Positions 1 through 64,000 of a stretch of 64,000 nt of DNA are shown piece after piece. Location of the stretch: the NCBI GenBank assembly GCA_024402765.1, contig JAKSTC010000003.1, positions 16,112 through 80,111 of the forward strand, in the 5' to 3' direction. A program made the translations under genes and the position numbers. Numbering within the stretch: the stretch's first letter is position 1; the number at the start of each line of letters is the position of its first letter. Under the pieces are notes generated by a model, which searched no databases, was not told the origin of the DNA, and worked only from the letters and a program-made list of their open reading frames with translations. This stretch comes from Alphaproteobacteria bacterium. GTDB lineage: Bacteria > Pseudomonadota > Alphaproteobacteria > Rs-D84.

Positions 1-17
1 GTTGTTGGTCGTGCCAG

Positions 18-1130
18 ATGTTTTCTGATGTAATGATGGCGATGTCTAATATTTTGCCGGTTGCGTTTAAATCAATTGGTATTGTTGTTGCACCTTTTGC
101 AATCGGATTAACGGCGGTATGGTTTGCATGGAAGTTGGTGTCGGGATATCTGGGTGGCGATGCCAAGGTTCAAGACCCATGGGCGGTTGGTGGTGGCTTG
201 GGACTGCATGTCGCAAAATTGAGTTTTGTGTGTGCACTATTATTTATGCCATTACCACGTTTATTAACCGATGTTATGATTGAACCGATATTCAATATTG
301 GTCTGTCGCTAAATCATGTTGTTTCAGATATTGATAAGACCGCACAAACAAATTACGCAACATGTATTGTTGCGACCGCTGCTGCCGATTCGGTGTCTGT
401 AAATAATACCACTGGTGCATTTTCACCAAAACTGCGGCACAGTTTGGCATGTGAATTGGCAAATGTTCATCAAATGACGGGTTTGGGGATGACTGTTGGT
501 TGGACGATGTTAAATATGGCATTTGATTATGACTATACACACAAGATTTTGTGGAAAATACCAATATTTCCGAATGTTCCAATTTTCTTTGCGGGTTTAC
601 TGGTTTTGACATTGTTTTTGTTGGCATTATTGCCAGTGCCATTATATTTCTTAGAAGTGTTTATTAAATTGTCGCTTGATTTGATAATGTTGCCGTTTTT
701 CTTGCTTGCGTGGTTGTTTGATGGTTGGAAAGTTGTGCCGGCGGGGTCTGGTAAAACAAACATTCAAAAAATTGTGGATGATGTTGTGTCCGGAACAGTT
801 GGTATTGCGATGGTTGGGATATTTGTAACATTTGCGATAATGTTTTTGAATGCGGTGTTCGGTATGTGGGACGGTGCATCGGTTTTACAGACGGCACTAT
901 CACAAAACGATTCGAAATTATTAATAGATGGCCTGATGATGCGTAATGATAGCCTGGTTACAATAATATTGATGGGAATCTTTATGGCGATGTTTATGAT
1001 AATGATTCCTGCACTGGTCAAGACTTTGTTCAATGTTACGGTGCCGGATGGTTTTTATAATACTACTAAAAAAGATTTAAATATTATGTGGAATGGTCTT
1101 AAAAACTGGTGGTCCGCAATAAAAAAATAA
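18..1130 (+). CDS. virB6: Polytopic membrane protein, TrbL/VirB6-like type IV secretion component (tentative). The frame stays open to the left window edge, so the true start may lie upstream.
   Basis: 370-aa ORF with one N-terminal TM segment, a ~110-aa hydrophilic Cys-containing loop, then 4-5 more TM segments, which is the VirB6 topology. virB8/9/10 occur in the same window. No diagnostic motif recognised. Confidence 0.45.
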   Translation: MFSDVMMAMSNILPVAFKSIGIVVAPFAIGLTAVWFAWKLVSGYLGGDAKVQDPWAVGGGLGLHVAKLSFVCALLFMPLPRLLTDVMIEPIFNIGLSLNHVVSDIDKTAQTNYATCIVATAAADSVSVNNTTGAFSPKLRHSLACELANVHQMTGLGMTVGWTMLNMAFDYDYTHKILWKIPIFPNVPIFFAGLLVLTLFLLALLPVPLYFLEVFIKLSLDLIMLPFFLLAWLFDGWKVVPAGSGKTNIQKIVDDVVSGTVGIAMVGIFVTFAIMFLNAVFGMWDGASVLQTALSQNDSKLLIDGLMMRNDSLVTIILMGIFMAMFMIMIPALVKTLFNVTVPDGFYNTTKKDLNIMWNGLKNWWSAIKK

Positions 1131-1198
1131 AAAATCAAGCGGTTTATTTAACATCACCCCCTTTTTTCTTTCCTCCGAATCTGATATACTGGTATGCG

Positions 1199-1708
1199 AT
1201 GAGACAAAATCCGATTCTTTATTGGCCACGCAAAACATCAACTGATACAGAATACCAGTTGGCGCGCAAGGCGATAAATTCCCAAACCGGTGTCATGCCA
1301 GAGGTTATACATGATAATCTAGATTTGTCTGACATTATGGAAAAAAATCCCGAATCGATTGTGTATTATCCTGTTTTTTGCGAATCGACTGGTTGGTGGG
1401 GTGAATTATTGGGCGCGGACGCGGTTGTTGTGGATAAAATTATCATTTCGCCAGAATGTCAATTAATGGTTATAAAATCTGATACTATCGCAGAAACCAA
1501 GGGTCAAAATCATTTGTTCGCTGCAGAAATTTGTCCCAGCAGTGGTTTCTTTAAAAAGATGAGTTCGTCTATCGCAACGATTACGGATATGCTCGCCACG
1601 GATACAGGAACGATATTGGCGCTGTTTTCCGGTAAAAATCAGAATCAGTTTATAAATATCTTGGAATCTACGGGAAATTCATATTTGGGTTGTATTGGGC
1701 GGTATTAA
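1199..1708 (+). CDS. Hypothetical soluble protein (169 aa from ATG 1199)
   Basis: Long ORF. The track start at 1109 overlaps the preceding stop region, and ATG 1199 (MRQNPILYW) is the first ATG. No recognisable motif, signal peptide or TM segment. Confidence 0.5.
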   Translation: MRQNPILYWPRKTSTDTEYQLARKAINSQTGVMPEVIHDNLDLSDIMEKNPESIVYYPVFCESTGWWGELLGADAVVVDKIIISPECQLMVIKSDTIAETKGQNHLFAAEICPSSGFFKKMSSSIATITDMLATDTGTILALFSGKNQNQFINILESTGNSYLGCIGRY

Positions 1709-1773
1709 TTACTTGATTTATCGAAAATACTTTGTATAATCGTGGGACTTAAAATATCAAAAAGGGTTATATT

Positions 1774-1986
1774 ATGAAACAAGGAATTCATCCTGAATAT
1801 TATGAAATCAATGTTACACGCACTGATGGTAAAACTGTAAAAATGTATTCTTCGGTCAAGAAAGATTTGGTTTTGTCTACGGATAATTTGAATCATTCTG
1901 CGTGGACTGGTCAACGTAATAATGAATCAGCCAAGGGTCAACGTGCCGCTGAATTTAAAAGTAAATTTGCTGGGTTTAAATTCTAA
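1774..1986 (+). CDS. rpmE: 50S ribosomal protein L31
   Basis: MKQGIHPEYYEINV N-terminus typical of L31; 70 aa. Confidence 0.95.
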   Translation: MKQGIHPEYYEINVTRTDGKTVKMYSSVKKDLVLSTDNLNHSAWTGQRNNESAKGQRAAEFKSKFAGFKF

Positions 1987-2000
1987 ACTGGGGCAAAAAA

Positions 2001-2705
2001 ATGGAATTGCTGATAAAGGGTTCAACGGAATTAAACAAAATGTTCGCAGCATTGGAACGAACTGCGTCTGGTCTGCGTCATGACTTTGGTGAGGTTGAAA
2101 ACCTGCAGCAATCGATTCGTGGTGCGCGTGATTTTGTTAAAAAAGCATCTGAGCGAATAGAAGAAAGTATTTTATCCGATTTGTTGTTGGTTCGCCCGTC
2201 TGCGGGTTTGCTTACGCCAAACGTGTCACGCGAAGGGGATGGTCGCGACGAATTTGTTTTGGCAATTTCTGGGGCATCTAATTTCGTGCGTGCGAATTCG
2301 CATTTTGCAATTTCATTGGCATTGCGTTCAAATGGTGAAACAAAAATAGGCTTAATTTATTCCCCAATTACAGAACAATTGTTTTATGCAGAGGCGGATG
2401 CCGGTGCATACACTTATTCTGCATTTCATTCTGCGCGTGTTCGTGTTTCCAATATTTCTGATTTGTCTGAATCAACAATCGCATATAATACATCAGATGC
2501 GCGTTCATTGGTTGGTGATGTCCGTCGGACGGGTTGTCCTGCGTTGGATATGGCGTGGGTTGCATGTGGCCGGTTTGATGGTTTTGTTTCTGATGCATTG
2601 GACTATGCGGAAATCGCCGCAGCAGAATTGATGTTGCGTGAGGCAGGCGGTAAAATAACTATGGATGCCGACCTGATCGCAACAAACGGCAAAATAGAAT
2701 TATAA
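2001..2705 (+). CDS. Inositol monophosphatase (SuhB) family protein with a degenerate metal-binding motif
   Basis: The C-terminal ALDYAEIAAAELMLREAGG resembles the WDxAAG..REAGG motif. FVLAISGASNFVRA occupies the place of W.LDPIDGTxNF, and both Asp residues are lost. Confidence 0.7.
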   Translation: MELLIKGSTELNKMFAALERTASGLRHDFGEVENLQQSIRGARDFVKKASERIEESILSDLLLVRPSAGLLTPNVSREGDGRDEFVLAISGASNFVRANSHFAISLALRSNGETKIGLIYSPITEQLFYAEADAGAYTYSAFHSARVRVSNISDLSESTIAYNTSDARSLVGDVRRTGCPALDMAWVACGRFDGFVSDALDYAEIAAAELMLREAGGKITMDADLIATNGKIEL

Positions 2706-2777
2706 AAATGCGCTGAAACGGCGCATTTGTTTTTCATTTATCTTGCAATCGTAAAATATTCAGATAAAATTATATGT

Positions 2778-4820
2778 ATGCAATTTAAATCTTTCTGGCG
2801 TAAATTTTTAAATGTTATGTTTTGGGTGATAACCGGTGGAATCGGGGTGTTGGCGGTTACACTTTTGATATTTGGAAATGATTTACCTGACTATAAAAAT
2901 CTGGCGACTTATGCGCCACCAGTGGCATCGCGCCTGTATGCATCAGACGGTTCACTGCTCATAGAATATGCCGAAGAAAGACGCGTGTTCTTGGACTTTA
3001 ATGATATGCCACCACAACTGGTTAATGCGTTTATTGCCGCCGAAGATAAAAATTTCTGGACACATCCGGGAATTGATTTTATGGGTATTGTTCGTGCAAC
3101 CGCGAATAATATTATGCGCAAGGCGGGATTTGGTGGTGATTTTTCTGGGGCATCAACCATCACGCAACAGGTTGCAAAAAATTTCTTTTTAACATCTGAA
3201 CGCACCCTGTCGCGTAAGATTAAAGAGGCTATCCTAGCATTACGGCTCGAGCGTAGTTTTTCCAAACAACACATTATGACACTATATCTAAATCAGATAT
3301 TTTTGGGTGCGCGTGCGTATGGTGTTGCGTCGGCCGCATTGATGTATTTTAATAAACCTGTATCTGAATTAACTTTGTCTGAATGTGCGTTTTTAGCATC
3401 CCTGCCCAAGGCACCAAATGACAGGGCGCGTGCGGTTGAACGCCGTAATTATGTTTTGCGTCGTATGGTGGAAGAAGGCTTTATTACACAAGCACAGGCC
3501 ACAGAAGCCGCCGCCGAAGAATTAAATATCAATAGTGGCTTTACCGAACAAATGGAGGAAACATTCCAATATTTTGCCGAAGATGTTCGCCGCCAATTAT
3601 TGAATTCTTTGGGACGTGATGCTTTGTATAACCAGGGGTTATATATTAAAACAACGATTAATCCTGAATTGCAACGTGCGGCATCAAACGCATTGAACAA
3701 GGAATTGGATAATTATAATGCAGACAAATCAGATGAAAAATTACAGGGTGCAATATTTGCAATGAATCCGCATACTGGGCGCGTTGTCGCAATGTCAGGT
3801 GGCCGTAGTTTTAGGGAAAGTTCTTTTAACCGTGCAACCCAGGCATATCGTCAAATTGGTTCAACAATAAAGCCATTTGTGTATTTGGCGGCACTTGAAC
3901 GTGGTTATTCGCCAGAGGCATTATTGTTGGATGCGCCTATTGTTGGATGGCGTGAAAACGATACTTTATGGAAACCCGAAAATTATGATAAAAAGTTTTT
4001 AGGTGAGATACCACTTCGTCTGTCACTTGAAACATCGCGTAATGTTACGACCGTTAGATTGGTTCAACAAATTGGTGATATTAACGCGATAGATGTTGCA
4101 CAACGTTTTGGTGTGTATCCGCAAAATATGTCTGATATCAATTTATCCATGGCATTGGGATCTGGGGAAACGACATTGCAAAAATTGGTTTCTGGTTATT
4201 CTGCATTTGTAAATGGTGGACATGTTATTAAACCCAAATTAGTGGACTATGTTGAAGATAGGTATGGTAATGTTGTTGGGGGTGAAAAGACTAAAATGGA
4301 AAAATGGTCGCCAGATTCGTTGCCGACAATAGAAGAGAATGATTCAGAAACCTTATCTGATCCACAAAGTCTGTATCAGTTGGTATCAATATTACAGGGC
4401 GCAGTTGAACATGGTACCGGTAAACAGGCACGTGTGGCGGGTCGTACTATTGCAGGGAAAACAGGAACCACAAATGATGTTAAGGATGTTTGGTTTATCG
4501 GTTTTTCCAAGAATTTAATTACAGGTGTTTATTTGGGTTATGATACACCGCGTCCATTGGGTAAAGGGGCGGGATCGCACATGGCGGCGCGTGTTTTTGC
4601 AGAATTTATGACAACCGCACTCGCGAACGAAACGAATCAACCTTTTGCTGTGCCAGACGGCCTACATTTTGTGCGTGTGAATCGTGCAAATGGTGTTGCG
4701 GCAAGCCAATCATCCGATGGAATTATAATTTTAGAGGCTTTCAAAGAGGGTCAGGGACCAAATCCTGTTAACAGACAAACCGATGTAAACAAAAAAGCGG
4801 TTGTAGGTGGCGTATTTTAA
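2778..4820 (+). CDS. mrcA: Bifunctional class A penicillin-binding protein (PBP1A: glycosyltransferase plus transpeptidase)
   Basis: GT51 motifs (AAEDKNFWTHPGIDFMGIVRA, TITQQVAKN), SxxK (STIKPF) and KTGTT. N-terminal TM segment. ATG 2778 preferred over the TTG at 2727 used by the track. Confidence 0.9.
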   Translation: MQFKSFWRKFLNVMFWVITGGIGVLAVTLLIFGNDLPDYKNLATYAPPVASRLYASDGSLLIEYAEERRVFLDFNDMPPQLVNAFIAAEDKNFWTHPGIDFMGIVRATANNIMRKAGFGGDFSGASTITQQVAKNFFLTSERTLSRKIKEAILALRLERSFSKQHIMTLYLNQIFLGARAYGVASAALMYFNKPVSELTLSECAFLASLPKAPNDRARAVERRNYVLRRMVEEGFITQAQATEAAAEELNINSGFTEQMEETFQYFAEDVRRQLLNSLGRDALYNQGLYIKTTINPELQRAASNALNKELDNYNADKSDEKLQGAIFAMNPHTGRVVAMSGGRSFRESSFNRATQAYRQIGSTIKPFVYLAALERGYSPEALLLDAPIVGWRENDTLWKPENYDKKFLGEIPLRLSLETSRNVTTVRLVQQIGDINAIDVAQRFGVYPQNMSDINLSMALGSGETTLQKLVSGYSAFVNGGHVIKPKLVDYVEDRYGNVVGGEKTKMEKWSPDSLPTIEENDSETLSDPQSLYQLVSILQGAVEHGTGKQARVAGRTIAGKTGTTNDVKDVWFIGFSKNLITGVYLGYDTPRPLGKGAGSHMAARVFAEFMTTALANETNQPFAVPDGLHFVRVNRANGVAASQSSDGIIILEAFKEGQGPNPVNRQTDVNKKAVVGGVF

Positions 4821-4891
4821 AAAAAATCTGTAATCTGATTTGTTTTAGCGTATTTTTATGATAAAATATGTCTAAAAGCAAAGGAGATTTT

Positions 4892-5980
4892 ATGCTTACA
4901 GATTACTTCTTATCCCATGGAATAACATTTTTTGCAAGTGGTTGGATGCAATTTGCATGTGCGTTTGCGTTGTCGTTTTTAATAATGGCAATTTTTGGAA
5001 AGTCTTTTATCGCATTGATGCACAATTGGCAAAAACAGGGGCAACCAATCAGTGAAAATCTGCCAGAAGCACATCGGAAAAAAGCAGGTACACCAACAAT
5101 GGGTGGAATTTTAATTTTGTTTGCGATTTTTGTTTCTGCGATTTTGTTTATGCCACTTCATAATTCTGCAGGTTGGGTTGCGTTGCTTGCATTGGCGATG
5201 TTTGGCATGCTTGGATTTATGGACGATTATAAAAAAGTAAAATCACAATCTAAAAAGGCATCAAATGGTTTGTCGCCTGCGTTTCGATTGATCGCAGAGG
5301 GTGTTTTTGTCGTAATGTTGGCATACCTGATAAACAAGACAATGCCATCGTATATCCCAGGGCTGTCTTTGGCGATACCATTTGGAATAATTATTCCGTT
5401 GGGTATATTTTATTATGTGTTTGCGTATTTTGTTATTTGTGGTTCTGCGAATGCAACGAATATTACAGACGGTTTGGATGGTATGTTATCGAAATTATAT
5501 TTACCAGTATTGATAGTCTTAACGGTTGCGTTGTATGGTGCAACCAGAATCGGTTTTATGGATACGGTTATGTTCCTACCTTCGGCGAGTGCGCTGTATG
5601 CGCCACTGGGTGCGGCATTCGGTGCAGTGATTGGATTTTTGTGGTTTAATTCAAAACCTGCAGCCATATTTATGGGTGATGTTGGTTCGCTTGCACTGGG
5701 TGGATTTATGGGAACGGTTGCGATGTTATTAAAGTCAGAAATTGTTATGGCAATTTCCGCAGGAATGATGGTTTTGATATTACTGTCATCTTTCTTGCAA
5801 ACAGTTGGGTTCAAAATAACACGCAAATTGACAGGAACAGGTAAAAGAATATTCCTGCGTGCGCCCCTGCATCACCATTTCGAAGAACTGGGGTGGCCAG
5901 AATCAAAAATTGTTGAAAGATTTTTTATAATTTCTGTTTTGTTTTCAGGATTGGCATTGGTGTTGTTAAAGTTCGCGTAA
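4892..5980 (+). CDS. mraY: Phospho-N-acetylmuramoyl-pentapeptide transferase
   Basis: NATNITDGLDGM motif in a polytopic membrane protein. AAGGAG at 4881-4886 sits 5 nt before ATG 4892, so this start is preferred over ATG 4868. Confidence 0.93.
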   Translation: MLTDYFLSHGITFFASGWMQFACAFALSFLIMAIFGKSFIALMHNWQKQGQPISENLPEAHRKKAGTPTMGGILILFAIFVSAILFMPLHNSAGWVALLALAMFGMLGFMDDYKKVKSQSKKASNGLSPAFRLIAEGVFVVMLAYLINKTMPSYIPGLSLAIPFGIIIPLGIFYYVFAYFVICGSANATNITDGLDGMLSKLYLPVLIVLTVALYGATRIGFMDTVMFLPSASALYAPLGAAFGAVIGFLWFNSKPAAIFMGDVGSLALGGFMGTVAMLLKSEIVMAISAGMMVLILLSSFLQTVGFKITRKLTGTGKRIFLRAPLHHHFEELGWPESKIVERFFIISVLFSGLALVLLKFA

Positions 5981-5997
5981 CCATAGGATTGTTATAA

Positions 5998-7143
5998 ATG
6001 TTGACCACCCATAGAACAGATGATAGTAAATTAACAGATTGGTATTATGGGGTTGATAGACCTTTGCTGTTTTGTGTTTTGTTGTTGATATTGATTGGTG
6101 GGGTTGCTGCTATATCTACTGGGTCGGCAATGATGGTGTTCAAAAAGTGGCACTGGTATCATTTTATTTTAAATATGTTGCCATTTTACATTGTTGGTTT
6201 TGCTGGTATGGTTGCCGTCAGTATGACGAATAAAAAGTGGGTTTTATGGATTGCGTGGGCAAATGTGATAATTTGTACTCTTTTATTGGCATTAACAAAA
6301 ATAATGCCGTGTGGAACATACGGTTCTGAACGTTGGGTGTGCTTTTCTGGAATTAAACTAATGCCGTCTGATATATTAAAACCTGGGTTCGTGATGTTGT
6401 CTGCTTGGTTTATTACAAAAATGAAAGAGTGTTATGGTCCCGATGTTTTTATCAAAGATGCGTTTCAAATTAAGAATCACTATAATTGGTGGTATTATTT
6501 GGTAGTTGTATTTTTTGTATTGTTGATATTGGTATTGCAACCTGATTATGGAACTGCGATATTATATTGCGGTGTTGTTGGTGGATTGTTGATTTTTGCA
6601 GGATTACCAAAATTGTGGATAGGTGTTGGTGTCGCATTTATGGTGGTCGGTGGCACTTTTGCATCTTTGTTTGAGCCACATGTCCACAGGCGTGTTATGG
6701 CATTTATTGCACCCCTGGACCCCACCAGCCAGGTTGGGCGATCTATAAACGCAATTCGTCAGGGTGGACTATTTGGTATGGGGGACGAGGCAAGTGTTAC
6801 AGAAAAACTGCCGATGGCAGAAAACGATTTTGTGTATGCGGCATTGGTTGAAAATTATGGCGCGATTGGTGGGTGTTTATTACTGGTATGCTGTGTGTAT
6901 ATGATTCAGCGTTTAATCACAGATGCACGTGGTGCACGCGATCCATTTGTGTATTATGCCACATTGGGGGTTATGCTGATGTTTGCTATTCAGATTTCTA
7001 TTAATCTAGCAACAACATTACATATTATGCCACCTACGGGAATAACATTTCCTTTTGTGTCATTCGGGGGCAGTGCGTTTTTAAGTTCTTGCTTGATGTT
7101 CGGTATGGTTTTGGCAATAATTCGTGAAGATAAGTGGAAATAA
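5998..7143 (+). CDS. ftsW: SEDS-family peptidoglycan glycosyltransferase (FtsW/RodA)
   Basis: About 10 TM segments, conserved PLPFVSYGGS-like motif (TFPFVSFGGSAF), and position between mraY and murG. Confidence 0.85.
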   Translation: MLTTHRTDDSKLTDWYYGVDRPLLFCVLLLILIGGVAAISTGSAMMVFKKWHWYHFILNMLPFYIVGFAGMVAVSMTNKKWVLWIAWANVIICTLLLALTKIMPCGTYGSERWVCFSGIKLMPSDILKPGFVMLSAWFITKMKECYGPDVFIKDAFQIKNHYNWWYYLVVVFFVLLILVLQPDYGTAILYCGVVGGLLIFAGLPKLWIGVGVAFMVVGGTFASLFEPHVHRRVMAFIAPLDPTSQVGRSINAIRQGGLFGMGDEASVTEKLPMAENDFVYAALVENYGAIGGCLLLVCCVYMIQRLITDARGARDPFVYYATLGVMLMFAIQISINLATTLHIMPPTGITFPFVSFGGSAFLSSCLMFGMVLAIIREDKWK

Positions 7144-7159
7144 GCCAAAGGGGGCACGC

Positions 7160-8206
7160 ATGAAAATTTGGATTGCAACAGGTGGAACGGGTGGACATGT
7201 TTTTCCGGCACTTAGTGTCGCAACCGAATTGGCAAAACGCGGACATAAAATAACAATTTCTTGTGATGGTCGTGTGCATGATATGGTTAGACGCGATGCG
7301 CCACGTGGGGCAAAAATTGTTCATATTTGGGCATCGGGTGTTGGTGCAAAAAGTATAATTAATAAATGTTATTCATTGTTTAAAATATGTGTGTCTGCGA
7401 TTGCGTTAATTTTGCGTTTTATGGTATTTAGACCAGACCGTGTTGTTGCGTTTGGTGGCTATGCTTCTGTGCCGGCGGTATTTGCGGCGCACGTATGGGG
7501 GGTGCCAACATTTCTGCATGAACAAAATGCTGCGATTGGACGCGCGAATAAGTTTGCTATGCGCTGGGTCAAAACATTGATGACCAGTTTCCCAACCGTA
7601 TCCGGTATGCCTGAAAATTCGCAAACGCGTGTTGTTTATACTGGCCTGCCCGTTCGGGTAGAGATTATGGCGATGGCGGGGCATCCTATTCCAAATAAAT
7701 CGAATTTGTTGGTAACGGGTGGCTCATTGGGGGCGCAAATATTGGATGATGTTGTCCCAAGTGCAATTGCGGCGATGAAAAATAAAAAGATTTTTGTTAC
7801 ACACCAAACGCGTCCTGAAAATGTTGCGCGGCTCCAGGCATTTTATGCCCAGAATAAAATTCATGCAAATGTATTGTCGTTTATTCATGATATGGCGGGT
7901 GCGATTGCTGAATCTGATTTGATTATCGGGCGTAGTGGGGCGAGTACGGTCATTGAACTTGAAACAATCGGTCGTGGTGCGATATTGGTGCCACTGAACA
8001 TTAACCCAGACCAGGCAGCCAACGCAGCATCGTTTGCGCGTTTGGGTGGTGGTTTTGCGATTGAACAAAGCAAGTTCACACCAAAATGGTTAACTGCAAC
8101 ATTGTCAGAATTATTTGATAATCCGTTGCGCCTGAAAAAGATGGCAGAAAAGTCATTGGTGAAAAACGAAGCAGTGGAAAGGATTGTCCAACTGGTTAGC
8201 AAATAA
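7160..8206 (+). CDS. murG: UDP-GlcNAc:lipid I N-acetylglucosaminyltransferase
   Basis: MKIWIATGGTGGHVFPAL N-terminus. AAAGGGGG precedes ATG 7160, and the ftsW stop is at 7141-7143. Confidence 0.93.
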   Translation: MKIWIATGGTGGHVFPALSVATELAKRGHKITISCDGRVHDMVRRDAPRGAKIVHIWASGVGAKSIINKCYSLFKICVSAIALILRFMVFRPDRVVAFGGYASVPAVFAAHVWGVPTFLHEQNAAIGRANKFAMRWVKTLMTSFPTVSGMPENSQTRVVYTGLPVRVEIMAMAGHPIPNKSNLLVTGGSLGAQILDDVVPSAIAAMKNKKIFVTHQTRPENVARLQAFYAQNKIHANVLSFIHDMAGAIAESDLIIGRSGASTVIELETIGRGAILVPLNINPDQAANAASFARLGGGFAIEQSKFTPKWLTATLSELFDNPLRLKKMAEKSLVKNEAVERIVQLVSK

Positions 8207-8285
8207 TTAAACCCGTCCAGAGGAACGGTTTTTGTTGTATTTCTCGTGCTTTTTTATTTTGCACTTACTTTCTGTGTATTGTTTA

Positions 8286-8314
8286 TTGCAAAATTGTTTT
8301 TTTATATGTATCAT
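8286..8314 (+). promoter_or_regulatory. Sigma70-like promoter candidate for tRNA-Arg
   Basis: TTGCAA (8286-8291), 17-nt spacer, TATCAT (8309-8314), about 10 nt upstream of the tRNA 5' end. Confidence 0.35.
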
Positions 8315-8324
8315 TATGTGCATT

Positions 8325-8400
8325 GTCCCCATAGTTCAACTGGATAGAATAAGGGTTTCCTAAACCTTTGATGCAGGTTCGATTCCTACTGGGGATACCA
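8325..8400 (+). tRNA. tRNA-Arg, anticodon CCU, CCA encoded
   Basis: Hand-folded cloverleaf. Acceptor GTCCCCA/TGGGGAT. D arm GTTC-AACTGGATA-GAAT. Anticodon arm AGGGT-TTCCTAA-ACCTT. 4-nt variable loop. T arm GCAGG-TTCGATT-CCTAC with one C-A mismatch. Discriminator A then CCA. 76 nt in total. Confidence 0.85.
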
Positions 8401-8406
8401 AGAATT

Positions 8407-8552
8407 TGTAGTCACAGTAGGAAGCGAACCGGTCAGAGCGACCTGGGTTGGGTCGCGAAAGGTTCGACACGATAGTTGGTGCGAACAAGCATAGCGCAGT
8501 TCACACCTTACGGGTGGAAAGGGGCCCATTGTGACAACAATGGGAATTACAA
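8407..8552 (+). other. Hairpin-rich 146-nt segment lying between the two copies of the tRNA-Arg 3' end
   Basis: Hairpins read directly: GCGACC-TGGGTTG-GGTCGC nested inside CGAACC...GGTTCG; CACC-TTACG-GGTG; CCCATTG-TGACAA-CAATGGG. No credible ORF. Confidence 0.3.
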
Positions 8553-8578
8553 TCCTACTGGGGATACCAAGAATTGTA
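8553..8578 (+). repeat. Direct repeat: second copy of the tRNA-Arg 3' end plus trailer (att-like)
   Basis: TCCTACTGGGGATACCAAGAATT at 8384-8406 is identical (23/23) to 8553-8575, and GTA follows in both copies after a 1-nt indel. Confidence 0.85.
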
Positions 8579-8599
8579 TAGCGACAAGTAGGTATCTTT

Positions 8600-8692
8600 G
8601 TCATTGCGAGCGAAAGCGAAGCAATCCAGGTATAATAATGACAATGACATATTTACTGGATTGCCACGGTCGTTGCACTCTCTCGCAATGAC
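8600..8692. repeat. 93-bp palindromic (MITE/REP-like) element
   Basis: GTCATTGCGAG (8600-8610) pairs with CTCGCAATGAC (8682-8692), and CAATCCAG (8622-8629) pairs with CTGGATTG (8657-8664). The centres of the two arms have diverged. Confidence 0.7.
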
Positions 8693-8736
8693 AAAAGGCG
8701 TTCATGCCTTTTATAAAAATAAACAAAGGACAAACA

Positions 8737-9069
8737 ATGAAAAACAAAGCTGTTAAAATTGGAATTATTGCATCTGTGTTACCACACCTGTTTTGTTGTG
8801 TGTTGCCGATTGTGTTATCTGTGGTCGGTTTGGTTGCACCTGAATTCGCACACAGTGGGAACTTTATCCCAGAATGGATTGAACCATGGTTGTTTGTGTT
8901 TTCTGCATTGATGTTGGGACTATCTTGGATTTTGGTCGTTCGTGAATGCAGATGCGGTTGTGAACATTGTCATGGGCACGATAATCACAAGGTACAAAAA
9001 ATTATTTTGGTGGTTGTAACGATATTATTTGTCATCAGTATTATTTTACACCTGATATCACACCATTAA
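8737..9069 (+). CDS. Small Cys/His-rich membrane protein, MerT/MerC-like metal transporter (tentative)
   Basis: 110 aa from ATG 8737. TM1 carries a vicinal CC (LPHLFCCVLPIV) as in MerT. A loop reads CRCGCEHCHGHDNH. 3-4 TM segments. No merR, merP or merA nearby. Confidence 0.4.
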   Translation: MKNKAVKIGIIASVLPHLFCCVLPIVLSVVGLVAPEFAHSGNFIPEWIEPWLFVFSALMLGLSWILVVRECRCGCEHCHGHDNHKVQKIILVVVTILFVISIILHLISHH

Positions 9070-9153
9070 TTTTTTTTTATTTTTTGTAAAAAAATGTTTG
9101 CATGGCATTTGAAAATATGATATTATTGTTCCATAGGAAATGGAGATTATATC

Positions 9154-11535
9154 ATGAAGAGATTATTCGTTGTTGTTGGTTCTTTGCTGGTTTTGCCCGC
9201 ATTTGCAGAGGTTGCACCGCAAATAATTTACGCTGATGGTGTTGAATATATTGACGATGCTTTTGCCGTTAATGATGCACCGGTGATGGCCCCGGAACAA
9301 ATTCAACAACCAGAAATTAATCAAGATGTGCAAAATGAACAAAATGTTGCACCGAAACAGGATACTTCTTCTGTTCGGGCGCGTGCGCGTTCAGCTGTGC
9401 CGTCTCGGACTGCTTCATCTCGTTTAACTGCAACACGGTCAGGTAATGCAAACACATCTTTGCGTTCTGGTGTTAATAGACGTTCAGTTGCTACGCGTGG
9501 TTCTGTTACAGGTAATACAAACACCAGCCCCAGAACGGTTGCGCGTGCTTCTGTTGTGGCACCAAATGTGGTTTCTGGGACAAATGTCCAAACATTGTCT
9601 GAGCCTACAAGCAATACGAAAACATCTGTGTTGGGTGGCGGAACAACATTATATAACGGCAATTCTCGTGTGGCGGTATCAGGTGCACGTGTAAGTTCAC
9701 GTAACTCTGGTTTGTCGTTTAGTGCATCTAATTCGACAGCAACTTCTGCACAGCCAACAACCGAAGATATGGATAAATTAGCAGAGGTAACAGATTATTA
9801 CAAGGCACAATATGCATTGTGTATGGATAATTATTGTAACGTCTTGGATGATAACCAGGGTCGTTGTTCATGCTCTGCGAATTTGTCTAATTATTCCAAA
9901 ACCGAAGAAGCATTGACAGAGGCAACAGAGGCCCTGCAAGAAATTGCCCAGCAAATTCAATACATCGGTTTATCTACCGAAGATGTTGAAACATTATTCA
10001 AACAGACAGATGCAGAACTTGCGTTGTCTAACCCAGATAATAAAGACAATAGCAATATTCAAAGCAGTTTGGATAAAATTAAACGTATGATAGTAGAGGT
10101 TAAAACCGGCAAGGCCGCATCATCCAGTGCTGCAACCACCGCAGGTATATCAATGGACTTGTCTGGGTTACTTGATTTCTCATTCGATAATACAGGCTTT
10201 GATTTATCATCGTTATTAACAACAACACGCACAACCGCAAATACAAATAGTATTTCAAATCAACGTGGTGCAAATCTGTATAAAACAGCGGCTGCACGTT
10301 GCAAGGCGTCGGTTTTGAATTCTGCCGCGGCCCAGGGGGTGGATATTTCTGTTATATCAAATTCGTATGATTTGGAAATAGACAAGGCATGTTTTGCATA
10401 CGAACGTGCGTTAACAGATGCAAATGCTAACATGAACGCGACTGTGCGTAATGCAAAATCCGTCCTGCAAAAGGCACGTTTGATGGTTGCGCAAAATAAA
10501 AACGTATATGATCTGCGTGGCTGTGTAGAGGCTTTGGATTCCTGTATGCAATCTGACTTTATTTGTGGTACAGATTACGAAGGATGTTTAGATCCAACTG
10601 GTCAATACATTGTTGATGGCGAAGTTGTTATCGGGTCCCAACCTGGTAGACTTGAGCTTGACAATGCAAAAGGATTGTATGCAACAACATGGGGTGACAC
10701 TTCCACAGGTAACAACCCATGGAAATGTACTGCAACTGCAACTGACGGCTGTAAGGATGCGACGTTACAGAATTTTATTACAAAATCAGTACCATCAACA
10801 GGTACATATCCGGAGGCAACGGATAATAATATAGCAAAATATTTGCGCTATCGCATAGGGTATCATCACAATGATGAGAGTCGTAATTATGGTATGTGTA
10901 TATCTGTGTTGAACCAGTGCCAAAATTATACGTATGAAAAAGGTACTGAGGACTTCAAAGTGGACAACAGAGTTGTAAGCGAATATCTGACACGTACACT
11001 GCCACGTATCAAGACGGCCCAGGACGAATTGTTGGCAGAATATGCAGAAAGTTGCATCAGTGATGTTGAAACATGTTTGTCTAACAATGGTTATAATACT
11101 ACAGCGAGTACATTTGATTTTTCAAAATATAACGCTGTTAAAACAGCATACGAAAATGCGTTGAAAAAAATTGCGACAGATAAAATAGTAGGTAATACGG
11201 CGTTAGGTGATGCGTTAGCTGAGGCGGAGACAGCAGCAGCAGCAGCGGGGTATTCTGCTAACTTTAGACAAGTTGTGAAAAACTTAGCTATTAGACTTGC
11301 AGCACAAGAAAAAACCAAAGACGAAGCAATCGCAACGTTAGACAATTATCTGGATGCTGAGAAAATGACAGTATCAAATGATGGTTCTACAACTACGAAC
11401 ACTATTGCTATGAATGCATGCAAGATGGTTATTACAACTTGCAGATCGGTTAATTCGAATCCAACCGACGAGTTTACTGAAGCATCTTGGGTTCAGTCCG
11501 TTATGAATGGCTTAGCAGGAACAAAAACAGAATAA
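9154..11535 (+). CDS. Large secreted Cys-rich protein of unknown function
   Basis: 793 aa. Signal peptide MKRLFVVVGSLLVLPAFA-EV. An acidic/Gln tract is followed by a basic Ser/Thr/Arg/Asn low-complexity tract (aa ~70-200), then a helical region with many Cys (CMDNYCNVLDDNQGRCSC). A GGAGA-type RBS lies upstream. Confidence 0.8.
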   Translation: MKRLFVVVGSLLVLPAFAEVAPQIIYADGVEYIDDAFAVNDAPVMAPEQIQQPEINQDVQNEQNVAPKQDTSSVRARARSAVPSRTASSRLTATRSGNANTSLRSGVNRRSVATRGSVTGNTNTSPRTVARASVVAPNVVSGTNVQTLSEPTSNTKTSVLGGGTTLYNGNSRVAVSGARVSSRNSGLSFSASNSTATSAQPTTEDMDKLAEVTDYYKAQYALCMDNYCNVLDDNQGRCSCSANLSNYSKTEEALTEATEALQEIAQQIQYIGLSTEDVETLFKQTDAELALSNPDNKDNSNIQSSLDKIKRMIVEVKTGKAASSSAATTAGISMDLSGLLDFSFDNTGFDLSSLLTTTRTTANTNSISNQRGANLYKTAAARCKASVLNSAAAQGVDISVISNSYDLEIDKACFAYERALTDANANMNATVRNAKSVLQKARLMVAQNKNVYDLRGCVEALDSCMQSDFICGTDYEGCLDPTGQYIVDGEVVIGSQPGRLELDNAKGLYATTWGDTSTGNNPWKCTATATDGCKDATLQNFITKSVPSTGTYPEATDNNIAKYLRYRIGYHHNDESRNYGMCISVLNQCQNYTYEKGTEDFKVDNRVVSEYLTRTLPRIKTAQDELLAEYAESCISDVETCLSNNGYNTTASTFDFSKYNAVKTAYENALKKIATDKIVGNTALGDALAEAETAAAAAGYSANFRQVVKNLAIRLAAQEKTKDEAIATLDNYLDAEKMTVSNDGSTTTNTIAMNACKMVITTCRSVNSNPTDEFTEASWVQSVMNGLAGTKTE

Positions 11536-11538
11536 AAA

Positions 11539-11561
11539 ATGCCCAGTTGGGCATTTTTTTT
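11539..11561 (+). terminator. Rho-independent terminator after the 793-aa gene
   Basis: ATGCCC-AGTT-GGGCAT followed by T8. Confidence 0.75.
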
Positions 11562-11573
11562 ATAAAAATATTT

Positions 11574-11600
11574 GCCGGGAAATCTGGCATTTTTTTATTT
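11574..11600 (+). terminator. Second, weaker tandem terminator-like hairpin
   Basis: GCCGG-GAAAT-CTGGC (one G-U pair) followed by ATTTTTTTATTTTTTTT. Confidence 0.4.
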
Positions 11601-11636
11601 TTTTTGAAAAATTTTCATTTTATGAATTTTTTTCTC

Positions 11637-11666
11637 TTGACCCCCGATTCGTTTTTGTTCTAAGAT
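11637..11666 (+). promoter_or_regulatory. Promoter candidate for the 110-aa gene
   Basis: TTGACC, 18-nt spacer, TAAGAT. This would give a 5' UTR of ~165 nt. Confidence 0.3.
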
Positions 11667-11834
11667 GTTTGTATAGACAAGGAGAAAAATTTTTATTTGC
11701 CGGATTTCTGCGAAAAACGCGTATTTCTGGGCAAAAAAGAATTAACAAATTGGATTTTATGATGTTTTTGTAAATACCAATGTAAATACAAAAATAGCGT
11801 AAAATCCTTACAAACACACCGAAAGGGGGGAAAA

Positions 11835-12167
11835 ATGCAACAAAATATAAAAGACATTATGATTGCACTCGACCAAATCTTGACAACAACCGTTTGGGTG
11901 AATCAGGATAGGCAAATCGTTTCACTCAGTGACGAACTGCATATCGGAAATAACAACGCGCCGCGTTCTATCGAAGATTTGCCACGTTCATCATTGGTTG
12001 GTGCATATGTTTCATTGCAAATCAGAACAGATAATTTTGATGTTGCTGCTGAAACATTGGAAACACGCGATTTGGCGTTGCGTGTCAAAGAAATGGTATT
12101 TTCTGAGGCGAAAAAGATACTTGATGCCGGCATCACAGCCAAAGACAAAACAGTTATGGCGGCATAA
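11835..12167 (+). CDS. Hypothetical protein (110 aa)
   Basis: ORF preceded by AAAGGGGGG 5 nt upstream and followed by a strong terminator. No motif recognised. Confidence 0.6.
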   Translation: MQQNIKDIMIALDQILTTTVWVNQDRQIVSLSDELHIGNNNAPRSIEDLPRSSLVGAYVSLQIRTDNFDVAAETLETRDLALRVKEMVFSEAKKILDAGITAKDKTVMAA

Positions 12168-12201
12168 TTACAGTTTCCAGTAATCTGGAAGGAAGGGAGC
12201 C

Positions 12202-12234
12202 CCGTTGGTAAAGCAATTTACCAACGGTTTTTTT
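12202..12234. terminator. Terminator shared by convergent genes
   Basis: 11-bp stem CCGTTGGTAAA/TTTACCAACGG with a GCAA loop, followed by T7 on the plus strand. Confidence 0.8.
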
Positions 12235-12829
12235 ATTTCCTTAAACCGGTTTTTCTATCTATCCAAACCTGTTCATCTGAAATTTCCATTATGGGCGTAT
12301 CAGATTTACTATCGGAATAAGAACGCACAACATGTGGAACATATTTGTTTTTTGCCGCCCACCTATCCAACGCAATAACCTTATTCTTGCCATAACATAG
12401 GAACTTATATTTCCATGGGCGTTCACTTTCTGTTTCTGATGTTAATATTGCATCAAATTTCATATCAGAAACCAATGGTTTTATTAAGTGTTCTGGGCTT
12501 GCCGAAATTAATACAACAATGTTGCCGGCCTTTTTTTCTTTTTCTACCTGATCGGCTGCCCAACCAAAGCGATTGGTTTTGTGCCATTTTACAAAACCAG
12601 GTACCAAATCATGCACCATCTTTTTTGTGATAAAACGACGCATGCCCTGGCGCCACCAGATGCCATCAGGGGAAATCTTGCGAAACAGACTAAAAAATCC
12701 AACGATGGGCAAATAAAACCATGTTAACGGGCGATGCCGAAAACACCAGCGTCCAAATTCAAAGTTGGAATCAGATGCAGATAGTGTTCCATCAAAATCA
12801 AATACAACAACATTTACTTTTTTTTGCAT
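12233..12829 (-). CDS. HAD-superfamily (subfamily IB-like) hydrolase
   Basis: VVFDFDGTLS motif I and a YSDSKSDTPIM motif IV-like sequence. ATG 12829 is preceded by AAAGGA and avoids overlap with rmuC. Confidence 0.7.
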   Translation of the reverse strand: MQKKVNVVVFDFDGTLSASDSNFEFGRWCFRHRPLTWFYLPIVGFFSLFRKISPDGIWWRQGMRRFITKKMVHDLVPGFVKWHKTNRFGWAADQVEKEKKAGNIVVLISASPEHLIKPLVSDMKFDAILTSETESERPWKYKFLCYGKNKVIALDRWAAKNKYVPHVVRSYSDSKSDTPIMEISDEQVWIDRKTGLRK

Positions 12830-12839
12830 AGTTTTTCCT

Positions 12840-13712
12840 TTATTCAAAGTCCATATCGCGAATTTTTTCTGCGCGTGGTGTGATTTTGCCAATTGATGTT
12901 TGAATTTGTTCTATATCCGATACCGTTTGCCCAAAATGCCGGTTCAGGTTTTCCGTCCTGTCCGCCAGGCGCCCCAGGTCGGTTAACAATGCATCCAATT
13001 CTTTCTTTATTTGACCCGCAACGCGTTTTATTTTTATGTCTGACAATACCGCACGTACAGTATTTAATGTTGCCCACAGGGTCGATGGCGATACAATAAA
13101 CACCTTTTTACGCGCACCGTATTCCACCACAGACGGAAAATCACGATGTATTGTTTCAAATATAGATTCAGACGCAATAAACATCATCGCAGATTCAGCT
13201 GTTACGCCGGCGATAACATATTTTTCCGCAATCGCATCAATGTGCGCCCTGACATCCAGTTCAAATTGCTTTCTGATGCCTGCATCGTTATTGTTTTGTT
13301 TCATACGGTTAAATGATTCTAATGGAAATTTAGAATCTATAACCATGTCCCCCGGTGGATACGGCAGGCGAATAACACAATCAGGTCGAACACCCGTTTC
13401 CAAAACACATTGGAACGCATAAGATTCAGGTGGCATAATGTCGGAAACCAAATCTTCGAGTTGTCGTTCGCCGAATGAACCGCGCGCCTGTTTATTACCC
13501 ATTAAAATATCCTTAAAATTCGCGATGTCCGCACTGATTGTACGTAATTCGTTCGCGTTTTGGGTTAATGTACCCAACCTGTTTGCCAATACTTCGCGTA
13601 ATTTTGTGTTTTCTTCGCGCAGACCCGACATATCAATTGTTGGACGGCGCAATAATAAACACACCAATAAAACAATAATAATGCCCAGCAGTATAAAAAT
13701 ATAAGTTGTCAT
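12840..13712 (-). CDS. rmuC: DNA recombination protein RmuC (short form)
   Basis: N-terminal TM segment, coiled coil, and an RmuC-like core (KKVFIVSPSTLWATLNTVRAV). 290 aa. Confidence 0.75.
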   Translation of the reverse strand: MTTYIFILLGIIIVLLVCLLLRRPTIDMSGLREENTKLREVLANRLGTLTQNANELRTISADIANFKDILMGNKQARGSFGERQLEDLVSDIMPPESYAFQCVLETGVRPDCVIRLPYPPGDMVIDSKFPLESFNRMKQNNNDAGIRKQFELDVRAHIDAIAEKYVIAGVTAESAMMFIASESIFETIHRDFPSVVEYGARKKVFIVSPSTLWATLNTVRAVLSDIKIKRVAGQIKKELDALLTDLGRLADRTENLNRHFGQTVSDIEQIQTSIGKITPRAEKIRDMDFE

Positions 13713-13757
13713 TCCAGATTCCTTTGCTACAATTTATATTATAAAAGGGTAAATGCA

Positions 13758-14258
13758 ATGTTGCAAATGAAACTTTGTGGTGATTTGGTGTTGCGGTCCA
13801 AATGTGACGCGGTGGACACTATTGATTCCGAACTATTGAAAACCATGGATGAAATGGTCGCTATGATGCATGGGCAAAGTGGCGTTGGTTTGGCGGCACC
13901 CCAGGTTGGCATTTTAAAACGTTTTCTGGTTATGATGGATCCTGAATCAAATCAGGTGTTTCGCATGATAAACCCTGAAATTTTGTCGCACAGTGATAAA
14001 ACTTGCACGATGGAAGAAGGTTGTCTGTCTGTATTGGGACCTGATAATTTACCAGTATTTGCAAATGTTACGCGCCCTGAATCTGTAACTGTGAAATGGA
14101 CTGATGAACAGGGGCGTGAATGTAGGGCGGATATGTCGGGTGTTCCGGCACGCATTGTTCAACATGAAACAGATCATTTGGATGGGAAATTATTTATTGA
14201 CTATTTACCACCTGTGCGCCGCGAAATGGTAATGCGTAAGGTGCGGAGAAAAAAATGA
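13758..14258 (+). CDS. def: Peptide deformylase
   Basis: GVGLAAPQVG, EGCLSV and HETDHLDG motifs. Confidence 0.95.
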   Translation: MLQMKLCGDLVLRSKCDAVDTIDSELLKTMDEMVAMMHGQSGVGLAAPQVGILKRFLVMMDPESNQVFRMINPEILSHSDKTCTMEEGCLSVLGPDNLPVFANVTRPESVTVKWTDEQGRECRADMSGVPARIVQHETDHLDGKLFIDYLPPVRREMVMRKVRRKK

Positions 14259-15067
14259 AACGCAATCTAATTTTAATGGGAACAAATGATTTTGTTGTTC
14301 CTGTATTTGATGCACTTAGCAATTCGCACAATGTTTTGGCGGTTTATACGCGCGCACCAAAGCCGGTTGGTCGTAAACAGATTATGACAAAGTCGCCTGT
14401 GCATATCTGGGCGGAAAGTAAAAATATTCCTGTGCATACTTCTATTAAGGAATTTGAAAATACTGGTGCAGAATATATTGTTGTGATGTCTTATGGTGTG
14501 ATGCTGAAACAAGATGTTTTAGATTCTGCCAAATGTATAAACATTCACCCCAGTTCGTTGCCGAAATATCGTGGGCCGTCACCAATACGCAGTGCGATTC
14601 TTAATGGTGATGATAATATGGATGTGTGTTTAATGGAGATGGTTTTGGATATGGATGCGGGTGATGTATTATTGCGGAAAAATATCAAAATTGATGAAAA
14701 CGACACAAATGAAATGGTTGAAAAAAAAGCATCATTCGCCGCAATTGATGTGTTGGATGAATATTTTGCAAATCCTGATAAATATACACCAATGCCCCAG
14801 GTTGGAACCCCAACAATAACGCGTAAATTTACAGGTGATGATGAAATTATTAATTGGAATGATGACGCAAAAAAGATACACAATCTGGTGCGTGCTTTGG
14901 GGGCAGGGCGGACAAAGATAAATGGCATAGATGTCAAAATACTTGAAACAAAAATCAAAGACGGCAAACTGGAGATTGTAAAAATTCAACCCGCTGGCAA
15001 AAAACCAATGGATTGGAAAAGTTTTGTAAATGGCCTGCGTGGTGCAGAAATAGAATTCGGAAAATAA
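14255..15067 (+). CDS. fmt: Methionyl-tRNA formyltransferase (short, 270 aa)
   Basis: INIHPSSLPKYRGPSPI motif. Overlaps the def stop by 4 nt. Confidence 0.9.
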   Translation: MKRNLILMGTNDFVVPVFDALSNSHNVLAVYTRAPKPVGRKQIMTKSPVHIWAESKNIPVHTSIKEFENTGAEYIVVMSYGVMLKQDVLDSAKCINIHPSSLPKYRGPSPIRSAILNGDDNMDVCLMEMVLDMDAGDVLLRKNIKIDENDTNEMVEKKASFAAIDVLDEYFANPDKYTPMPQVGTPTITRKFTGDDEIINWNDDAKKIHNLVRALGAGRTKINGIDVKILETKIKDGKLEIVKIQPAGKKPMDWKSFVNGLRGAEIEFGK

Positions 15068-15070
15068 TAT

Positions 15071-15814
15071 ATGACACGATATAAAATTATTCTTGAATAC
15101 GATGGAACAAATTTAATTGGGTGGCAGGAAAACACCCAGGGTGATTCTGTTCAATCTGTATTAAAGGATGCAATTTATAATTTTTGTAATGAACGCCCTG
15201 ATGTTGTTGGTGCGGGGCGCACAGACGCAGGTGTTCATGCAATCGCAATGTGTGCGCATTTTGATTTAGAAAAAGAAACAGATGCAAATACTGTTATGCG
15301 TGCACTGAATTTTTATCTGAACGACAAACCTGTATCTGTCATTGATTGTGAAATTGTTGATGATGATTTTAATGCGCGTTTTTCTTGTGTTGCGCGTCAT
15401 TATAAATATGTTGTTTTGAATCGTTCTGCTAAACCCGTATTAAACAACAATCGTGTTTGGTGGGTTCCGCGCAGATTAGATGTTGTTGCGATGGAAAAGG
15501 CGGGTCAAAAATTAATTGGTAATCATGATTTTACTTCTTTCCGTTCAACCGAATGTCAGGCAAAGTCGCCAGTTAAAACACTTGATTCGTGCGTTATAAA
15601 ACAAAACGGTGATGAAATAATTTTTGAATTTTCTGCGCGTTCTTTTCTGCATCACCAGGTTCGAAATATGGTTGGTACATTGGTTGAAATTGGTTTGGGA
15701 AAACCATATGATATTGATGAAATTTTTAATGCAAAAAATCGCAGTGCCGCCGGTCCAACCGCGCCATCGTCGGGTTTGTTTTTTGTTAGTGCGTCTTATC
15801 CCAATAACGATTAA
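15071..15814 (+). CDS. truA: tRNA pseudouridine(38-40) synthase
   Basis: GAGRTDAGVHA catalytic motif; RSFLHHQVRNMVG. Confidence 0.93.
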   Translation: MTRYKIILEYDGTNLIGWQENTQGDSVQSVLKDAIYNFCNERPDVVGAGRTDAGVHAIAMCAHFDLEKETDANTVMRALNFYLNDKPVSVIDCEIVDDDFNARFSCVARHYKYVVLNRSAKPVLNNNRVWWVPRRLDVVAMEKAGQKLIGNHDFTSFRSTECQAKSPVKTLDSCVIKQNGDEIIFEFSARSFLHHQVRNMVGTLVEIGLGKPYDIDEIFNAKNRSAAGPTAPSSGLFFVSASYPNND

Positions 15815-17744
15815 TTGGCGTATATTTTATTCGTCCTGATTTATATATAACAAATCCATTTTTAAGAATTTTGTGTGCGCAAGTTTTGGAATCTATATCA
15901 AAATAAGACGCAATATAATCAATGTTTTTGTCAGCACATAACGCGGGTAGATTTTTCTGAAGCGGAACAAACTTTTGAATATAAGCAATAGTAAATTTAT
16001 CAGATTTATAAATACATACGCCCTGGTCACATTTATGACGAATATTTTTATCTGATGGTTCTTCGCCATTTAGTTTACGGAAAGTATTAAATGCAAAATA
16101 ATGATTTGATGCGCGTGCTTTATTAAATTCCAATTTCCCATCATAAACCATGCCAATTAATTCATGATCGGGGGTTATATAAAATACTGGTTTGGGTGTG
16201 CATAAAATAATAACGATTCCAATACAGATAAATATACCTGATAATACATAATTAATTTTTCGTTGTATCCATTTTTGTGCATTGTTATCTGGGGTAATAA
16301 ATATTAATAAAAACAGCCCCAGTGTAATAATAGTTAATGCCAACCATGAAATATGCGGAATAGTTATGGTTGCATATGGCAAATTCGCAATATGTGAAGC
16401 AACATTTAGCATCCAGTTATAAAGCGTTTCACACAATGTTAATACAAAATGTCCATTAAACAATGCACATATTGTTCCAATCGCAACAAGTGGCATAATC
16501 ACAATAGAAAATATCGGAACAAAAATCAGATTACCAATCAATGTGTATATCGGTATAGAATTAAAATGTGCCATTATAAAAGGCGCAGTAAATATAGTCG
16601 CAACAATAGTTGTCATAAGTGCCGTTTTTATGTTGTTAAGAAATTTATTCTTTGGTTCGCTGGCGATAAAAACATTTGTTGGATCTTTGCCAAAATACCA
16701 TGTGATTCCAAAAATGGCCGCGAAAGATAATTGAAAACCTGGCTGCAAAATATAGTGCGGATTAATTAAAAACATTATTAAAAATGCAATACATACATTA
16801 CGCAGTGATAGGACACTTCTGCCGAATAGTATTGCAGCAAAAACCAAAGTCGTCATTAAAAATGCGCGCAGTGTTGCAATTCCAAATCCAGATATCCCCA
16901 GGTAAAATAATAACCCCACCCATGCACATATTGTTGCAGGAATTCGTGCCGGTATGCGTCGCGTGATATATCCAATACTGCGGAATACAAAATAAAAGAT
17001 CAAGAATAACCATCCGCCAACCAATGTCATGTGGAAACCACTAATTGACCAAACATGTGCAATACCGATGTTTGTCCATGTTTGTTTTGTGTTTGGGTCT
17101 AATGCGTTTTTATACCCCAGATACAGGGCGTCTGTTAAAAAAGATTTTGCATGATTATGAATAAATGTGCGTGTTGTATTTGTGTTTATATCATTTGATT
17201 TATTTATGATTTGATAATCGCTGATAAAACCTGTGGCACTTAAGTTATTAAAATATGCCCACCGTGCATAATCGAATGTGTCGGGGGCCTCTGATCCGGA
17301 TGGTGGGAACAGGCCCGCACTTATACGCAATGTATTGCCAATGTTTATAGGTTCGCCAGATTCAGGAAGTGTAACGCGAACATTAATTGGTTTGTCGTCA
17401 ATATTTATTTGTAAAATTGCGCGTGTTTTGTCCGAAGAAAAGTCCAGATTTTTTACATACGCATTTGTTGTGAAATCACGCAGGGGATAGTTAATGCTTG
17501 GTTTGTTTAATAAATGTGTAAAACATGCGCTGTATAAAAATCCAAACAAAAATACACCAATTGCACGCAGACCGATATTCATTTCCTTAAATAGCAAAAT
17601 TATCGCCATCGTGATTACTGTAATTAATGGGTGGGTGATATCTGGCTCAAACGGAAGAATAAAATACAATGCGCCACCCAGCGCCACAATTACGGTGGCC
17701 CACAAAAACATGTTTGTCTTTTGCTTTTCTAAAAACTGTTTCAT
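15786..17744 (-). CDS. comEC: ComEC/Rec2-family DNA internalisation channel protein
   Basis: Competence-domain signature (IAHVWSISGFHMTLVGGW) in a polytopic membrane protein. ATG 17744 avoids overlap with the upstream gene. No HxHxDH motif in the C-terminal part. Confidence 0.8.
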   Translation of the reverse strand: MKQFLEKQKTNMFLWATVIVALGGALYFILPFEPDITHPLITVITMAIILLFKEMNIGLRAIGVFLFGFLYSACFTHLLNKPSINYPLRDFTTNAYVKNLDFSSDKTRAILQINIDDKPINVRVTLPESGEPINIGNTLRISAGLFPPSGSEAPDTFDYARWAYFNNLSATGFISDYQIINKSNDINTNTTRTFIHNHAKSFLTDALYLGYKNALDPNTKQTWTNIGIAHVWSISGFHMTLVGGWLFLIFYFVFRSIGYITRRIPARIPATICAWVGLLFYLGISGFGIATLRAFLMTTLVFAAILFGRSVLSLRNVCIAFLIMFLINPHYILQPGFQLSFAAIFGITWYFGKDPTNVFIASEPKNKFLNNIKTALMTTIVATIFTAPFIMAHFNSIPIYTLIGNLIFVPIFSIVIMPLVAIGTICALFNGHFVLTLCETLYNWMLNVASHIANLPYATITIPHISWLALTIITLGLFLLIFITPDNNAQKWIQRKINYVLSGIFICIGIVIILCTPKPVFYITPDHELIGMVYDGKLEFNKARASNHYFAFNTFRKLNGEEPSDKNIRHKCDQGVCIYKSDKFTIAYIQKFVPLQKNLPALCADKNIDYIASYFDIDSKTCAHKILKNGFVIYKSGRIKYTPINRYWDKTH

Positions 17745-17784
17745 AAATAAAGTATAGGAATTTATGCGGGCGTTTATCAACCCT

Positions 17785-18102
17785 TTATTTCGCACCAAAA
17801 ACAAATTCAGGATTTGTGGTTAGTTTTATTAATGTGTCCACATCATCATCGGCTGCACTGTGTTGCCGTTTTGTTTTTCCGCATATTGTGCATTTGTGTG
17901 TTATGATAAAACCGTCACCACTTGGTTCGGCGGAAATTGGTTCCATCATACCACCGCAATTCGCGCCCCTATCGCCGGGGTTGTTGTCAACGTGTCGTGA
18001 CCATAAACATTTTGGACAATGGTTTGTATAGCCATTACCATGAACAACTGCGCCACAGTGGGCGCAGTTAAAATCTTCAATATTTTTTGTAAAAGACTTC
18101 AT
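17785..18102 (-). CDS. RNHCP-domain zinc-ribbon protein
   Basis: CAHCG...YTNHCPKCLWSRHVD...CGGMMEP...HKCTICG, the RNHCP domain pattern. Confidence 0.8.
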   Translation of the reverse strand: MKSFTKNIEDFNCAHCGAVVHGNGYTNHCPKCLWSRHVDNNPGDRGANCGGMMEPISAEPSGDGFIITHKCTICGKTKRQHSAADDDVDTLIKLTTNPEFVFGAK

Positions 18103-18105
18103 AAA

Positions 18106-18354
18106 TTAAATACCCAATGCATTACGATACATTTGTGTTAATTCGTCTGCTTCGTCCAGTTCATCAGGGTCCAATTTGCGCAAACGTATCATTTGGCGAA
18201 TATATTTTGGGTCGAAACCTGCGGATTTAGCCTCACTATAAATCTCTTTAATATCAGCGGCGATTGCGGCAGTTTCTTCATTTAATTTTTCGATTCTTTC
18301 GATAATGCTGACCAATTGTTCGTTATCAATTGCACCATGGTTTGCGTTTTTCAT
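18106..18354 (-). CDS. gapR: GapR/DUF2312 nucleoid-associated protein
   Basis: LVSIIERIEKLNEE...IKEIYSEAKSAGFDPKYIRQMIRLRK closely parallels Caulobacter GapR. ATG 18354 is preceded by AAGGGGA. Confidence 0.88.
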   Translation of the reverse strand: MKNANHGAIDNEQLVSIIERIEKLNEETAAIAADIKEIYSEAKSAGFDPKYIRQMIRLRKLDPDELDEADELTQMYRNALGI

Positions 18355-18434
18355 ATTTGTTTTCCCCTTGTTTATTTTACGATAATATGATATACCATAA
18401 TTTGAAAAAATCAAGAAGAGAGAGAATATAAAAA

Positions 18435-19805
18435 ATGCAAAAGTTTACAAAGATTACTGTTTCAATTGGTCCGAAATCTTCGAATGCCACGATTTTGCGC
18501 GAAATGATGTTGGCGGGTGCAAATGCTTTTCGTTTGAATTTTAGTCATGATACCGGTGATGTTCAGGGGACCAAGATTGATACGATTCGTTCTGTGGCGC
18601 GCGAACTTAATAAACCATGTTCAATAATTGTTGACCTGCAGGGACCAAAACACAGAATTGGTGATTTTGTGACAGAGGATAAATATAAATTAAAAATTGG
18701 TCAGCATTTTATTTTTGATGACAATCCTGCGCCTGGGAATGGTGAACGCGTATGTTTACCACATCCTGATGTTATGGCATCACTGCACGTGGGCGATAGG
18801 ATTTTGCTTAATGATGGTAAATTGGAAATGCGTGTCGATAGCGTTCGCCCAAATAAAATAGATGCTGTTGTTGTTCGTGGGGATGAAATTTGGTCGCGTC
18901 GCGGTTTTAATCTGCCGGATACATTAATAGATACACCGATATTAACCGACAAGGATAAATCAGATTTAGAATATGCAATAACAAAGAATCCTGATTGGGT
19001 GGCGGTGAGTTTTGTGCAAAAGCCCGAAGATATTGCATTTGTGCGTGACTTTATAACCGCGCGCACATCACACCAAATAAAAATTATTGCGAAAATAGAA
19101 CGCCCCCAGGCAATTGATAGAATCGAAGATATTGTTCAAATATCTGATGGTATAATGATTGCACGTGGTGATTTAGCGGTAGAGATGCCGTTCGAACAGG
19201 TCCCTGCAATATCGCGTAAAATTATACGCACATGCCGTATGTATAACCGCCCTGTGATAATGGCAACGCAAATGTTGGCGTCAATGGTGGAAAACGAATT
19301 TCCAACACGCGCAGAAATTTCAGATGTTGCAACCGCGGCATACCTGCGCGCAGATTCAACCATGACATCCGAAGAAACCACTGTTGGAATTAACCCGGTA
19401 AATACGGTTGGTGTTATGGCGCGCATTTTAAACTATTCTGATATGGACACACTTGCGAATCCATATGATTGGTTACGCATAGATAATGTGCCTGAAAATG
19501 ATTGGTCGCGTTCTGTGTCGTCCATGGCTCACCTGAATAAGGTTGCGGCAATCGTGGTGTTCGATAGGGATGGTCAAACGACAACAGAAATTTCATGTCG
19601 CAGACCCGATGTGCCAATTATTGTGGTATGCGGCAGTGAGACGATAGCAAATCAATTATGTTTATCGCGTGGTGTTTATGCCATATATGATGCAGAATTA
19701 TTCTCTATGCGTGATGCATTTGGTGCCGCGCGTGCATTTGGAATAACCTATGGTGATTTGGTAATTGTTGACGACCGCAAAATAAGTTTACGAACTTTGG
19801 TTTAA
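18435..19805 (+). CDS. pyk: Pyruvate kinase
   Basis: N-terminus KITVSIGPKS..., RLNFSH, MIARGDLAVE, MATQMLASM. Confidence 0.93.
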   Translation: MQKFTKITVSIGPKSSNATILREMMLAGANAFRLNFSHDTGDVQGTKIDTIRSVARELNKPCSIIVDLQGPKHRIGDFVTEDKYKLKIGQHFIFDDNPAPGNGERVCLPHPDVMASLHVGDRILLNDGKLEMRVDSVRPNKIDAVVVRGDEIWSRRGFNLPDTLIDTPILTDKDKSDLEYAITKNPDWVAVSFVQKPEDIAFVRDFITARTSHQIKIIAKIERPQAIDRIEDIVQISDGIMIARGDLAVEMPFEQVPAISRKIIRTCRMYNRPVIMATQMLASMVENEFPTRAEISDVATAAYLRADSTMTSEETTVGINPVNTVGVMARILNYSDMDTLANPYDWLRIDNVPENDWSRSVSSMAHLNKVAAIVVFDRDGQTTTEISCRRPDVPIIVVCGSETIANQLCLSRGVYAIYDAELFSMRDAFGAARAFGITYGDLVIVDDRKISLRTLV

Positions 19806-19811
19806 TAATTG

Positions 19812-20225
19812 TTATTTTATTTTTTCTCTCAAAATAGCGGAGTGGATATTGGGTGTATGCTGAAAATATACTGGTTTAATACCGATACTTTTGAGAAAAT
19901 CATTTTCAATTTTTTGTTCAGGTAAATGTCTATTGTCATCACCACGATAATATTCAGACACATTGATTCCAGATTCTAAAAGTTTTTGTACTAAGCTTAT
20001 TCCGTTTTCTATTATATATGCATCATAGACAATTTTAAATTCTTTGATAATACTTAATCTATCTTTCTCGTTTTGTATCGGGTCATGACCTTTTGCTGCT
20101 TTTATTCTGTTGTCACTATTTACACCGACAATTAATTTATCGCAGTGTTTATAGGCCTTTTTTAATAAATTTATATGACCTATATGTATTAAATCAAATG
20201 ATCCACAAACAACGCCGATTTTCAT
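19812..20225 (-). CDS. tagD: Small cytidylyltransferase, glycerol-3-phosphate cytidylyltransferase (TagD)-like
   Basis: GSFDLIHIGHINLLKKA (HxGH), 137 aa, C-terminal HTPNIHSAILREKI corresponding to the TagD RTEGISTTKIKE region. Confidence 0.65.
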   Translation of the reverse strand: MKIGVVCGSFDLIHIGHINLLKKAYKHCDKLIVGVNSDNRIKAAKGHDPIQNEKDRLSIIKEFKIVYDAYIIENGISLVQKLLESGINVSEYYRGDDNRHLPEQKIENDFLKSIGIKPVYFQHTPNIHSAILREKIK

Positions 20226-20226
20226 T

Positions 20227-21216
20227 TTATTTGTCCTTTGAGCAAAATTGATTAAAAACGTCTTGGTCGGATAAATTTAAAAATTCTCGTAAAGCGATAA
20301 GTTTTTTTGGTGATATATCTTGACTAAACATATGGTGTCGAAACATGTCATTAGGAAAAGAATAAATGTTACCCCAACATTTTGTTGCATATAATTCTAA
20401 ATCTTTTGGAAACCAAAAATAATATTTGTTAAATTTTAAACGTTTAGTAGGAAATATTGTGCTGTAGTCATAAAATTCTCCTGGTTTGCAATCGGCATGC
20501 ATAGGGAATATCGTTTTAGATTGGTCTGTGTTGTTGCAAAAAATAGATTGGTGTATTTTTTTTGTTAACTCAAAATCTGCTTCTATTATATTGTATTTTT
20601 TTTCTATGTCTTTGTGCGTTAGAGAATTTGTTAATTCGAAATGCATAAAAGGTACATCTGAGCGTTTGGTGCGAAATTTTTCTAATTGTTCTCTTAATTT
20701 TTGTTCGTTTTGTTCTTTATAACAATTTGGTGAATGATGCACATCATATCTTAGAATGTCTAAAAAAGCTTTGGTTTCTGTATGTATAATTCGGCAGACA
20801 TTACTAGTAAATAACGCATAAAAATATTTGTTGGGAATACAATGTTTAATTATTTTAATAAATTTACAATAATCGTCAGATAACATGCCTACATCAATAT
20901 CATCATCCCATGGAATGCAGTTGTTGTATCTTAATTTCCCAGCAATAGCACCCCCTATCATAAAATATTTTATGTTGTGTATCTGAGTGAATTTATCGAA
21001 AGTGTTTAGTAATTTTAGATTAGAATCTTGGATATATTTCATAATTCCACGGGCTTGTGGTATATGATTAATGTCAATAGAAGCAGATAAAATATTTAAT
21101 ATTTGTCCTATATAATCAGGTTTGGTAATTTTTGGACCACCCCAACGTCTAACTATGTTGCGCAATTTTCTTGTTGGTAAAGGAAAAGCTAGTATTCTAA
21201 ATAAAGTTCGTTTCAT
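20227..21216 (-). CDS. licD: LicD-family phosphotransferase (transfers a phospho-alcohol from a CDP-activated donor to a glycan)
   Basis: FMIGGAIAGKLRYNNCIPWDDDIDVGM, the LicD DxD-type signature. Confidence 0.7.
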   Translation of the reverse strand: MKRTLFRILAFPLPTRKLRNIVRRWGGPKITKPDYIGQILNILSASIDINHIPQARGIMKYIQDSNLKLLNTFDKFTQIHNIKYFMIGGAIAGKLRYNNCIPWDDDIDVGMLSDDYCKFIKIIKHCIPNKYFYALFTSNVCRIIHTETKAFLDILRYDVHHSPNCYKEQNEQKLREQLEKFRTKRSDVPFMHFELTNSLTHKDIEKKYNIIEADFELTKKIHQSIFCNNTDQSKTIFPMHADCKPGEFYDYSTIFPTKRLKFNKYYFWFPKDLELYATKCWGNIYSFPNDMFRHHMFSQDISPKKLIALREFLNLSDQDVFNQFCSKDK

Positions 21217-21232
21217 TTTATAACCCTTTTTG

Positions 21233-22099
21233 TTATTTTTTATTGTATTTTTTCATTACAGGAATTCCAAAAATAAGATAGTTTGTTGCTTTTGTAGATC
21301 TAGAAAAAATCTCTTTAATAAGATGCAAGCCAAATATTTTATAAATGGTTAAAGTTTGGTTAGGTGTGTTAATGCGTTCTTCTAATTCATATTTGTTTAT
21401 AAATGTACGCAGGTGTTTTGCTGCATATTTATATTGTTCTTGGTGTTTTGGACTATAGGCTTTATTTAATAGAGAATTAGCATTAAAAACATAGTGGTAA
21501 TAAGTATCAGGAACGGTTAAAACATAATTTGCTAATCGCATAGCATCGGGTGTAAAAAGTATATCTTCAAAAATACGCCCGTTTGCAAAAATTAGTTTGT
21601 TTTTATTTAAGAAATTGCGTTTGAACACATATCGCCATACTGTACAATTTGATAGTGCATTAGTTTCTATGAATTTTTCGGTAAGTGTTGTTAATATAGT
21701 TTTGTGTTTGTATTCTATATTATAAAAACTTCCGTTTTGTGATACAACGCCGGCGGCGATAATATCTGCGTCTATACCTTTATTCGCAGATATTATTTTT
21801 TCATAATAATCTAAATCTATGTAATCATCGCTATCTATGAAATGGATATAATCACCAGTTGCGTTTTTTAATCCTGTGTTTCGTGCCGCAGATAATCCTG
21901 AATTTGTTTGATATATAATTTTTATTCGCTTGTCAATTTTGGCGAATTGCTGACATATTTTATCGCTGTTGTCTTTACTCCCGTCATTGACAATAATGAT
22001 TTCTAAATTTTTGTGGGTTTGATGAATAATACTGTTCAAACATTGTGGCAAAAATTGTTCTGTATTATATACAGGTATTATAACAGAAACTTTACTCAT
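21233..22099 (-). CDS. Family 2 glycosyltransferase
   Basis: VSVIIPVYNTEQFLPQCLNSIIHQTHKNLEIIIVNDGSKDNS and a DSDD motif. GGGGGA RBS 7 nt before the ATG. Confidence 0.88.
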   Translation of the reverse strand: MSKVSVIIPVYNTEQFLPQCLNSIIHQTHKNLEIIIVNDGSKDNSDKICQQFAKIDKRIKIIYQTNSGLSAARNTGLKNATGDYIHFIDSDDYIDLDYYEKIISANKGIDADIIAAGVVSQNGSFYNIEYKHKTILTTLTEKFIETNALSNCTVWRYVFKRNFLNKNKLIFANGRIFEDILFTPDAMRLANYVLTVPDTYYHYVFNANSLLNKAYSPKHQEQYKYAAKHLRTFINKYELEERINTPNQTLTIYKIFGLHLIKEIFSRSTKATNYLIFGIPVMKKYNKK

Positions 22100-22124
22100 A
22101 CGATTCCCCCTTTTTTTGAATTGA

Positions 22125-22153
22125 TAAAAACCGCCTCTGAATCAAATGGCGGT
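22125..22153 (-). terminator. Intrinsic terminator inside the 5' leader of the GT2-licD-tagD operon
   Basis: Minus strand reads ACCGCC, a 12-nt loop, GGCGGU, then UUUUUAU. It ends 26 nt upstream of the GT2 start codon. Confidence 0.7.
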
Positions 22154-22361
22154 CGGGGAGTTCAAAAATCATACAGTAAGTGACTCCATCGGTCTTTGGT
22201 TGAACCTGTTTTATAACCGACGGCTCCCCGACCGATGTGTCGGGGTATAAACAATAAATGGTGCACATTGCACCACACATTGCCTATGTGGATAACAACA
22301 CTATATGTGCTGCTTACTGTACGGGCCTTTGAAAACCCTGAACCTTATTCCCACAAGATTC
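22154..22361 (-). promoter_or_regulatory. Structured leader RNA with mutually exclusive helices (riboswitch- or attenuator-like, class unknown)
   Basis: See the corresponding finding: a 9-bp long-range helix, a 7-bp hairpin and a competing 10-bp helix that overlaps the terminator. Confidence 0.45.
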
Positions 22362-22367
22362 ATAGTT

Positions 22368-22396
22368 ATTATACACAATATTTTTCAATCTGCAAA
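22368..22396 (-). promoter_or_regulatory. Promoter candidate for the leader and GT2 operon
   Basis: Minus strand reads TTTGCA, 17-nt spacer, TATAAT. Confidence 0.4.
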
Positions 22397-22444
22397 TCAT
22401 AAATTTATTGACCTGGGCTAATATTTTTTACTAACCTTTGCGGT

Positions 22445-23578
22445 ATGAGGAAGGTTTTAGTATTTTTTATATCTGTATTGTTTTGCATAACGGCGTATGC
22501 GGGCGGGTATCGTGCGGCGTTGGTTGCTGATATGGATTCAGGTCGCGTATTGTATTCTGAAAATGCAAACAATGCGAACTATCCTGCGAGTCTAACCAAA
22601 ATAATGACATTGTATTTGACATTTGATGCGTTGGAGCATGGACGCCTGCATCTGGACGATTACTTAATTGTATCAAATAGTGCGGCAAATGCAGAGCCGG
22701 TAAAACTGGGGTTAAGTGCGGGCAGTAAAATCAGTGTCGAAGATGCAATAAAAGCGGTCGCGGTGGTCAGTGCGAACGATGTCGCGCGCGTTCTGGCGGA
22801 AAATCTGCAGGGTGGCAAGGAAGGAAATTTCGCAGAATTAATGACGCGTGTTGCGCGCCAGATTGGTTTAAGTGATGTTACTAATTTTGAAAATTCATCA
22901 GGTCTACCCAATGATGATCATATGTCAACGGCGCGTGATATTGCATTGTTGTCTATGGCGGTGTATAAACATTACCCTCAGTATTGGAAATATTTTGGAA
23001 TCAAGACTTGGACATTTGGTGGTAAAACATATACAAACGGTAATCGTTTGCTGGGGGGGTACCCTGGTTGTGATGGTATGAAGACAGGATACACAAAAAA
23101 ATCAAAATATTCTTTGGTTGCAACGGCTATTCGTGATAATCATCACTTGGTTGCGGTGGTATTGGGCGCAGATGACAAAGATGTGCGTGCGGTGGCCGCA
23201 ACAAAAATGTTAAATCGCGGTTTTCAAGAGGTGGGGGTTGATACGACATCAAGTTATACATATCAACCTGTGGCGCAACAACAATACCCAATCACGCAAA
23301 GCAATCCAATGGCAAAATATGCGTCTGATGCACCAAAGGCAAAGACTGTTGCGGTGTCGTCTGGGAATGCGGGTGTTCAATTCGGTGCGTTTTCTACGCG
23401 TGATGCGGCGGTGCGCCAGGTGCAAAATGTTTCTGCAAAATTGGGTGTAACACCAAAAATAGAACAAAGTTCAAATGGCCTGTATCGTGTGCGACTGTAT
23501 GGGTTATCTGAATCATCTGCACAAACGATAAAAAATAATGCTTCTGCTAACGGTATTGATTGTTATATTTTTCATTGA
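22445..23578 (+). CDS. D-alanyl-D-alanine carboxypeptidase (S11, PBP5/6 type) with a C-terminal SPOR domain
   Basis: Signal peptide. SLTKIMT (SxxK), SAND (SxN), KTGYT (KTG). The C-terminal 75 aa (GVQFGAFSTRDAA...GLYRVRLYGLSESSAQ...GIDCYIF) are SPOR-like. Confidence 0.88.
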   Translation: MRKVLVFFISVLFCITAYAGGYRAALVADMDSGRVLYSENANNANYPASLTKIMTLYLTFDALEHGRLHLDDYLIVSNSAANAEPVKLGLSAGSKISVEDAIKAVAVVSANDVARVLAENLQGGKEGNFAELMTRVARQIGLSDVTNFENSSGLPNDDHMSTARDIALLSMAVYKHYPQYWKYFGIKTWTFGGKTYTNGNRLLGGYPGCDGMKTGYTKKSKYSLVATAIRDNHHLVAVVLGADDKDVRAVAATKMLNRGFQEVGVDTTSSYTYQPVAQQQYPITQSNPMAKYASDAPKAKTVAVSSGNAGVQFGAFSTRDAAVRQVQNVSAKLGVTPKIEQSSNGLYRVRLYGLSESSAQTIKNNASANGIDCYIFH

Positions 23579-23592
23579 TAAGGTATTGGTCT

Positions 23593-24186
23593 ATGAATCC
23601 ACAAATTGAAAAGTTAATAAAGATGTTTGCAAAGTTGCCACGTGTTGGAAATCGTGCGGCCCAACGAATCGTGTTGGCATTATTACAGGATAAAACAGGG
23701 CGCGCAAATGCTTTGTCTGAAATGTTAAGTGTAACCGCAAATACAATTCATCCATGTAAAAATTGTGGCGTTTTAACAGATAAAGATACATGTGAATTTT
23801 GTTCATCAACCGAACGCAGTAACGGGCAATTATGTGTTGTGCGTGATATGTCAGATGTATGGGTTATTGAAAAATCTGGATTTTATTCTGGTCGTTATCA
23901 TATAACGGGCGGTGTTATTTCGGGAACAAATGGGACAATGCCTGATGATTTGAATATTGCATCAATCTCATCACGCATAAAGCAAGAAAATATAAATGAA
24001 ATTATTTTTGCCCTGCCCAATACGGTAGAGGGGAAAACGACCCAATCGTATATTATGTCTGTGGTTGGCGAAAATTCAGGTGTCGCGTTTACTGAATTGG
24101 CATCGGGTATGCCGTTGGGTGGTGATTTAGATTATATTGATGACGGAACATTAACTTTGGCATTTGGGGGACGTAAAAAATTATGA
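23593..24186 (+). CDS. recR: Recombination protein RecR
   Basis: LPRVGNRAAQRIVLALL helix-hairpin-helix, a C4 zinc finger (CKNCG...CEFC) and a Toprim region. ATG 23593. Confidence 0.92.
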   Translation: MNPQIEKLIKMFAKLPRVGNRAAQRIVLALLQDKTGRANALSEMLSVTANTIHPCKNCGVLTDKDTCEFCSSTERSNGQLCVVRDMSDVWVIEKSGFYSGRYHITGGVISGTNGTMPDDLNIASISSRIKQENINEIIFALPNTVEGKTTQSYIMSVVGENSGVAFTELASGMPLGGDLDYIDDGTLTLAFGGRKKL

Positions 24187-25016
24187 CGGATATGATTGTA
24201 TCTTTACCACCGGTGTCAGAAATGATGCGTGATGCAGGTTTAGAACCCAAAAAACAATTTGGACAAAACTTTTTATTTGATTTGAATTTGACGGGTCGTA
24301 TTGCACGCAGTGTCCCAGACATTAAAAACACAACGGTGATAGAGGTTGGACCGGGCCCGGCCGGCCTGACACGCGCATTATTGATGGCAGGTGCAAAAAA
24401 AGTTATTGCTATAGAAAAAGATAAAACAACTCAGCCGATTTTATCACAAATTGTTGATGCTTCAAATGGACGGCTGTCAGTTATTTATGGTGATGCGCTG
24501 GACGTTGATTTTTCGTCATTGGATATAAAAGAATACGCATTGTGTTCTAATTTGCCGTACAATGTTGGGACAGAATTGTTGATACAATGGTTGCACATTG
24601 TTGCACAAAACAAAACACCAAAAATTAAATCTATGACTTTGATGTTTCAGCGTGAGGTTGCAGACCGAATCGTTGCAAATGTTGGCGATAAACAATATGG
24701 ACGTTTGTCGGTTTTAACTGCACTTGTTGCAGATGCCAAGATATTGTTTGGTGTTCCAAATACTGCGTTTGTTCCACAGCCCAAGGTGCAATCAGCAGTT
24801 GTTCAAATTATTCCAAATTATGACAAGATAAAAAAACTTGGTGATATAAGTCGTGTTGAAAATTTAACTGCGAAATTATTTTCATCGCGTCGTAAAATGA
24901 TACGCGGAATATTACGTGATATTGATTGGAATTTGTTCGGCTTAACAGGTACAGAACGGGCAGAGAATTTATACCCAGAAAAATTTTTAGAAATTGCTAA
25001 AAAAGTGTTGATATAA
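24183..25016 (+). CDS. rsmA: 16S rRNA (adenine1518/1519-N6)-dimethyltransferase
   Basis: KKQFGQNFLFD and VIEVGPGPAGLT motifs. Confidence 0.93.
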   Translation: MTDMIVSLPPVSEMMRDAGLEPKKQFGQNFLFDLNLTGRIARSVPDIKNTTVIEVGPGPAGLTRALLMAGAKKVIAIEKDKTTQPILSQIVDASNGRLSVIYGDALDVDFSSLDIKEYALCSNLPYNVGTELLIQWLHIVAQNKTPKIKSMTLMFQREVADRIVANVGDKQYGRLSVLTALVADAKILFGVPNTAFVPQPKVQSAVVQIIPNYDKIKKLGDISRVENLTAKLFSSRRKMIRGILRDIDWNLFGLTGTERAENLYPEKFLEIAKKVLI

Positions 25017-25066
25017 AAATCTATTTTGTGCAATAGTGGTTTTGTCGAGAGGAGAGAGAATACCAA

Positions 25067-26770
25067 ATGTCACCATCTATATTGCTGTTCGTTGTTGTTA
25101 TTTTTGCGCTGGTCTGTATCTTACGTATGGCAAAAATTAGTGCGCTGGTCGCATTTTTAATTGGTGGCATTTTGGCAGGGCCATATGTTTTTAATTTTTT
25201 TACACTTAATGATACTTGGTCATTGTTGGGTAATCTGGGTATTTTATTTTTATGGTTTATGGTCGGATTGGAAATGGATATTTCGCGGGTGTGGTCAATG
25301 CGACGCAGTTTGTTGGGGTTTGGTGCAGCCCAGGTTTTGACAATTGTTTTTATGTTGTTTCCAATTTTGGCAATAATTACCGGTTGGTCTGTTTCAGGCG
25401 CAATGGTGATGGCATTAATGTTGGCATTGTCCAGCCAATCACAGGGTTTGCCACTGCTGGCAGACAGTGGAAAAATAAATAGTTTTGTTGGTAAAAAAAG
25501 TTTATCTATTTTTATGTTCCAAGATTTGTTGATAATACCGTTGATGGTTTTGTTGCCTGTGGTTGCGGGTAAATCTTTCAAGATTGGTGCAACATTTATA
25601 GATGTTTCTGTGTTATCAATACTATTGGTTGTGGGTGTAATTTTAATTGGTAAGTTTTTATTAACACCATTGCTTAAACGTGTTGCGCGTTTGAACTCTC
25701 GCGAAGCAATGTTATTAACCGTATGGGCGAACATATTATTGTGGGCATATGTTATGCATTTGATTGGCTTGCCAATGGGGTTGGGTGGTTTCTTGGCGGG
25801 TATGCTGATGTCTGAAACAATTTATAAAAATCAAATCAGTGCAGATATGTCGCCATACACATTATTGTTTATTGCTTTGTTCTTTGTAGCATTGGGGTTG
25901 GAATTGAATATTCCTGTGCTATTAAGTAAGTGGTACATAATTATTCTTGCTGTGGCTATTTTGGTTGCGATAAAATTTGCGGCGGTGTTTATGGTTGCAC
26001 GCATTCGCAGGGTTCCTGTAAATGATGCAACTTTTATGGGATTGCTGTTGGCACAAAGTGGTGAATTCGCAATATTATTTTTACAGATGATGCGCAATAA
26101 TGGTATAGAAATAATTCCGTTACCACACCAGGAAGTATTAACGCTTGTAATCATTTTATCTATGATAATTTCACCTTTGATATTGATGGGGTATAATAAA
26201 ATCAGTCGTTCTGGAATGTTTGGGACCAGGAAAAAATCTCATGAAGTCTCGGACAGTTTAATCAAAGAAAAACCACGTGTTGTAATATGTGGGTTTGGGC
26301 GCGTTGGTCAAATTGTTGCCCGTATGTTACAGGAAAAAAATATTCCTTATGTTGCAATTGATACAAATGCTAATGCCGTAATACAGGGGCGCGAACAGGG
26401 TTTGAATGCCGTATATGGTGATGCTACAAATATTAATACTTTGCGCAGGTTGGGTTTGTCTGTGCCTAATACGCGGGCGGTTGTTATTACAATTGATAGT
26501 CTGAATACGGCACAACGTGTTATATTATCGATTCGTTCTGTTGCGCCACATGTTAAAATTTATGCGCGCACACGCAACCTGGGGGATACACAAAACATTT
26601 TGCATCTTAATATAACCCAAGCATTCCCAGAAACCATAGAATCTGCGTTTTGGTTGGGTTATGGTGTGTTAAGTCAATTGGGCGTTTCGCGCGAAGAAGT
26701 GCGTGATATGTTGCATGATATGCGCGCCAATGGTTATGAAAAATTAACCGGTGTCCCAGAACAAAATTAA
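25067..26770 (+). CDS. kefB: CPA2-family monovalent cation/proton antiporter with a C-terminal TrkA-N/RCK domain (KefB/KefC-like)
   Basis: About 12 TM segments followed by the Rossmann motif VVICGFGRVGQIVARML. Confidence 0.75.
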   Translation: MSPSILLFVVVIFALVCILRMAKISALVAFLIGGILAGPYVFNFFTLNDTWSLLGNLGILFLWFMVGLEMDISRVWSMRRSLLGFGAAQVLTIVFMLFPILAIITGWSVSGAMVMALMLALSSQSQGLPLLADSGKINSFVGKKSLSIFMFQDLLIIPLMVLLPVVAGKSFKIGATFIDVSVLSILLVVGVILIGKFLLTPLLKRVARLNSREAMLLTVWANILLWAYVMHLIGLPMGLGGFLAGMLMSETIYKNQISADMSPYTLLFIALFFVALGLELNIPVLLSKWYIIILAVAILVAIKFAAVFMVARIRRVPVNDATFMGLLLAQSGEFAILFLQMMRNNGIEIIPLPHQEVLTLVIILSMIISPLILMGYNKISRSGMFGTRKKSHEVSDSLIKEKPRVVICGFGRVGQIVARMLQEKNIPYVAIDTNANAVIQGREQGLNAVYGDATNINTLRRLGLSVPNTRAVVITIDSLNTAQRVILSIRSVAPHVKIYARTRNLGDTQNILHLNITQAFPETIESAFWLGYGVLSQLGVSREEVRDMLHDMRANGYEKLTGVPEQN

Positions 26771-26828
26771 CTAATTTTAATTGCTTTTACGTGCTGCTAT
26801 TGCTATATTGCGATAACAGGGGTTTAAA

Positions 26829-27365
26829 ATGAAAAAAGCAATTAAAAATATTGGTATAATACTCGGCGTTATTGCCTTGGATTTTATCACAAAATCGTAT
26901 TTGTTGTTTTTGATAACTGGGCGTGTGCCACTTTTTGGAAACGCATGGGGACTGGTTCCTTTTCCTTATTTGATGACACATGTTACAAATTGGTTTAATA
27001 TTGTTTTTACATGGAATCCGGGCACAGCGTTTTCTATGTTACGCGGATTGGGTAACAATGCATCGTGGGTAATTTGTGTCATCACAGGAATTATTATATT
27101 TGTGATAATGCGTTATTTGTTTAAGCGCGCATCTGATTATGAACGTTTGCCGCTTGCTTTAATTGTGGGGGGGGCGTTGGGTAATTTAATAGATAGAATT
27201 CGTTTTGGCGCGGTTATTGATTTCATAGATTGGCACATTGGTGGCTGGCATTGGCCTGCATTTAATGTGGCGGATGTTTGTATTTGTGTTGGTGTTGGCT
27301 TGTATATCATAAATTGGTTGTTTGCACGTAATAAATGTTTAAATAAATGTAAAGGTGGAAAATAA
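26829..27365 (+). CDS. lspA: Lipoprotein signal peptidase II
   Basis: GGALGNLIDR and FNVAD motifs; 4 TM segments. Confidence 0.92.
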   Translation: MKKAIKNIGIILGVIALDFITKSYLLFLITGRVPLFGNAWGLVPFPYLMTHVTNWFNIVFTWNPGTAFSMLRGLGNNASWVICVITGIIIFVIMRYLFKRASDYERLPLALIVGGALGNLIDRIRFGAVIDFIDWHIGGWHWPAFNVADVCICVGVGLYIINWLFARNKCLNKCKGGK

Positions 27366-28936
27366 TGGTTGAATTTTTGAACAATAATAATTCTGGTTTT
27401 AATCAGTGGAATGCAAATAAAAACGCAAAGACTAAATCTGGCGGTTTGGGTGGTTTCTTTTGGTGGCTGCTGATATTTTTAGCATCATGGTGGTTACTGT
27501 CATCATGGTTAAATCCAAATAGTAAAAAGGTTCCGGTTGATGAAACAAACGCGTCCATACCAGTTGTTGATTTGTCATCTGTACCGCAACAAAAAATTGA
27601 ATCAGATAAGATAAATGCAAATTTACAAGGCCTGCGAATTTCCAATGTAAAATTATCTGAATTTGCAGGCGGCAAATCTGATGATGTTGTTACATTAATT
27701 TCTGGTGATGGCGCATATATAGAGGTTGGGCTGACCCCAACCGGCACAACTGCGCCAGATGTAAAAACAAAATGGACGAAAAATAAAGATGGTTACACAT
27801 GGCGTAATAAGGATGGTGTTGTTTTCAATCGTGTAACAACAATAAACGATTATGTTATTACAATTACAGATAAAATAACAAATAATTCAAATCGTGATTT
27901 TGGTTTTGCGCCGTATGCAAAAATTGTTCGTGCAAATAATATGAAATCATCTGCGGGTGTTTATACGGGGGCTGTTGCGTATGCAAATAATAAACTGGAA
28001 CACAAAGATTGGGTCAGTTTTGATAAGAAATCATATGCATATTCAACAACAAATGGTTTTGCTGGGTTTGTTGATCAATATTGGGAAACAGTTGCATCAA
28101 TCGATAGCCCTGATCAAACAATGCGTATTAAAAAAGCGGGTGATTTATATAATGCTGATATTACCGCAGGCCAGGTTAGTGTTGCCCCAGGGAAAACAGA
28201 AAGCATAACAACAAACATTTATGTTGGGCCACGCGATAATACTATTTTAAAAAGTGTTGAAAATGTAATTCCTGGGATTAAAAAGAGTATTGATTACGGT
28301 TGGTTTTGGTTCCTGGCACAGCCAATGGTATGGGCATTAAACAGCTTAAACGCATTTGTTGGTAATTATGGTGTTGCGATAATTTTGTTAACGTTGTTAA
28401 TTCGTTTATTGATGTGGCCACTAACACGCAAATCATATACATCAATGATGGATATGCAAAAATTACAACCTGAAATGCAACGTATTCAAAAACTGTACGC
28501 AAATGATAAACAACGTCAACAAATTGAAATCGCACGTTTGTATCAAACACACAAAACATCGCCTATGTCGGGATGTTTGCCAATGTTGATTCAGTTGCCA
28601 ATATTCTTTGCGTTGTATAAGGCGTTATTGGTCTCAATTCAAATGAGAAATGCAAACTTTTTATGGATACACGATTTGTCCGCAATGGATCCATATTTCA
28701 TATTGCCGATTTTAATGGGTCTAACCATGTGGTTGCAACAGATTCTGCAAACACCGCAAAGCAAAACATCAGATAAAAATGATGTAGCCGCACAAACACA
28801 AAAGGTTATGAAATGGATGCCTTTATTATTTACGGTTATGTTTGCATGGATGCCGGCTGGTTTGGTTTTATATTGGACGGTATCAAATATGTTTGGCATT
28901 GGACAAATGTATTTCATAAAGAGAAATATAAAATAA
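27365..28936 (+). CDS. yidC: Membrane protein insertase YidC
   Basis: Large periplasmic domain followed by YGVAIILLTLLIRLLMWPL...MQKLQPEM. The start overlaps the lspA stop (TAATG). Confidence 0.92.
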   Translation: MVEFLNNNNSGFNQWNANKNAKTKSGGLGGFFWWLLIFLASWWLLSSWLNPNSKKVPVDETNASIPVVDLSSVPQQKIESDKINANLQGLRISNVKLSEFAGGKSDDVVTLISGDGAYIEVGLTPTGTTAPDVKTKWTKNKDGYTWRNKDGVVFNRVTTINDYVITITDKITNNSNRDFGFAPYAKIVRANNMKSSAGVYTGAVAYANNKLEHKDWVSFDKKSYAYSTTNGFAGFVDQYWETVASIDSPDQTMRIKKAGDLYNADITAGQVSVAPGKTESITTNIYVGPRDNTILKSVENVIPGIKKSIDYGWFWFLAQPMVWALNSLNAFVGNYGVAIILLTLLIRLLMWPLTRKSYTSMMDMQKLQPEMQRIQKLYANDKQRQQIEIARLYQTHKTSPMSGCLPMLIQLPIFFALYKALLVSIQMRNANFLWIHDLSAMDPYFILPILMGLTMWLQQILQTPQSKTSDKNDVAAQTQKVMKWMPLLFTVMFAWMPAGLVLYWTVSNMFGIGQMYFIKRNIK

Positions 28937-28942
28937 AAAATG

Positions 28943-28964
28943 CGCACCAACTGGTGCGTTTTTT
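28943..28964 (+). terminator. Rho-independent terminator after yidC
   Basis: CGCACC-AACT-GGTGCG followed by T6. Confidence 0.75.
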
Positions 28965-29298
28965 ATATGATATGACGATATAAACTATCGGGTGTTTGAA
29001 TAAAAATGTTTTTTATTTTTAATGCGGACTTTGCCATATCAACACATGTTCGCGCGGAATAGGGGTTAAAGTTATGCGCAATATCATATGGCAAATATAC
29101 AAATGTCCAACCAAAACGCCGCAGTTGTCCAATAGATTGATTGGATATATTTATTTTCGCAACATTGCCGCGTCGCACAAATTGATACATAATCAAATTA
29201 TTTTTGTGCGGCACAATAACAACACAATGCTTAAAATTCCGACATAAAATTTTTGGTAATATCAAAGAAGTCTTGTTTGAAAAACCTATAATAATCAT
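28963..29298 (-). CDS. Hypothetical protein (111 aa)
   Basis: ORF 21 nt downstream of the preceding small gene. His24, His31 and Cys84 are arranged in an order reminiscent of permuted NlpC/P60 (LRAT-like) enzymes, but this resemblance is very weak. Confidence 0.45.
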   Translation of the reverse strand: MIIIGFSNKTSLILPKILCRNFKHCVVIVPHKNNLIMYQFVRRGNVAKINISNQSIGQLRRFGWTFVYLPYDIAHNFNPYSARTCVDMAKSALKIKNIFIQTPDSLYRHII

Positions 29299-29319
29299 AA
29301 TAAATTTCCTTTTATATAA

Positions 29320-29667
29320 TTAATCAATCCAACCGTTTTTACGGGCAGCAATTTCAATAGTTTCCATTGCACGCCGCCATAAATCTGCGGCGCGATTTTC
29401 TGCCCAAATATATTGATGGGTGGCACGATGTTTATCACCGTATTTTTTCATCACTAATAATTGTTCGTCTGTTAGTTTGCCAGACAGGTATAATTTTGTA
29501 ATAAGTGTTTCTACATCTAATAATTCGCATGCGCGTTTATTTGACAGGTTGCTTTTTCGAACAAATCCCATCTGCACAGATTTAGAGTAAACAAACCAAA
29601 ACCACATTTGTTCTGCGCTGTGAAAGGTTTCTGATGTATAGTTTTGTTCTTTTGTTTGTGTATTCAT
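29320..29667 (-). CDS. Hypothetical protein (115 aa), possibly a helix-turn-helix protein
   Basis: ORF preceded by an AAAGGAAAGAAA RBS-like tract. The KLTDEQLLVMKKYG segment resembles sigma region 4 or LuxR-type HTH. No firm family assignment. Confidence 0.5.
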   Translation of the reverse strand: MNTQTKEQNYTSETFHSAEQMWFWFVYSKSVQMGFVRKSNLSNKRACELLDVETLITKLYLSGKLTDEQLLVMKKYGDKHRATHQYIWAENRAADLWRRAMETIEIAARKNGWID

Positions 29668-29813
29668 TTTCTTTCCTTTTGTTTTTTATGTTAAGTGTTT
29701 TTTAGACGAATATGGGAATATATTCAAAAGATACAACTTTTGGTTGAGACCAAGATTTAAAAACTGATTCGTTAAATGTGTTTTTTATTTTGTTGTGCGA
29801 ATCGTTTTTTATA

Positions 29814-29847
29814 AAAGAAATGCACATAAAAATATGTGCATTTCTTT
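29814..29847. other. Perfect 15-bp inverted repeat (hairpin or protein-binding palindrome) 18 nt after the virB10 stop
   Basis: AAAGAAATGCACATA-AAAA-TATGTGCATTTCTTT. The U-rich tract lies only on the plus-strand side. Confidence 0.6.
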
Positions 29848-29864
29848 GTTTTATATTATGCGTT

Positions 29865-32186
29865 TTATAATATTGGTGGGAAACAATCACCACCCGATGT
29901 CGGGCAACAATTAAATCCTTGGTCACCCATGTCGGTATAAACCTCACCGGTGCAACAACCGTTTATATCAGGCAGTTTGCCATCTTCACATGTAATCACA
30001 GGTGTCGTATCTGTGGATGCTGCAGGCGTGTTAAACGGATTAACAATTTTATCACCATCATATGTTAGCCCCAGAACATTAGTGTTATAGTCTTTATTGG
30101 TTGTATCATAGTTATATGTGCTGCTACCTGTTGACACCTGATTTTGATATAAGGCTTCTTGTTTTGCATTATTTATCGCCTTATAATTAGATGCCTGGCA
30201 ATATGCCAACACAGTTCTGTAATCGTAACCCTTTAACTGCATTTCTATAATTAGTCCTTCGTCTGTGGTTGCTGTCCACGCACCACTGTCATTTTTTACA
30301 CACCATTCATCTGGAATATTAAACGAACGAACCTGACCAATCCAGCTTCCATCAGAATAGTTTGGCTCTGGGGCTGCGTCTTTCATAACTTCACTCCAAT
30401 TACGACGTGGATTTGTACCGTATGTTGTGATATTGCACTCTTTTGAACTTTCTTCACCACATGTTACAATTAAATCAACAGGCGAATATACGGTTATACG
30501 CGTTCCCGCGGCAATTGAAAATGGTGGGGTTGTATTATTTAATGCATCAACTAATAATTTTTGTGCAACCTGGTTCCAGGCGGTTATAACCTCATTCTTG
30601 GCCAGTTCTGACGAACGCACAGTTCCACTTTGGACAACGGTATTATTATCCAAATCAATTTGATTAACAAATGTATCTGCAATTGGTGCAATTAAATTCA
30701 CCGCCGCCGGAACCATTGCTGTTAATAATGGCATAACAATTTGTTCAACATAATCGGTACTGCCATGTCCGGGGACACCAACACGACCCTGGGCATCCGC
30801 AGAATATGGATCCTGGGTTATTTTCGAAAAATTAAATTCTACACCATCTGGGCGAATAAATTGATACCAATTTATTTGCATACGACCAACGGCCTTGTAA
30901 GGGCCTGGGATAGTCCCGGTTAAATATCCCAACAACAAAGTCCCAGCAGGTAAAATAATTGTGCGACCATTATCAGAATAAACATTTCTATCCACCGTTG
31001 CACGAACAGGCATTCCCCTGCCTTCTGTATAAACACTGGGGTCTGCGCGTATTTCAGATACAATCGTTGCAGGAATTGGTTTGAATTGACGTAATATAAA
31101 TGTTCGATCATACGGACGCGATGATACTATAGACTCGTTCTTGGCTGCTGATCCCAGATATTTGTCTTTTTCTATTGGATTTTCTTTTGCAACATGTCCC
31201 ATTTCACCATATTTACGATTTTTTTGATTTATCGCCACAGTTGTTGATTGACGTTTTTGCAGTTGTGGTAATGTGCCATTTCCAATAATTGAATAACCAA
31301 TATGTTCTGCATCTGTTCCAATTTTCTTACCACGGTTATCAATATCTGTAATTATGCCATTGTCGGGATTATAAATACCTGTTGGGTCATTACAATCTTT
31401 GTCATCAAAAGGATGAAAATAGTATGTGCCACCCTCTGGTTTTATCCAACCAATTTGCACCCCCGATGTATCATAGCCGGGCAGGGCAAAATCAGAACAT
31501 GCCTCTGGCACCTGTTTCACAGGTTCGGGTTCAAATTTTTGAATAACAGGGGCAATATCCTGGACCGCACGTACAACCTCTTGCTTAATGGGGGTGGGTT
31601 CATACTTTACCTCTGGCTCTTCATACTCTATCTCTGGTTCTGGGATAATAACGGGTTCTATTTTTACGGGTTCTGCAACCTTGGTTTGTTTGGCACCAAT
31701 TTTGATTTTTATTGGCGTTTTTTGTATCATGTCCGGTCTATCATTCACCGCATGCCATATAACATTAGCCGTAATATCAGTATTTTTATATTCAGATGTT
31801 GGCTTGTATTCAAATGTTATTTTACATTTCATTTTTGCGGTTATCTCTGAACGTATTGTACAGGTATCACTTACCGTTAATCCTGGAACATCAGATGCAT
31901 CAATGTTTTCAACCTTAATAGGTGCATTTGTTGATAAAACAATGGTGGCATTTGGTTTTGGATTATCTATATCTGTATCAGAAAAATCAATATTATCAGG
32001 TGTAACAGTAACCATAATTGGTTGATTTTGTGTTGTCGCTGGCACATCTTCTTTGGTTTTTTTATTGGTCAGTAATAATGTTAACAATATTATTACAACA
32101 ACAAATGCCGCCGCCAACAACAGCCACATGGACCCCTTGGGCATACTATTACGCAAATTATTAAATTTTTCTTTTATTTTGTTCAT
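29865..32186 (-). CDS. virB10: VirB10/TrbI-family T4SS core protein with an enlarged N-terminal region and a ~210-aa Cys-rich C-terminal extension
   Basis: N-terminal TM segment and a Pro/Glu-rich tract (EPVKIEPVIIPEPEIEYEEPEVKYEPTP). TrbI core: IPATIVSEIRAD...RNVYSDNGRTIILPAGTLLLGYLTG...GRMQINWYQFIRPDGVEF...DAQGRVGVPGHGSTDYVEQIV. Confidence 0.85.
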   Translation of the reverse strand: MNKIKEKFNNLRNSMPKGSMWLLLAAAFVVVIILLTLLLTNKKTKEDVPATTQNQPIMVTVTPDNIDFSDTDIDNPKPNATIVLSTNAPIKVENIDASDVPGLTVSDTCTIRSEITAKMKCKITFEYKPTSEYKNTDITANVIWHAVNDRPDMIQKTPIKIKIGAKQTKVAEPVKIEPVIIPEPEIEYEEPEVKYEPTPIKQEVVRAVQDIAPVIQKFEPEPVKQVPEACSDFALPGYDTSGVQIGWIKPEGGTYYFHPFDDKDCNDPTGIYNPDNGIITDIDNRGKKIGTDAEHIGYSIIGNGTLPQLQKRQSTTVAINQKNRKYGEMGHVAKENPIEKDKYLGSAAKNESIVSSRPYDRTFILRQFKPIPATIVSEIRADPSVYTEGRGMPVRATVDRNVYSDNGRTIILPAGTLLLGYLTGTIPGPYKAVGRMQINWYQFIRPDGVEFNFSKITQDPYSADAQGRVGVPGHGSTDYVEQIVMPLLTAMVPAAVNLIAPIADTFVNQIDLDNNTVVQSGTVRSSELAKNEVITAWNQVAQKLLVDALNNTTPPFSIAAGTRITVYSPVDLIVTCGEESSKECNITTYGTNPRRNWSEVMKDAAPEPNYSDGSWIGQVRSFNIPDEWCVKNDSGAWTATTDEGLIIEMQLKGYDYRTVLAYCQASNYKAINNAKQEALYQNQVSTGSSTYNYDTTNKDYNTNVLGLTYDGDKIVNPFNTPAASTDTTPVITCEDGKLPDINGCCTGEVYTDMGDQGFNCCPTSGGDCFPPIL

Positions 32187-32204
32187 TTATTTACCTGCAA
32201 ATTA

Positions 32205-33674
32205 TTATTGAACCCGAACAACATGACATGTTGCACCACTGAACTTTAATAACTGATCACACAATTTTTGTGCAGTATCTATATCAGACATTGGTCCAAT
32301 GCGCAGACGATACAAACGTGCGGTTGATGCGGTTGAACCCAGTTCACTAACACCCTGTTCGTCTACAGCAAAGAATACCATATTTTTGTACGGTGTAAGT
32401 AAGCCTGAACCCGAATCGCCACTGAATTTAGCAAGTAACCCTGTCCAGTAATCATCCAATGCCTTAACAGACGTATCTGACTTTAATTCCACAGCAATTC
32501 CTGCCTGGTTACTGGATATAAGTGGTATGTTTGATTGTGGCAAATACGAACCTGCTGTTTCACGTGCAGTTGGTATCATCGACAACCCAGACGCGCCGCC
32601 CGCATACGCAGGTGTGTATTGATTATTAGAAACATACATCGGTGTTCCTGTATAATTGTTCACAGACGCATCCATTGCATACATATCTGTATTATATGCG
32701 ATGTTGTTTAATGATTGGTTGGACATCATACTTTGGGCAACATTAGCCTCTGCCAACGCCATCACACTCGCAGTATCTGCAATCAAGAAAGGTTTTGCAC
32801 GCTTTTTGATACAGACAACGCGTTGCCCACTGCGCAGAACCATATCACCAACAGCCTCTACTATTAATAAACGACTATCTTCGCCATCGGTTCTGAAACT
32901 AACCGGGGATTCGCCACCCTCGACCAACAATGAAACAACTGGGCGTTGCGTCATTGCAATAACTTTATCCCCGAAATCAATATATGTGAATACGCGGTCG
33001 CGCCATACACGTTCAGGTGCAATCACATAGTCATCAGGGTTTGGAACAAATATATCCAAATCAAATCTAAATTCAGATGGATCAATCTTCATAGATTTTA
33101 TCCAGCCATAATCTTCGCCATCAACCCCAACTGTATTGGATGTTGTTTTCTTTTTATTAAATATAGAACCCATAGAACCGCTGGTGGTGTTGGCATTCGT
33201 TGCGCCTGCGATAACACCGTTACCGTCCAATACAACATCAACCTGGGAATAGGCAACCTCACTCGAATTAATAGGAACTGCGGTCAGATAGAAAATATAT
33301 TTATTGCCAGATTGACCCATAACAATCATATTCGTGCTGACACCCTCTGTTCCGCCCTGGGGGGTAATAAACATTGTGCGCTCACCCTGGGTTGTTTCGA
33401 CATTAAACAAACTATTGTCACCAACAACAGCATCAGCGATTTGTTCGCCATTTGGCAATGATAACATCGTAACCATACCTGCGCGTAATTTTACAGGTAA
33501 TACAGATCCCTGGGACCAAGACAGTTGTGCGTATCCTGGTTTAACACTGCCCGCCGCCATATTGGCATTTGCATCATCCCAAGAAAAACTATAATCTTCG
33601 GAATACGCAGGAAACGCAATTGCCGTCAATATGCAAATCAAAGATGTACTAAATAATTTGTTCGATATTTTCAT
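32205..33674 (-). CDS. virB9: VirB9/TrbG-family T4SS outer-membrane core protein fused to a C-terminal SPOR domain
   Basis: Signal peptide (ILTAIAFPAYS-ED). N-domain LSLPNGEQIADAVVGDNSLFNVE...MFITP...NKYIFYLTA. C-domain APERVWRDRVFTYIDFGD...VCIKKR. A low-complexity linker follows. Final ~95 aa: LYRLRIGPMSDIDTAQKLCDQLLKFSGATCHVVRVQ. ATG 33674 is preceded by AAGGAAAGGA. Confidence 0.85.
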   Translation of the reverse strand: MKISNKLFSTSLICILTAIAFPAYSEDYSFSWDDANANMAAGSVKPGYAQLSWSQGSVLPVKLRAGMVTMLSLPNGEQIADAVVGDNSLFNVETTQGERTMFITPQGGTEGVSTNMIVMGQSGNKYIFYLTAVPINSSEVAYSQVDVVLDGNGVIAGATNANTTSGSMGSIFNKKKTTSNTVGVDGEDYGWIKSMKIDPSEFRFDLDIFVPNPDDYVIAPERVWRDRVFTYIDFGDKVIAMTQRPVVSLLVEGGESPVSFRTDGEDSRLLIVEAVGDMVLRSGQRVVCIKKRAKPFLIADTASVMALAEANVAQSMMSNQSLNNIAYNTDMYAMDASVNNYTGTPMYVSNNQYTPAYAGGASGLSMIPTARETAGSYLPQSNIPLISSNQAGIAVELKSDTSVKALDDYWTGLLAKFSGDSGSGLLTPYKNMVFFAVDEQGVSELGSTASTARLYRLRIGPMSDIDTAQKLCDQLLKFSGATCHVVRVQ

Positions 33675-33697
33675 TTTCCTTTCCTTCTTTTTTCTTT

Positions 33698-34378
33698 TTA
33701 ATTCCACGTCGTTTTGGATAATGGATCGCCATTATCATCCAAATGGTTATATTCTATAACCTTTATGCCCAATGGATTGTCTAACCTGTCTACCCATTTT
33801 ATAGTCATATCTCCTTCTGCTTGTAACTTTACATGTATTCTATAATCTTTACTATGTGTTTGTCCATTTAAATTGCAATCATAATAAAAATGAACTTCGT
33901 ACTCATCTTTTGTGCGGGAACCTGCATATGGAATAACCGAATAAGATTCTGGAAAATTGACCCGACACGTAAAAGCAGGCAATGCTATATGTTGTGTAAT
34001 CGAAGTCATAATCGCACTCCACATATCTGTATCAGAAAATGTTGCCCAAACATCATCGCCAGATAAAGTATGAACAATGCCATCCCTATCATTCCATTTT
34101 TTTTGCATAGCCAAGGCATCTGGTGAAATTTCGTTCCTTGCTTTTACATATTCACGGATAAATTCTGTTTTATAGGTTTCAATATTGCCGGGCATTTCTG
34201 TGAGTCTAACTTCGGTATTTTCGGCAGGAACTCCCTCTAAGAAAAAGATTTGTGGACGTTCAACAGGGAACATTTTTACCAAAGTTATAACCAACACAAC
34301 CAACACGACCACCGCGGTGGTTAATATAAATGTCAAAATGCGCGACATCAAAAATGGCGGTTCCATGCGGGTTTGCAT
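33698..34378 (-). CDS. virB8: VirB8-like T4SS inner-membrane protein
   Basis: 226 aa with a single N-terminal TM segment and a ~185-aa periplasmic domain. EFIREYVKARNE resembles the VirB8 YV..RE region. It lies directly upstream of virB9. GGGGGAG RBS. Confidence 0.6.
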   Translation of the reverse strand: MQTRMEPPFLMSRILTFILTTAVVVLVVLVITLVKMFPVERPQIFFLEGVPAENTEVRLTEMPGNIETYKTEFIREYVKARNEISPDALAMQKKWNDRDGIVHTLSGDDVWATFSDTDMWSAIMTSITQHIALPAFTCRVNFPESYSVIPYAGSRTKDEYEVHFYYDCNLNGQTHSKDYRIHVKLQAEGDMTIKWVDRLDNPLGIKVIEYNHLDDNGDPLSKTTWN

Positions 34379-34537
34379 AGTTTTCTCCCCCTGTTATCAA
34401 GATGATTGTAGACAAAAAGATAGTGGTGTTGCAAGTAAAAAATGCGAAGTTTTTTTGATAAAATATCAAACAAAATTATTGTTCTAATGTAAAAATGTGC
34501 TTGTGTAAAAAAAATAAATGCATTATAATATTTCCAC

Positions 34538-34565
34538 TTGATTTTTTGTATAGGTGTGCTATCTT
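34538..34565 (+). promoter_or_regulatory. Promoter candidate for tRNA-Trp and secE-nusG
   Basis: TTGATT, 16-nt spacer, TATCTT, about 40 nt upstream of the tRNA. Confidence 0.3.
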
Positions 34566-34607
34566 GGCACGGACTATCGGGGTATAGGGTTGTAAATGGC
34601 AGGTCTT

Positions 34608-34681
34608 AGGGGCATAGTTCAACGGTAGAATATCGGTCTCCAAAACCGCGGATAAGGGTTCGATTCCTTTTGCCCCTGCCA
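34608..34681 (+). tRNA. tRNA-Trp, anticodon CCA, CCA encoded
   Basis: AGGGGCA-TA-GTTC-AACGGTA-GAAT-A-TCGGT-CTCCAAA-ACCGC-GGAT-AAGGG-TTCGATT-CCTTT-TGCCCCT-G-CCA. It closely parallels E. coli tRNA-Trp and has the canonical position before secE-nusG. Confidence 0.92.
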
Positions 34682-34736
34682 GATTTGTAGGGTTTATAAC
34701 TTTGGCGTGATAGTATAGGAAAAAGTTGGAAAAAGT

Positions 34737-34916
34737 ATGAAAAAAATACTGGAATATATTCAATCGGTACGCAGTGAATGGTTCAAAATAGTATGGCCAT
34801 CACGCGATAGTGTTGTCCGTGCAACTATTATGATTCTGGTTTTTTCAGGGTTGGCGGCACTGTTCTTCTTTTTGGTGGATTGGGTGTTAAACGCAATTGT
34901 TAGTTGGATTTTCTAA
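34737..34916 (+). CDS. secE: Preprotein translocase subunit SecE (59 aa; below the ORF-track size cut-off)
   Basis: Hand translation: MKKILEYIQSVRSEWFKIVWPSRDSVVRATIMILVFSGLAALFFFLVDWVLNAIVSWIF. It has the V.WP motif and one TM segment, and lies between tRNA-Trp and nusG. Confidence 0.88.
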   Translation: MKKILEYIQSVRSEWFKIVWPSRDSVVRATIMILVFSGLAALFFFLVDWVLNAIVSWIF

Positions 34917-34933
34917 AACGACAGGGGATATAA

Positions 34934-35467
34934 ATGGAAGATAAAATGCAGTGGTTTGTTGTAAATGTTCATACCGGATGCGAAGATAAGGTCGCACGTG
35001 GCATTCGTGAACAGGTTGATAAACGTCGCCTTAACGCTTATTTCGGGGAAATTTTGGTTCCAACACGTGAAGTGATGGAGGTTAAGGCCGGTAAACGCGT
35101 TAAAACGGAAAAAAAGTTTTTCCCAGGTTATATTGTTGTTCAAATGGTTATGAACAATGAAACATTCTCGTTGGTTAAATTGATGCCCCAGGTTGTTATG
35201 TTTTTGGGTGCAAAACAAAAGCCAATTGCTGTCACCGAAGAAGAGGCCCGTCGTTTGTTGAAACAGGTCGAAGAAGGTTCTGTTATCACGGATGAAACAG
35301 TGTATGAAGTTGGACAAGAAGTTCACGTTATTGATGGCCCATTTAACGGCTTTAATGGTATTGTTGCCGAAGTGGACAATGTGAAACAAAAAATGACCGC
35401 AACTATTTTGGTGTTCGGTCGTGAAACCAGTGTGGAACTTGATTTTACACAGGTAGAAAGAGTTTAA
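34934..35467 (+). CDS. nusG: Transcription termination/antitermination factor NusG
   Basis: WFVVNVHTGCEDKV NGN domain and a KOW motif (VGQEVHVIDGPFNGFNGIV). Confidence 0.95.
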   Translation: MEDKMQWFVVNVHTGCEDKVARGIREQVDKRRLNAYFGEILVPTREVMEVKAGKRVKTEKKFFPGYIVVQMVMNNETFSLVKLMPQVVMFLGAKQKPIAVTEEEARRLLKQVEEGSVITDETVYEVGQEVHVIDGPFNGFNGIVAEVDNVKQKMTATILVFGRETSVELDFTQVERV

Positions 35468-35574
35468 TGAGAGTTTTTGCGACCAAAAAGTCGCAGAAAT
35501 TGTGGTAGATACGCCATATCGGACCACAACACAACCAAGGATGCATAACGCATCACAACAAATGGAGTGAAAAC

Positions 35575-36006
35575 ATGGCAAAAAAAGAACTTAAAGGGAT
35601 TGTTAAATTAGTCGTCCCTGCAAAACAAGCAAATCCTGCGCCACCAATTGGTCCTGCGCTGGGTGCGGCGGGTGTTAATATCGCCGAATTCTGTAAACAA
35701 TTTAATGACCAAACTGCTGATAAAGAACCTGGAATGCCAATTCCATGTATCATCACAGTTTATACAGATCGCACTTTCGAATTTATTATGAAATTGCCAC
35801 CTGTGTCATACTTTATTAAAAAGGCATTAAAATTGAAAACTGGTTCACATAAACCAGGTCGTGATTTTGTTGGCACAATAACCAAAGACCAAATCAAACA
35901 AATTGCGCAAGATAAAATGCCTGACTTAAACTGCTCTACCATTGAATCTGCGATGAATATCGTTGCTGGTCAATGCCGTTCTATGGGCGTAAAGGTGGAG
36001 GGTTAA
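35575..36006 (+). CDS. rplK: 50S ribosomal protein L11
   Basis: [21 protein letters not shown] signature. Confidence 0.97.
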
Positions 36007-36009
36007 GAT

Positions 36010-36684
36010 ATGAAACAAACAAAGAAACAACAGACATGGGCGAATTTAGATAAAGAAAAAGTCTATACAATTGCTGACGCGATTGAGGCTTTACGTCCAT
36101 ATTGTTCAAAAAAGTTCGATGAAACATTGGAAATCGCTGTTCGTTTGGGAATTGATGTAACCAAGAATGATCAAAATATTCGTGGTATGTTGACTTTACC
36201 AAATGGTACTGGTAAAACTGTGCGTGTTGCGGTCTTCACAATAAATAACCAAGATGATGCCAAAAAGGCAGGTGCAGATGTTGTTGGTGGCGAAGATTTA
36301 ATCGAACAGGTCGCTGCAGGTAATGTAAACTTTGATCGCGTTATTGCAACACCTGATATGATGCCAAAGATGTCAAAGGTGGCACGTGTTTTGGGTCCAA
36401 AGGGCTTGATGCCAAATCCAAAGCTGGGCACAGTTACAAACAATGTTGCAGAGGCTGTTAAAATTGCCAAGGCTGGTCAGATTGAATATCGTGCTGAAAA
36501 GAACGGTATTGTTCATGCTGGTTTGGGCAAAATGTCATTTGCAACCGATAAATTGGTTGAAAATGTAAATGCATTGATTGAACAGTTGAAAAAAATCAAA
36601 CCTGCATCGTCAAAAGGACAATACATTTTGGCATGCAGTATCGCAACAACCCAGGGTCCAGGTCTGAAGGTTGAAGCAAAATAA
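36010..36684 (+). CDS. rplA: 50S ribosomal protein L1
   Basis: FDETLEIAVRLGIDV...GTGKTVRVAVF...LGPKGLMPNPK. Confidence 0.97.
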   Translation: MKQTKKQQTWANLDKEKVYTIADAIEALRPYCSKKFDETLEIAVRLGIDVTKNDQNIRGMLTLPNGTGKTVRVAVFTINNQDDAKKAGADVVGGEDLIEQVAAGNVNFDRVIATPDMMPKMSKVARVLGPKGLMPNPKLGTVTNNVAEAVKIAKAGQIEYRAEKNGIVHAGLGKMSFATDKLVENVNALIEQLKKIKPASSKGQYILACSIATTQGPGLKVEAK

Positions 36685-36693
36685 TACATTGGT

Positions 36694-36865
36694 GTGCGTA
36701 CAAAATCGTACGCACATCGATACGGGATTTCTGTCCGAGACTGATGGTGCGCAAGCTTAATTTCCATCATAGACAAAGAAAAAATTCTTTGGGGCAGGAA
36801 CAAAAGCCCCACCCGGGCAAAACCGGATGGAAAGTTAACAAATGAAGAAGTAAGGGTATGATATA
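36694..36865 (+). promoter_or_regulatory. Structured rplJ leader (candidate L10/L12 autoregulatory leader)
   Basis: The 181-nt rplA-rplJ spacer holds four hairpins read by eye: GTGCGTAC/GTACGCAC, TGATGG/CCATCA, TGGGGC/GCCCCA and CCGG/CCGG. Confidence 0.35.
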
Positions 36866-37342
36866 ATGAAACGCGAAGAAAAATCAGATTTGATTTCAGC
36901 GTTGCAGTCATCCTTAAAAGACGCAAACGGTGTTTTCGTTGTTGAAAACCATGGTTTGACAGTCCAGGAATTGGAATCTTTGCGTAATGAATTGCGTGAT
37001 AAGGTTTCATTATTCAAAGTTGTCAAAAACCGTTTGATGAAATTGGCATTGAAAGATACCGATTTTGAACCTGTATCCGGTATGATGAAACGCCCAACAG
37101 CGGTTGCAGTTGCAACAGACGGTTTGGCGGTTACCAAGGTATTGGCTAAATTTGCGGAAGAACACCCAAATTTAACAATCGTTGGCGGCAAAATGGATGC
37201 GGATGTCTTGGACGTGGATGGCATCGTGCAATTATCCAAGCTTCCTTCCCTGTTGGAAATTCGTTCTACTATTGCGCGTATTTTGGTTGAACCAGCATCG
37301 CGCTTGGCGCGTGTTTCAGCAGAGTATGGAAAAAAGAATTAA
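36866..37342 (+). CDS. rplJ: 50S ribosomal protein L10
   Basis: Position between rplA and rplL, 158 aa, L10-like sequence. Confidence 0.93.
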   Translation: MKREEKSDLISALQSSLKDANGVFVVENHGLTVQELESLRNELRDKVSLFKVVKNRLMKLALKDTDFEPVSGMMKRPTAVAVATDGLAVTKVLAKFAEEHPNLTIVGGKMDADVLDVDGIVQLSKLPSLLEIRSTIARILVEPASRLARVSAEYGKKN

Positions 37343-37367
37343 ACTAAAACTCTAAAGGAGTAATAAA

Positions 37368-37739
37368 ATGGCAGATATTCAAAAGATAGTTGAAGAATTG
37401 TCAAAATTAACTGTTTTAGAAGCAGTTGAATTGTCCAAAGCATTGGAAGAAACATGGGGCGTTAGTGCTGCTGCTGCTGCTGCTGTTGCAGTTGCTGCGG
37501 GTCCTGCTGCTGCTGCTGCGGAAGAAAAGACAGAATTTGATGTTGTATTGGCAGATGCCGGTGCAAACAAATTGGCTGTTATCAAGGCAGTTAAAGACAT
37601 TACTGGGTTAGGTTTGGGCGAAGCAAAAGCTTTGGTCGAATCTGCACCAAAGGCTGTCAAAGAAGCTGTTGCCAAAGATGAAGCTGAAAAAATGAAAGCG
37701 ACATTAGAAGCAGCTGGCGCGAAAGTAGAATTGAAATAA
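37368..37739 (+). CDS. rplL: 50S ribosomal protein L7/L12
   Basis: Ala-rich hinge and a C-terminal domain reading [24 protein letters not shown]. Confidence 0.97.
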
Positions 37740-37881
37740 TTTCTACAAATTAAAAATCGTTATGGGAAACTATAACGTCACCGTTGCCCGTCACAAAAAT
37801 TGTGGCGGGCATAGGTGCGAAAAAAAATAGATACAAACAGTTTCGTTTGCAAAACGCACAGAAAAAAAAGGATTGATACCC

Positions 37882-40800
37882 ATGGCAGTTATCCAGAAAC
37901 TTAGAAAATCTTTCGGTAAAAGTTTTTTGCAAACTCCACTTCCTGATTTAGTTGAGATACAATATAATTCCTACAAAGATTTCTTGCAGGCTGATGTTGA
38001 ACCGGCAGACCGTAAAAACATTGGGTTGCAGAATGTATTTTCATCTATGTTCCCAATCAAAGATTATGCCGGTGTGGCAGATTTGGAATTTGTGGAATAT
38101 ACATTGGAAAAACCTGTTTACAATGTAAAGGAATGTATGTTGCGCAATATGACTTATTCGCGCAGATTAAAATTGAAGTTGAGATTGATTTTATGGGATG
38201 TCGCAGAAGACGGCAAAAAAACTTTGCGCGATATCAAAGAACAAGAAATATTTATGGGCGAAGTGCCATTAATGACAGAACGTGGTAGTTTTATTGCGTC
38301 AGGTGTTGAACGTGTTATCGTTTCACAAATGCATCGTGCCCAGGGTGTTGTGTTCGCAACCACGAAAGAAGCCAAAGTGGCTGGGAATCCAACAACTTAT
38401 ACTGCACGCATTATTCCAGAACACGGCAGTTGGATCGATTTTGAAGAGTCCAAGGGTGTAATCTATGTTCGTATTGATCGCCGTCGCAAGATTCCTGCAA
38501 CTGTATTATTGCGTTGCTTACCTGCGGCCGAAGATGAAAAGACATGGGTAGCTGATCCACATAAATTGGGTATCCGTGGAATGTCTGATACGGAAATCCT
38601 TGGTGCGTTCTACAAACAATTACCTTTAGAATTTAACGGCAAGGTTTGGATTGGTAAAACAGCCAGCTTTGAAGGCTTAGAAAAATTCCGCCTGAATTAT
38701 GATTTATTGGGTGTCAAAGATAAAAAACCATTGGCATCCAAGGGTGACCGTTTAAATGCAAAACGTTTGGCCAAGATTGCAACAGCATCCAAAGAATATG
38801 CTGTTGAATCTGAATCTTTGATTGGTGAATACTTATTTGAACCAATTATGAATGGCGATGAAGTTTTGTATACAGCAGGCACAGAAATTACAGATGAAGT
38901 TTTGTCTGATATTGCAAAATTGGGTGTCAAAAAGATATCTTTGATTGCAATTGATAATAACACAGTTACTGCACATATGCGCAATACTTTGGTTGCAGAC
39001 AAAATTACAAATCGTGATGATGCGTTAATTGAAATTTATAACATTATCAGACCGGGTGAACGTCCAACAGTTGAAACGGCAACGAATTTATTCTTGCGTC
39101 AAGGTTTTGATGCGGCGTATTATGATTTGTCTGCAGTCGGTCGTTTCAAAATGAACAAACGTTTGAAAATTGATTCTGGTAAACGTCCCGAAGATGATTG
39201 TTTGTTGACCAAAGCGGATTTCTTGGCTGTATTAAAAACATTAACAAACATCATTGATCATAAGGATACAATTGATGATATTGATAATTTGTCTAACCGT
39301 CGTGTTCGCACAGTTGGCGAATTGTTGGAACAAACATTCCGGACCGGTATGTTACGTATTGATCGTTTAGTCCGTGAAAGTTTGTCTTCACCAAATATCG
39401 CAAATATGCAACCCCAGGATGTTATCAATGTGAAACCGTTAATGTCTTTGGTTTCTGAATTCTTGGGAACATCACAGTTATCTCAATTTATGGATGCATA
39501 TAATCCATTAGCAGAATTGGAACACAAACGTCTTATTTCTGCATTGGGACCTGGGGGATTAAACCGTGAACGTGCGGGCATTGATGTTCGTGACGTACAC
39601 CCAACACACTATGGTCGTTTGTGCCCAATTCACACCCCCGAAGGTGCGAATATCGGTCTGATTAACCATTTGGCAACCTATGCACGTGTTAATCCATACG
39701 GATTTATTGAAACACCATACTATGTTGTTAAAAATGGTAAGGTCACAGATGAAATGGTTTATTTGACTGCGGATGAAGAATTGGGGCATAAAATTGCTCA
39801 GGGTAATACTCCGACAAACGCGTCAGGTACTTTGACTGATGATATGGTAACTGCGCGTGTTGACGGTGAATTTACCATGATTCCAAAGGTTGATGTTGAC
39901 TTAATCGATGTTGAACCACGCCAGGTGGTGTCAATTGCAACAGGTTTGATACCCTTTGTTGAAAACGATGACGCTAACCGTGCTTTGATGGGTTCAAACA
40001 TGCAACGTCAGGGTGTTCCATTATTGCGTGTTCAGGCACCATTGGTGGGGACCGGTATTGAACGTGAGGTTGCACGTGATTCCCGCACTGGTAAGGTTGC
40101 AAAACACAGTGGTATTGTTGAATCTGTGGATGCAAATCGTATCGTGGTAAAATGTATGAATTCACGTAATATCGTAACAGGTGTTGATATTTATAACCTT
40201 GAGAAATTTGAGCGTTCCAACAGTGAAACTTTGATTCACCAGAAACCATTGGTTCATGTCGGTGATCGTATTTCTGCTGGCGACATCATTGCCGATGGTG
40301 CGTCTATGAATTACGGTGAATTGGCATTGGGACGTAACGTTTTGGTCGCATTTGTGCCATGGCGTGGTTATAACTACGAAGACGCTATTGTGATTTCTGA
40401 ACGTATTTCACGCGATGATGCATTTACATCTATCAAGATTGTTGAAAAAGAATTCAAGGTTCGTGATACTCAATTAGGCCCAGAAAGTTTCACACGTGAT
40501 ATTCCAAATGTTAGTGAAGAATCATTAAAGAATTTGGATGAATCTGGTATTATTTATGTCGGTGCGCGTGTAAAACAGGGTGATATTTTGGTAGGTCGTG
40601 TTTCACCAAAATCTGAAACATTATTGACCCCCGAAGAGGCCTTGTTGCGTAACATCTTTGGTGAAAAGGCACTGAATGTAAAAGATACATCTTTGCGTGT
40701 TGGACCAAACGAAGAAGGAACTGTTATTGGCGTTAATGTTTTGACGCGTCATGGGGTCAAGAAAGATGAACGTACCCAAATGATTGAATTAGAAAAGATT

Positions 40801-42018
40801 GCAAAAATCAACAAGGATCGCGAAGAAGAAACTGCGATTATTGAAAAAGGTTTTGCAGATCAGGTTTTCCAAATGGTTGAAAATCAAACCATTGAATCTG
40901 GGACTGGTTCAATTAAACCTTTTGTGGGTAAGAAAATAACAGCAGAGGTATTTGAAGGTATTAAACCAACAGATGTCAAGAAATTGTCTGTTAGTGATAA
41001 AGAAATTCAGACCAAGATTGATGAATTGCGCGAACAATTAACAATTAAATTAAAATTGTTAAATGAAAGGGCTGATGCAGAAATTGCCAAGGCCACAGAA
41101 AGCAATTCTTTGGCTGCAAGTGTATTGAAAGAAGTTAAGGTGTACATTGCACATAAAATGAAATTGCAGCCTGGTGATAAAATGGCTGGACGTCATGGAA
41201 ACAAGGGTATTGTGTCCAAGGTTGTTCCAATTGAAGATATGCCACATATGGAAGACGGAACCCCAGTTGATATCGTATTGAATCCTTTGGGCGTGCCTTC
41301 ACGTATGAATATTGGTCAGATTTTGGAAACCCACTTGGGTATGGCAGCGCGCACATTGGGTCAACAGATTGGTGCTGTTTTAGATGAAGTAAAACAGAAA
41401 CGTGCTGTGACCGATGATTTGCGTAATATCATGGGGCAGATTTATGGTAAAGAAACGGCTGAAAAGTTAGAAAAAATGACTGATACAGACGTTCGTGCAG
41501 AGGCTGCTTTGTTGCGCGATGGTGTTCCAATGGCAACACCAACATTTGACGGGGCAAGCCCAGATGATATTAAAGCAATGTTAAAATTGGCAAAATTGCC
41601 AGAAACAGGCCAGTTCACTCTGTATGATGGTATGACGGGTGAAAAGTTTGCGCGTCCTGTAACAGTTGGTGTTATGTACATGATGAAATTGCATCACTTT
41701 GTTGATGAAAAGATTCACGCACGTTCTGTCGGCAGTTATTCGTTGGTTACACAACAACCATTGTCCGGTAAGGCACACATGGGTGGTCAGCGTTTAGGTG
41801 AAATGGAAGTGTGGGCATTAGAAGCACATGGTGCAGCACACCTGTTACGCGAAATGTTGACGGTTAAATCTGACGATATTGTTGGGCGTAACAAGATGTA
41901 TGAATCTATCATCTCTGGCAGTGATGATATTCAAACAGGAACACCAGAGGCATTCAACGTATTCGTTCGCGAATTGCGTGGGTTGGGTTTGGTGATGACA
42001 CCAAAGAAAATAGACTAG
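37882..42018 (+). CDS. rpoB: DNA-directed RNA polymerase subunit beta
   Basis: About 1378 aa with conserved blocks (NLSNRRVRTVGELL, GRHGNKGIVSK, PSRMNIGQILE). ATG 37882 preferred over the TTG at 37873. Confidence 0.97.
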   Translation: MAVIQKLRKSFGKSFLQTPLPDLVEIQYNSYKDFLQADVEPADRKNIGLQNVFSSMFPIKDYAGVADLEFVEYTLEKPVYNVKECMLRNMTYSRRLKLKLRLILWDVAEDGKKTLRDIKEQEIFMGEVPLMTERGSFIASGVERVIVSQMHRAQGVVFATTKEAKVAGNPTTYTARIIPEHGSWIDFEESKGVIYVRIDRRRKIPATVLLRCLPAAEDEKTWVADPHKLGIRGMSDTEILGAFYKQLPLEFNGKVWIGKTASFEGLEKFRLNYDLLGVKDKKPLASKGDRLNAKRLAKIATASKEYAVESESLIGEYLFEPIMNGDEVLYTAGTEITDEVLSDIAKLGVKKISLIAIDNNTVTAHMRNTLVADKITNRDDALIEIYNIIRPGERPTVETATNLFLRQGFDAAYYDLSAVGRFKMNKRLKIDSGKRPEDDCLLTKADFLAVLKTLTNIIDHKDTIDDIDNLSNRRVRTVGELLEQTFRTGMLRIDRLVRESLSSPNIANMQPQDVINVKPLMSLVSEFLGTSQLSQFMDAYNPLAELEHKRLISALGPGGLNRERAGIDVRDVHPTHYGRLCPIHTPEGANIGLINHLATYARVNPYGFIETPYYVVKNGKVTDEMVYLTADEELGHKIAQGNTPTNASGTLTDDMVTARVDGEFTMIPKVDVDLIDVEPRQVVSIATGLIPFVENDDANRALMGSNMQRQGVPLLRVQAPLVGTGIEREVARDSRTGKVAKHSGIVESVDANRIVVKCMNSRNIVTGVDIYNLEKFERSNSETLIHQKPLVHVGDRISAGDIIADGASMNYGELALGRNVLVAFVPWRGYNYEDAIVISERISRDDAFTSIKIVEKEFKVRDTQLGPESFTRDIPNVSEESLKNLDESGIIYVGARVKQGDILVGRVSPKSETLLTPEEALLRNIFGEKALNVKDTSLRVGPNEEGTVIGVNVLTRHGVKKDERTQMIELEKIAKINKDREEETAIIEKGFADQVFQMVENQTIESGTGSIKPFVGKKITAEVFEGIKPTDVKKLSVSDKEIQTKIDELREQLTIKLKLLNERADAEIAKATESNSLAASVLKEVKVYIAHKMKLQPGDKMAGRHGNKGIVSKVVPIEDMPHMEDGTPVDIVLNPLGVPSRMNIGQILETHLGMAARTLGQQIGAVLDEVKQKRAVTDDLRNIMGQIYGKETAEKLEKMTDTDVRAEAALLRDGVPMATPTFDGASPDDIKAMLKLAKLPETGQFTLYDGMTGEKFARPVTVGVMYMMKLHHFVDEKIHARSVGSYSLVTQQPLSGKAHMGGQRLGEMEVWALEAHGAAHLLREMLTVKSDDIVGRNKMYESIISGSDDIQTGTPEAFNVFVRELRGLGLVMTPKKID

Positions 42019-42061
42019 TGGCAGCGGCCGCATGTTGCGGGAAACCGCAACACGCTGCCAC
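42018..42061 (+). other. Nested hairpin in the rpoB-rpoC spacer
   Basis: GTGGCAGCG/CGCTGCCAC (9 bp) encloses TTGCGG-GAAA-CCGCAA, which has a GNRA loop. It begins in the rpoB stop codon. Confidence 0.6.
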
Positions 42062-42095
42062 ACGCACTTTTACTTGACTAAAAGGAGCAAAATAA

Positions 42096-45000
42096 ATGGC
42101 AAATATGTTGCAAAAGATATTTGGACAAATAGAAACAAAAGAACAGTTTGATGCTTTGCGTATTACTATTGCGTCCCCCGAAGAAATTCTGTCTTGGTCG
42201 CATGGTGAGGTTAAAAAGCCTGAAACAATTAACTATCATTCTTTGAAACCAGAAGCCGAGGGTTTGTTCTGTCAACAAATCTTTGGACCAGTCAAAGATT
42301 ATGAATGTGCATGTGGTAAATATAAAAGAATAAAATTCCGTGGTGTTGTTTGTGAACGTTGCGGGGTAGAGGTCGGGCCATCATCTGTTCGTCGTGAACG
42401 TATGGGGCACATTAAGTTAGCGATGCCTGTTGCACACACTTGGTTTTTGCGTGAAGGCAAAATCGCAACATTATTAAATAACTTGCCGCAAAAGAAATTG
42501 GAACAGGTTATTTCTTATGATGCGTATATTGTTATTGAACCGGGTCTGACCAGTTTGAAATTGTATGATGTCATTAGCGAAGACGAATATCAGGCAAAAA
42601 AAGAAGAATTTGGGGAAGATTCTTTCCGTGTTGGTATCGGGGCTGAGGGTGTTCGTTCGATAATTGCGAACCTTGATATGGGTGATGAACGTACCCGTTT
42701 GCGCGCAGAATTAGCAGAAACAAAATCTGAGGCAAAGCGCAAAGCGATTATTAAACAGTTGAAATTGGTAGAAGCGTTTTTGGATTCTAAAACAGAACCA
42801 GCATGGATGTTGCCGGATATTATCCCGGTAATTCCACCAGATATGCGTCCATTGGTGACATTGGATGCGGGGCATGTTGCGGCATCTGATTTGAATGATT
42901 TGTATCGTCGTGTAATTATCCGTAACAATCGTTTGAAAAGATTTATGGAAATGCACGCACCCGACATTATCGTTCGTAACGAAAAACGTATGCTTCAGGA
43001 AGCGGTTGATTCATTGTTTGATAACGGACACAAGGCGCGTCCAATGGTGTCCCAGAATCGTCGTCCATTGAAATCGTTGTCGGACTCGCTACGTGGTAAA
43101 TCTGGACGTTTTCGTATGAACATGTTGGGTAAACGTGTTGATTATTCTGGACGTTCTGTAATTGTGTCTGGACCAACACTAAAAATGCATCAGGTTGGTT
43201 TGCCAAAAACAATGGCATTGGAATTGTTTAAACCTTTTGTATTTGCGCGTTTGTTGTCTGGTGGTTATGCAAACACATTAAAGACTGCACGTAAAATGGT
43301 TGAAAATGGCGAAGATATCGTATGGGAAATGCTGGAAAAGGTTATTTACCAACACCCCGTATTGTTGAACCGTGCACCAACATTGCACAGATTGTCCTTG
43401 TTGGCATTTGAACCAGTTTTGATTGAAGGTAAGGCAATTCGTTTGCATCCATTGGTCTGTAGTGGATTTAATGCTGACTTTGACGGTGACCAGATGTCTG
43501 TTCACGTGCCAATTTCATTAGAGGCACAGTTGGAAGCACGCACATTAATGTTATCAACAAATAACATTTTGTCGCCTGCAAACGGTAATCCTATGACAGT
43601 ATTGTCCCAGGACATGGTGTTGGGTATTTATTATATTTCGTTGATGAACGGCGAACATACTGATAAATCCCCACGTTTTTCTGGTATGGACGAAGTTCAG
43701 TTGGCATTGCAAAATAAAACAATTACTTTGCATACACCAATTATCGCACGTGTTAACGGTAAAACCTATAAAACAACCGCGGGTCGTATGATTTTGGGTG
43801 AATTATTGCCAAAGTCTGATAAAATGCCGTTTGATTTGGTGAACAAGGTTATGCCATCTGGCGAAATCAAATCTTTGCTTGCAACAACATATGAACGTTG
43901 TGGCGACAAAGCGATGGTATTGTTGGCAGATGCGTTAAAGAATACTGGGTTTGAACAGGCTGCACGCAGTGGTATTTCGATTGGATTTAACGATATTGTT
44001 ATTCCAGAAGAAAAAGACGAAATGATAAAGAATACTGAAAAACAGGCTGCTGAAATTGAAAACCAATATCAAAGCGGTTTGTTGTCCAGCGGTGAACGTC
44101 ATAATAAGTTGATTGACTTGTGGCAGAAAACAACCGATAAACTGGGTGATTTGGCATATGCTGCATTGGGTAAGACAGAGGGCAATAAATGGAACTCTAT
44201 CTATATGATGGCTGATTCTAAGGCTCGTGGTTCAAAAACTCAGATTCAACAGTTGGCAGGTATGCGTGGTATGATGCAAAAGCCAGATGGTTCCATTATT
44301 GAAGTTCCTATTATTTCGAACTTTAAAGAAGGTTTAACCATGTCTGAATACTTTACGTCAACCCACGGTGCGCGTAAGGGTATGTCGGATACAGCTTTGA
44401 AGACGGCTGAGGCAGGTTACCTGACCCGTCGTTTGGTTGAATTGGCACAAAATACTGTTATTACAGAACATGATTGTGGCACAACTGAATTTATTACTGC
44501 GAAGCCAGTGTACCAGGGTTCAACATTGTCTGTACCATTGGGTGATGTTGTTTTGGGACGTACTGCAGCCAAAGATATTATTCATCCATCTACCAAGGAA
44601 GTTATTGTCCCTGCGGGTGAGTTAATTACCAAGGTTGCAGCGAAACAAATCAACGAATCTGGATTGCCAAGTGTTGATGTTCGCAGTGTTTTGACATGTT
44701 GCAGTGATGGACTTTGCGCAAAATGTTATGGTATGGACTTGTCACGTGGAACATTGGTTCATGTTGGTGAAGCCGTTGGTGTTATCGCGGGTCAATCCAT
44801 TGGTGAACCTGGAACACAGTTGACATTGCGTACCTTCCACATTGGTGGTATTGCAGAGGGTGGGTCTGAGAGTCACTTTATAGAAGTCCCAGTTGCCGGA
44901 ACAATTAAATTTGACGGTGTGAATACAATTACTAATTCTGCCGGTCGTGTAATTGTGTTGTCGCGTAACGGTGAAATATCTGTTGTTGACGACAAGGGTG

Positions 45001-46205
45001 AAAAGTTGTTTAGTACGGCATTGCCATACGCATCCATGTTGATTGTTTCCGAAGGCGACAAAGTAGCCAAAGGCGACAAGGTTGCAGAATGGGATCCTTA
45101 TTCGAACACAATCATCGCTGAAAAGGACGGAAATGTTTGCTTTAATGATCTGATTGAAAACATTTCTTATCTCGAAGAAGTTGATGCGATGACGGGTATT
45201 GTTTCGCGCAAGGTTGTAAACTGGAAAACAAACACCAAGAAAGCATTAAAACCTGCGGTTACATTGGTCGACGCCAAGGGCGAAGTAATATCATTGGGTG
45301 GCAAAAAGATTGCAGAATATTTGTTACCAATTTATTCTGTATTGAATGTTAACAATGGTGATGCGGTTAAGGCGGGTGATGTTTTGGCGCGTATTCCTGT
45401 GCAAACCAAAAAGACAAACGATATTACCGGTGGTCTGCCACGCGTAGAAGAATTGTTAGAAGTGCGTCATCCTGCAAATCCTGCATTGTTGGCAGAAGTT
45501 GATGGAACCGTTGAATTGGAAGATGCGAAAGCCAAAATCATTATTCGTATTGATCCAACTGATGGAACAGCGCCGGTCGAATACGCGGTACCAAAGGGAA
45601 CGAACCTGTTGGTGCGCAGTGGTGATACCGTTCGCAAGGCTGATAAATTGGTTGATGGTGAACCAGTGCCCCAGGATATTTTGCGCATCTTGGGTCAGAA
45701 AGCATTGGCGACCTTTATGGTTGAACAGATTCAACAGGTTTACCGCCTGCAGGGTGTGGCAATTAATGACAAGCATATCGAAATTTTGATACGTGAAATG
45801 ACACGTCGTGTAGAAATCACAAATCCTGGTGATACTGGTTTCTTGATGGGTCAGGTTATTGATCGTGTCGATTTCGAAGAAGAAAATGCGCGCGTTGCAC
45901 ATGATGGTGGCAAAGTGGCCGTGGCTTCACAAGTCTTGGTTGGTTTGACACGTGCATCGTTGACATCACGTTCATTTATCTCTAATGCTTCGTTCCAACA
46001 GACGACCAAGGTGTTGGTTGATGCGGCTATTAGCGGTGCAACCGATAAATTGGTTGGTATCAATGAAAACTTGATTGTTGGTCGTTTGATTCCTGTGGGA
46101 ACTGGTGCATACGTTCGTCGTGTGCGCGAAATTGCCAAGGAAGAAGAACGTGCTGACAAATTGGCACGCGAAGGTGGTGACCAACAACAGTTGTTGGATA
46201 TGTAG
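42096..46205 (+). CDS. rpoC: DNA-directed RNA polymerase subunit beta'
   Basis: 1369 aa; NADFDGDQM catalytic motif and Zn-binding CxC...CxxC near the N-terminus. Confidence 0.97.
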   Translation: MANMLQKIFGQIETKEQFDALRITIASPEEILSWSHGEVKKPETINYHSLKPEAEGLFCQQIFGPVKDYECACGKYKRIKFRGVVCERCGVEVGPSSVRRERMGHIKLAMPVAHTWFLREGKIATLLNNLPQKKLEQVISYDAYIVIEPGLTSLKLYDVISEDEYQAKKEEFGEDSFRVGIGAEGVRSIIANLDMGDERTRLRAELAETKSEAKRKAIIKQLKLVEAFLDSKTEPAWMLPDIIPVIPPDMRPLVTLDAGHVAASDLNDLYRRVIIRNNRLKRFMEMHAPDIIVRNEKRMLQEAVDSLFDNGHKARPMVSQNRRPLKSLSDSLRGKSGRFRMNMLGKRVDYSGRSVIVSGPTLKMHQVGLPKTMALELFKPFVFARLLSGGYANTLKTARKMVENGEDIVWEMLEKVIYQHPVLLNRAPTLHRLSLLAFEPVLIEGKAIRLHPLVCSGFNADFDGDQMSVHVPISLEAQLEARTLMLSTNNILSPANGNPMTVLSQDMVLGIYYISLMNGEHTDKSPRFSGMDEVQLALQNKTITLHTPIIARVNGKTYKTTAGRMILGELLPKSDKMPFDLVNKVMPSGEIKSLLATTYERCGDKAMVLLADALKNTGFEQAARSGISIGFNDIVIPEEKDEMIKNTEKQAAEIENQYQSGLLSSGERHNKLIDLWQKTTDKLGDLAYAALGKTEGNKWNSIYMMADSKARGSKTQIQQLAGMRGMMQKPDGSIIEVPIISNFKEGLTMSEYFTSTHGARKGMSDTALKTAEAGYLTRRLVELAQNTVITEHDCGTTEFITAKPVYQGSTLSVPLGDVVLGRTAAKDIIHPSTKEVIVPAGELITKVAAKQINESGLPSVDVRSVLTCCSDGLCAKCYGMDLSRGTLVHVGEAVGVIAGQSIGEPGTQLTLRTFHIGGIAEGGSESHFIEVPVAGTIKFDGVNTITNSAGRVIVLSRNGEISVVDDKGEKLFSTALPYASMLIVSEGDKVAKGDKVAEWDPYSNTIIAEKDGNVCFNDLIENISYLEEVDAMTGIVSRKVVNWKTNTKKALKPAVTLVDAKGEVISLGGKKIAEYLLPIYSVLNVNNGDAVKAGDVLARIPVQTKKTNDITGGLPRVEELLEVRHPANPALLAEVDGTVELEDAKAKIIIRIDPTDGTAPVEYAVPKGTNLLVRSGDTVRKADKLVDGEPVPQDILRILGQKALATFMVEQIQQVYRLQGVAINDKHIEILIREMTRRVEITNPGDTGFLMGQVIDRVDFEEENARVAHDGGKVAVASQVLVGLTRASLTSRSFISNASFQQTTKVLVDAAISGATDKLVGINENLIVGRLIPVGTGAYVRRVREIAKEEERADKLAREGGDQQQLLDM

Positions 46206-46225
46206 TTAAAACAGAGGGGGACTTT

Positions 46226-46262
46226 GTCCGCGCCCCGATTTGCAGGCGCGGACAATTTTTTA
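46226..46262 (+). terminator. Rho-independent terminator after rpoC
   Basis: GTCCGCGCC, a 10-nt loop, GGCGCGGAC, then AATTTTTT. Confidence 0.8.
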
Positions 46263-46264
46263 AC

Positions 46265-46663
46265 ATGACAGAAATACCTGCAATTTTTTGTGATATTGAC
46301 GGCGTAGTAAGTAAAAAATTTGCTGTTCCAAACTATGACCATTTTGGTGAACCAAACCCAAATATGATAAAGGTTTTGGAAACATTGGGTCGTGATTTTA
46401 CGATTGTGTTTATTACGGGTCGTTGGGCAATGGGCCAGGCAAAGGTTGAAATGTTTATAGATGGTTTATTGCCAAATATAAAAAAACGCGTTTTTTGCAA
46501 GGCGCACGATTACCCCGGGACAACCGCAGAATTTAAACTTGCAACGATAACAAACCTGGAAAAAGAAGGTTATAAATTCTATTTTGGTATGGATGATCAT
46601 GATGCTGTGATTGGTTTGATGCACAATCATGGAATGTTTGTTGCGCGTGTAATTTCAGAATAA
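46265..46663 (+). CDS. Small HAD-superfamily phosphatase-like protein
   Basis: FCDIDGVV (DxDG motif I), FITGR (motif II) and GMDDHD (motif IV). 132 aa. The start codon lies 3 nt after the rpoC terminator T-tract. Confidence 0.6.
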   Translation: MTEIPAIFCDIDGVVSKKFAVPNYDHFGEPNPNMIKVLETLGRDFTIVFITGRWAMGQAKVEMFIDGLLPNIKKRVFCKAHDYPGTTAEFKLATITNLEKEGYKFYFGMDDHDAVIGLMHNHGMFVARVISE

Positions 46664-46726
46664 AAAAAACTTGCAAATTGGTAATAATTGAATAAAATAT
46701 ACAAACTGTAGATAAAAGGATAGAAA

Positions 46727-46876
46727 ATGGCTACGCCAAGAAGTAAAACAAGTAAAGCACGCAGTGCACAACGTCGTTCTCATGATGCGATTGCAGTTAT
46801 GCCATGCAGTATATGTAAATCATGTGGCGAAAAGAAACGTCCACATCATGTTTGCCCTGCATGTGGTGCAAAATAA
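46727..46876 (+). CDS. rpmF: 50S ribosomal protein L32 (49 aa; below the ORF-track size cut-off)
   Basis: Hand translation: MATPRSKTSKARSAQRRSHDAIAVMPCSICKSCGEKKRPHHVCPACGAK. It has an L32 N-terminus and a C4 knuckle, AAAGGA upstream, and lies directly before plsX. Confidence 0.9.
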   Translation: MATPRSKTSKARSAQRRSHDAIAVMPCSICKSCGEKKRPHHVCPACGAK

Positions 46877-46940
46877 TAGAACTTTAAACAAACAGAATTA
46901 GGGCACCATTCGTGCCTTTCTGCTTTTATAAGGGATATTG

Positions 46941-48005
46941 ATGTCAACAAAAAAAATTATCGCAATAGACGCCTTTGGTGGTGATAATGGCCCGGTCGCT
47001 GTATTGGGGGGTATGAATCAGTTTTTGTATCAAAATGGTGAAGATAAGGTTTTCTTTCGTTTGTTTGGTGATGCAAAAAAATTAGGAAATTTATTGGCAA
47101 AATATCCACGTGTTATGCGTAACTGTGTTGTGATTGATGCGCCCGATGTTATAAAGGGAACCGACAAGATTCGTGATGTTATTCGTCATGCACAAAATAC
47201 ATCTATGTATATGGCGATTGATGATGTGCGATCTGGCAATTCCACAGCGGTGGTCAGTGCGGGCAATACCGGGGTTTTGATGTCATTATCTAAATTGGCA
47301 TTAAAGACTATTGATGGAATATCGCGTCCTGCGATTACAACAATGTTGCCGTCTGGGTTGGGTGATACGCGCGTTGTTGGACTTGATTTGGGCGCAAATG
47401 TTCAATGCAGTGCGGAAAATCTGTTTGATTTTGCAATTTTAGGCAGTGTGTATGCAGAGGTTATTGGTCACATGCCAAAGCCAAAGGTTGGTATTTTAAA
47501 TATTGGTGAAGAAAGCACCAAGGGTCGCGAAGCATTAAAACAATTAAACGAACTGTTAACAAAATATCGTGATAGTTTGCCATATGATTATATCGGATTT
47601 GTGGAGGGTAATGATGTTACCGCTGGTGTGGTCCAGGTTGTCGTTACAGACGGCTTTACAGGCAATGTTATGCTTAAAACGGTTGAAGGTACCGCAAAAT
47701 TAATAACGCGTGTTCTAAAGGCGAATTTAAAACAATCTATATTGGCTTTGATTGGTGCGTTTTTCTTGGTTCACGTTTTCAAGCGGTTGAAACATAAAAT
47801 TGATCCGCGTTCTTATGCGGGTGCGACATTTTTAGGATTAAAGGGTTTTGCGGTTAAAACCCATGGTAATAGTGATGCTCTGGCATTTGCGAATGCGATA
47901 AAATATGCCGCAGATTTATCAACGGCCAATTTAAATGATATAATTGCTGCACGTGCATCATCTATGGCGCAAATTCGTTCTGAATTACAGGATATAGCCG
48001 AATAA
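46941..48005 (+). CDS. plsX: Phosphate acyltransferase PlsX
   Basis: IAIDAFGGDNGP N-terminus and GFTGNVMLK motif. Confidence 0.93.
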   Translation: MSTKKIIAIDAFGGDNGPVAVLGGMNQFLYQNGEDKVFFRLFGDAKKLGNLLAKYPRVMRNCVVIDAPDVIKGTDKIRDVIRHAQNTSMYMAIDDVRSGNSTAVVSAGNTGVLMSLSKLALKTIDGISRPAITTMLPSGLGDTRVVGLDLGANVQCSAENLFDFAILGSVYAEVIGHMPKPKVGILNIGEESTKGREALKQLNELLTKYRDSLPYDYIGFVEGNDVTAGVVQVVVTDGFTGNVMLKTVEGTAKLITRVLKANLKQSILALIGAFFLVHVFKRLKHKIDPRSYAGATFLGLKGFAVKTHGNSDALAFANAIKYAADLSTANLNDIIAARASSMAQIRSELQDIAE

Positions 48006-48085
48006 TTTTTTAGGTATTTATACAAATAGAAATGCACCCATTTTGGGTGTATTATTTTTTTGTGTAAAACCAAAGGAGAGAACAC

Positions 48086-48217
48086 ATGACATGTGCAAAA
48101 TCAAAATTGTCAGATGCGGGCAAAAAAATAAAGAAAACCGCAAAAAAAGTAGAAAAGAAAATTGAAAAAGATGTAAAACTGTTGTCGCATTGTGGTTGTA
48201 TGCATCACGACAGATAA
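48086..48217 (+). CDS. Candidate small Lys-rich protein (43 aa) with a C-terminal Cys/His cluster
   Basis: AAAGGAGAG lies 6 nt before the ATG. Hand translation: MTCAKSKLSDAGKKIKKTAKKVEKKIEKDVKLLSHCGCMHHDR. A terminator follows. Confidence 0.4.
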   Translation: MTCAKSKLSDAGKKIKKTAKKVEKKIEKDVKLLSHCGCMHHDR

Positions 48218-48240
48218 AAAACATTTTTGCAATAAACAAT

Positions 48241-48274
48241 ACACAGGGAACGGTTGTCCCCTGTGTTTTGCTTT
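48241..48274. terminator. Terminator between convergent genes
   Basis: ACACAGGG, a 10-nt loop, CCCTGTGT, then TTTTGCTTT on the plus strand. Confidence 0.6.
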
Positions 48275-48299
48275 AACAACAACTTTTCAAGAAAGAAAT

Positions 48300-50273
48300 T
48301 TAGAACAATTTAAATTTATAATTCGTTCCAACGCGGAAAGATGCTTTTGTATCTTTACCGAATCCTAAACCAACACCGGCATTTGCAGACCAGTTGTCAG
48401 TAATACCCAACGCTGCGCCAAATGCGACCGCTGATTTAGAATTATAGTTACCGTAACCCGCACCGACAGACATTTCACCACGTTGAACATTGGCGACCGC
48501 GACCGATGACAATGCGACAGAACTCGCGATACCTGCAGACAAGTTTTCATCCAATTCATTAACCTTGGAATCCAAAGCATTGATCTCGTTACGCAATTTA
48601 GCATCAGCAGCTATCATATTCTGACTCAAATCATTAATAGCTTCTGTATTTGCACTAATAGCACCAGATAGTGTTAATTCATCACTGTATTTAGCACTAC
48701 CTGCCAAGTTATAAATGCTGTTTGCAACAGAACCTTCTTTTCCTACACCGCCATTCAATGTAACAATTGCATCTGCATTAGTTTTTACTTGTGCATCAAT
48801 TTTGTTATCAGCGTCTGCCAAAGTATCTGTTGCAGAATAGTAATTACCAGCAACACGAGTTCCTTCTACACCTGTAGCACGGTCAGTTTCAACTTTAACA
48901 GCATAAGCAACTGAACCTTCTGTTTCTGCATCACCCTTCAATATGGCGATAGCAGATGTATTAGTTGCAATCGCATCTGCATTAGTTTTTACTTGTGCAT
49001 CAATTTTGTTATCAGCGTCTGCCAAAGTATCTGTTGCAGAATAGTAATTACCAGCAACACGAGTTCCTTCTACACCTGTAGCACGGTCAGTTTCAACTTT
49101 AACAGCATAAGCAACTGAACCTTCTGTTTCTGCATCACCCTTCAATGTGTCGATAGCATTTGTGTTTGTTGCAATCTGTGCGACTTTCTCTAAATCAATA
49201 CCAGAATTTGCGGCTGCTAACTGTTCAGTAGACAAAGCATTCTGTTTACCCGCTAATGCTGCACCAATAGTTCCTTCACTATCACCTGTCAATGATGTAG
49301 TGATAGCATCGTTTGCACGAGTATCAATTGCACCTGCCAAAGAATTGTCATAGGTATTTTTAGCTGTTTGTGCAGCGGTGTAATTGTCAAAAGATGTCTT
49401 GGATGCTTGCCATGAACCAACGGACTGTCTGTATGATTCTATCGCGTTATTTACAGCAATTTGGTCGTCTTTATATGCTTGTATAGCATTATTATATTTC
49501 GTATTTGCATCGTTATAATTAGATAAAACATTACCATATGCAACTAAGGCCTCCTTATAAGCGGTAAGTGCAGCGTTACCGTTTACAACAAGAGAATCGG
49601 GAAAAGTGGAAGTATATTCCTGTGTTTCACTGTTGTAAGACACATAGTTAGCCAATGTTTTACCATCTTCTATGCCATCAAATGTATATTGAGTTAATGC
49701 AGGGGCGATATCTATATTTACTGACGAAGCTCCACCAGCATAATACGTTGGGTTAACTTCATAATCATAGCCAGTTTTGGTTAATACAGGGGATTCTACA
49801 ATGTCAGTGGACTGCAATGGTGTGGGTGTGGCGGTGCCGCCTGTTGCTGCGGTTTTTTCATAGCTATATGTAGTAACATCAACGGTTATAGCTGTTGGTG
49901 TTTCTGCTGCATTGTCAATATCGTAACCCAATTTATATTCACCCAATGTTGTGCTTCCTGTTGAAAGTTCTAATTCTTGTGCTGTTGCTAATGGTTTATC
50001 CCCAGGGTTAGTAACTTCGCTTGTCGCTTTTTCGCCGTCAGAAAAAGAATAGGTTTCGCTATTCCAATTACTTGGTGTATATGAACCATCGCAATATTCT
50101 GGGGCACTACCTTCTGCAATTTGTGTGGCTAAAGATAACGGTTCGGTTAATGTTGTGTCTGCAACTGCGTTCGAAACCACTGCAAATGTTGCAATACCAG
50201 CCAAGAAAGCATGTTTCAATACCGCGCGGTATTGAGCAGTCAATTCTTTAATTGTTGTTTTTGATTGTCTCAT
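48300..50273 (-). CDS. Trimeric autotransporter adhesin (YadA-type C-terminal anchor)
   Basis: The C-terminal ~75 aa (ALSSVAVANVQRGEMSVGAGYGNYNSKSAVAFGAALGITDNWSANAGVGLGFGKDTKASFRVGTNYKFKLF) form a YadA-like anchor. There are repetitive stalk motifs. Signal region: MRQSKTTIKELTAQYRAVLKHAFLAGIATFAVVSNAVA. ATG 50273 has AAGGA upstream. Confidence 0.88.
   Translation of the reverse strand: MRQSKTTIKELTAQYRAVLKHAFLAGIATFAVVSNAVADTTLTEPLSLATQIAEGSAPEYCDGSYTPSNWNSETYSFSDGEKATSEVTNPGDKPLATAQELELSTGSTTLGEYKLGYDIDNAAETPTAITVDVTTYSYEKTAATGGTATPTPLQSTDIVESPVLTKTGYDYEVNPTYYAGGASSVNIDIAPALTQYTFDGIEDGKTLANYVSYNSETQEYTSTFPDSLVVNGNAALTAYKEALVAYGNVLSNYNDANTKYNNAIQAYKDDQIAVNNAIESYRQSVGSWQASKTSFDNYTAAQTAKNTYDNSLAGAIDTRANDAITTSLTGDSEGTIGAALAGKQNALSTEQLAAANSGIDLEKVAQIATNTNAIDTLKGDAETEGSVAYAVKVETDRATGVEGTRVAGNYYSATDTLADADNKIDAQVKTNADAIATNTSAIAILKGDAETEGSVAYAVKVETDRATGVEGTRVAGNYYSATDTLADADNKIDAQVKTNADAIVTLNGGVGKEGSVANSIYNLAGSAKYSDELTLSGAISANTEAINDLSQNMIAADAKLRNEINALDSKVNELDENLSAGIASSVALSSVAVANVQRGEMSVGAGYGNYNSKSAVAFGAALGITDNWSANAGVGLGFGKDTKASFRVGTNYKFKLF
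48769..49146. repeat. Tandem duplication inside the adhesin stalk (period 204 bp, 174 bp identical)
   Basis: 48769-48942 is identical by eye to 48973-49146. At protein level this is a duplicated 68-aa unit (LKGDAETEGSVAYAVKVETDRATGVEGTRVAGNYYSATDTLADADNKIDAQVKTNADAI). Confidence 0.9.
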
Positions 50274-50346
50274 TTTTTTTCCTTTTGTTTTGGTTAACCA
50301 AAGAAGGCTATGAAATTCATTCCCCTCTTGTAAAAAAAAACGGTAC

Positions 50347-50372
50347 AAAAACCTAGGTTAAAATGTTACCAC
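50347..50372. repeat. Inverted repeat, left copy (candidate recombinase site)
   Basis: AAAAACCTAGGTTAAAATGTTACCAC; contains the perfect palindrome AACCTAGGTT. Confidence 0.8.
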
Positions 50373-50393
50373 CCCAAAATATTTTATTGTCAA
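50363..50393 (-). promoter_or_regulatory. Promoter-like element inside the repeat-bracketed segment, pointing toward the adhesin gene
   Basis: Minus strand reads TTGACA (50393-50388), a 19-nt spacer, then TGG-TAACAT (an extended -10-like element). The spacer length is suboptimal. Confidence 0.3.
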
Positions 50394-50466
50394 CAACCAA
50401 TCTGCTATAACACACAGAATTCTGCGGTTTTTTATGATTTGCAAAAAATGAAATTTTTTGAAAAAA

Positions 50467-50492
50467 GTGGTTGACTTTTAACCTAGGTTTTT
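50467..50492. repeat. Inverted repeat, right copy
   Basis: GTGGTTGACTTTTAACCTAGGTTTTT. Its reverse complement matches the left copy at 17/17 core positions and 22/26 overall. Confidence 0.8.
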
Positions 50493-50520
50493 TTTCCACC
50501 ACTTTGTATTTAGAAAAACA

Positions 50521-50549
50521 TTGATTTTTTATTGCTTTTCTGGTATAAT
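50521..50549 (+). promoter_or_regulatory. Promoter candidate for the recombinase gene
   Basis: TTGATT, 17-nt spacer, TATAAT, with TGG immediately upstream of the -10. Confidence 0.5.
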
Positions 50550-50658
50550 CACCAAATGTGCATGCAATTAATTTTGCGTGCTTTTTTTGTGCAAATTTGT
50601 TAGCCATTTTTTTACATAATAAAAAGATAGAAAATATCAGAAATCAAAGGAGTATAGT

Positions 50659-51261
50659 ATGATTTATGGTTATTGTCGCGTATCAACAGCACACCAACAT
50701 GAAGAAAATCAGCACTTTGTTATCGAAAAATTCGCAAATAAAAATGATATAAAAATTGATGAATGGGTCGAAGAAAAAATTTCAAGTAGTAAAAAATTAT
50801 CTGATCGAAAATTAAGCATAATTTTAGCAAAATTAAAACCTGGCGATATTTTAATTACTACGGAAATATCACGTCTGGGCCGCAGTTTGCTGGAGGTTAT
50901 GTCAATATTACAAATGTGCCTCGAAAAAGAATGTCAGGTATGGACATTAAAAGAAAATTTTAGGCTGGGCGCCGATATTCAATCCAAGGTGTTGGCATTT
51001 GCGTTCGGGCTTTCTGCGGAATTGTCTAAAAGTTTGCTGCAGGAACGGGTGCGGGAAAGTTTGGCACGCAGACGTGCATCGGGTAAAAGGTTAGGGCGAC
51101 CACGTGGCGCAAAATCTAAAACATTAAAATTAGGAAAAAATAAAAAAAAGGTTAAGGGTTTGATTGGCAAAGGCATTAGTAAAAATCAAATCTGCAAAAT
51201 AATGAATGTAAGTAAAAAAACTTTGACTGCCTTTATACAACAGGAAACAGTGGGGCTTTAA
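50659..51261 (+). CDS. Small serine recombinase (resolvase/invertase family)
   Basis: MIYGYCRVSTAHQ (catalytic Ser), ISRLGRS, a Gly/Arg-rich linker (RLGRPRGAKS) and a C-terminal HTH (GISKNQICKIMNVSKKTL). 200 aa. AAAGGAG RBS. Confidence 0.88.
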   Translation: MIYGYCRVSTAHQHEENQHFVIEKFANKNDIKIDEWVEEKISSSKKLSDRKLSIILAKLKPGDILITTEISRLGRSLLEVMSILQMCLEKECQVWTLKENFRLGADIQSKVLAFAFGLSAELSKSLLQERVRESLARRRASGKRLGRPRGAKSKTLKLGKNKKKVKGLIGKGISKNQICKIMNVSKKTLTAFIQQETVGL

Positions 51262-51274
51262 GACCGCAAATTTA

Positions 51275-51303
51275 TTGATTTTTTGTAATTTTTGGTTTAT
51301 AAT
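51275..51303 (+). promoter_or_regulatory. Promoter candidate for ihfA
   Basis: TTGATT, 17-nt spacer, TATAAT. Confidence 0.5.
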
Positions 51304-51323
51304 TAGGCATATAAGAGTGTAAA

Positions 51324-51608
51324 ATGGCGACAATAACAAGAAATGATTTTGCTAATAATTTGCGTGAACGTTTTGGGTTGACTATGGCGGACGCATATAA
51401 ATTAATAGATATTATTTTTGAAGAAATTTCAGAATCCCTGTCGCGCGAAGAAGAAGTGAAGTTCGCAGGTTTGGGAACTTTTAAAATTTTAACAAAATCT
51501 GCACGTATTGGACGCAACCCAAAAACAGGTGCGTCTGCGATAATTTCTGCACGTCGTGTGGCGGCATTTCGTCCATCGGCTGAATTTCGTGCGCGTGTGG
51601 CAAAATAA
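51324..51608 (+). CDS. ihfA: Integration host factor alpha-like (HU/IHF family) DNA-bending protein
   Basis: GLGTFKILTKSARIGRNPKTGASAIISARRVAAFRPSAEFR. The RRV..FRP arm is the IHF-alpha pattern. Confidence 0.7.
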   Translation: MATITRNDFANNLRERFGLTMADAYKLIDIIFEEISESLSREEEVKFAGLGTFKILTKSARIGRNPKTGASAIISARRVAAFRPSAEFRARVAK

Positions 51609-51621
51609 AAAGGATGACAAA

Positions 51622-51894
51622 ATGGCAAAAGAACAAAATCAAAATGTGTATCAACGCACAATTTGGGACGAATTAGAAGATGGGTACAAAGAAAAATTGG
51701 CTGCGGCAGAAAAGCAAATCAAAGATGCAGAAAAACAAGTTGCAAGTGATGAAACTGCGTTGAATAATAATCGCGTTCCAAAAAATGAACTGCCTGAACT
51801 GCAAAATGATTTGCGTGAATCACAAAAGGCATTAAGTGAGGCCGAAAAGCAAAGAGATATGATATTAACTGAATTACAAGATTTAGAAAAATAA
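51622..51894 (+). CDS. Hypothetical coiled-coil protein (90 aa)
   Basis: ATG 51622 is preceded by AAAGGA. The sequence is heptad-rich and Lys/Glu/Gln-rich. Confidence 0.5.
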   Translation: MAKEQNQNVYQRTIWDELEDGYKEKLAAAEKQIKDAEKQVASDETALNNNRVPKNELPELQNDLRESQKALSEAEKQRDMILTELQDLEK

Positions 51895-51896
51895 AA

Positions 51897-51920
51897 AACC
51901 GCCGTTAAAGGCGGTTTTTG
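51897..51920. terminator. Bidirectional terminator
   Basis: AACCGCC-GTTAAA-GGCGGTT flanked by A6 and T5. Confidence 0.8.
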
Positions 51921-51921
51921 T

Positions 51922-53904
51922 TTACCATATTTTTACACGTTTATCGGGCGCAATATACATTTTATTTTCTGGTTTAACATCAAACGCATCATACCATGCA
52001 TCTATGTGTGGTAAAATTCCGTTTACACGCCAACGCGATAGGGAATGTGGGTCTGTTTTTGTCCTGCGCAGAATTTCTGAATCGCGAATATTGCCCGCTT
52101 CGGTCATTGCGTATGCGATAAAGAATCTTTGTTCCGGGCTTAGACCATCAATCGTTTCTGATGGTGTTGCAAAATTTTTATATGCGGTATAGGAAACGGT
52201 TACACCACCATAGTCTGCTAAATTTTCACCCAATGTAAATTCACCATTTGCATGTGTGTCGGGCGCAACAAGGATATTATTAAAGAAATCACGCATAACA
52301 TTGGAACGCGTTGTAAATGATTCGGCGTCGCCCGTGGTCCACCAATCGCGCAGGTTGCCATCTTTATCAAACTGGCGCCCTTGGTCATCAAAACCATGTG
52401 TCATTTCGTGGCCAATCACAGAACCAATCGCACCATAATTAAACGCATCGTCTGCATCCATATCAAAGAACGGATATTGCAAAATGCCCGCAGGAAAACA
52501 AACTTCGTTCGTTGATGGATCGTAATATGCGTTAACTTCGTGTGCGTTCATGTACCAAATTGTTGGGTCTTTTCCCTGGCCGATTTTATCCAACCAAAAT
52601 CTATCTTCGAATGCACCAACGCGCATCATATTTTCGAACAACGAATCGTTTTTTATTTCCAGTTTTGAATAATCGCGCCATTTGTCTGGATAACCAATTT
52701 TTGCCTTGAAAGTGTTTAATTTTTCCAATGCTTGTTTTTTAGTTGCGTTCGACATCCATTCCAGATTTTCAATTCGCATACCCAACGCAGACTGTAAATT
52801 TTTAACCAAATTTTGCATGCGCTCTTTGGCAGCGGCAGAAAAATATTTTTCGACATACAGATGGCCAATTTCTTCGCCCAATGAATCATCTATCATCGCA
52901 ACCGCGCGTTTCCAACGGGGCTTTTTTTCAGTCTGTCCTGACATAGTGCGATTATAAAAATCAAATGCTATATCATATGTTGTATCATCCAACAGACCCG
53001 ATGCAGTATTAACAATTCTGTATTTCAAATATGTTTTGATTAAACCCAGGTCAGTATCGTTTATAATTGCGATTGATTCAGAAATTGCCTCTGGCTGATT
53101 TACATTTATATATTCAGGGTTAATACCACGTGCATCAAAATATGCCGCCCAATCAAAATTCGGAAATTCTGCACGCAGTTGTGTTATTGGCATTTTGTGA
53201 TAGTTCGCATGCGGGTCACGTAATTTTTCCTTGGTATAAAAAGATTTCGCCATACGTTCTTCGAATTTATAAAGTTTTTCCACATCAACATTGATGCCAA
53301 AATTTGCCATTTGTTTTTCAATGTATTCGCGATATTTTTTTCTGATTTCTACAGATTTTTCATCCGTATCAAAATAATAGTCGCGCGATAAACCCGTTCC
53401 AGATTGACCAATGTTGTATAAATAATGTTCGCTATCCATTTCGTCCAGACCAACACCATCGCCCCAAAATGCAGATGAATATGTGTGTGCCCGTCCCAGG
53501 TATTTTGCAATATCATCGCGTGATTTAATTTCATCTATTTCATCAATGTATTTTTGGACAGGTGATGTTTTTTCGGCATTTAATTTTTTTTCGTCCATTG
53601 CGATATCATACAATTTGCCGATTTTACCATTGTCTGATTCTGCGATTTTTCTGACGCGTTCCAGGTTGGTGTTTGCCAACACATCAAAAGAGCCATATCT
53701 GACATAATCATTTGGAATTGGATTTTTCGCGCGCCAACCACCCGTTGCATAATCGTAAAAATCATTTCCTGCCAACGCGGTTGTATCCATATTTTTTGTA
53801 TCAATTCCAATGTTCATTTTTTTCTCCTGTAATAAAAATGTTGCTGTGATTGCAGATATTGCCACCGCGACAACGCCAATTAAGTTTAATAATTTGTTTT
53901 CCAT
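51922..53904 (-). CDS. pepO: M13-family zinc metallopeptidase (PepO / endothelin-converting enzyme-like)
   Basis: VIGHEMTHGFDDQG (HExxH), the NAYY motif and ENLADYGG. N-terminal signal/anchor. Confidence 0.88.
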   Translation of the reverse strand: MENKLLNLIGVVAVAISAITATFLLQEKKMNIGIDTKNMDTTALAGNDFYDYATGGWRAKNPIPNDYVRYGSFDVLANTNLERVRKIAESDNGKIGKLYDIAMDEKKLNAEKTSPVQKYIDEIDEIKSRDDIAKYLGRAHTYSSAFWGDGVGLDEMDSEHYLYNIGQSGTGLSRDYYFDTDEKSVEIRKKYREYIEKQMANFGINVDVEKLYKFEERMAKSFYTKEKLRDPHANYHKMPITQLRAEFPNFDWAAYFDARGINPEYINVNQPEAISESIAIINDTDLGLIKTYLKYRIVNTASGLLDDTTYDIAFDFYNRTMSGQTEKKPRWKRAVAMIDDSLGEEIGHLYVEKYFSAAAKERMQNLVKNLQSALGMRIENLEWMSNATKKQALEKLNTFKAKIGYPDKWRDYSKLEIKNDSLFENMMRVGAFEDRFWLDKIGQGKDPTIWYMNAHEVNAYYDPSTNEVCFPAGILQYPFFDMDADDAFNYGAIGSVIGHEMTHGFDDQGRQFDKDGNLRDWWTTGDAESFTTRSNVMRDFFNNILVAPDTHANGEFTLGENLADYGGVTVSYTAYKNFATPSETIDGLSPEQRFFIAYAMTEAGNIRDSEILRRTKTDPHSLSRWRVNGILPHIDAWYDAFDVKPENKMYIAPDKRVKIW

Positions 53905-53905
53905 T

Positions 53906-54961
53906 TTACTTTACCAATTCTAGTAACAAACTATCCAAAACCAACATACCTTTATCGGTTAATGAAAGTCTGTCGTTGTTAATGTTAATAAGATAAGGAT
54001 TTTGTTTCACAAAGTCCATAGAAATTATATCAACAACATCATCTGATAATAATACGCCACGTGTTGTGCGCAGACCAGTTAAAATTTTTTCTGTGGCGCG
54101 TGTTTTTGTGTCTATTGGTGTTAATTTTATTTCACCGCCTGTTTGTTCATACCATTTGTTGTCAAAATATGGACGACCCGCCGCACCAACACCCAGACCA
54201 ATATAGGCACCACCATCCCAAATGTTTTCGTTGTGTCGGCATGTGTGGTTGGGGGCGGCATAATTAGAAACCTCATACCGATTCAAATTAAGTGTTTCAC
54301 CAATCGCAATATACATGTCTGCCATCGTATTATTTGACGGCATATTCAAATTCATTTTTCCAAATGGTGTTGTGGGTTCTATTGTTAATTCATACATTGA
54401 TACATGATGCAGCCCCAGGGTATTTATTCTTTTACACATTTGTATAACATCGTCTGTCGTTTGATTGGGCAACCCATATATAAAATCAGCATTTAATTTT
54501 ATGTTTTTCTTTTTTGCAATATCTAATAAGTTCAATGCGGTTTGGACATCATGTCTGCGCCCCATAAATTTTAATGTGTCATCATTTAAAGATTGAACAC
54601 CAACAGACAACCTGTTCATGCCACATGCGATAAAGTCATCTAACTTTTGTTCATTAATTGTTCCAGGGTTTGATTCAAGTGTAATTTCGCAATTAGGCAA
54701 TATATTAAATTTTTCAGAAATATGATTAATAATTTTATTGAATACAGAAACAGGAATTAATGATGGGGTCCCACCACCAAAAAAAATGGTTGGAACATTT
54801 ATGCGCCCTAATTTATCTGCCCAATAATCTATTTCGTCACAAATGCCAACTGTATAAGATTCCCAATCGGGTGCAATATCTGCACGCGAAAAAAAAGCAC
54901 AGTAATTACATTTTGAAATACAAAAAGGAACATGTATATAAATATTGTGTTCAATAGCCAT
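53906..54961 (-). CDS. hemW: Radical SAM heme chaperone HemW (HemN-like, coproporphyrinogen III oxidase family)
   Basis: YIHVPFCISKCNYCAF (CxxxCxxC) and GGGTPS. Confidence 0.85.
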   Translation of the reverse strand: MAIEHNIYIHVPFCISKCNYCAFFSRADIAPDWESYTVGICDEIDYWADKLGRINVPTIFFGGGTPSLIPVSVFNKIINHISEKFNILPNCEITLESNPGTINEQKLDDFIACGMNRLSVGVQSLNDDTLKFMGRRHDVQTALNLLDIAKKKNIKLNADFIYGLPNQTTDDVIQMCKRINTLGLHHVSMYELTIEPTTPFGKMNLNMPSNNTMADMYIAIGETLNLNRYEVSNYAAPNHTCRHNENIWDGGAYIGLGVGAAGRPYFDNKWYEQTGGEIKLTPIDTKTRATEKILTGLRTTRGVLLSDDVVDIISMDFVKQNPYLININNDRLSLTDKGMLVLDSLLLELVK

Positions 54962-55004
54962 AATGCCAATAATACCCCCCGATATAAAAAAATCAAATTA
55001 CAAA

Positions 55005-55034
55005 TTGCTTTTATTTGCCGAAATGTGTTATAAT
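55005..55034 (+). promoter_or_regulatory. Promoter candidate for the outer-membrane protein gene
   Basis: TTGCTT, 18-nt spacer, TGTTATAAT (extended -10). The spacer contains TATTTGCCGAAATGTG. Confidence 0.45.
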
Positions 55035-55050
55035 GTAAAAAAGAAATAGG

Positions 55051-56547
55051 ATGAAAAAGAAAAATACGGCAATTTTGGTGACTGTTTTGGCGCCTTTGAC
55101 GGCATTTGCTGCGGGTGAAGGGGTGCCTGCATATTATCAACAAGATTCTGGTCCAAACGCAAATCAGGCTGGGTATAGCAAATATAAACAACAGGGTTAC
55201 ACAAATTATGTCGGTAATTCTGGTCAGAAACAGGTTGTCGCGTCCAGGACATATTCTTATTCTGTGCCAAATCAACAGGCTGCTTTGCCAAAAAATACTG
55301 GCACAATGACAACTAATGGTGTTGCTGTTCCTGTGGAACAGGATCGTGCCACGACAATTTATGCACGTTACAATCGTCGCTTCGCAGATTTTCAGTTTGA
55401 AACCGGGGTGAATTCTGTTTTGGAATGGGATGATATGTGGTTTAATGAAATTACTGCTGGTTTATCACATACTTTTAGCCTTGGTAATTTTGATTTGGGT
55501 GTTATGGGTGAATATACTTATGGTTCTATGTCGGGTGGCGGTTTGTCTATGGATTATGATTTAAAACCATATGATGTTTCTTACCCTGATGAAGGAATAT
55601 TTACTATATCTGTGGGTGATCAAAGTGGTAAAACACATCATCTTAAATTTGGTTTGTCTGCGCATCATGCGTGGGATATTGGTGGATGGAAGTTTTCACC
55701 ACATATTGGATATGAAATATTCAAACATAATTTGCAAATGTCTGACCATTATTATCCGAATCCCGGGGTGTATTTGCCTTTGATGACAAGCGGTGGTGAC
55801 TATGTTTTTGGAACATATGATGATGCTGGAAATAGTATGTATTATGCTGTTCCAGTAGATTTGGCAGATGTTGCATACGACACCAATGGATGGAGTCAGG
55901 TTTGTATGTCCCCAGAAGATATAAAGTTAGTGCCTGCACAGGAAAGTGGCTGGTTGGGTAATGTAATACCGCTTACAGAAGAATATAACCCTGCATGGGG
56001 AACAGTACCATGGGGGGTTGGACCAGGGGAATGTGTTGTTATTGGTGGTGATGGACCGATTATTGTTCCTGGAACTACGCATATTTATGAAACAACATGG
56101 AGTGGTTTTTACGTGGGCTTAGAGGTTGAAAAACAGATGACACTGAACGACAAATTGCGTCTTTATGTTCAGTTTGGTTTGCCAAAATATTCAGCAGAGG
56201 GAACATGGCCTAATCGCACAGATTGGCAACAAAACCCAAGTTTCTTGGATGAAGGGAGTAATGGCGCATATTCATATGCAGCTGAATTGGAATATAGTTT
56301 AAGATTATCTGATAGATTACAGTTGGCAATCAAGGCGGACACAAACTATTTCCATGTCGGAAATATTGGTGGCGAATTGTATGTTGCAGAATCTAATTAT
56401 ATTTTCTGGGACGAACAAGCGGATGATGGTGCCGGGGCATGGGTCTTAGGAACAACACCTGCATATACAGAACATGTGTCTAATTCGTTGAAAAGTGCTG
56501 TATGGCGTTCGTTCGGTTTAAGTTTGGGATTAAAGTTCTCTTTCTAA
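55051..56547 (+). CDS. Putative outer-membrane beta-barrel protein
   Basis: Signal peptide MKKKNTAILVTVLAPLTAFA-AG, alternating-hydrophobic strands, and a C-terminal FGLSLGLKFSF ending in Phe. Confidence 0.6.
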   Translation: MKKKNTAILVTVLAPLTAFAAGEGVPAYYQQDSGPNANQAGYSKYKQQGYTNYVGNSGQKQVVASRTYSYSVPNQQAALPKNTGTMTTNGVAVPVEQDRATTIYARYNRRFADFQFETGVNSVLEWDDMWFNEITAGLSHTFSLGNFDLGVMGEYTYGSMSGGGLSMDYDLKPYDVSYPDEGIFTISVGDQSGKTHHLKFGLSAHHAWDIGGWKFSPHIGYEIFKHNLQMSDHYYPNPGVYLPLMTSGGDYVFGTYDDAGNSMYYAVPVDLADVAYDTNGWSQVCMSPEDIKLVPAQESGWLGNVIPLTEEYNPAWGTVPWGVGPGECVVIGGDGPIIVPGTTHIYETTWSGFYVGLEVEKQMTLNDKLRLYVQFGLPKYSAEGTWPNRTDWQQNPSFLDEGSNGAYSYAAELEYSLRLSDRLQLAIKADTNYFHVGNIGGELYVAESNYIFWDEQADDGAGAWVLGTTPAYTEHVSNSLKSAVWRSFGLSLGLKFSF

Positions 56548-56563
56548 TAAGGGGTAATGGTGG

Positions 56564-57601
56564 ATGTTTGCTATAGGACGTCTTGGTGGCGTAGTTCTTG
56601 CGTGTATTGTTTGTGTTTGTGCGTATGCAAACACTGGTTCTTTTGATATAGACCGTTGGTATGGAATTTTAGATGATGTTCGTGTTCGTGCCGCCAATGA
56701 AAAGATATCTCCTCATGTTGTCGATGCTGTCCTTGTGTCACCTGTGTTGATACCGTCTATTTTGAAAAGTGATAAAAATCAATCTGAATTTAAAATGACT
56801 CTGGATGCATATTTGTCGCGAACTGTATCGCAAAAAAGGATAAAATCTGGCCACAGTATGCGTACAAAATATCCAACAATGTTGGCCAATGTTAATAAAA
56901 AATTTGGTGTTCCGCCACATGTGATATTGGCATTTTGGGGATTGGAATCTAATTACGGTGAAATAAAGGCTCGTCATAAATTAACAAATGCTTTTTTAAC
57001 ATTGGCGTATGATGGGCGGCGCGAAACATTTTTTAAAAATCAATTGATTGAATTAATGAAAATTGCTGATAAAAATAAATTAGATATCAATAATATTTAT
57101 GGTAGTTGGGCGGGTGCAATGGGACATTTCCAATTCATACCGACGACACTTTCGCAATACGGAATTGACGGTAATGGCGATGGCAGGGTGGATATAATAA
57201 ATAGTGTTGGTGATGCGATGTTTAGCGCGGCTAATTATTTGCATCATTTGGGATGGAATGCGAATGAAAGAATTGTTCGCAGGGTTATTTTGCCTGCTGA
57301 TTTTGATGTTGGTTTGTTGGATGGTAAAACAAAAAAAACACTATCTGAATGGGCATACATGGGTGTTACAAATGTTGATGGAACACAAATTCCTGATGCG
57401 GATATGTTGGCGGGCTTGGTCGCAGATATCAGGGCGATTGAAAGTTATCAGAGCCCAGAGCTTGATATGGATACAGATATTGCACCACGGCCCATTATTT
57501 ATGCATATTTAACATATCCGAACTTTTATCGTATAAAAAAATGGAATAATTCTAATTGGTATGCGATTGCAATTGCAACACTTGCTGACGAATTAAAATA
57601 A
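56564..57601 (+). CDS. mltB: Lytic murein transglycosylase (MltB/SLT_2 family)
   Basis: AFWGLESNYG and GAMGHFQFIPTT motifs; signal peptide. Confidence 0.8.
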   Translation: MFAIGRLGGVVLACIVCVCAYANTGSFDIDRWYGILDDVRVRAANEKISPHVVDAVLVSPVLIPSILKSDKNQSEFKMTLDAYLSRTVSQKRIKSGHSMRTKYPTMLANVNKKFGVPPHVILAFWGLESNYGEIKARHKLTNAFLTLAYDGRRETFFKNQLIELMKIADKNKLDINNIYGSWAGAMGHFQFIPTTLSQYGIDGNGDGRVDIINSVGDAMFSAANYLHHLGWNANERIVRRVILPADFDVGLLDGKTKKTLSEWAYMGVTNVDGTQIPDADMLAGLVADIRAIESYQSPELDMDTDIAPRPIIYAYLTYPNFYRIKKWNNSNWYAIAIATLADELK

Positions 57602-57669
57602 TGATTGAAAATCCACTGTTTGTCTGATAATCTTAATAGTATAGTTTGTCAATAACAAAGGATTAAGAT

Positions 57670-58626
57670 ATGGCTATTAAGGTACGCGATTACGAAGTGC
57701 GTCTTACGCGGAATAAAGAAGAACGTAAACAGGTTCGTCAATTGCGCTATGCTGTTTTTTGTGAAGAAGAAGGTGCTTATGCCACTGAAGAACAAAAAAA
57801 TTTACGCGAAGAATATGATGCGTATGATAGATTTGCTGAATATATGGCTGTGTTTCACAAGGATAAAATTGTTGGGACATATCGCATAATTGACAGAAAT
57901 GATGCTGAAAAAATGGGCGGTTTCTACACAGAAACAGAATTTAATATTTCCAAAATTAAAAAGTCCAATGGTAATATTGCAGAGATGTCGCGTGCCTGTG
58001 TTGATCGCGAATATCGCGAAAATGGTTTGGTTATGCGCTTGCTTTGGGCGGGCTTGGGCGAATATGTCGTAAAACGTAAAATAGCGATTTTATTTGGTGT
58101 TCCATCATGGGTTGGAAAGAATCCTGCGGAATCTGCCCAGGCGATTTCTTATTTATATTATAATCATTTGTCGCCATTACATTTGCGTGCAACGGTGTTG
58201 TCTGAAAATTTTGCAGATGACGTTAATCCAAAAATGTCGCAAATGAATATTTTGCCACGCGCTTTTGTTGATGAAGAAATTGCAAAAAAACAAATGACTC
58301 CTTTGATAAAGGGGTATTTGCGTTTGGGGGCAACTTTTGGCCGTGGCGTTTTCGTTGATAAAGATTTTGGCTCTTATGATATTTTTGTTATGGTTCAAAC
58401 AAAAAATATCGATAAAACATACCAGAAACATTTCGCGGGTAGTGAAAACGCTTTTGATAAATTTGATATAAAAAATGGTCCGTTGCATACTTTGACACGG
58501 GTGTTGATGTCTCCTGCGACTGGTGCAATAAAAGTTGTGCGGTCGTTCTTTGATTTCTTATTACGCGAAGATGCGGCGGATGCAGAATTTGTCCAAGATG
58601 CCCCATCAGAAGAAGATAAGGAATGA
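57670..58626 (+). CDS. olsB: GNAT-type N-acyltransferase, ornithine lipid synthase OlsB-like
   Basis: VRQLRYAVFCEEEG N-terminal signature of the OlsB / hemolysin-like family. It overlaps the downstream acyltransferase by 4 nt. Confidence 0.65.
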   Translation: MAIKVRDYEVRLTRNKEERKQVRQLRYAVFCEEEGAYATEEQKNLREEYDAYDRFAEYMAVFHKDKIVGTYRIIDRNDAEKMGGFYTETEFNISKIKKSNGNIAEMSRACVDREYRENGLVMRLLWAGLGEYVVKRKIAILFGVPSWVGKNPAESAQAISYLYYNHLSPLHLRATVLSENFADDVNPKMSQMNILPRAFVDEEIAKKQMTPLIKGYLRLGATFGRGVFVDKDFGSYDIFVMVQTKNIDKTYQKHFAGSENAFDKFDIKNGPLHTLTRVLMSPATGAIKVVRSFFDFLLREDAADAEFVQDAPSEEDKE

Positions 58627-59462
58627 CAAAACCACGCAAACAGAATTTTTTTAATACATCACTTGCGGTATTCAAATTTATTTTATTTTGGATAACGGTG
58701 CTGTTGCATCTGCCAATATTGTGTGTGATACCGGTTGGTAAATTTTCGGTTAGGTATATGAAGTTTTTTATGCAAACGGTGGCTTTCTGGACCGGTGTTC
58801 GCGTTCGTGTTAAAGGAACACTATCTGACAAACGTCCGTTGTTGTGCGTATGTAATCATATATCTGTATTTGAATTTATGTCTATGCCAATTGCGTTTAA
58901 TGCGTCCTTTTTTGGCAAGATTGATATTGCCTCTTACCCATTGGTTGGCTGGATTGCAAAAAAGTTTGGTGTGATATTTGTTGACCGCCGTCCATCGCAT
59001 GCGCTTGAGGCGTTAAACGTGGTGCGTAAACAAATGCAAAATGCAGATTACCCAATGTTTTTGTTTCCTGAGGGGACAACGACCAATGGTGCCTATGTTA
59101 AGGAATTCAAAAGCACATTATTTAATATTATTGAAGATAATCCGAAATTAACAATTCAACCGATTGTTATGAATTATCGTTATCGTAATGGTGATGTTAT
59201 TTCTGACGTGGACATGGCAAATCATTTTGGTTATTTTGATAATGCAAAGCAAGATATGGGACCCCTTTGCGAAAGAGAACGCAGTGCATTTGGTCAGATT
59301 TTTCATATAATGGTTTTGGGTGGTTTCTTGATTGATATAACTGTATTGCCAGTGCCCCGTTTGGGGAAAAATACGGACAGAAAAGAAATAGCAATGAAAC
59401 TGCATACAATCGTTTCAGATAAATATATGGAATTAAAAGACAAAAAATATAAAGAGAAGTAA
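58623..59462 (+). CDS. olsA: Lysophospholipid (PlsC-family) acyltransferase, OlsA-like
   Basis: NHISVFE (an HX4E variant of HX4D) and FPEGTT motifs. Translationally coupled to olsB. Confidence 0.6.
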   Translation: MTKPRKQNFFNTSLAVFKFILFWITVLLHLPILCVIPVGKFSVRYMKFFMQTVAFWTGVRVRVKGTLSDKRPLLCVCNHISVFEFMSMPIAFNASFFGKIDIASYPLVGWIAKKFGVIFVDRRPSHALEALNVVRKQMQNADYPMFLFPEGTTTNGAYVKEFKSTLFNIIEDNPKLTIQPIVMNYRYRNGDVISDVDMANHFGYFDNAKQDMGPLCERERSAFGQIFHIMVLGGFLIDITVLPVPRLGKNTDRKEIAMKLHTIVSDKYMELKDKKYKEK

Positions 59463-59464
59463 AA

Positions 59465-60742
59465 ATGAAAATTGAAAATTTATGCGTTAAACGTTTAATT
59501 GGTGATGTCGCGGGTGCAACAACGCATGGGCATAAAATCGCGCTTAAGGGTGGATATATATATCAAACATTTCAGGGTGGATACACTCTATCGCCACTTG
59601 GTTGGCGTGTTGTTAAAAATATTGAAAATATTATACGCCAAGAAATGGATAATATTGACGGTCAAGAAATCTTAATGCCCGTGGTTAGTGGTGCTGATTT
59701 GTGGCGTCAAAGTGGTCGTTATGACAAGGTTGATGTTTTAACAAAATTTAAGTCGCGTGCAGGTGCTGATTATGTTTTGAATCCAACACATGAAGAAGTT
59801 GTTGTTGATTTTGTTAAAAGTGTTTTGGAAACATATCGTCAATTACCTTTTATGGTGTATCAGATACAGACCAAGTTTCGTGATGAATTACGTGTTCGTG
59901 CGGGGTTGGTTCGTACGCGTGAATTTATAATGAAGGATGCTTATTCTTTCCATAACAGTGTCGAAGATTTGGAAAAATATTATAATCGTTGTTTAGATGC
60001 GTATAATAAAATCTTTGCACGTTGTGGGTTAAAGAATTTTGTTCATGTTTTGTCATCAACTGGCGATATGGGTGGCAGTGTTGCACATGAATTTCAATTG
60101 GTTAATGATATGGGCGAAGATACAATTTATTTGTGTGATTGTGGTTTTAACGCAAACAAAGAAGTTGTTGACGGCGATACAGAAATATGCCCAAAGTGTG
60201 GTAAAAAAATGCGCAAGGTTCGCGGTATTGAAATTGGTAATATATTCCAACTGGGGACAAAATATTCTAAATCAATGGAATTAACATATACGGCGCCAGA
60301 TGGCACCAGCCAGAATCCTATTATGGGATGCTATGGAATTGGTGTCGGACGGACTATGGCGGCAATTATGGAAGAAAGTGCTGATGATAAGGGACCAATT
60401 TGGAATATGGCGACAGCACCATTTAAAGTTGAAATAATTGCATTGCCTGATGCGGATGGAAAATGTGTTAAATTGGCAAATGAATTATATGAACAATTAA
60501 AGTCATGTGGTACAGAAGTTTTGCTTGATACACGTGATGTGCGTGCAGGTGAAAAATTTGCTGATGCAGATTTGATTGCTGCACCAATTCGTATGATTAT
60601 ATCTGGGAAAAATCTGCAACAAGATGCGATAGAAATGAAGTATCGTGTTAATAATTATGATACATCAATATTACCAACATCCATTGCAATCGCAAATTGG
60701 AAAAAAGAACTTGATGAAATAATATGCAAGTTGTCTAAATAA
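59465..60742 (+). CDS. proS: Prolyl-tRNA synthetase (short form without the INS editing domain)
   Basis: YQIQTKFRDELRVRAGLVRTREFIMKDAYSF (motif 2 region) and GCYGIGVGR (motif 3). 425 aa, with a CxC...CxxC insertion. Confidence 0.9.
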   Translation: MKIENLCVKRLIGDVAGATTHGHKIALKGGYIYQTFQGGYTLSPLGWRVVKNIENIIRQEMDNIDGQEILMPVVSGADLWRQSGRYDKVDVLTKFKSRAGADYVLNPTHEEVVVDFVKSVLETYRQLPFMVYQIQTKFRDELRVRAGLVRTREFIMKDAYSFHNSVEDLEKYYNRCLDAYNKIFARCGLKNFVHVLSSTGDMGGSVAHEFQLVNDMGEDTIYLCDCGFNANKEVVDGDTEICPKCGKKMRKVRGIEIGNIFQLGTKYSKSMELTYTAPDGTSQNPIMGCYGIGVGRTMAAIMEESADDKGPIWNMATAPFKVEIIALPDADGKCVKLANELYEQLKSCGTEVLLDTRDVRAGEKFADADLIAAPIRMIISGKNLQQDAIEMKYRVNNYDTSILPTSIAIANWKKELDEIICKLSK

Positions 60743-60748
60743 AACTAA

Positions 60749-60773
60749 ACCGCCCGAATGGGCGGTGTTTTTT
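60749..60773 (+). terminator. Rho-independent terminator after proS
   Basis: ACCGCCC-GAAT-GGGCGGT followed by GTTTTTT. Confidence 0.85.
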
Positions 60774-60775
60774 GT

Positions 60776-61525
60776 TTATCTTTTATTCTGTTGGCTGTTG
60801 ATTTTCTTCTCCTCCGCGCGTTCTGCTTCGAATGCCTCCTCTGCGGCGGCAGAAGTTTCAATTTGTAACAACTGATTTTCTAATGCGGTGCGTTCAGACG
60901 CCTTATAACCAGTATCATCAGAATTTTCAGAATTCGATTTTTCATTCTTTACAGCAGGGTTAATTAAATTCTGATATATTTTCATCGCTTCCTTGGTTCC
61001 AGCGACATCTCGTTGTAATAACTTATTGTCATTGCCAGATATAAACCAATCATTTATCTTCACCGCAGTCATTTGCATAATTGGACGTGTGCGTGCATTT
61101 TCAAGCCATACTGGTAATGTGGGTGTGTCGGAATAATACCACAACATTAACCAATATAATAACCCCATAACAACCACCCCACGAACAATACCAAATATTA
61201 CACCAAGTGTTTTATCGGTTATATTTAGTATGCTGTGTTGAATTTTTTCGCGTAGTTTCTGATTTATAAAACTGGTTAATATTAATATAACAAAAAATAC
61301 TATAAAGTAAGACGCAACCAATGTTCCAACGGTTGATTCAGATAATTTAAACCAACCTTGTAATAATTTGTCCAACCATGGTGATGCAAAACGCGCAGCA
61401 ACCGCGGCAGCCACCCATGACATTGTTGCAATCGTTTCATAAACACCGCCACGAATAGTTGCCCATATTGTGGATCCCAAGATTAGGACAATATAAATAT
61501 AATCAAGAATGGTTAAGTCAAACAT
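60776..61525 (-). CDS. cvpA: CvpA-family membrane protein with a hydrophilic C-terminal tail
   Basis: MFDLTILDYIYIVLILGSTIWATIRGG N-terminus, typical of CvpA; 4 TM segments. Confidence 0.8.
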   Translation of the reverse strand: MFDLTILDYIYIVLILGSTIWATIRGGVYETIATMSWVAAAVAARFASPWLDKLLQGWFKLSESTVGTLVASYFIVFFVILILTSFINQKLREKIQHSILNITDKTLGVIFGIVRGVVVMGLLYWLMLWYYSDTPTLPVWLENARTRPIMQMTAVKINDWFISGNDNKLLQRDVAGTKEAMKIYQNLINPAVKNEKSNSENSDDTGYKASERTALENQLLQIETSAAAEEAFEAERAEEKKINSQQNKR

Positions 61526-61639
61526 GATTACGCCTTAGTTATTTTGGTTTTCTCAATAATACAATTCCAAATCCAACCACCAATAAACCCAACAATCCAT
61601 ATAACCAGATTGTTGAGTTGTTATTTGTTAAATTGTCAT

Positions 61640-62116
61640 TTATTGTATTACTTTTTTTTTTGATTCTGAAACATATTCAGAAATCTTTGCAACTTTGTCA
61701 GAATTCTCTGAACGATATTTATCAGCATCTGTTTTCATTTTTTCTTGGACATCGGTTGCAAATTGTTTTTCTGTATCCGTTAAATCAATAGCAACTGCAT
61801 CACGTAATTCAGTTTGCATATAATCAGCATAACCCTGAAAACATTTTTCACCAATAACAATAACAGGAACACCACCAGATTCATATTCACATTTTTTCAA
61901 TGTGTCCATAAACACACCTTGGTTTTCAGATTGTGTAACATTAACTTCTGAAATTTTTATAGATGGAAATTCATATATCAAATTATTTCTAAAAAAGTCA
62001 CGAGCATGATGACAATGCGGACATGTTGGTGAGTAATAAATTGATATGTCTGCAGCATTTGCCGCACAAATTAAACCCAAACTTGCGATAATTCCAAGAA
62101 TAGAACACTTTTTCAT
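61640..62116 (-). CDS. Secreted thioredoxin-fold thiol:disulfide oxidoreductase
   Basis: Signal peptide MKKCSILGIIASLGLICAANA, a CPHC active site (YYSPTCPHCHH), and an AAGGAG RBS before ATG 62116. Confidence 0.7.
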   Translation of the reverse strand: MKKCSILGIIASLGLICAANAADISIYYSPTCPHCHHARDFFRNNLIYEFPSIKISEVNVTQSENQGVFMDTLKKCEYESGGVPVIVIGEKCFQGYADYMQTELRDAVAIDLTDTEKQFATDVQEKMKTDADKYRSENSDKVAKISEYVSESKKKVIQ

Positions 62117-62182
62117 AAATTTCTCCTTTTTTGTAAGCAGAGTAATTATAAAAAGCAATTTCATTTGGTGCAAGACATTTTT

Positions 62183-62476
62183 TTAGTGTGATATTCTGAC
62201 GTCATCAAATTCAGAATAACGATTAAACATTGCGCGTGCAAAAGGACACAATGGCATAATTTTACGATTTTTTGTGCGTGCTAGGTTTGCGACACAACGA
62301 ACCAGGTTTAATCCGATTGCTTGGTGTCTGAACTCTGATACAACCTCTGTATAATCAATAATCATTTTGTTAAAACCGAGTGTGGCAAAAGTTATTTCAC
62401 CAACATGTTGCCCGTTGCATTCTGCGTAAAAGCCCAAACCATTCGGATATAAAGTGTAACGAATATCGTATTGCAT
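62183..62476 (-). CDS. Small GNAT-like acetyltransferase (YjdJ type)
   Basis: 97 aa; the C-terminal MPLCPFARAMF motif is characteristic of this family. Confidence 0.7.
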   Translation of the reverse strand: MQYDIRYTLYPNGLGFYAECNGQHVGEITFATLGFNKMIIDYTEVVSEFRHQAIGLNLVRCVANLARTKNRKIMPLCPFARAMFNRYSEFDDVRISH

Positions 62477-62545
62477 ATAATCTGTTCCTCTCCCTATACC
62501 TTATACAGATTATACAACACAAAATCGCCAGAATAAATACGAATG

Positions 62546-63475
62546 TTATCCGATTTTATTGAATGGCTTAAAGGTTTTTGATATCGCTTGAATACTCTTG
62601 TGCAGGTCTGATGATTCAGATGCAGTCATTTTGGGGTTAAGTGTTGCAACGACACCCGCCCCCCCAACAATACGGGGCAGGGATAGTGCGACCCCACGTG
62701 ATACAATGCTGACCGTTAAAATGCGCCTTTCATCATGTGCAATACAACGAACCAGGTCGGCAACAGCGGCGGCAATTCCGTCCCATGTTGCACCACGACC
62801 CTTGATTATTTCAGCGGCGGCACCATGAACGCGATGTAAAATGGTGTTTTTGGTTGCCTGTGATAGTGGTATTTTGACCTGTTTGCAAAAATCATTTAAT
62901 GCGATTCCACCAATTGTTGCAGATGACCAGTTTATAATACTGGTATCACCGTGTTCGCCCAACACATACGCATCCACAGATTGCTTTGAAATACCAAATT
63001 GATGTGCCAATATAGTGCGCAGACGTGCGGAATCTAACATTGTGCCGGTGCCGATAACGCGTTCAGGGCTGATGCCAGATAATTTCTGGGTTAACATAAC
63101 CAATGAATCTAGTGGGTTTGTCACAACTATTAAAATAACTTTTTGTGGGTTAATATTCGGCATTAGGTGTGAAATGATATCATTAATAACATTGGCATTT
63201 GCCTGCATCAATTCAGGACGTGATTGCCCCGGTTTTTGATTTGCGCCCGCAGAAATTACAACGATATCAGAACCTTTTAGTCCGCGATAATTACTAACCG
63301 CGGATATTTTAACATCGCGGTCAAATGCAGATGCATGTCCTAAATCTTCGGCAGCAGCGCGTGCACGAACGCCGTCCCGGTCAAACAAAACAATTTCATT
63401 TATTAAGCCTGTATTTTTGATTGCGGTTGCGACCGCAGAACCAACCGAACCGACACCAATAATTGCTACTTTCAT
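62546..63475 (-). CDS. ldh: L-lactate dehydrogenase (LDH/MDH superfamily)
   Basis: MKVAIIGVGSVGSAVA Rossmann motif. SAGANQKPGQSR has Gln at the substrate-discriminating position. GEHGDT. Confidence 0.75.
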   Translation of the reverse strand: MKVAIIGVGSVGSAVATAIKNTGLINEIVLFDRDGVRARAAAEDLGHASAFDRDVKISAVSNYRGLKGSDIVVISAGANQKPGQSRPELMQANANVINDIISHLMPNINPQKVILIVVTNPLDSLVMLTQKLSGISPERVIGTGTMLDSARLRTILAHQFGISKQSVDAYVLGEHGDTSIINWSSATIGGIALNDFCKQVKIPLSQATKNTILHRVHGAAAEIIKGRGATWDGIAAAVADLVRCIAHDERRILTVSIVSRGVALSLPRIVGGAGVVATLNPKMTASESSDLHKSIQAISKTFKPFNKIG

Positions 63476-63665
63476 ATCTGCCTTCCTTGTGTTATAATAA
63501 TGTTATTATATCACAAAATATACCCGTTTGCACAGCAAAGAATAGAATAGGGCAAAATTTGATTTTCTTCTGATTTATAGGACTAAAATCGCGTATAGCG
63601 GGAATTGTTTCTGATTTTTAAGAAAAAATGGCTATAATTACCCTGTAAAACCAAGGGGGTAATAA

Positions 63666-63896
63666 ATGTTACATGAACAATTATGGCATGCCATAGATAA
63701 ATTAGCAGAATCACAACATACAACATGTTCGGGACTTGCACGGTTAAGCGGTCTGGACGCGACAATATTTAACAAAAGCAAACGCACCTCGCCTGTGGGT
63801 CAACCGCGCTGGGTTTCAACCGAAACGATTGCCAAAGTATTGGTTGCCACACATACGACCATTCGGCAATTTGTAGAATTTTTCTATACTAAATAA
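63666..63896 (+). CDS. Small helix-turn-helix (XRE/phage-repressor-like) DNA-binding protein
   Basis: 76 aa. LWHAIDKLAESQHTTCSGLARLSGLDATIFNKSKR resembles a Cro/C1-type HTH. There is no peptidase domain. Confidence 0.55.
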   Translation: MLHEQLWHAIDKLAESQHTTCSGLARLSGLDATIFNKSKRTSPVGQPRWVSTETIAKVLVATHTTIRQFVEFFYTK

Positions 63897-64000
63897 AAAA
63901 ATCAGATTTTTTTATTGCGTGATAAAAAGATATTTTGTTATACTGTGCTATGATAACAGGTGTTCTGTTGTTGGGCTTGACAACCCTTTATACAGCGTCG

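Follow-up and report, generated by a model that had tools for sequence, protein, structure and literature searches.

The 64-kb stretch of DNA analysed here (the window in this text) comes from an Alphaproteobacteria genome of the order Rs-D84. It raises the question of what occupies the 345-nt gap between the start of a GT2 gene (22099) and the start of its divergent neighbour (22445, plus strand). An initial annotation, made from the letters by eye, read the minus strand of this gap as a riboswitch-like attenuator, with a promoter, an anti-antiterminator, an antiterminator and a terminator arranged ahead of a GT2-licD-tagD cassette. That architectural reading is largely right, and the element is a switch-like leader containing a junction of the sRNA-Xcc1 type. 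All of the elements that it listed lie within the gap, at the coordinates it gave.

The divergent neighbour encodes a DacC-like D-Ala-D-Ala carboxypeptidase (Peptidase_S11) with a SPOR domain, and Pfam annotation places the leader among housekeeping genes, including this carboxypeptidase, RecR, KsgA and pyruvate kinase. The same housekeeping synteny surrounds the leader at L212, an orthologous locus from a rumen MAG that shares the neighbours and the leader of the window and whose GT2 has 65% amino-acid identity. The TTTGCA-N17-TATAAT element noted by eye proves to be the best promoter-like site of the region in a promoter scan, with 10/12 matches and a predicted transcription start at ~22361 on the minus strand. 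Across the family, a TANNNT hexamer ends 4-7 nt 5' of hairpin H1 in 102 of 110 homologous leaders, a spacing that implies that the RNA begins with H1. The space between the terminator and the Shine-Dalgarno sequence of the window is too small for a promoter, and family-wide the median distance from the junction down to the start codon is 46 nt, leaving no room for another one. Minus-strand positions 22361-22100 are best explained as the 5' leader of the GT2-licD-cytidylyltransferase mRNA (Table 1).

Table 1. Coordinates of the leader elements and the operon downstream of them, in window positions; roles assigned to segments a, b and c are proposals.
Feature	Coordinates	Strand	Sequence or content	Basis and remarks
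Promoter, sigma-70-type	-35: 22396-22391; -10: 22373-22368	minus	TTTGCA, 17-nt spacer, TATAAT	sequence read
H1, 5'-terminal hairpin	22340-22361	minus	GAAUCUUGU-GGGA-AUAAGGUUC	fold; 9 bp, GNRA-type tetraloop
H2, hairpin	22323-22338	minus	GGGUU-UUCAAA-GGCCC	fold and covariation
PK-5'	22313-22321	minus	UACAGUAAG	pairs with P3 loop CUUACUGUA to give the pseudoknot; duplex -12.1 kcal/mol
H3, variable hairpin	22296-22312	minus	CAGCAC-AUAUA-GUGUUG	fold; present but variable in homologues
H4, long variable hairpin	22247-22287	minus		fold; missing in some homologues, including orthologue L212
Segment a	22239-22245	minus	CCCCGAC	competitor strand (anti-antiterminator) for the P1 5' strand
Segment b	22224-22233	minus	GGUCGGGGAG	P1 5' strand, the switching strand; Shine-Dalgarno-like
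P2	22186-22223	minus	CCGUCGGUU / GACCGAUGG	9 bp; all 8 modelled pairs with double changes
P3, hairpin	22167-22185	minus	AGUCA / UGAUU	9-nt loop CUUACUGUA (22180-22172) pairs with PK-5'
J3/1	22161-22166	minus	UUUGAA	single-stranded joiner of the three-way junction
Segment c	22151-22160	minus	CUCCCCGACC	P1 3' strand (antiterminator); last 3-4 nt start the terminator stem
Intrinsic terminator	22121-22154	minus	GACCGCC...GGCGGUU, then UUUUAU	RNAfold, -12.4 kcal/mol
Shine-Dalgarno and GT2 start codon	22110-22106; 22099-22097	minus	GGGGG; ATG	sequence read
Regulated operon	19812-22099	minus	GT2 21233-22099; LicD-family 20227-21216; cytidylyltransferase 19812-20225	Pfam

The 263-nt leader has a minimum free energy of -101.4 kcal/mol, compared with -66.1 +/- 4.9 kcal/mol for shuffled sequences (z = -7.2; none of 200 shuffles equalled it). 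It can be modelled as a 5' domain (H1-H4) and a three-way junction (P1, P2 and P3) that are predicted to be linked by a pseudoknot of 8-11 bp. Within the 5' domain, the arms of H1 compensate across homologues when read directly (CUGAC/GUCGG, CGAAC/GUCCG and GAGCCGG/CCGGCUC), and the loop stays GGGA, GAGA or GAAA. H2 shows double changes at 4 of 4 consensus pairs among 30 diverse leaders. The inner stem of H4 and its U-rich tail (22276-22258) scored as terminator-like in a terminator scan. The 9-bp long-range helix that had been described as enclosing the first hairpin stands as a pairing and is more than that description allowed, since its downstream strand is the loop of P3 and the helix forms the pseudoknot.

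P1, which closes the junction, consists of 10 perfect base pairs between GGUCGGGGAG (22233-22224) and CUCCCCGACC (22160-22151). The initial annotation had already located this helix and the hairpin upstream of it, in which CCCCGAC (22245-22239) pairs with GUCGGGG (22232-22226) in 7 bp around a 6-nt loop (-14.0 kcal/mol); the former is now identified as P1 of a three-way junction. In P2, an A-rich internal loop (UAUAAAACA...AAAG) is conserved, and the helix also carries a small distal hairpin (22206-22198). In J3/1 the AA lying 5' of P1 is nearly invariant in the homologue alignment (A72 invariant, A73 nearly so). The core of the terminator, ACCGCC (22153-22148) with GGCGGU (22135-22130) followed by UUUUUAU, shares its ACC with P1, and the U-run ends 25-26 nt before the GT2 ATG at 22099. 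A simple terminator scan missed this terminator owing to its loop limit of 8 nt. In addition, the CUCCCC of segment c is complementary to the Shine-Dalgarno sequence, with a c:SD duplex energy of -10.3 kcal/mol.

Homologous leaders were collected with two kinds of anchor. The first scan searched one genome per species for the pattern of the P1 pair; matches of 79 nt were tRNA-Pro and matches of 80-110 nt were true homologues. The core of P1 is identical to the acceptor stem of tRNA-Pro, and tRNA-Pro genes flooded this early scan, which was redone with a longer gap between the strands to avoid them. The second scan was anchored on H1 and H2 only and is hence blind to the switch helices. It returned at least 119 loci, all from gut Alphaproteobacteria MAGs among the matches listed, and the junction lies 110-130 nt downstream in 99 of the first 100 of them. 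With a covariance model of the junction (R1), 66 true copies score 47.7 bits or more, whereas noise stays at or below 34 bits; the 99 junctions of the second scan are likewise set apart by a clear gap in score. R1 finds a single copy in the window. The collection comprises at least 178 distinct homologous leaders, among which the elements of the window leader are conserved.

Family leaders are ~190-270 nt long and promoter-proximal, and their elements follow a conserved 5' to 3' order: promoter, H1, H2, the complement of the P3 loop, variable H3/H4, segment a, junction, hairpin and Shine-Dalgarno sequence. The short hairpin after the junction starts within the P1 3' strand, usually carries a U-run and is followed by a G-rich Shine-Dalgarno sequence. 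In an alignment of 19 homologues, P2 and P3 covary, and the flanks show that the whole leader is conserved beyond the junction. Ca. Enterousia and other lineages of the order Rs-D84 (gut Alphaproteobacteria) make up most of the carriers; their genomes are < 1 Mb (PMC12306168). These main carriers contain at least 4-5 copies each. Other carriers are Microvirga, Acidobacteriaceae (Acidobacteriota), Chthoniobacteraceae (Verrucomicrobiota), Aquimonas and Rickettsia tamurae, and five IMG/VR viral contigs also carry family members. Within Microvirga, the leader occurs in the culturable species M. vignae, M. calopogonii, M. rosea and M. brassicacearum (loci L016, L087, L148 and L168). Several MAGs contain at least 3-5 copies each. 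A BLAST comparison of the leader with plasmids gave no match.

The family as a whole is apparently undescribed so far. A search of open-access text, in which absence is not proof, found no published description of the larger leader; likewise, none of the texts found there on c4 motifs and riboswitch candidates describes this RNA, and the sequence strings of P1 occurred only in unrelated primers. At the Rfam gathering score, the window contains only two tRNAs, both elsewhere in it, and the window together with 17 related loci contains only tRNAs and one ALIL element. The original impression that no known family fits therefore survives at threshold, with the qualification that RF02221 (sRNA-Xcc1) gives a sub-threshold match, discussed below.

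Covariation backs P1, P2, P3, H2 and the pseudoknot; its support for the competing upstream hairpin a:b is weaker. In the H1/H2-anchored sample, which was chosen without reference to P1, double changes occur in 19 of 23 pairs, and in 6 of 10 for P1 alone. There, 94.9% of alignment cells are paired, compared with 86.6% in shuffles (0 of 500 as high), and a control in which the partners were slid by 1-3 columns leaves only 28-53% of cells paired. Conservation and covariation among relatives, the check that the initial annotation had proposed, are thus both found. The strands of the pseudoknot are hypervariable and differ in almost every leader, yet they remain complementary: across 107 leaders, own pairing averages 8.68 bp as against 5.38 bp with the P3 loops of other leaders (p = 3e-19). 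Frequent G-U pairs, together with a fixed orientation relative to the downstream gene, indicate that the structure belongs to the minus-strand RNA. Automated tools handled the family less evenly: the consensus that RNAalifold derived from a full-length MAFFT alignment was muddled, RNAalifold also did not recover H1 across subfamilies, and automatic placement put the 5' arm of the pseudoknot in the wrong position in roughly half of the P1-anchored leaders.

The two partners of segment b are both kept in evolution. A segment complementary to b, equivalent to a, is found in nearly all homologues, and eight leaders (L289, L313, L274, L237, L217, L245, L129 and L190) show joint changes in a, b and c. 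Leaders with a different b are rare, and in them both a and c follow it; such b/a/c sets are GGUCGGGUGU/AUGCCUGGCC/ACGCCCGACC, ACGCGGGG/CCCUGCGU/CCCCGCG and GAUCGGGG/CCCCGAUU/CCCCGGUC. Compensatory changes also appear in the L212 leader, both in P1 (AG/CU to UG/CA) and in the pseudoknot. When duplex energies within a leader are compared with those formed with the strands of other leaders, p is 4e-13 (a:b) and 3e-24 (b:c). A formal pair count for a:b yields a covariation score of 0.207 against 0.180, and 2 of 500 shuffles attain it, a modest signal because both strands are so conserved. The proposed succession of anti-antiterminator, antiterminator and terminator is supported.

The expression platform is similarly widespread. 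A hairpin and U-run directly follow the junction in 158 of 169 homologues, and the overlap of terminator and P1 seen by eye in the window recurs in 131 of these 158, where the terminator hairpin uses 3-4 nt of segment c. Of 163 leader-associated genes, 77 have GGGG in their Shine-Dalgarno window; among the other genes of the window the proportion is 9 of 37 (Fisher p = 0.016). In the GC-rich members from Microvirga and Acidobacteriota the U-tract is missing, and any control there would have to be exerted on translation alone.

The direction of the switch and its trigger are inferred. Control would rest on competition for strand b (GGUCGGGGAG). In the OFF state, b would pair with the adjacent upstream a (CCCCGAC), leaving the downstream c (CUCCCCGACC) free; the GACC end of free c would complete the intrinsic terminator, and its CUCCCC could mask the GGGGG Shine-Dalgarno sequence. 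In the ON state, b would pair with c and close the junction as P1, so that the terminator loses 3-4 bp, the Shine-Dalgarno sequence is exposed and RNA polymerase could read through into GT2. The P1/terminator overlap itself is only 3-4 nt. Folding of the window leader gives -100.7 kcal/mol for the OFF fold (a:b, terminator and c:SD) and -91.2 kcal/mol for the P1-closed ON fold, to which the pseudoknot, which nested folding cannot count, would add about -12 kcal/mol; the two states are therefore nearly balanced. The most likely trigger would be a small molecule, ion or second messenger that stabilises the pseudoknotted fold of the junction, and the main alternative to it is a trans-acting factor.

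The leader thus combines a conserved, structured, sensor-like domain that shows covariation with mutually exclusive terminator and antiterminator pairings for which both the sequence and the comparative evidence speak. It is probably a cis-acting attenuator of the riboswitch type and a member of a large family of structured leaders, a reading to which we assign a probability of roughly 0.65. Ligand sensing by the leader is plausible.

The genes downstream bear on what such a ligand could be. The original proposal tied the leader to the GT2-licD-tagD cassette, a link that does not hold across the family: the leader precedes > 100 unrelated genes, and L212 has GT2 without LicD or TagD. Sixty-two downstream proteins match 32 Pfam families, and most downstream proteins match none. 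The families include GT2 (twice), GT8, RgpF, LicD, outer-membrane beta-barrel and Opacity porins, as well as Chlamydia PMP repeats, the YadA anchor, two DNA methylases, a PAS-GGDEF protein and HTH proteins. By a crude rule, about half of the downstream proteins have a signal-peptide-like N-terminus, and many are small secreted proteins. The set leans toward the cell surface and is too varied to single out one metabolite. This diversity, together with the absence of LicD and TagD from L212, makes CDP-glycerol, CDP-choline and similar compounds poor candidates, and a ligand specific to CDP-alcohol metabolism is unlikely.

The diversity of downstream genes would also suit an attenuator that depends on a factor, in which the choice between P1 and the terminator is made by a protein, by the transcription machinery or by some other RNA that binds the junction or the pseudoknot, with no small molecule involved. 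The sequence of P1 is conserved far beyond what pairing needs, and true sRNA-Xcc1 junctions in phages adjoin genes for an antiterminator (Q) and an antirepressor (ant). The put RNAs of phage HK022 provide a precedent, as they act through the transcription machinery itself. However, no conserved neighbouring protein gene was seen, a lineage-specific protein is hard to reconcile with a family found in several phyla and on phage contigs, and self-contained aptamers typically have such features as a GNRA loop, a pseudoknot and conserved internal loops. We regard dependence on a factor as rather improbable.

Alternatively, the junction may be released by termination and/or processing as a stable small RNA that acts in trans or in the manner of c4, with downstream control being secondary. 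The tandem junctions at one locus (L130) and in Xylella (PMC12189769) are compatible with this, as is the detection of sRNA-Xcc1 in Xanthomonas as a free RNA of ~88-100 nt with ends mapped at P1 (PMC2996969). The P3 loop also pairs with an upstream site in the same transcript, as in c4 of phage P1. However, the hypervariable P3 loop has no common target, and a c4-like pairing of it with the downstream ribosome-binding region was rejected for lack of specific complementarity (own versus other, p = 0.37). A purely trans role would account neither for the conserved a:b competitor nor for the overlap with the terminator nor for a downstream gene that has no promoter of its own, and this possibility is accordingly quite unlikely.

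A 5'-terminal hairpin stabilises mRNA in classic cases such as ompA. A constitutive structured 5' UTR, with H1 as the mRNA stabiliser, fixed expression, a leaky terminator and no regulated switch, would fit the many downstream genes for outer-membrane or secreted proteins, but it is very improbable, as it explains neither the two mutually exclusive pairings of b, both with compensatory changes, nor the overlap of the terminator with P1.

Several further candidates were rejected. The small ORF at 22092-22280 had been flagged as a possible leader peptide, and no conserved leader peptide exists in 169 leaders: an ATG ORF runs through the junction in 44 of them, only 3 of these 44 with a Shine-Dalgarno sequence, and stops interrupt all three frames in 67. 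An inverton or MITE does not fit an orientation that is always that of the downstream gene, nor the many G-U pairs that would be A-C mismatches on the other strand. A tRNA or tRNA-like element is likewise not found, since ARAGORN and the Rfam tRNA model detect no tRNA at the site and NCCA follows P1 in only 67 of the 169 leaders (40%).

More tentatively, the family may represent a new and widespread riboswitch class with a global-signal ligand, serving as a master switch for the surface and secreted proteome of Rs-D84 and Ca. Enterousia and occurring sporadically in other phyla and phages; the sRNA-Xcc1 "small RNAs" would then be stripped-down cis-regulatory relatives. The global signal, if this is true, would be a second messenger, an ion or a host-derived cue. 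Structured leaders with comparable comparative support are rare, and copies of this one precede genes that decide how the cell appears to a host or partner, including those for glycosyltransferases, LicD, porins, adhesins, DNA methylases and small secreted proteins. Should a ligand exist, it would reveal what the uncultured carriers sense.

Among known systems, the c-di-GMP-I and -II riboswitches resemble the leader in their complex, aptamer-like fold, which includes a junction, a GNRA loop and a long-range contact, in their terminator/antiterminator platform, and in their occurrence as several copies per genome before adhesins, glycosyltransferases, GGDEF proteins and proteins of unknown function. 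None of the riboswitch models of Rfam 15 matches the window site at E <= 10. The c4 RNAs of phages P1 and P7 and isrK share with the leader the form of a small multi-hairpin RNA in an operon leader whose loop is complementary to an upstream site on that transcript. The c4 and isrK RNAs also share phage neighbourhoods with sRNA-Xcc1, and neither the C4 nor the isrK model of Rfam matches at the window site.

The closest relative is sRNA-Xcc1, which is known from Xanthomonas, Xylella, Stx phages, phage Aaphi23 and APSE, in integrons and prophages, and has been described as a trans-acting sRNA with an uncharacterised mechanism. In a permissive local search of 22050-22500, RF02221 matches the window over the full model (1-87) with 38.2 bits (E = 2.8e-5) against a threshold of 53, and the family members L016 (36.3 bits) and L189 (34.4 bits) also fall below this gathering score. 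The window nevertheless has the RF02221 layout, a three-way junction of P1, P2 with an internal loop, and P3, and R1 in turn scores the sRNA-Xcc1 copy of phage Aaphi23 at 34.9 bits. These reciprocal matches indicate that the junctions are related. They have in common a G/C-rich closing helix with the core GUCGGG...CCCGAC, a P3 hairpin, a "GAAC" joiner and, within P2, an A-rich internal loop (AUACAAUA / GAA), and both lie ~40 nt ahead of a same-strand ORF. In sRNA-Xcc1 copies, this ORF is symE in Xanthomonas integrons, an ORF6N gene in APSE and a Q-like gene in Stx phages, and the copy of Aaphi23 sits between Q and ant.

The differences lie in what surrounds the junction. The window junction is embedded in a ~240-nt leader with a promoter, H1-H4, a pseudoknot, a competitor strand and a terminator, whereas the Aaphi23 copy has none of these, neither 5' domain nor competitor strand nor overlapping terminator. 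The ends of sRNA-Xcc1 were mapped only in Xanthomonas, with the 5' end where P1 begins; in the window, ~128 nt separate P1 from the conserved promoter upstream. Unlike the integron- and prophage-borne sRNA-Xcc1 copies, the window leader is chromosomal and syntenic and belongs to different taxa, although a few family members are found on viral contigs. Given its position ~40 nt before symE, ant and Q-like genes, sRNA-Xcc1, widely annotated as a "virulence sRNA", may itself be a leader element.

P1, the 10-bp helix that closes the three-way junction of the leader, closely resembles part of a tRNA. Its core, together with the next three bases, has the same sequence as the acceptor stem of tRNA-Pro followed by the discriminator A73 and CC (CGGGGAG...CUCCCCG-A-CC). 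Because of this shared acceptor-stem sequence, dozens of Sphingomonadales tRNA-Pro genes appeared in the first pattern scan. An NCCA lies directly 3' of P1 in 67 of 169 leaders, and the identity with tRNA-Pro may reflect either chance or acceptor-stem mimicry.

Within the 5' domain, the inner stem of the long variable hairpin H4, GUGGUGCA-AUG-UGCACCAU, is followed by UUUAUUGUUUA and was listed as terminator-like. Transcription could already pause or end at this stem, before the intrinsic terminator is reached. The orthologous GT2 locus of a rumen metagenome-assembled genome (L212) lacks H4.

The genes that follow GT2 also differ between these two loci. The LicD and cytidylyltransferase genes of the window (19812-21216, minus strand) are missing at the syntenic position of L212 (3862-3951 compared), where a convergent 456-aa ORF directly follows GT2 and occupies the place held by pyruvate kinase in the window. 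Either the two CDP-alcohol genes were inserted into a slot that was already leader-controlled, or they were lost from it. Elsewhere in the window, the RecR ORF, whose listed start codon is TTG, shares 19 nt with the end of the D-Ala-D-Ala carboxypeptidase/SPOR gene, and the overlap between RecR and KsgA is 4 nt, a tight packing that is consistent with a reduced genome.

Members of the leader family occur in varied genomic settings. Rickettsia tamurae AT-1, an obligate intracellular bacterium, carries full-length leaders with promoter-like sites at two loci; no clear ORF was seen downstream of either, and these leaders may be decaying copies. Predicted viral contigs from IMG/VR also carry members of the family (L323, L324, L325, L329 and L330). 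At L329, a lipoprotein-like ORF lies downstream of the leader, with a 409-aa ORF a short distance away; the leader and ORF resemble a phage 'moron' that brings a regulated leader of its own, the phage assignment being that of the IMG/VR label.

Positions of leader features and homologous copies (window coordinates where stated, otherwise those of the locus)
Feature	Position	Strand	Remark
P1/tRNA-Pro identity	window 22151-22233	-	compared with loci L001, L002, L013, L027, L077
H4 inner stem and tail	window 22258-22276	-	listed as terminator-like
RecR/carboxypeptidase-SPOR overlap	window 23560-23578	+	
R. tamurae AT-1 leader, L123	4668-4773		
R. tamurae AT-1 leader, L150	2356-2451		
Leader-family member, L329	4484-4570	+	IMG/VR contig
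Leaders, L189	1718-1809; 2713-2803	-; +	
Leaders, L190	6179-6258; 6545-6631	-; +	
Leaders, L239			two copies
Junction copies, L130	6205-6292; 6327-6413	+	

At three loci (L189, L190 and L239), leaders are arranged back to back and drive divergently oriented genes that encode secreted proteins, and some loci are therefore small clusters of leader-controlled genes. Another locus, L130, holds a tandem pair of junction copies spaced 122 nt apart, from which the usual 5' domain is absent. These tandem junctions recall the Xylella genomic island in which five copies of sRNA-Xcc1 are reported to be arrayed in tandem (PMC12189769).

Follow-up and report, generated by a model that had tools for sequence, protein, structure and literature searches.

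Described switches with comparable parts

Invertible promoters of capsule and other surface structures in Bacteroides fragilis and other Bacteroidales are turned over by the serine invertase Mpi, which acts in these gut bacteria on short segments with flanking inverted repeats of the consensus ARACGTWCGT. The second group to be considered consists of Hin, Gin, Cin, and Pin, small serine recombinases with a C-terminal HTH, whose 26-bp inverted sites (hix and gix) have a 2-bp centre setting polarity and bracket segments of 1-4 kb. Promoters can also be put together from two parts, as when the outward -35 at an insertion sequence end is combined, over a 17-bp spacer, with a -10 already present at the target and a hybrid promoter results. 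In ipuS/UpaE of uropathogenic E. coli (PMC6083910) and in fimS-type switches, a phase-variable element and an adjacent recombinase drive an autotransporter-class adhesin gene; these switches depend on tyrosine recombinases, and the whole promoter is located on the element. UpaE is presented as a 271-kDa autotransporter and is not termed trimeric, the words “trimeric autotransporter” appearing only in the cited UpaG reference (PMC6083910). For Mpi itself, the same article gives, with reference to Coyne 2003, a number of about 13 distant target sites (PMC6083910).

Candidatus Enterousia (order Rs-D84), an uncultured bacterium with a genome below 1 Mb, is found widely in the guts of animals and humans (PMC12306168). 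The stretch of DNA analysed here, 64 kb in its whole length and called the window, belongs to a Candidatus Enterousia-like gut or rumen alphaproteobacterium of this order, with genomes of <1 Mb. It contains what is, with good confidence, an inverton by which this reduced-genome gut bacterium phase-varies its single adhesin of the YadA type, a trimeric autotransporter. The switch is of a known kind, found in a new lineage and with an unusual layout. No prior description of phase variation in Enterousia was found in the literature naming this group, and none of a serine-invertase switch for a trimeric autotransporter in the part of the literature pairing “trimeric autotransporter” with “invertible” that was covered.

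Inverted crossover sites

Across the window there is only one inverted repeat with at least 15 exact bases and at most 250 bp between its copies. The sequence AAAAACCTAGGTTAAAA (50347-50363) returns in reverse complement, without a mismatch, at 50476-50492 (17/17), and the wider arms, 50347-50372 and 50467-50492, match at 22 of 26 positions. These repeats, together with the perfect 10-bp palindrome present in each copy, were the starting point of the original prediction and were confirmed on the sequence; the repeat search extended the arms to 31 nt (50342-50372 and 50467-50497), 81% complementary and with 94 nt between them. A 17-mer inverted repeat was found in 0 of 100 first-order Markov shuffles. 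Being unique in the window and missing from the shuffles, the repeat is not explained by chance. Other inverted repeats of the window, 14-mers at 8596/8681 and 26774/26833, are unrelated to the switch.

The arms contain two crossover sites, the left at 50342-50367 (26 bp) and the right at 50472-50497, with AACC-TA-GGTT cores at 50350-50359 and 50480-50489 and centres at 50354/50355 and 50484/50485, respectively. The invertible segment, counted from crossover centre to crossover centre, covers 130 bp (50355-50484). Exact copies of the core AACCTAGGTT occur in the whole 64 kb at 50350 and 50480 only; no further pair of sites was found in the window at up to two mismatches, nor past the local switch within 10 kb on either side in 80 loci (1.3 Mb of related loci). 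The extra lone AACCWWGGTT matches in related loci are all within coding sequence and are probably fortuitous, and a metagenome scan with GGTTGACTTTTAACCWWGGTT returned three unrelated chance matches only. An Rfam scan of 50000-51000 gave nothing meaningful, and A-tract phasing or intrinsic curvature showed no clean 10-10.5 bp periodicity across the segment interior.

The sites resemble those of Hin, Gin, Cin, and Pin in being 26-bp and inverted, in the 2-bp centre, and in the inner core AAACCnnGGTTT, which is identical in phage Mu gix when the window sites are compared with the gixL and gixR sequences. Unlike in these systems, the segment is about 0.1 kb long, the recombinase gene lies outside it, and no enhancer bound by Fis was identified. 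The site core AACC-WW-GGTT is kept in 29 species, as part of a module consisting of a YadA-anchor adhesin gene, the paired sites, and a divergent serine recombinase, present in about 29 related species or loci. The paired sites, located upstream of the recombinase, are spaced by 106-133 bp in 29/29 loci, shorter than the Mpi segments and, to our knowledge, the shortest for any serine invertase. Their central dinucleotides co-vary, the combinations AA/TT, TT/AA, or TA/TA accounting for 28 of 29 pairs; the exception, locus L002, has mismatched cores, AA against TA. Such covariation is what a 2-bp staggered exchange requires and is thus counted for inversion. Two caveats of the original prediction, the symmetric TA core and the short segment, do not count against function, since TA/TA is one of the three co-varying states and the length is conserved. 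The short distance over which a serine recombinase would have to bring the sites together, only about 110-130 bp, is among the points counted against the explanation favoured here.

Natural inversion in related genomes

The 130-bp piece is a real invertible switch, both orientations of which are present in related genomes. The flanks of L008 and L009 are 99.9% and 98.5% identical, whereas their interiors are 98% identical only as the reverse complement. In L088 and L096, flanks of 98.7-100% identity enclose interiors that are 100% identical as the reverse complement, and L101/L107 likewise represent both orientations between unchanged flanks. In BLAST alignments of flipped pairs, the minus-strand match spans exactly core to core. 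Counted by species, 23 are unflipped and 6 flipped (6/29); among contigs encoding an identical recombinase, the numbers are 17 and 3 (3/20 flipped). In the window's own species the contigs compared have one orientation only, so that the two orientations are those of orthologous switches; the flipped left junction, built in silico, would read GGTACAAAAACCTAGGTTAAAAGTCAACCAC. Logan contigs L001 and L003 and the MAG contig L006 break inside the sites, L001 and L003 starting within the right crossover site. Two other records, L084 and Q60q5VY3, had been taken for assembly breaks at the repeats and were rejected, as each is just as long as one CDS or ORF (L084 is the ORF 48300-50348). The proposal of an invertible DNA switch was thereby upheld, and the search that had been suggested along with it, for the repeats beside recombinase/adhesin pairs in relatives, found them in at least 23 species and in both orientations.

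Two rival explanations of the repeats were weighed as well. If the palindromes were operators of a dimeric transcription factor and the DNA did not invert, then the perfect 10-bp palindrome in each copy would be accounted for, and so would the position of the outer right half-site, which abuts the recombinase promoter in most species, where a bound protein may repress that promoter. This is very improbable in view of the two interior orientations seen between identical flanks in several lineages, and of central dinucleotides that co-vary as strand exchange, unlike operator binding, requires. It is equally hard to believe that these repeats bound a miniature transposable element or a Tn3-type res region, or that the inversions are assembly artefacts. 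The structure is short with flanking inverted repeats, and resolvase-family enzymes are common on transposons; however, there is no transposase gene nearby, the chromosomal setting is that of rpoBC and plsX, and the element occurs once per locus between the same two types of flanking genes. Two single inverted crossover sites, unlike the three-subsite direct-repeat res of Tn3/gamma-delta resolvases, are found. As to artefacts, the 14-17 bp over which the repeats are exact fall far below the k-mer length of the assemblies (k141 for some contigs), and assembling a flipped contig would hence take real reads across the junction.

The adhesin and the recombinase

On one side of the switch lies a trimeric-autotransporter-type adhesin gene (48300-50273, minus strand) encoding 657 aa with an extended signal peptide and a C-terminal YadA-like anchor, which matches Pfam YadA_anchor (PF03895) with 34.6 bits against a cut-off of 22.7 (E 2e-8). 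No Pfam head or stalk domain was matched in the adhesin. Across the loci, the anchor is 52-90% identical and the passenger region is hypervariable, while the distance from the adhesin ATG to the left core stays at 66-83 nt. A YadA-anchor gene adjoins the switch in 23-24 loci (at least 23 species), exactly one per locus, and the position upstream of such an adhesin, noted at first for this window, is therefore shared by at least 23 species. The 48300-50273 adhesin is probably the gene controlled by the switch, as its conserved position suggests.

On the other side, a 200-aa serine DNA invertase of the Mpi family is encoded at 50659-51261 (plus strand), with Resolvase and HTH_7 Pfam domains, the catalytic YGYCRVS motif, and the C-terminal HTH also known from Hin, Gin, Cin, and Pin. 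The invertase-type serine recombinase seen beside the sites by the original prediction can thus be placed in a family. The NCBIfam model NF009949 (Mpi family) is matched over residues 1-197 of 203; the score of 262.4 bits is about 10 below the equivalog cut-off of 272, and this is still by far the best family. Every one of the nearest annotated relatives bears the name Mpi family, and identity to an annotated Mpi-family protein of Parabacteroides (P. distasonis) is 46%, without gaps. In contrast, it is 29% identical to Gin (40 bits with the PDB Gin, compared with 262 to the Mpi model) and reaches only 33 bits with gamma-delta resolvase. The catalytic residues are invariant across 28 homologues.

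The locus shares with the Mpi system its recombinase family, the short segment with flanking inverted repeats, here a putative invertible promoter, the probable control of a surface structure, and the gut as habitat. It is unlike that system in that the enzyme is encoded directly beside one apparently dedicated switch, in an alphaproteobacterial host, in its site core, AACC-WW-GGTT and not ARACGTWCGT, and in that the promoter is apparently split across the site instead of lying wholly within the segment. No repeat pair is found next to the Parabacteroides Mpi-family gene.

The recombinase has its own promoter outside the switch, TTGATT-N17-TATAAT (50521-50549, plus strand; 10/12 matches with TG in the scan), and in other species an equivalent CTTGAmA-N16/17-TATAT follows directly after the right site. 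A terminator-like hairpin with a T-run, a possible attenuator, is located in the leader (50560-50588, plus strand) and is present in at least 21 of 29 species with differing stem sequences. Next to the recombinase there is an IHF-alpha-like gene (51324-51608, plus strand; NF001401, 98 bits with the cut-off at 111), which was considered as a part of the system. It adjoins the recombinase only in the window, L001, L006, L013, and L020, and zapA takes this place elsewhere; with its synteny limited to the window's clade, the gene was rejected as a conserved accessory factor and is regarded as a neighbour.

A putative split promoter and the ON/OFF state

The most conserved interior part of the segment is AAAaTGGTTGACTTTT/AACC (the slash marks the core boundary), found in 29/29 species and always 3 nt from the core, the distance at which TTGA(C/T)N constantly stands. 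In the window this mobile promoter half (50461-50476, plus strand) is composed of an A-tract at 50461-50466 and a -35, TTGACT, at 50471-50476; it reads outward and is separated from the right core by 3 bp. On the adhesin side, the fixed flank contains a -10-like hexamer, TACCGT (50340-50345, minus strand). Flipping the segment brings the mobile TTGAC to a distance of 16-18 bp (17 in most cases) from a TAnnnT in the adhesin-side flank in 27 of 29 species, and no TAnnnT partner is found in the recombinase-side flank in any of the 29 loci. The best sigma-70-like promoter toward the adhesin is stronger with TTGAC next to the adhesin in 24/29 loci and never weaker; in the window itself neither state has the higher promoter score. 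It is probable from this pattern that the conserved adhesin promoter is split, the -35 belonging to the invertible segment and the -10 to the fixed flank beside the adhesin. As a -10, TACCGT/TACCAT is weak; it also overlaps the probable recombinase half-site GGTA, because of which part of its conservation could reflect recombinase binding.

For the promoter function of the inverton, the evidence consists of sequence elements, namely the -35 of the segment and the -10 of one flank, and which orientation is ON is deduced from consensus matching. As a flip of the present orientation is required for the -35 and -10 to meet, 17 bp apart, the window is probably in the OFF state, which would then also be that of most assemblies. 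The original prediction had assigned this assembly to ON, a view which is not supported by the only promoter layout conserved across species, as this forms when the segment is flipped. That assignment was based on a promoter candidate within the segment (50363-50393, minus strand), TTGACA-N19-(TGG)TAACAT. Its elements, TTGACA at 50393-50388 and TAACAT at 50368-50363, do exist, as does the TTGATT-N17-TATAAT of the recombinase, and the internal TTGACA-N19-TGGTAACAT (50393-50388 and 50371-50363) could drive expression in the present orientation of the window. Were it the complete adhesin promoter, the window would be ON and a flip would turn it OFF, with the commoner orientation in assemblies then being ON. 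A block of 27 nt that holds the TTGACA (50369-50395) is 100% identical in L002 despite an otherwise diverged interior, and L020 has TTGACA at the equivalent place. We consider such an ON state unlikely, as the spacer is 19 nt, the -10 of L002 is TGCAAT, without the key A at position 2, and the candidate lies in an insertion of about 21 nt, specific to close relatives and missing in 26/29 species, where no internal promoter of a comparable kind is present. What is conserved in all species is the TTGAC at the opposite end of the segment.

The switch could also be real and have its main output elsewhere, in a control of the recombinase operon that depends on orientation, or in two levels, high and low, rather than ON and OFF. 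The common orientation places the A-tract and TTGAC about 30 bp upstream of the recombinase promoter, and at a few loci (L002, L007, L023, L026, and L037) the switch is beside non-adhesin genes. The chance of this is small, because the recombinase has its own complete promoter and leader terminator, the mobile -35 has a -10 partner on the recombinase side in none of the 29 loci, and the link to an adhesin is conserved in at least 23 loci.

With the split promoter as the preferred layout, the following mechanism is proposed. The Mpi-family invertase would bind the two 26-bp inverted sites with centres at 50354/55 and 50484/85, would cut presumably at the central dinucleotide, and would invert the intervening 130 bp. 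When the TTGAC end is flipped beside the adhesin flank, the crossover core would serve as a spacer of 17 bp that completes the promoter, and the adhesin would be ON. In the orientation of the window, the -35 faces the recombinase side, where it would have no -10, leaving the adhesin OFF or low. The recombinase would be transcribed from its own fixed promoter through the leader with its terminator-like hairpin, which probably keeps switching rare. An even chance is given to the fuller version of this proposal, in which the crossover site itself is the promoter spacer, the A-tract and -35 are moved to and from a fixed -10 by an Mpi-family invertase with gix-like sites, and the whole, including a leader attenuator of its own, has become a vertically conserved cis switch dedicated to a single hypervariable trimeric autotransporter. 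Such a promoter would recall the hybrid promoters of insertion sequences, unlike which the mobile part is a reversible segment and the promoter is made and unmade by site-specific recombination.

Implications for the lineage

The analysed locus extends the Mpi-family invertases outside Bacteroidota and pairs them with site cores of the Hin/Gin type. The proposed arrangement of a mobile -35, a fixed -10, and a recombination site as the spacer is a compact design and could serve synthetic recombinase logic. The orientation of the switch is, moreover, a concrete marker that can be read in any metagenome. Since the 130-bp piece occurs in both orientations in nature, the main surface adhesin of this uncultured gut organism is probably subject to switching between on and off. 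That a streamlined genome keeps an invertase conserved at 74-88%, its switch, and a single hypervariable adhesin suggests that phase-variable attachment is central to the lifestyle of these bacteria, and, if the reading of a split-promoter cis switch is true, their way of life would depend on attaching reversibly to a host or partner cell.

The inverted repeat and its gene neighborhood

The intergenic region between the adhesin and recombinase genes contains AAAAACCTAGGTTAAAA at 50347-50363, with a perfect reverse complement at 50476-50492. As originally predicted, the repeat is exact over 17/17 positions and, when extended (50347-50372 versus 50467-50492), it matches at 22/26; its arms reach 31 nt with 81% complementarity and leave 94 nt between them. 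Exact AACCTAGGTT occurs at two places only in the window, which are the two repeat copies, and the 64 kb hold no other inverted repeat of at least 15 exact bases within a distance of 250 bp. A 17-mer inverted repeat was found in 0 of 100 Markov shuffles. The predicted neighbors were also recovered by domain matches, namely a 657-aa YadA_anchor-domain protein, the adhesin (48300-50273, minus strand), a 200-aa Resolvase and HTH_7 protein, the recombinase (50659-51261, plus strand), and an IHF/HU-like gene (51324-51608, plus strand; domain/family match). The locus has a chromosomal setting, with plsX, an M13 peptidase gene, and ORFs of rpoB/rpoC size close by. Elsewhere in the window (~8590-8700), the space between tRNA-Arg and the next ORF holds a palindromic element reminiscent of a miniature transposable element (gtcattgcgagcgaaagcgaagcaatccag ... 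ctggattgccacggtcg ... ctcgcaatgac), unrelated to the switch.

The IHF-like gene had been noted as directly following the recombinase gene; its distribution does not uphold it as part of the system. It lies 3' of the recombinase gene only in the window's clade (the window, L001, L006, L013, and L020), and outside this clade zapA occupies that position. Most probably, this is the housekeeping gene ihfA rather than an accessory factor dedicated to inversion. It is followed at 51622-51894 by a 90-aa Lys/Glu-rich ORF with no family match, kept in L001 and weakly in L013 (38% identity).

Natural inversion of the segment

MAGs from rumen, horse, chicken, and human gut that bear the label Alphaproteobacteria or Candidatus Enterousia hold hundreds of recombinase homologues at 73-88% identity; Enterousia belongs to the order Rs-D84, with genomes below 1 Mb (PMC12306168). 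The comparison set consisted of the window and 28 related loci, with a recombinase identity of 69% or more. Upstream of the recombinase gene, all 29 carry two AACC-WW-GGTT sites separated by 106-133 bp, and the search for such repeats next to recombinase/adhesin pairs recovered them in both orientations (adhesin in 23-24 loci).

The most direct evidence of inversion comes from L008 and L009, two MAGs of one species, whose two flanks show identities of 99.9% and 98.5% over 1 kb. Their 101-bp interiors show 29% identity when compared directly and 98% as reverse complement, and BLAST returns a separate minus-strand match exactly from core to core. The loci L088 and L096 are likewise inverted, with interiors 100% identical as reverse complement. 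Of 20 contigs from independent samples with an identical recombinase (P0004 or P0007), 3 are flipped relative to the remaining 17; these three come from different sub-lineages, thus inversion has recurred. Across the 29 species, the TTGAC end of the segment adjoins the recombinase in 23 and the adhesin in 6. Since exact repeats are just 14-17 bp long and some contigs were assembled at k=141, a flipped contig should require real reads spanning the junction. Weaker support is given by two Logan contigs that start inside the right site, L003 and the window-identical L001, and by the MAG contig L006, which starts directly after a left core. Both orientations between near-identical flanks in relatives bear out the predicted invertibility, and the 130-bp segment (50355-50484) is almost certainly a conserved, naturally flipping switch. 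That this switch controls the adhesin is very probable, though held with somewhat less confidence.

Crossover sites

The central dinucleotides of the two sites co-vary, as a 2-bp staggered exchange at the center requires: left AA accompanies right TT in most loci, left TT accompanies right AA in L020 and L023, and TA accompanies TA in the window (cores at 50350-50359 and 50480-50489) and in some ten further loci. Inversion leaves AA at the left site and TT at the right. The symmetric central TA, previously raised as a caveat, is therefore a normal state shared with about ten other loci. Mismatched centers were seen only in L002, AA at 3078 against TA at 3208, on a contig of 2.4x coverage; this switch may be locked or decaying, or the mismatch may be a sequence error at such coverage. 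The inner core AAACCnnGGTTT is common to the window sites and phage Mu gix, the gix sites in the Mu genome being TTATCCAAAACCTCGGTTTACAGGAA and TTCCTGTAAACCGAGGTTTTGGATAA.

In the 29 loci (window sites at 50342-50367 and 50472-50497), the distal GGT is spaced as GGT-N5-AACC in the outer-left half-site and in the inner half-site opposite to the TTGAC end; in the other two, the inner half-site at the TTGAC end and the outer-right one, the spacing is GGT-N8-AACC. In the common orientation both sites are hence internally symmetric, and in the flipped orientation both are hybrids, an asymmetry that might bias the direction of switching. No further site pair turned up in the window, nor in 80 loci scanned out to +/-10 kb, which together amount to 1.3 Mb.

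A proposed split promoter

Conservation of the interior peaks at one end, where AAAaTGGTTGACTTTT precedes the core. In the 29 loci, TTGA(C/T)N is always 3 nt from the core, and in 27/29 a TAnnnT hexamer (among others TACCAT, TACCGT, TATACT, TACAAT, TAACAT, or TAGAAT) lies 16-18 bp, mostly 17, past TTGAC when read via the 10-bp core into the adhesin-side flank. At the same position in the recombinase-side flank it is found in 0/29. The pattern persists even without GGTA, the probable half-site motif of the recombinase. When both orientations of each locus were built in silico and the best sigma-70-like promoter toward the adhesin was scored, the state with TTGAC next to the adhesin was stronger in 24/29 loci, equal in 5, and weaker in none, and the best promoter was almost always the same hybrid of TTGAC and flank TAnnnT.

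It is proposed that the mobile part of the promoter would comprise the A-tract and -35 (TTGACT, 50471-50476 in the window), the fixed part the -10 (TACCGT, 50345-50340), and that the crossover core would act as the spacer. In the assembled orientation of the window these parts are separated, and the adhesin is probably OFF. The original prediction was the opposite, an ON state driven by an internal TTGACA-N19-TAACAT promoter. This element is indeed present; however, it occurs only in a ~21-nt insertion of close relatives, and its -10 is TGCAAT in L002. The same lineage-specific insertion holds a 27-nt block (50369-50395, ccaccccaaaatattttattgtcaaca) in which the window and L002 agree at every position (100%), against ~70% by eye for the rest of the interior; some function is inferred from this. 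The internal element or this block could provide basal or alternative expression in the window's lineage. For the window alone, promoter scores tie between the two states; with the conservation across loci considered, a split promoter and an OFF state are moderately favored.

The recombinase and known inversion systems

Over its full length, the recombinase fits the NCBIfam model NF009949 ("master DNA invertase Mpi family") with 262.4 bits, slightly less than the 272-bit equivalog cut-off, and the profile search placed no other family near this score. Its nearest annotated relatives, in plasmid-labelled records, are 46-54% identical, all named Mpi family, and hosted by Parabacteroides, Prevotella, Pedobacter, Treponema, Desulforapulum, and others; an ungapped alignment to the P. 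distasonis protein gives 46% identity. Against PDB sequences, the scores were 40 bits for Gin and 33 bits for gamma-delta resolvase. None of the catalytic residues varies among 28 homologues.

A promoter scan assigned the gene a fixed promoter of its own outside the segment, with the window -35 TTGATT at 50521. In most species (L008-L036) this promoter is CTTGAmA-N16/17-TATAT, its -35 starting 13 nt after the right core, beside the outer right half-site, so recombinase bound there could repress its own expression. The window's clade has this promoter ~18 nt further away. Between promoter and start codon, a terminator-like leader hairpin with a T-run (50560-50588 in the window, with equivalents in L002-L040) is found in at least 21/29 species with differing stems (e.g., CAGGC/GCCTG, GGTGCC/GGCACC, GCATGC/GCGTGC); it probably restrains invertase expression and may be an attenuator.

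The way of working is like that of the Bacteroides Mpi-driven promoter inversions, but the recombinase falls just under the family cut-off and the repeat core of the window sites differs. Moreover, no adjacent repeat pair was seen at the Bacteroidales Mpi-family genes inspected, whereas the window enzyme adjoins its own switch. Hin/Gin systems are alike at the level of crossover sites, yet the recombinase is 29% identical to Gin and the window segment ten times shorter. On one point each, the switch departs from both families. Where an invertible element governs an autotransporter, the closest precedent is ipuS/UpaE of E. coli, in which tyrosine recombinases act, the whole promoter resides on the element, and the autotransporter is not described as trimeric (PMC6083910). 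In the literature searched, no description was found of phase variation in Enterousia or of this system as a hybrid promoter with an invertible element; nor was one found of this system as a trimeric autotransporter with an invertible element in the part of the literature covered. The main text of the DeepInverton survey mentions neither "autotransporter" nor "adhesin".

Distant recombinase paralogues (54-70% identity: L064, L066, L076, L082, L039) have upstream inverted-repeat pairs ~110-140 bp apart with different cores, e.g., AAACCAACGTTTA and TAAACCACCGTTTA, which suggests a family of switches in which sites and enzymes co-evolve. Some genomes carry two or three paralogues, as SIG52 (L029, L033, L055) or the contig shared by L007 and L057.

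The genes probably controlled by the switch

In 23-24/29 loci, the divergent left gene encodes a 470-800-aa secreted protein, with its ATG 66-83 nt from the left core. Each of these loci has exactly one YadA-anchor gene, always adjoining the switch. The module is sometimes coupled to other genes, since in L007 and L023 the leader is only 49 nt and a gene other than an adhesin stands on the left, its product in L023 being 335 aa long and rich in HTH-like repeats. L002 is the nearest relative to carry a full switch, and there the YadA-type adhesin is replaced by a secreted, Cys-rich protein of 242 aa. Where adhesins are present, the YadA-like C-terminal anchor is common to them (52-90% identity), their passenger regions practically defy alignment across species, and two alternative N-termini recur (L008-L040 and the window), MKKHLILTSL... 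and M(I/L)RQSKTTIKELSAQYR.... Taken together, the divergent passengers, the kept anchors, and the two N-termini suggest, at the level of sequence, that these adhesins are under strong diversifying selection or are subject to cassette exchange.
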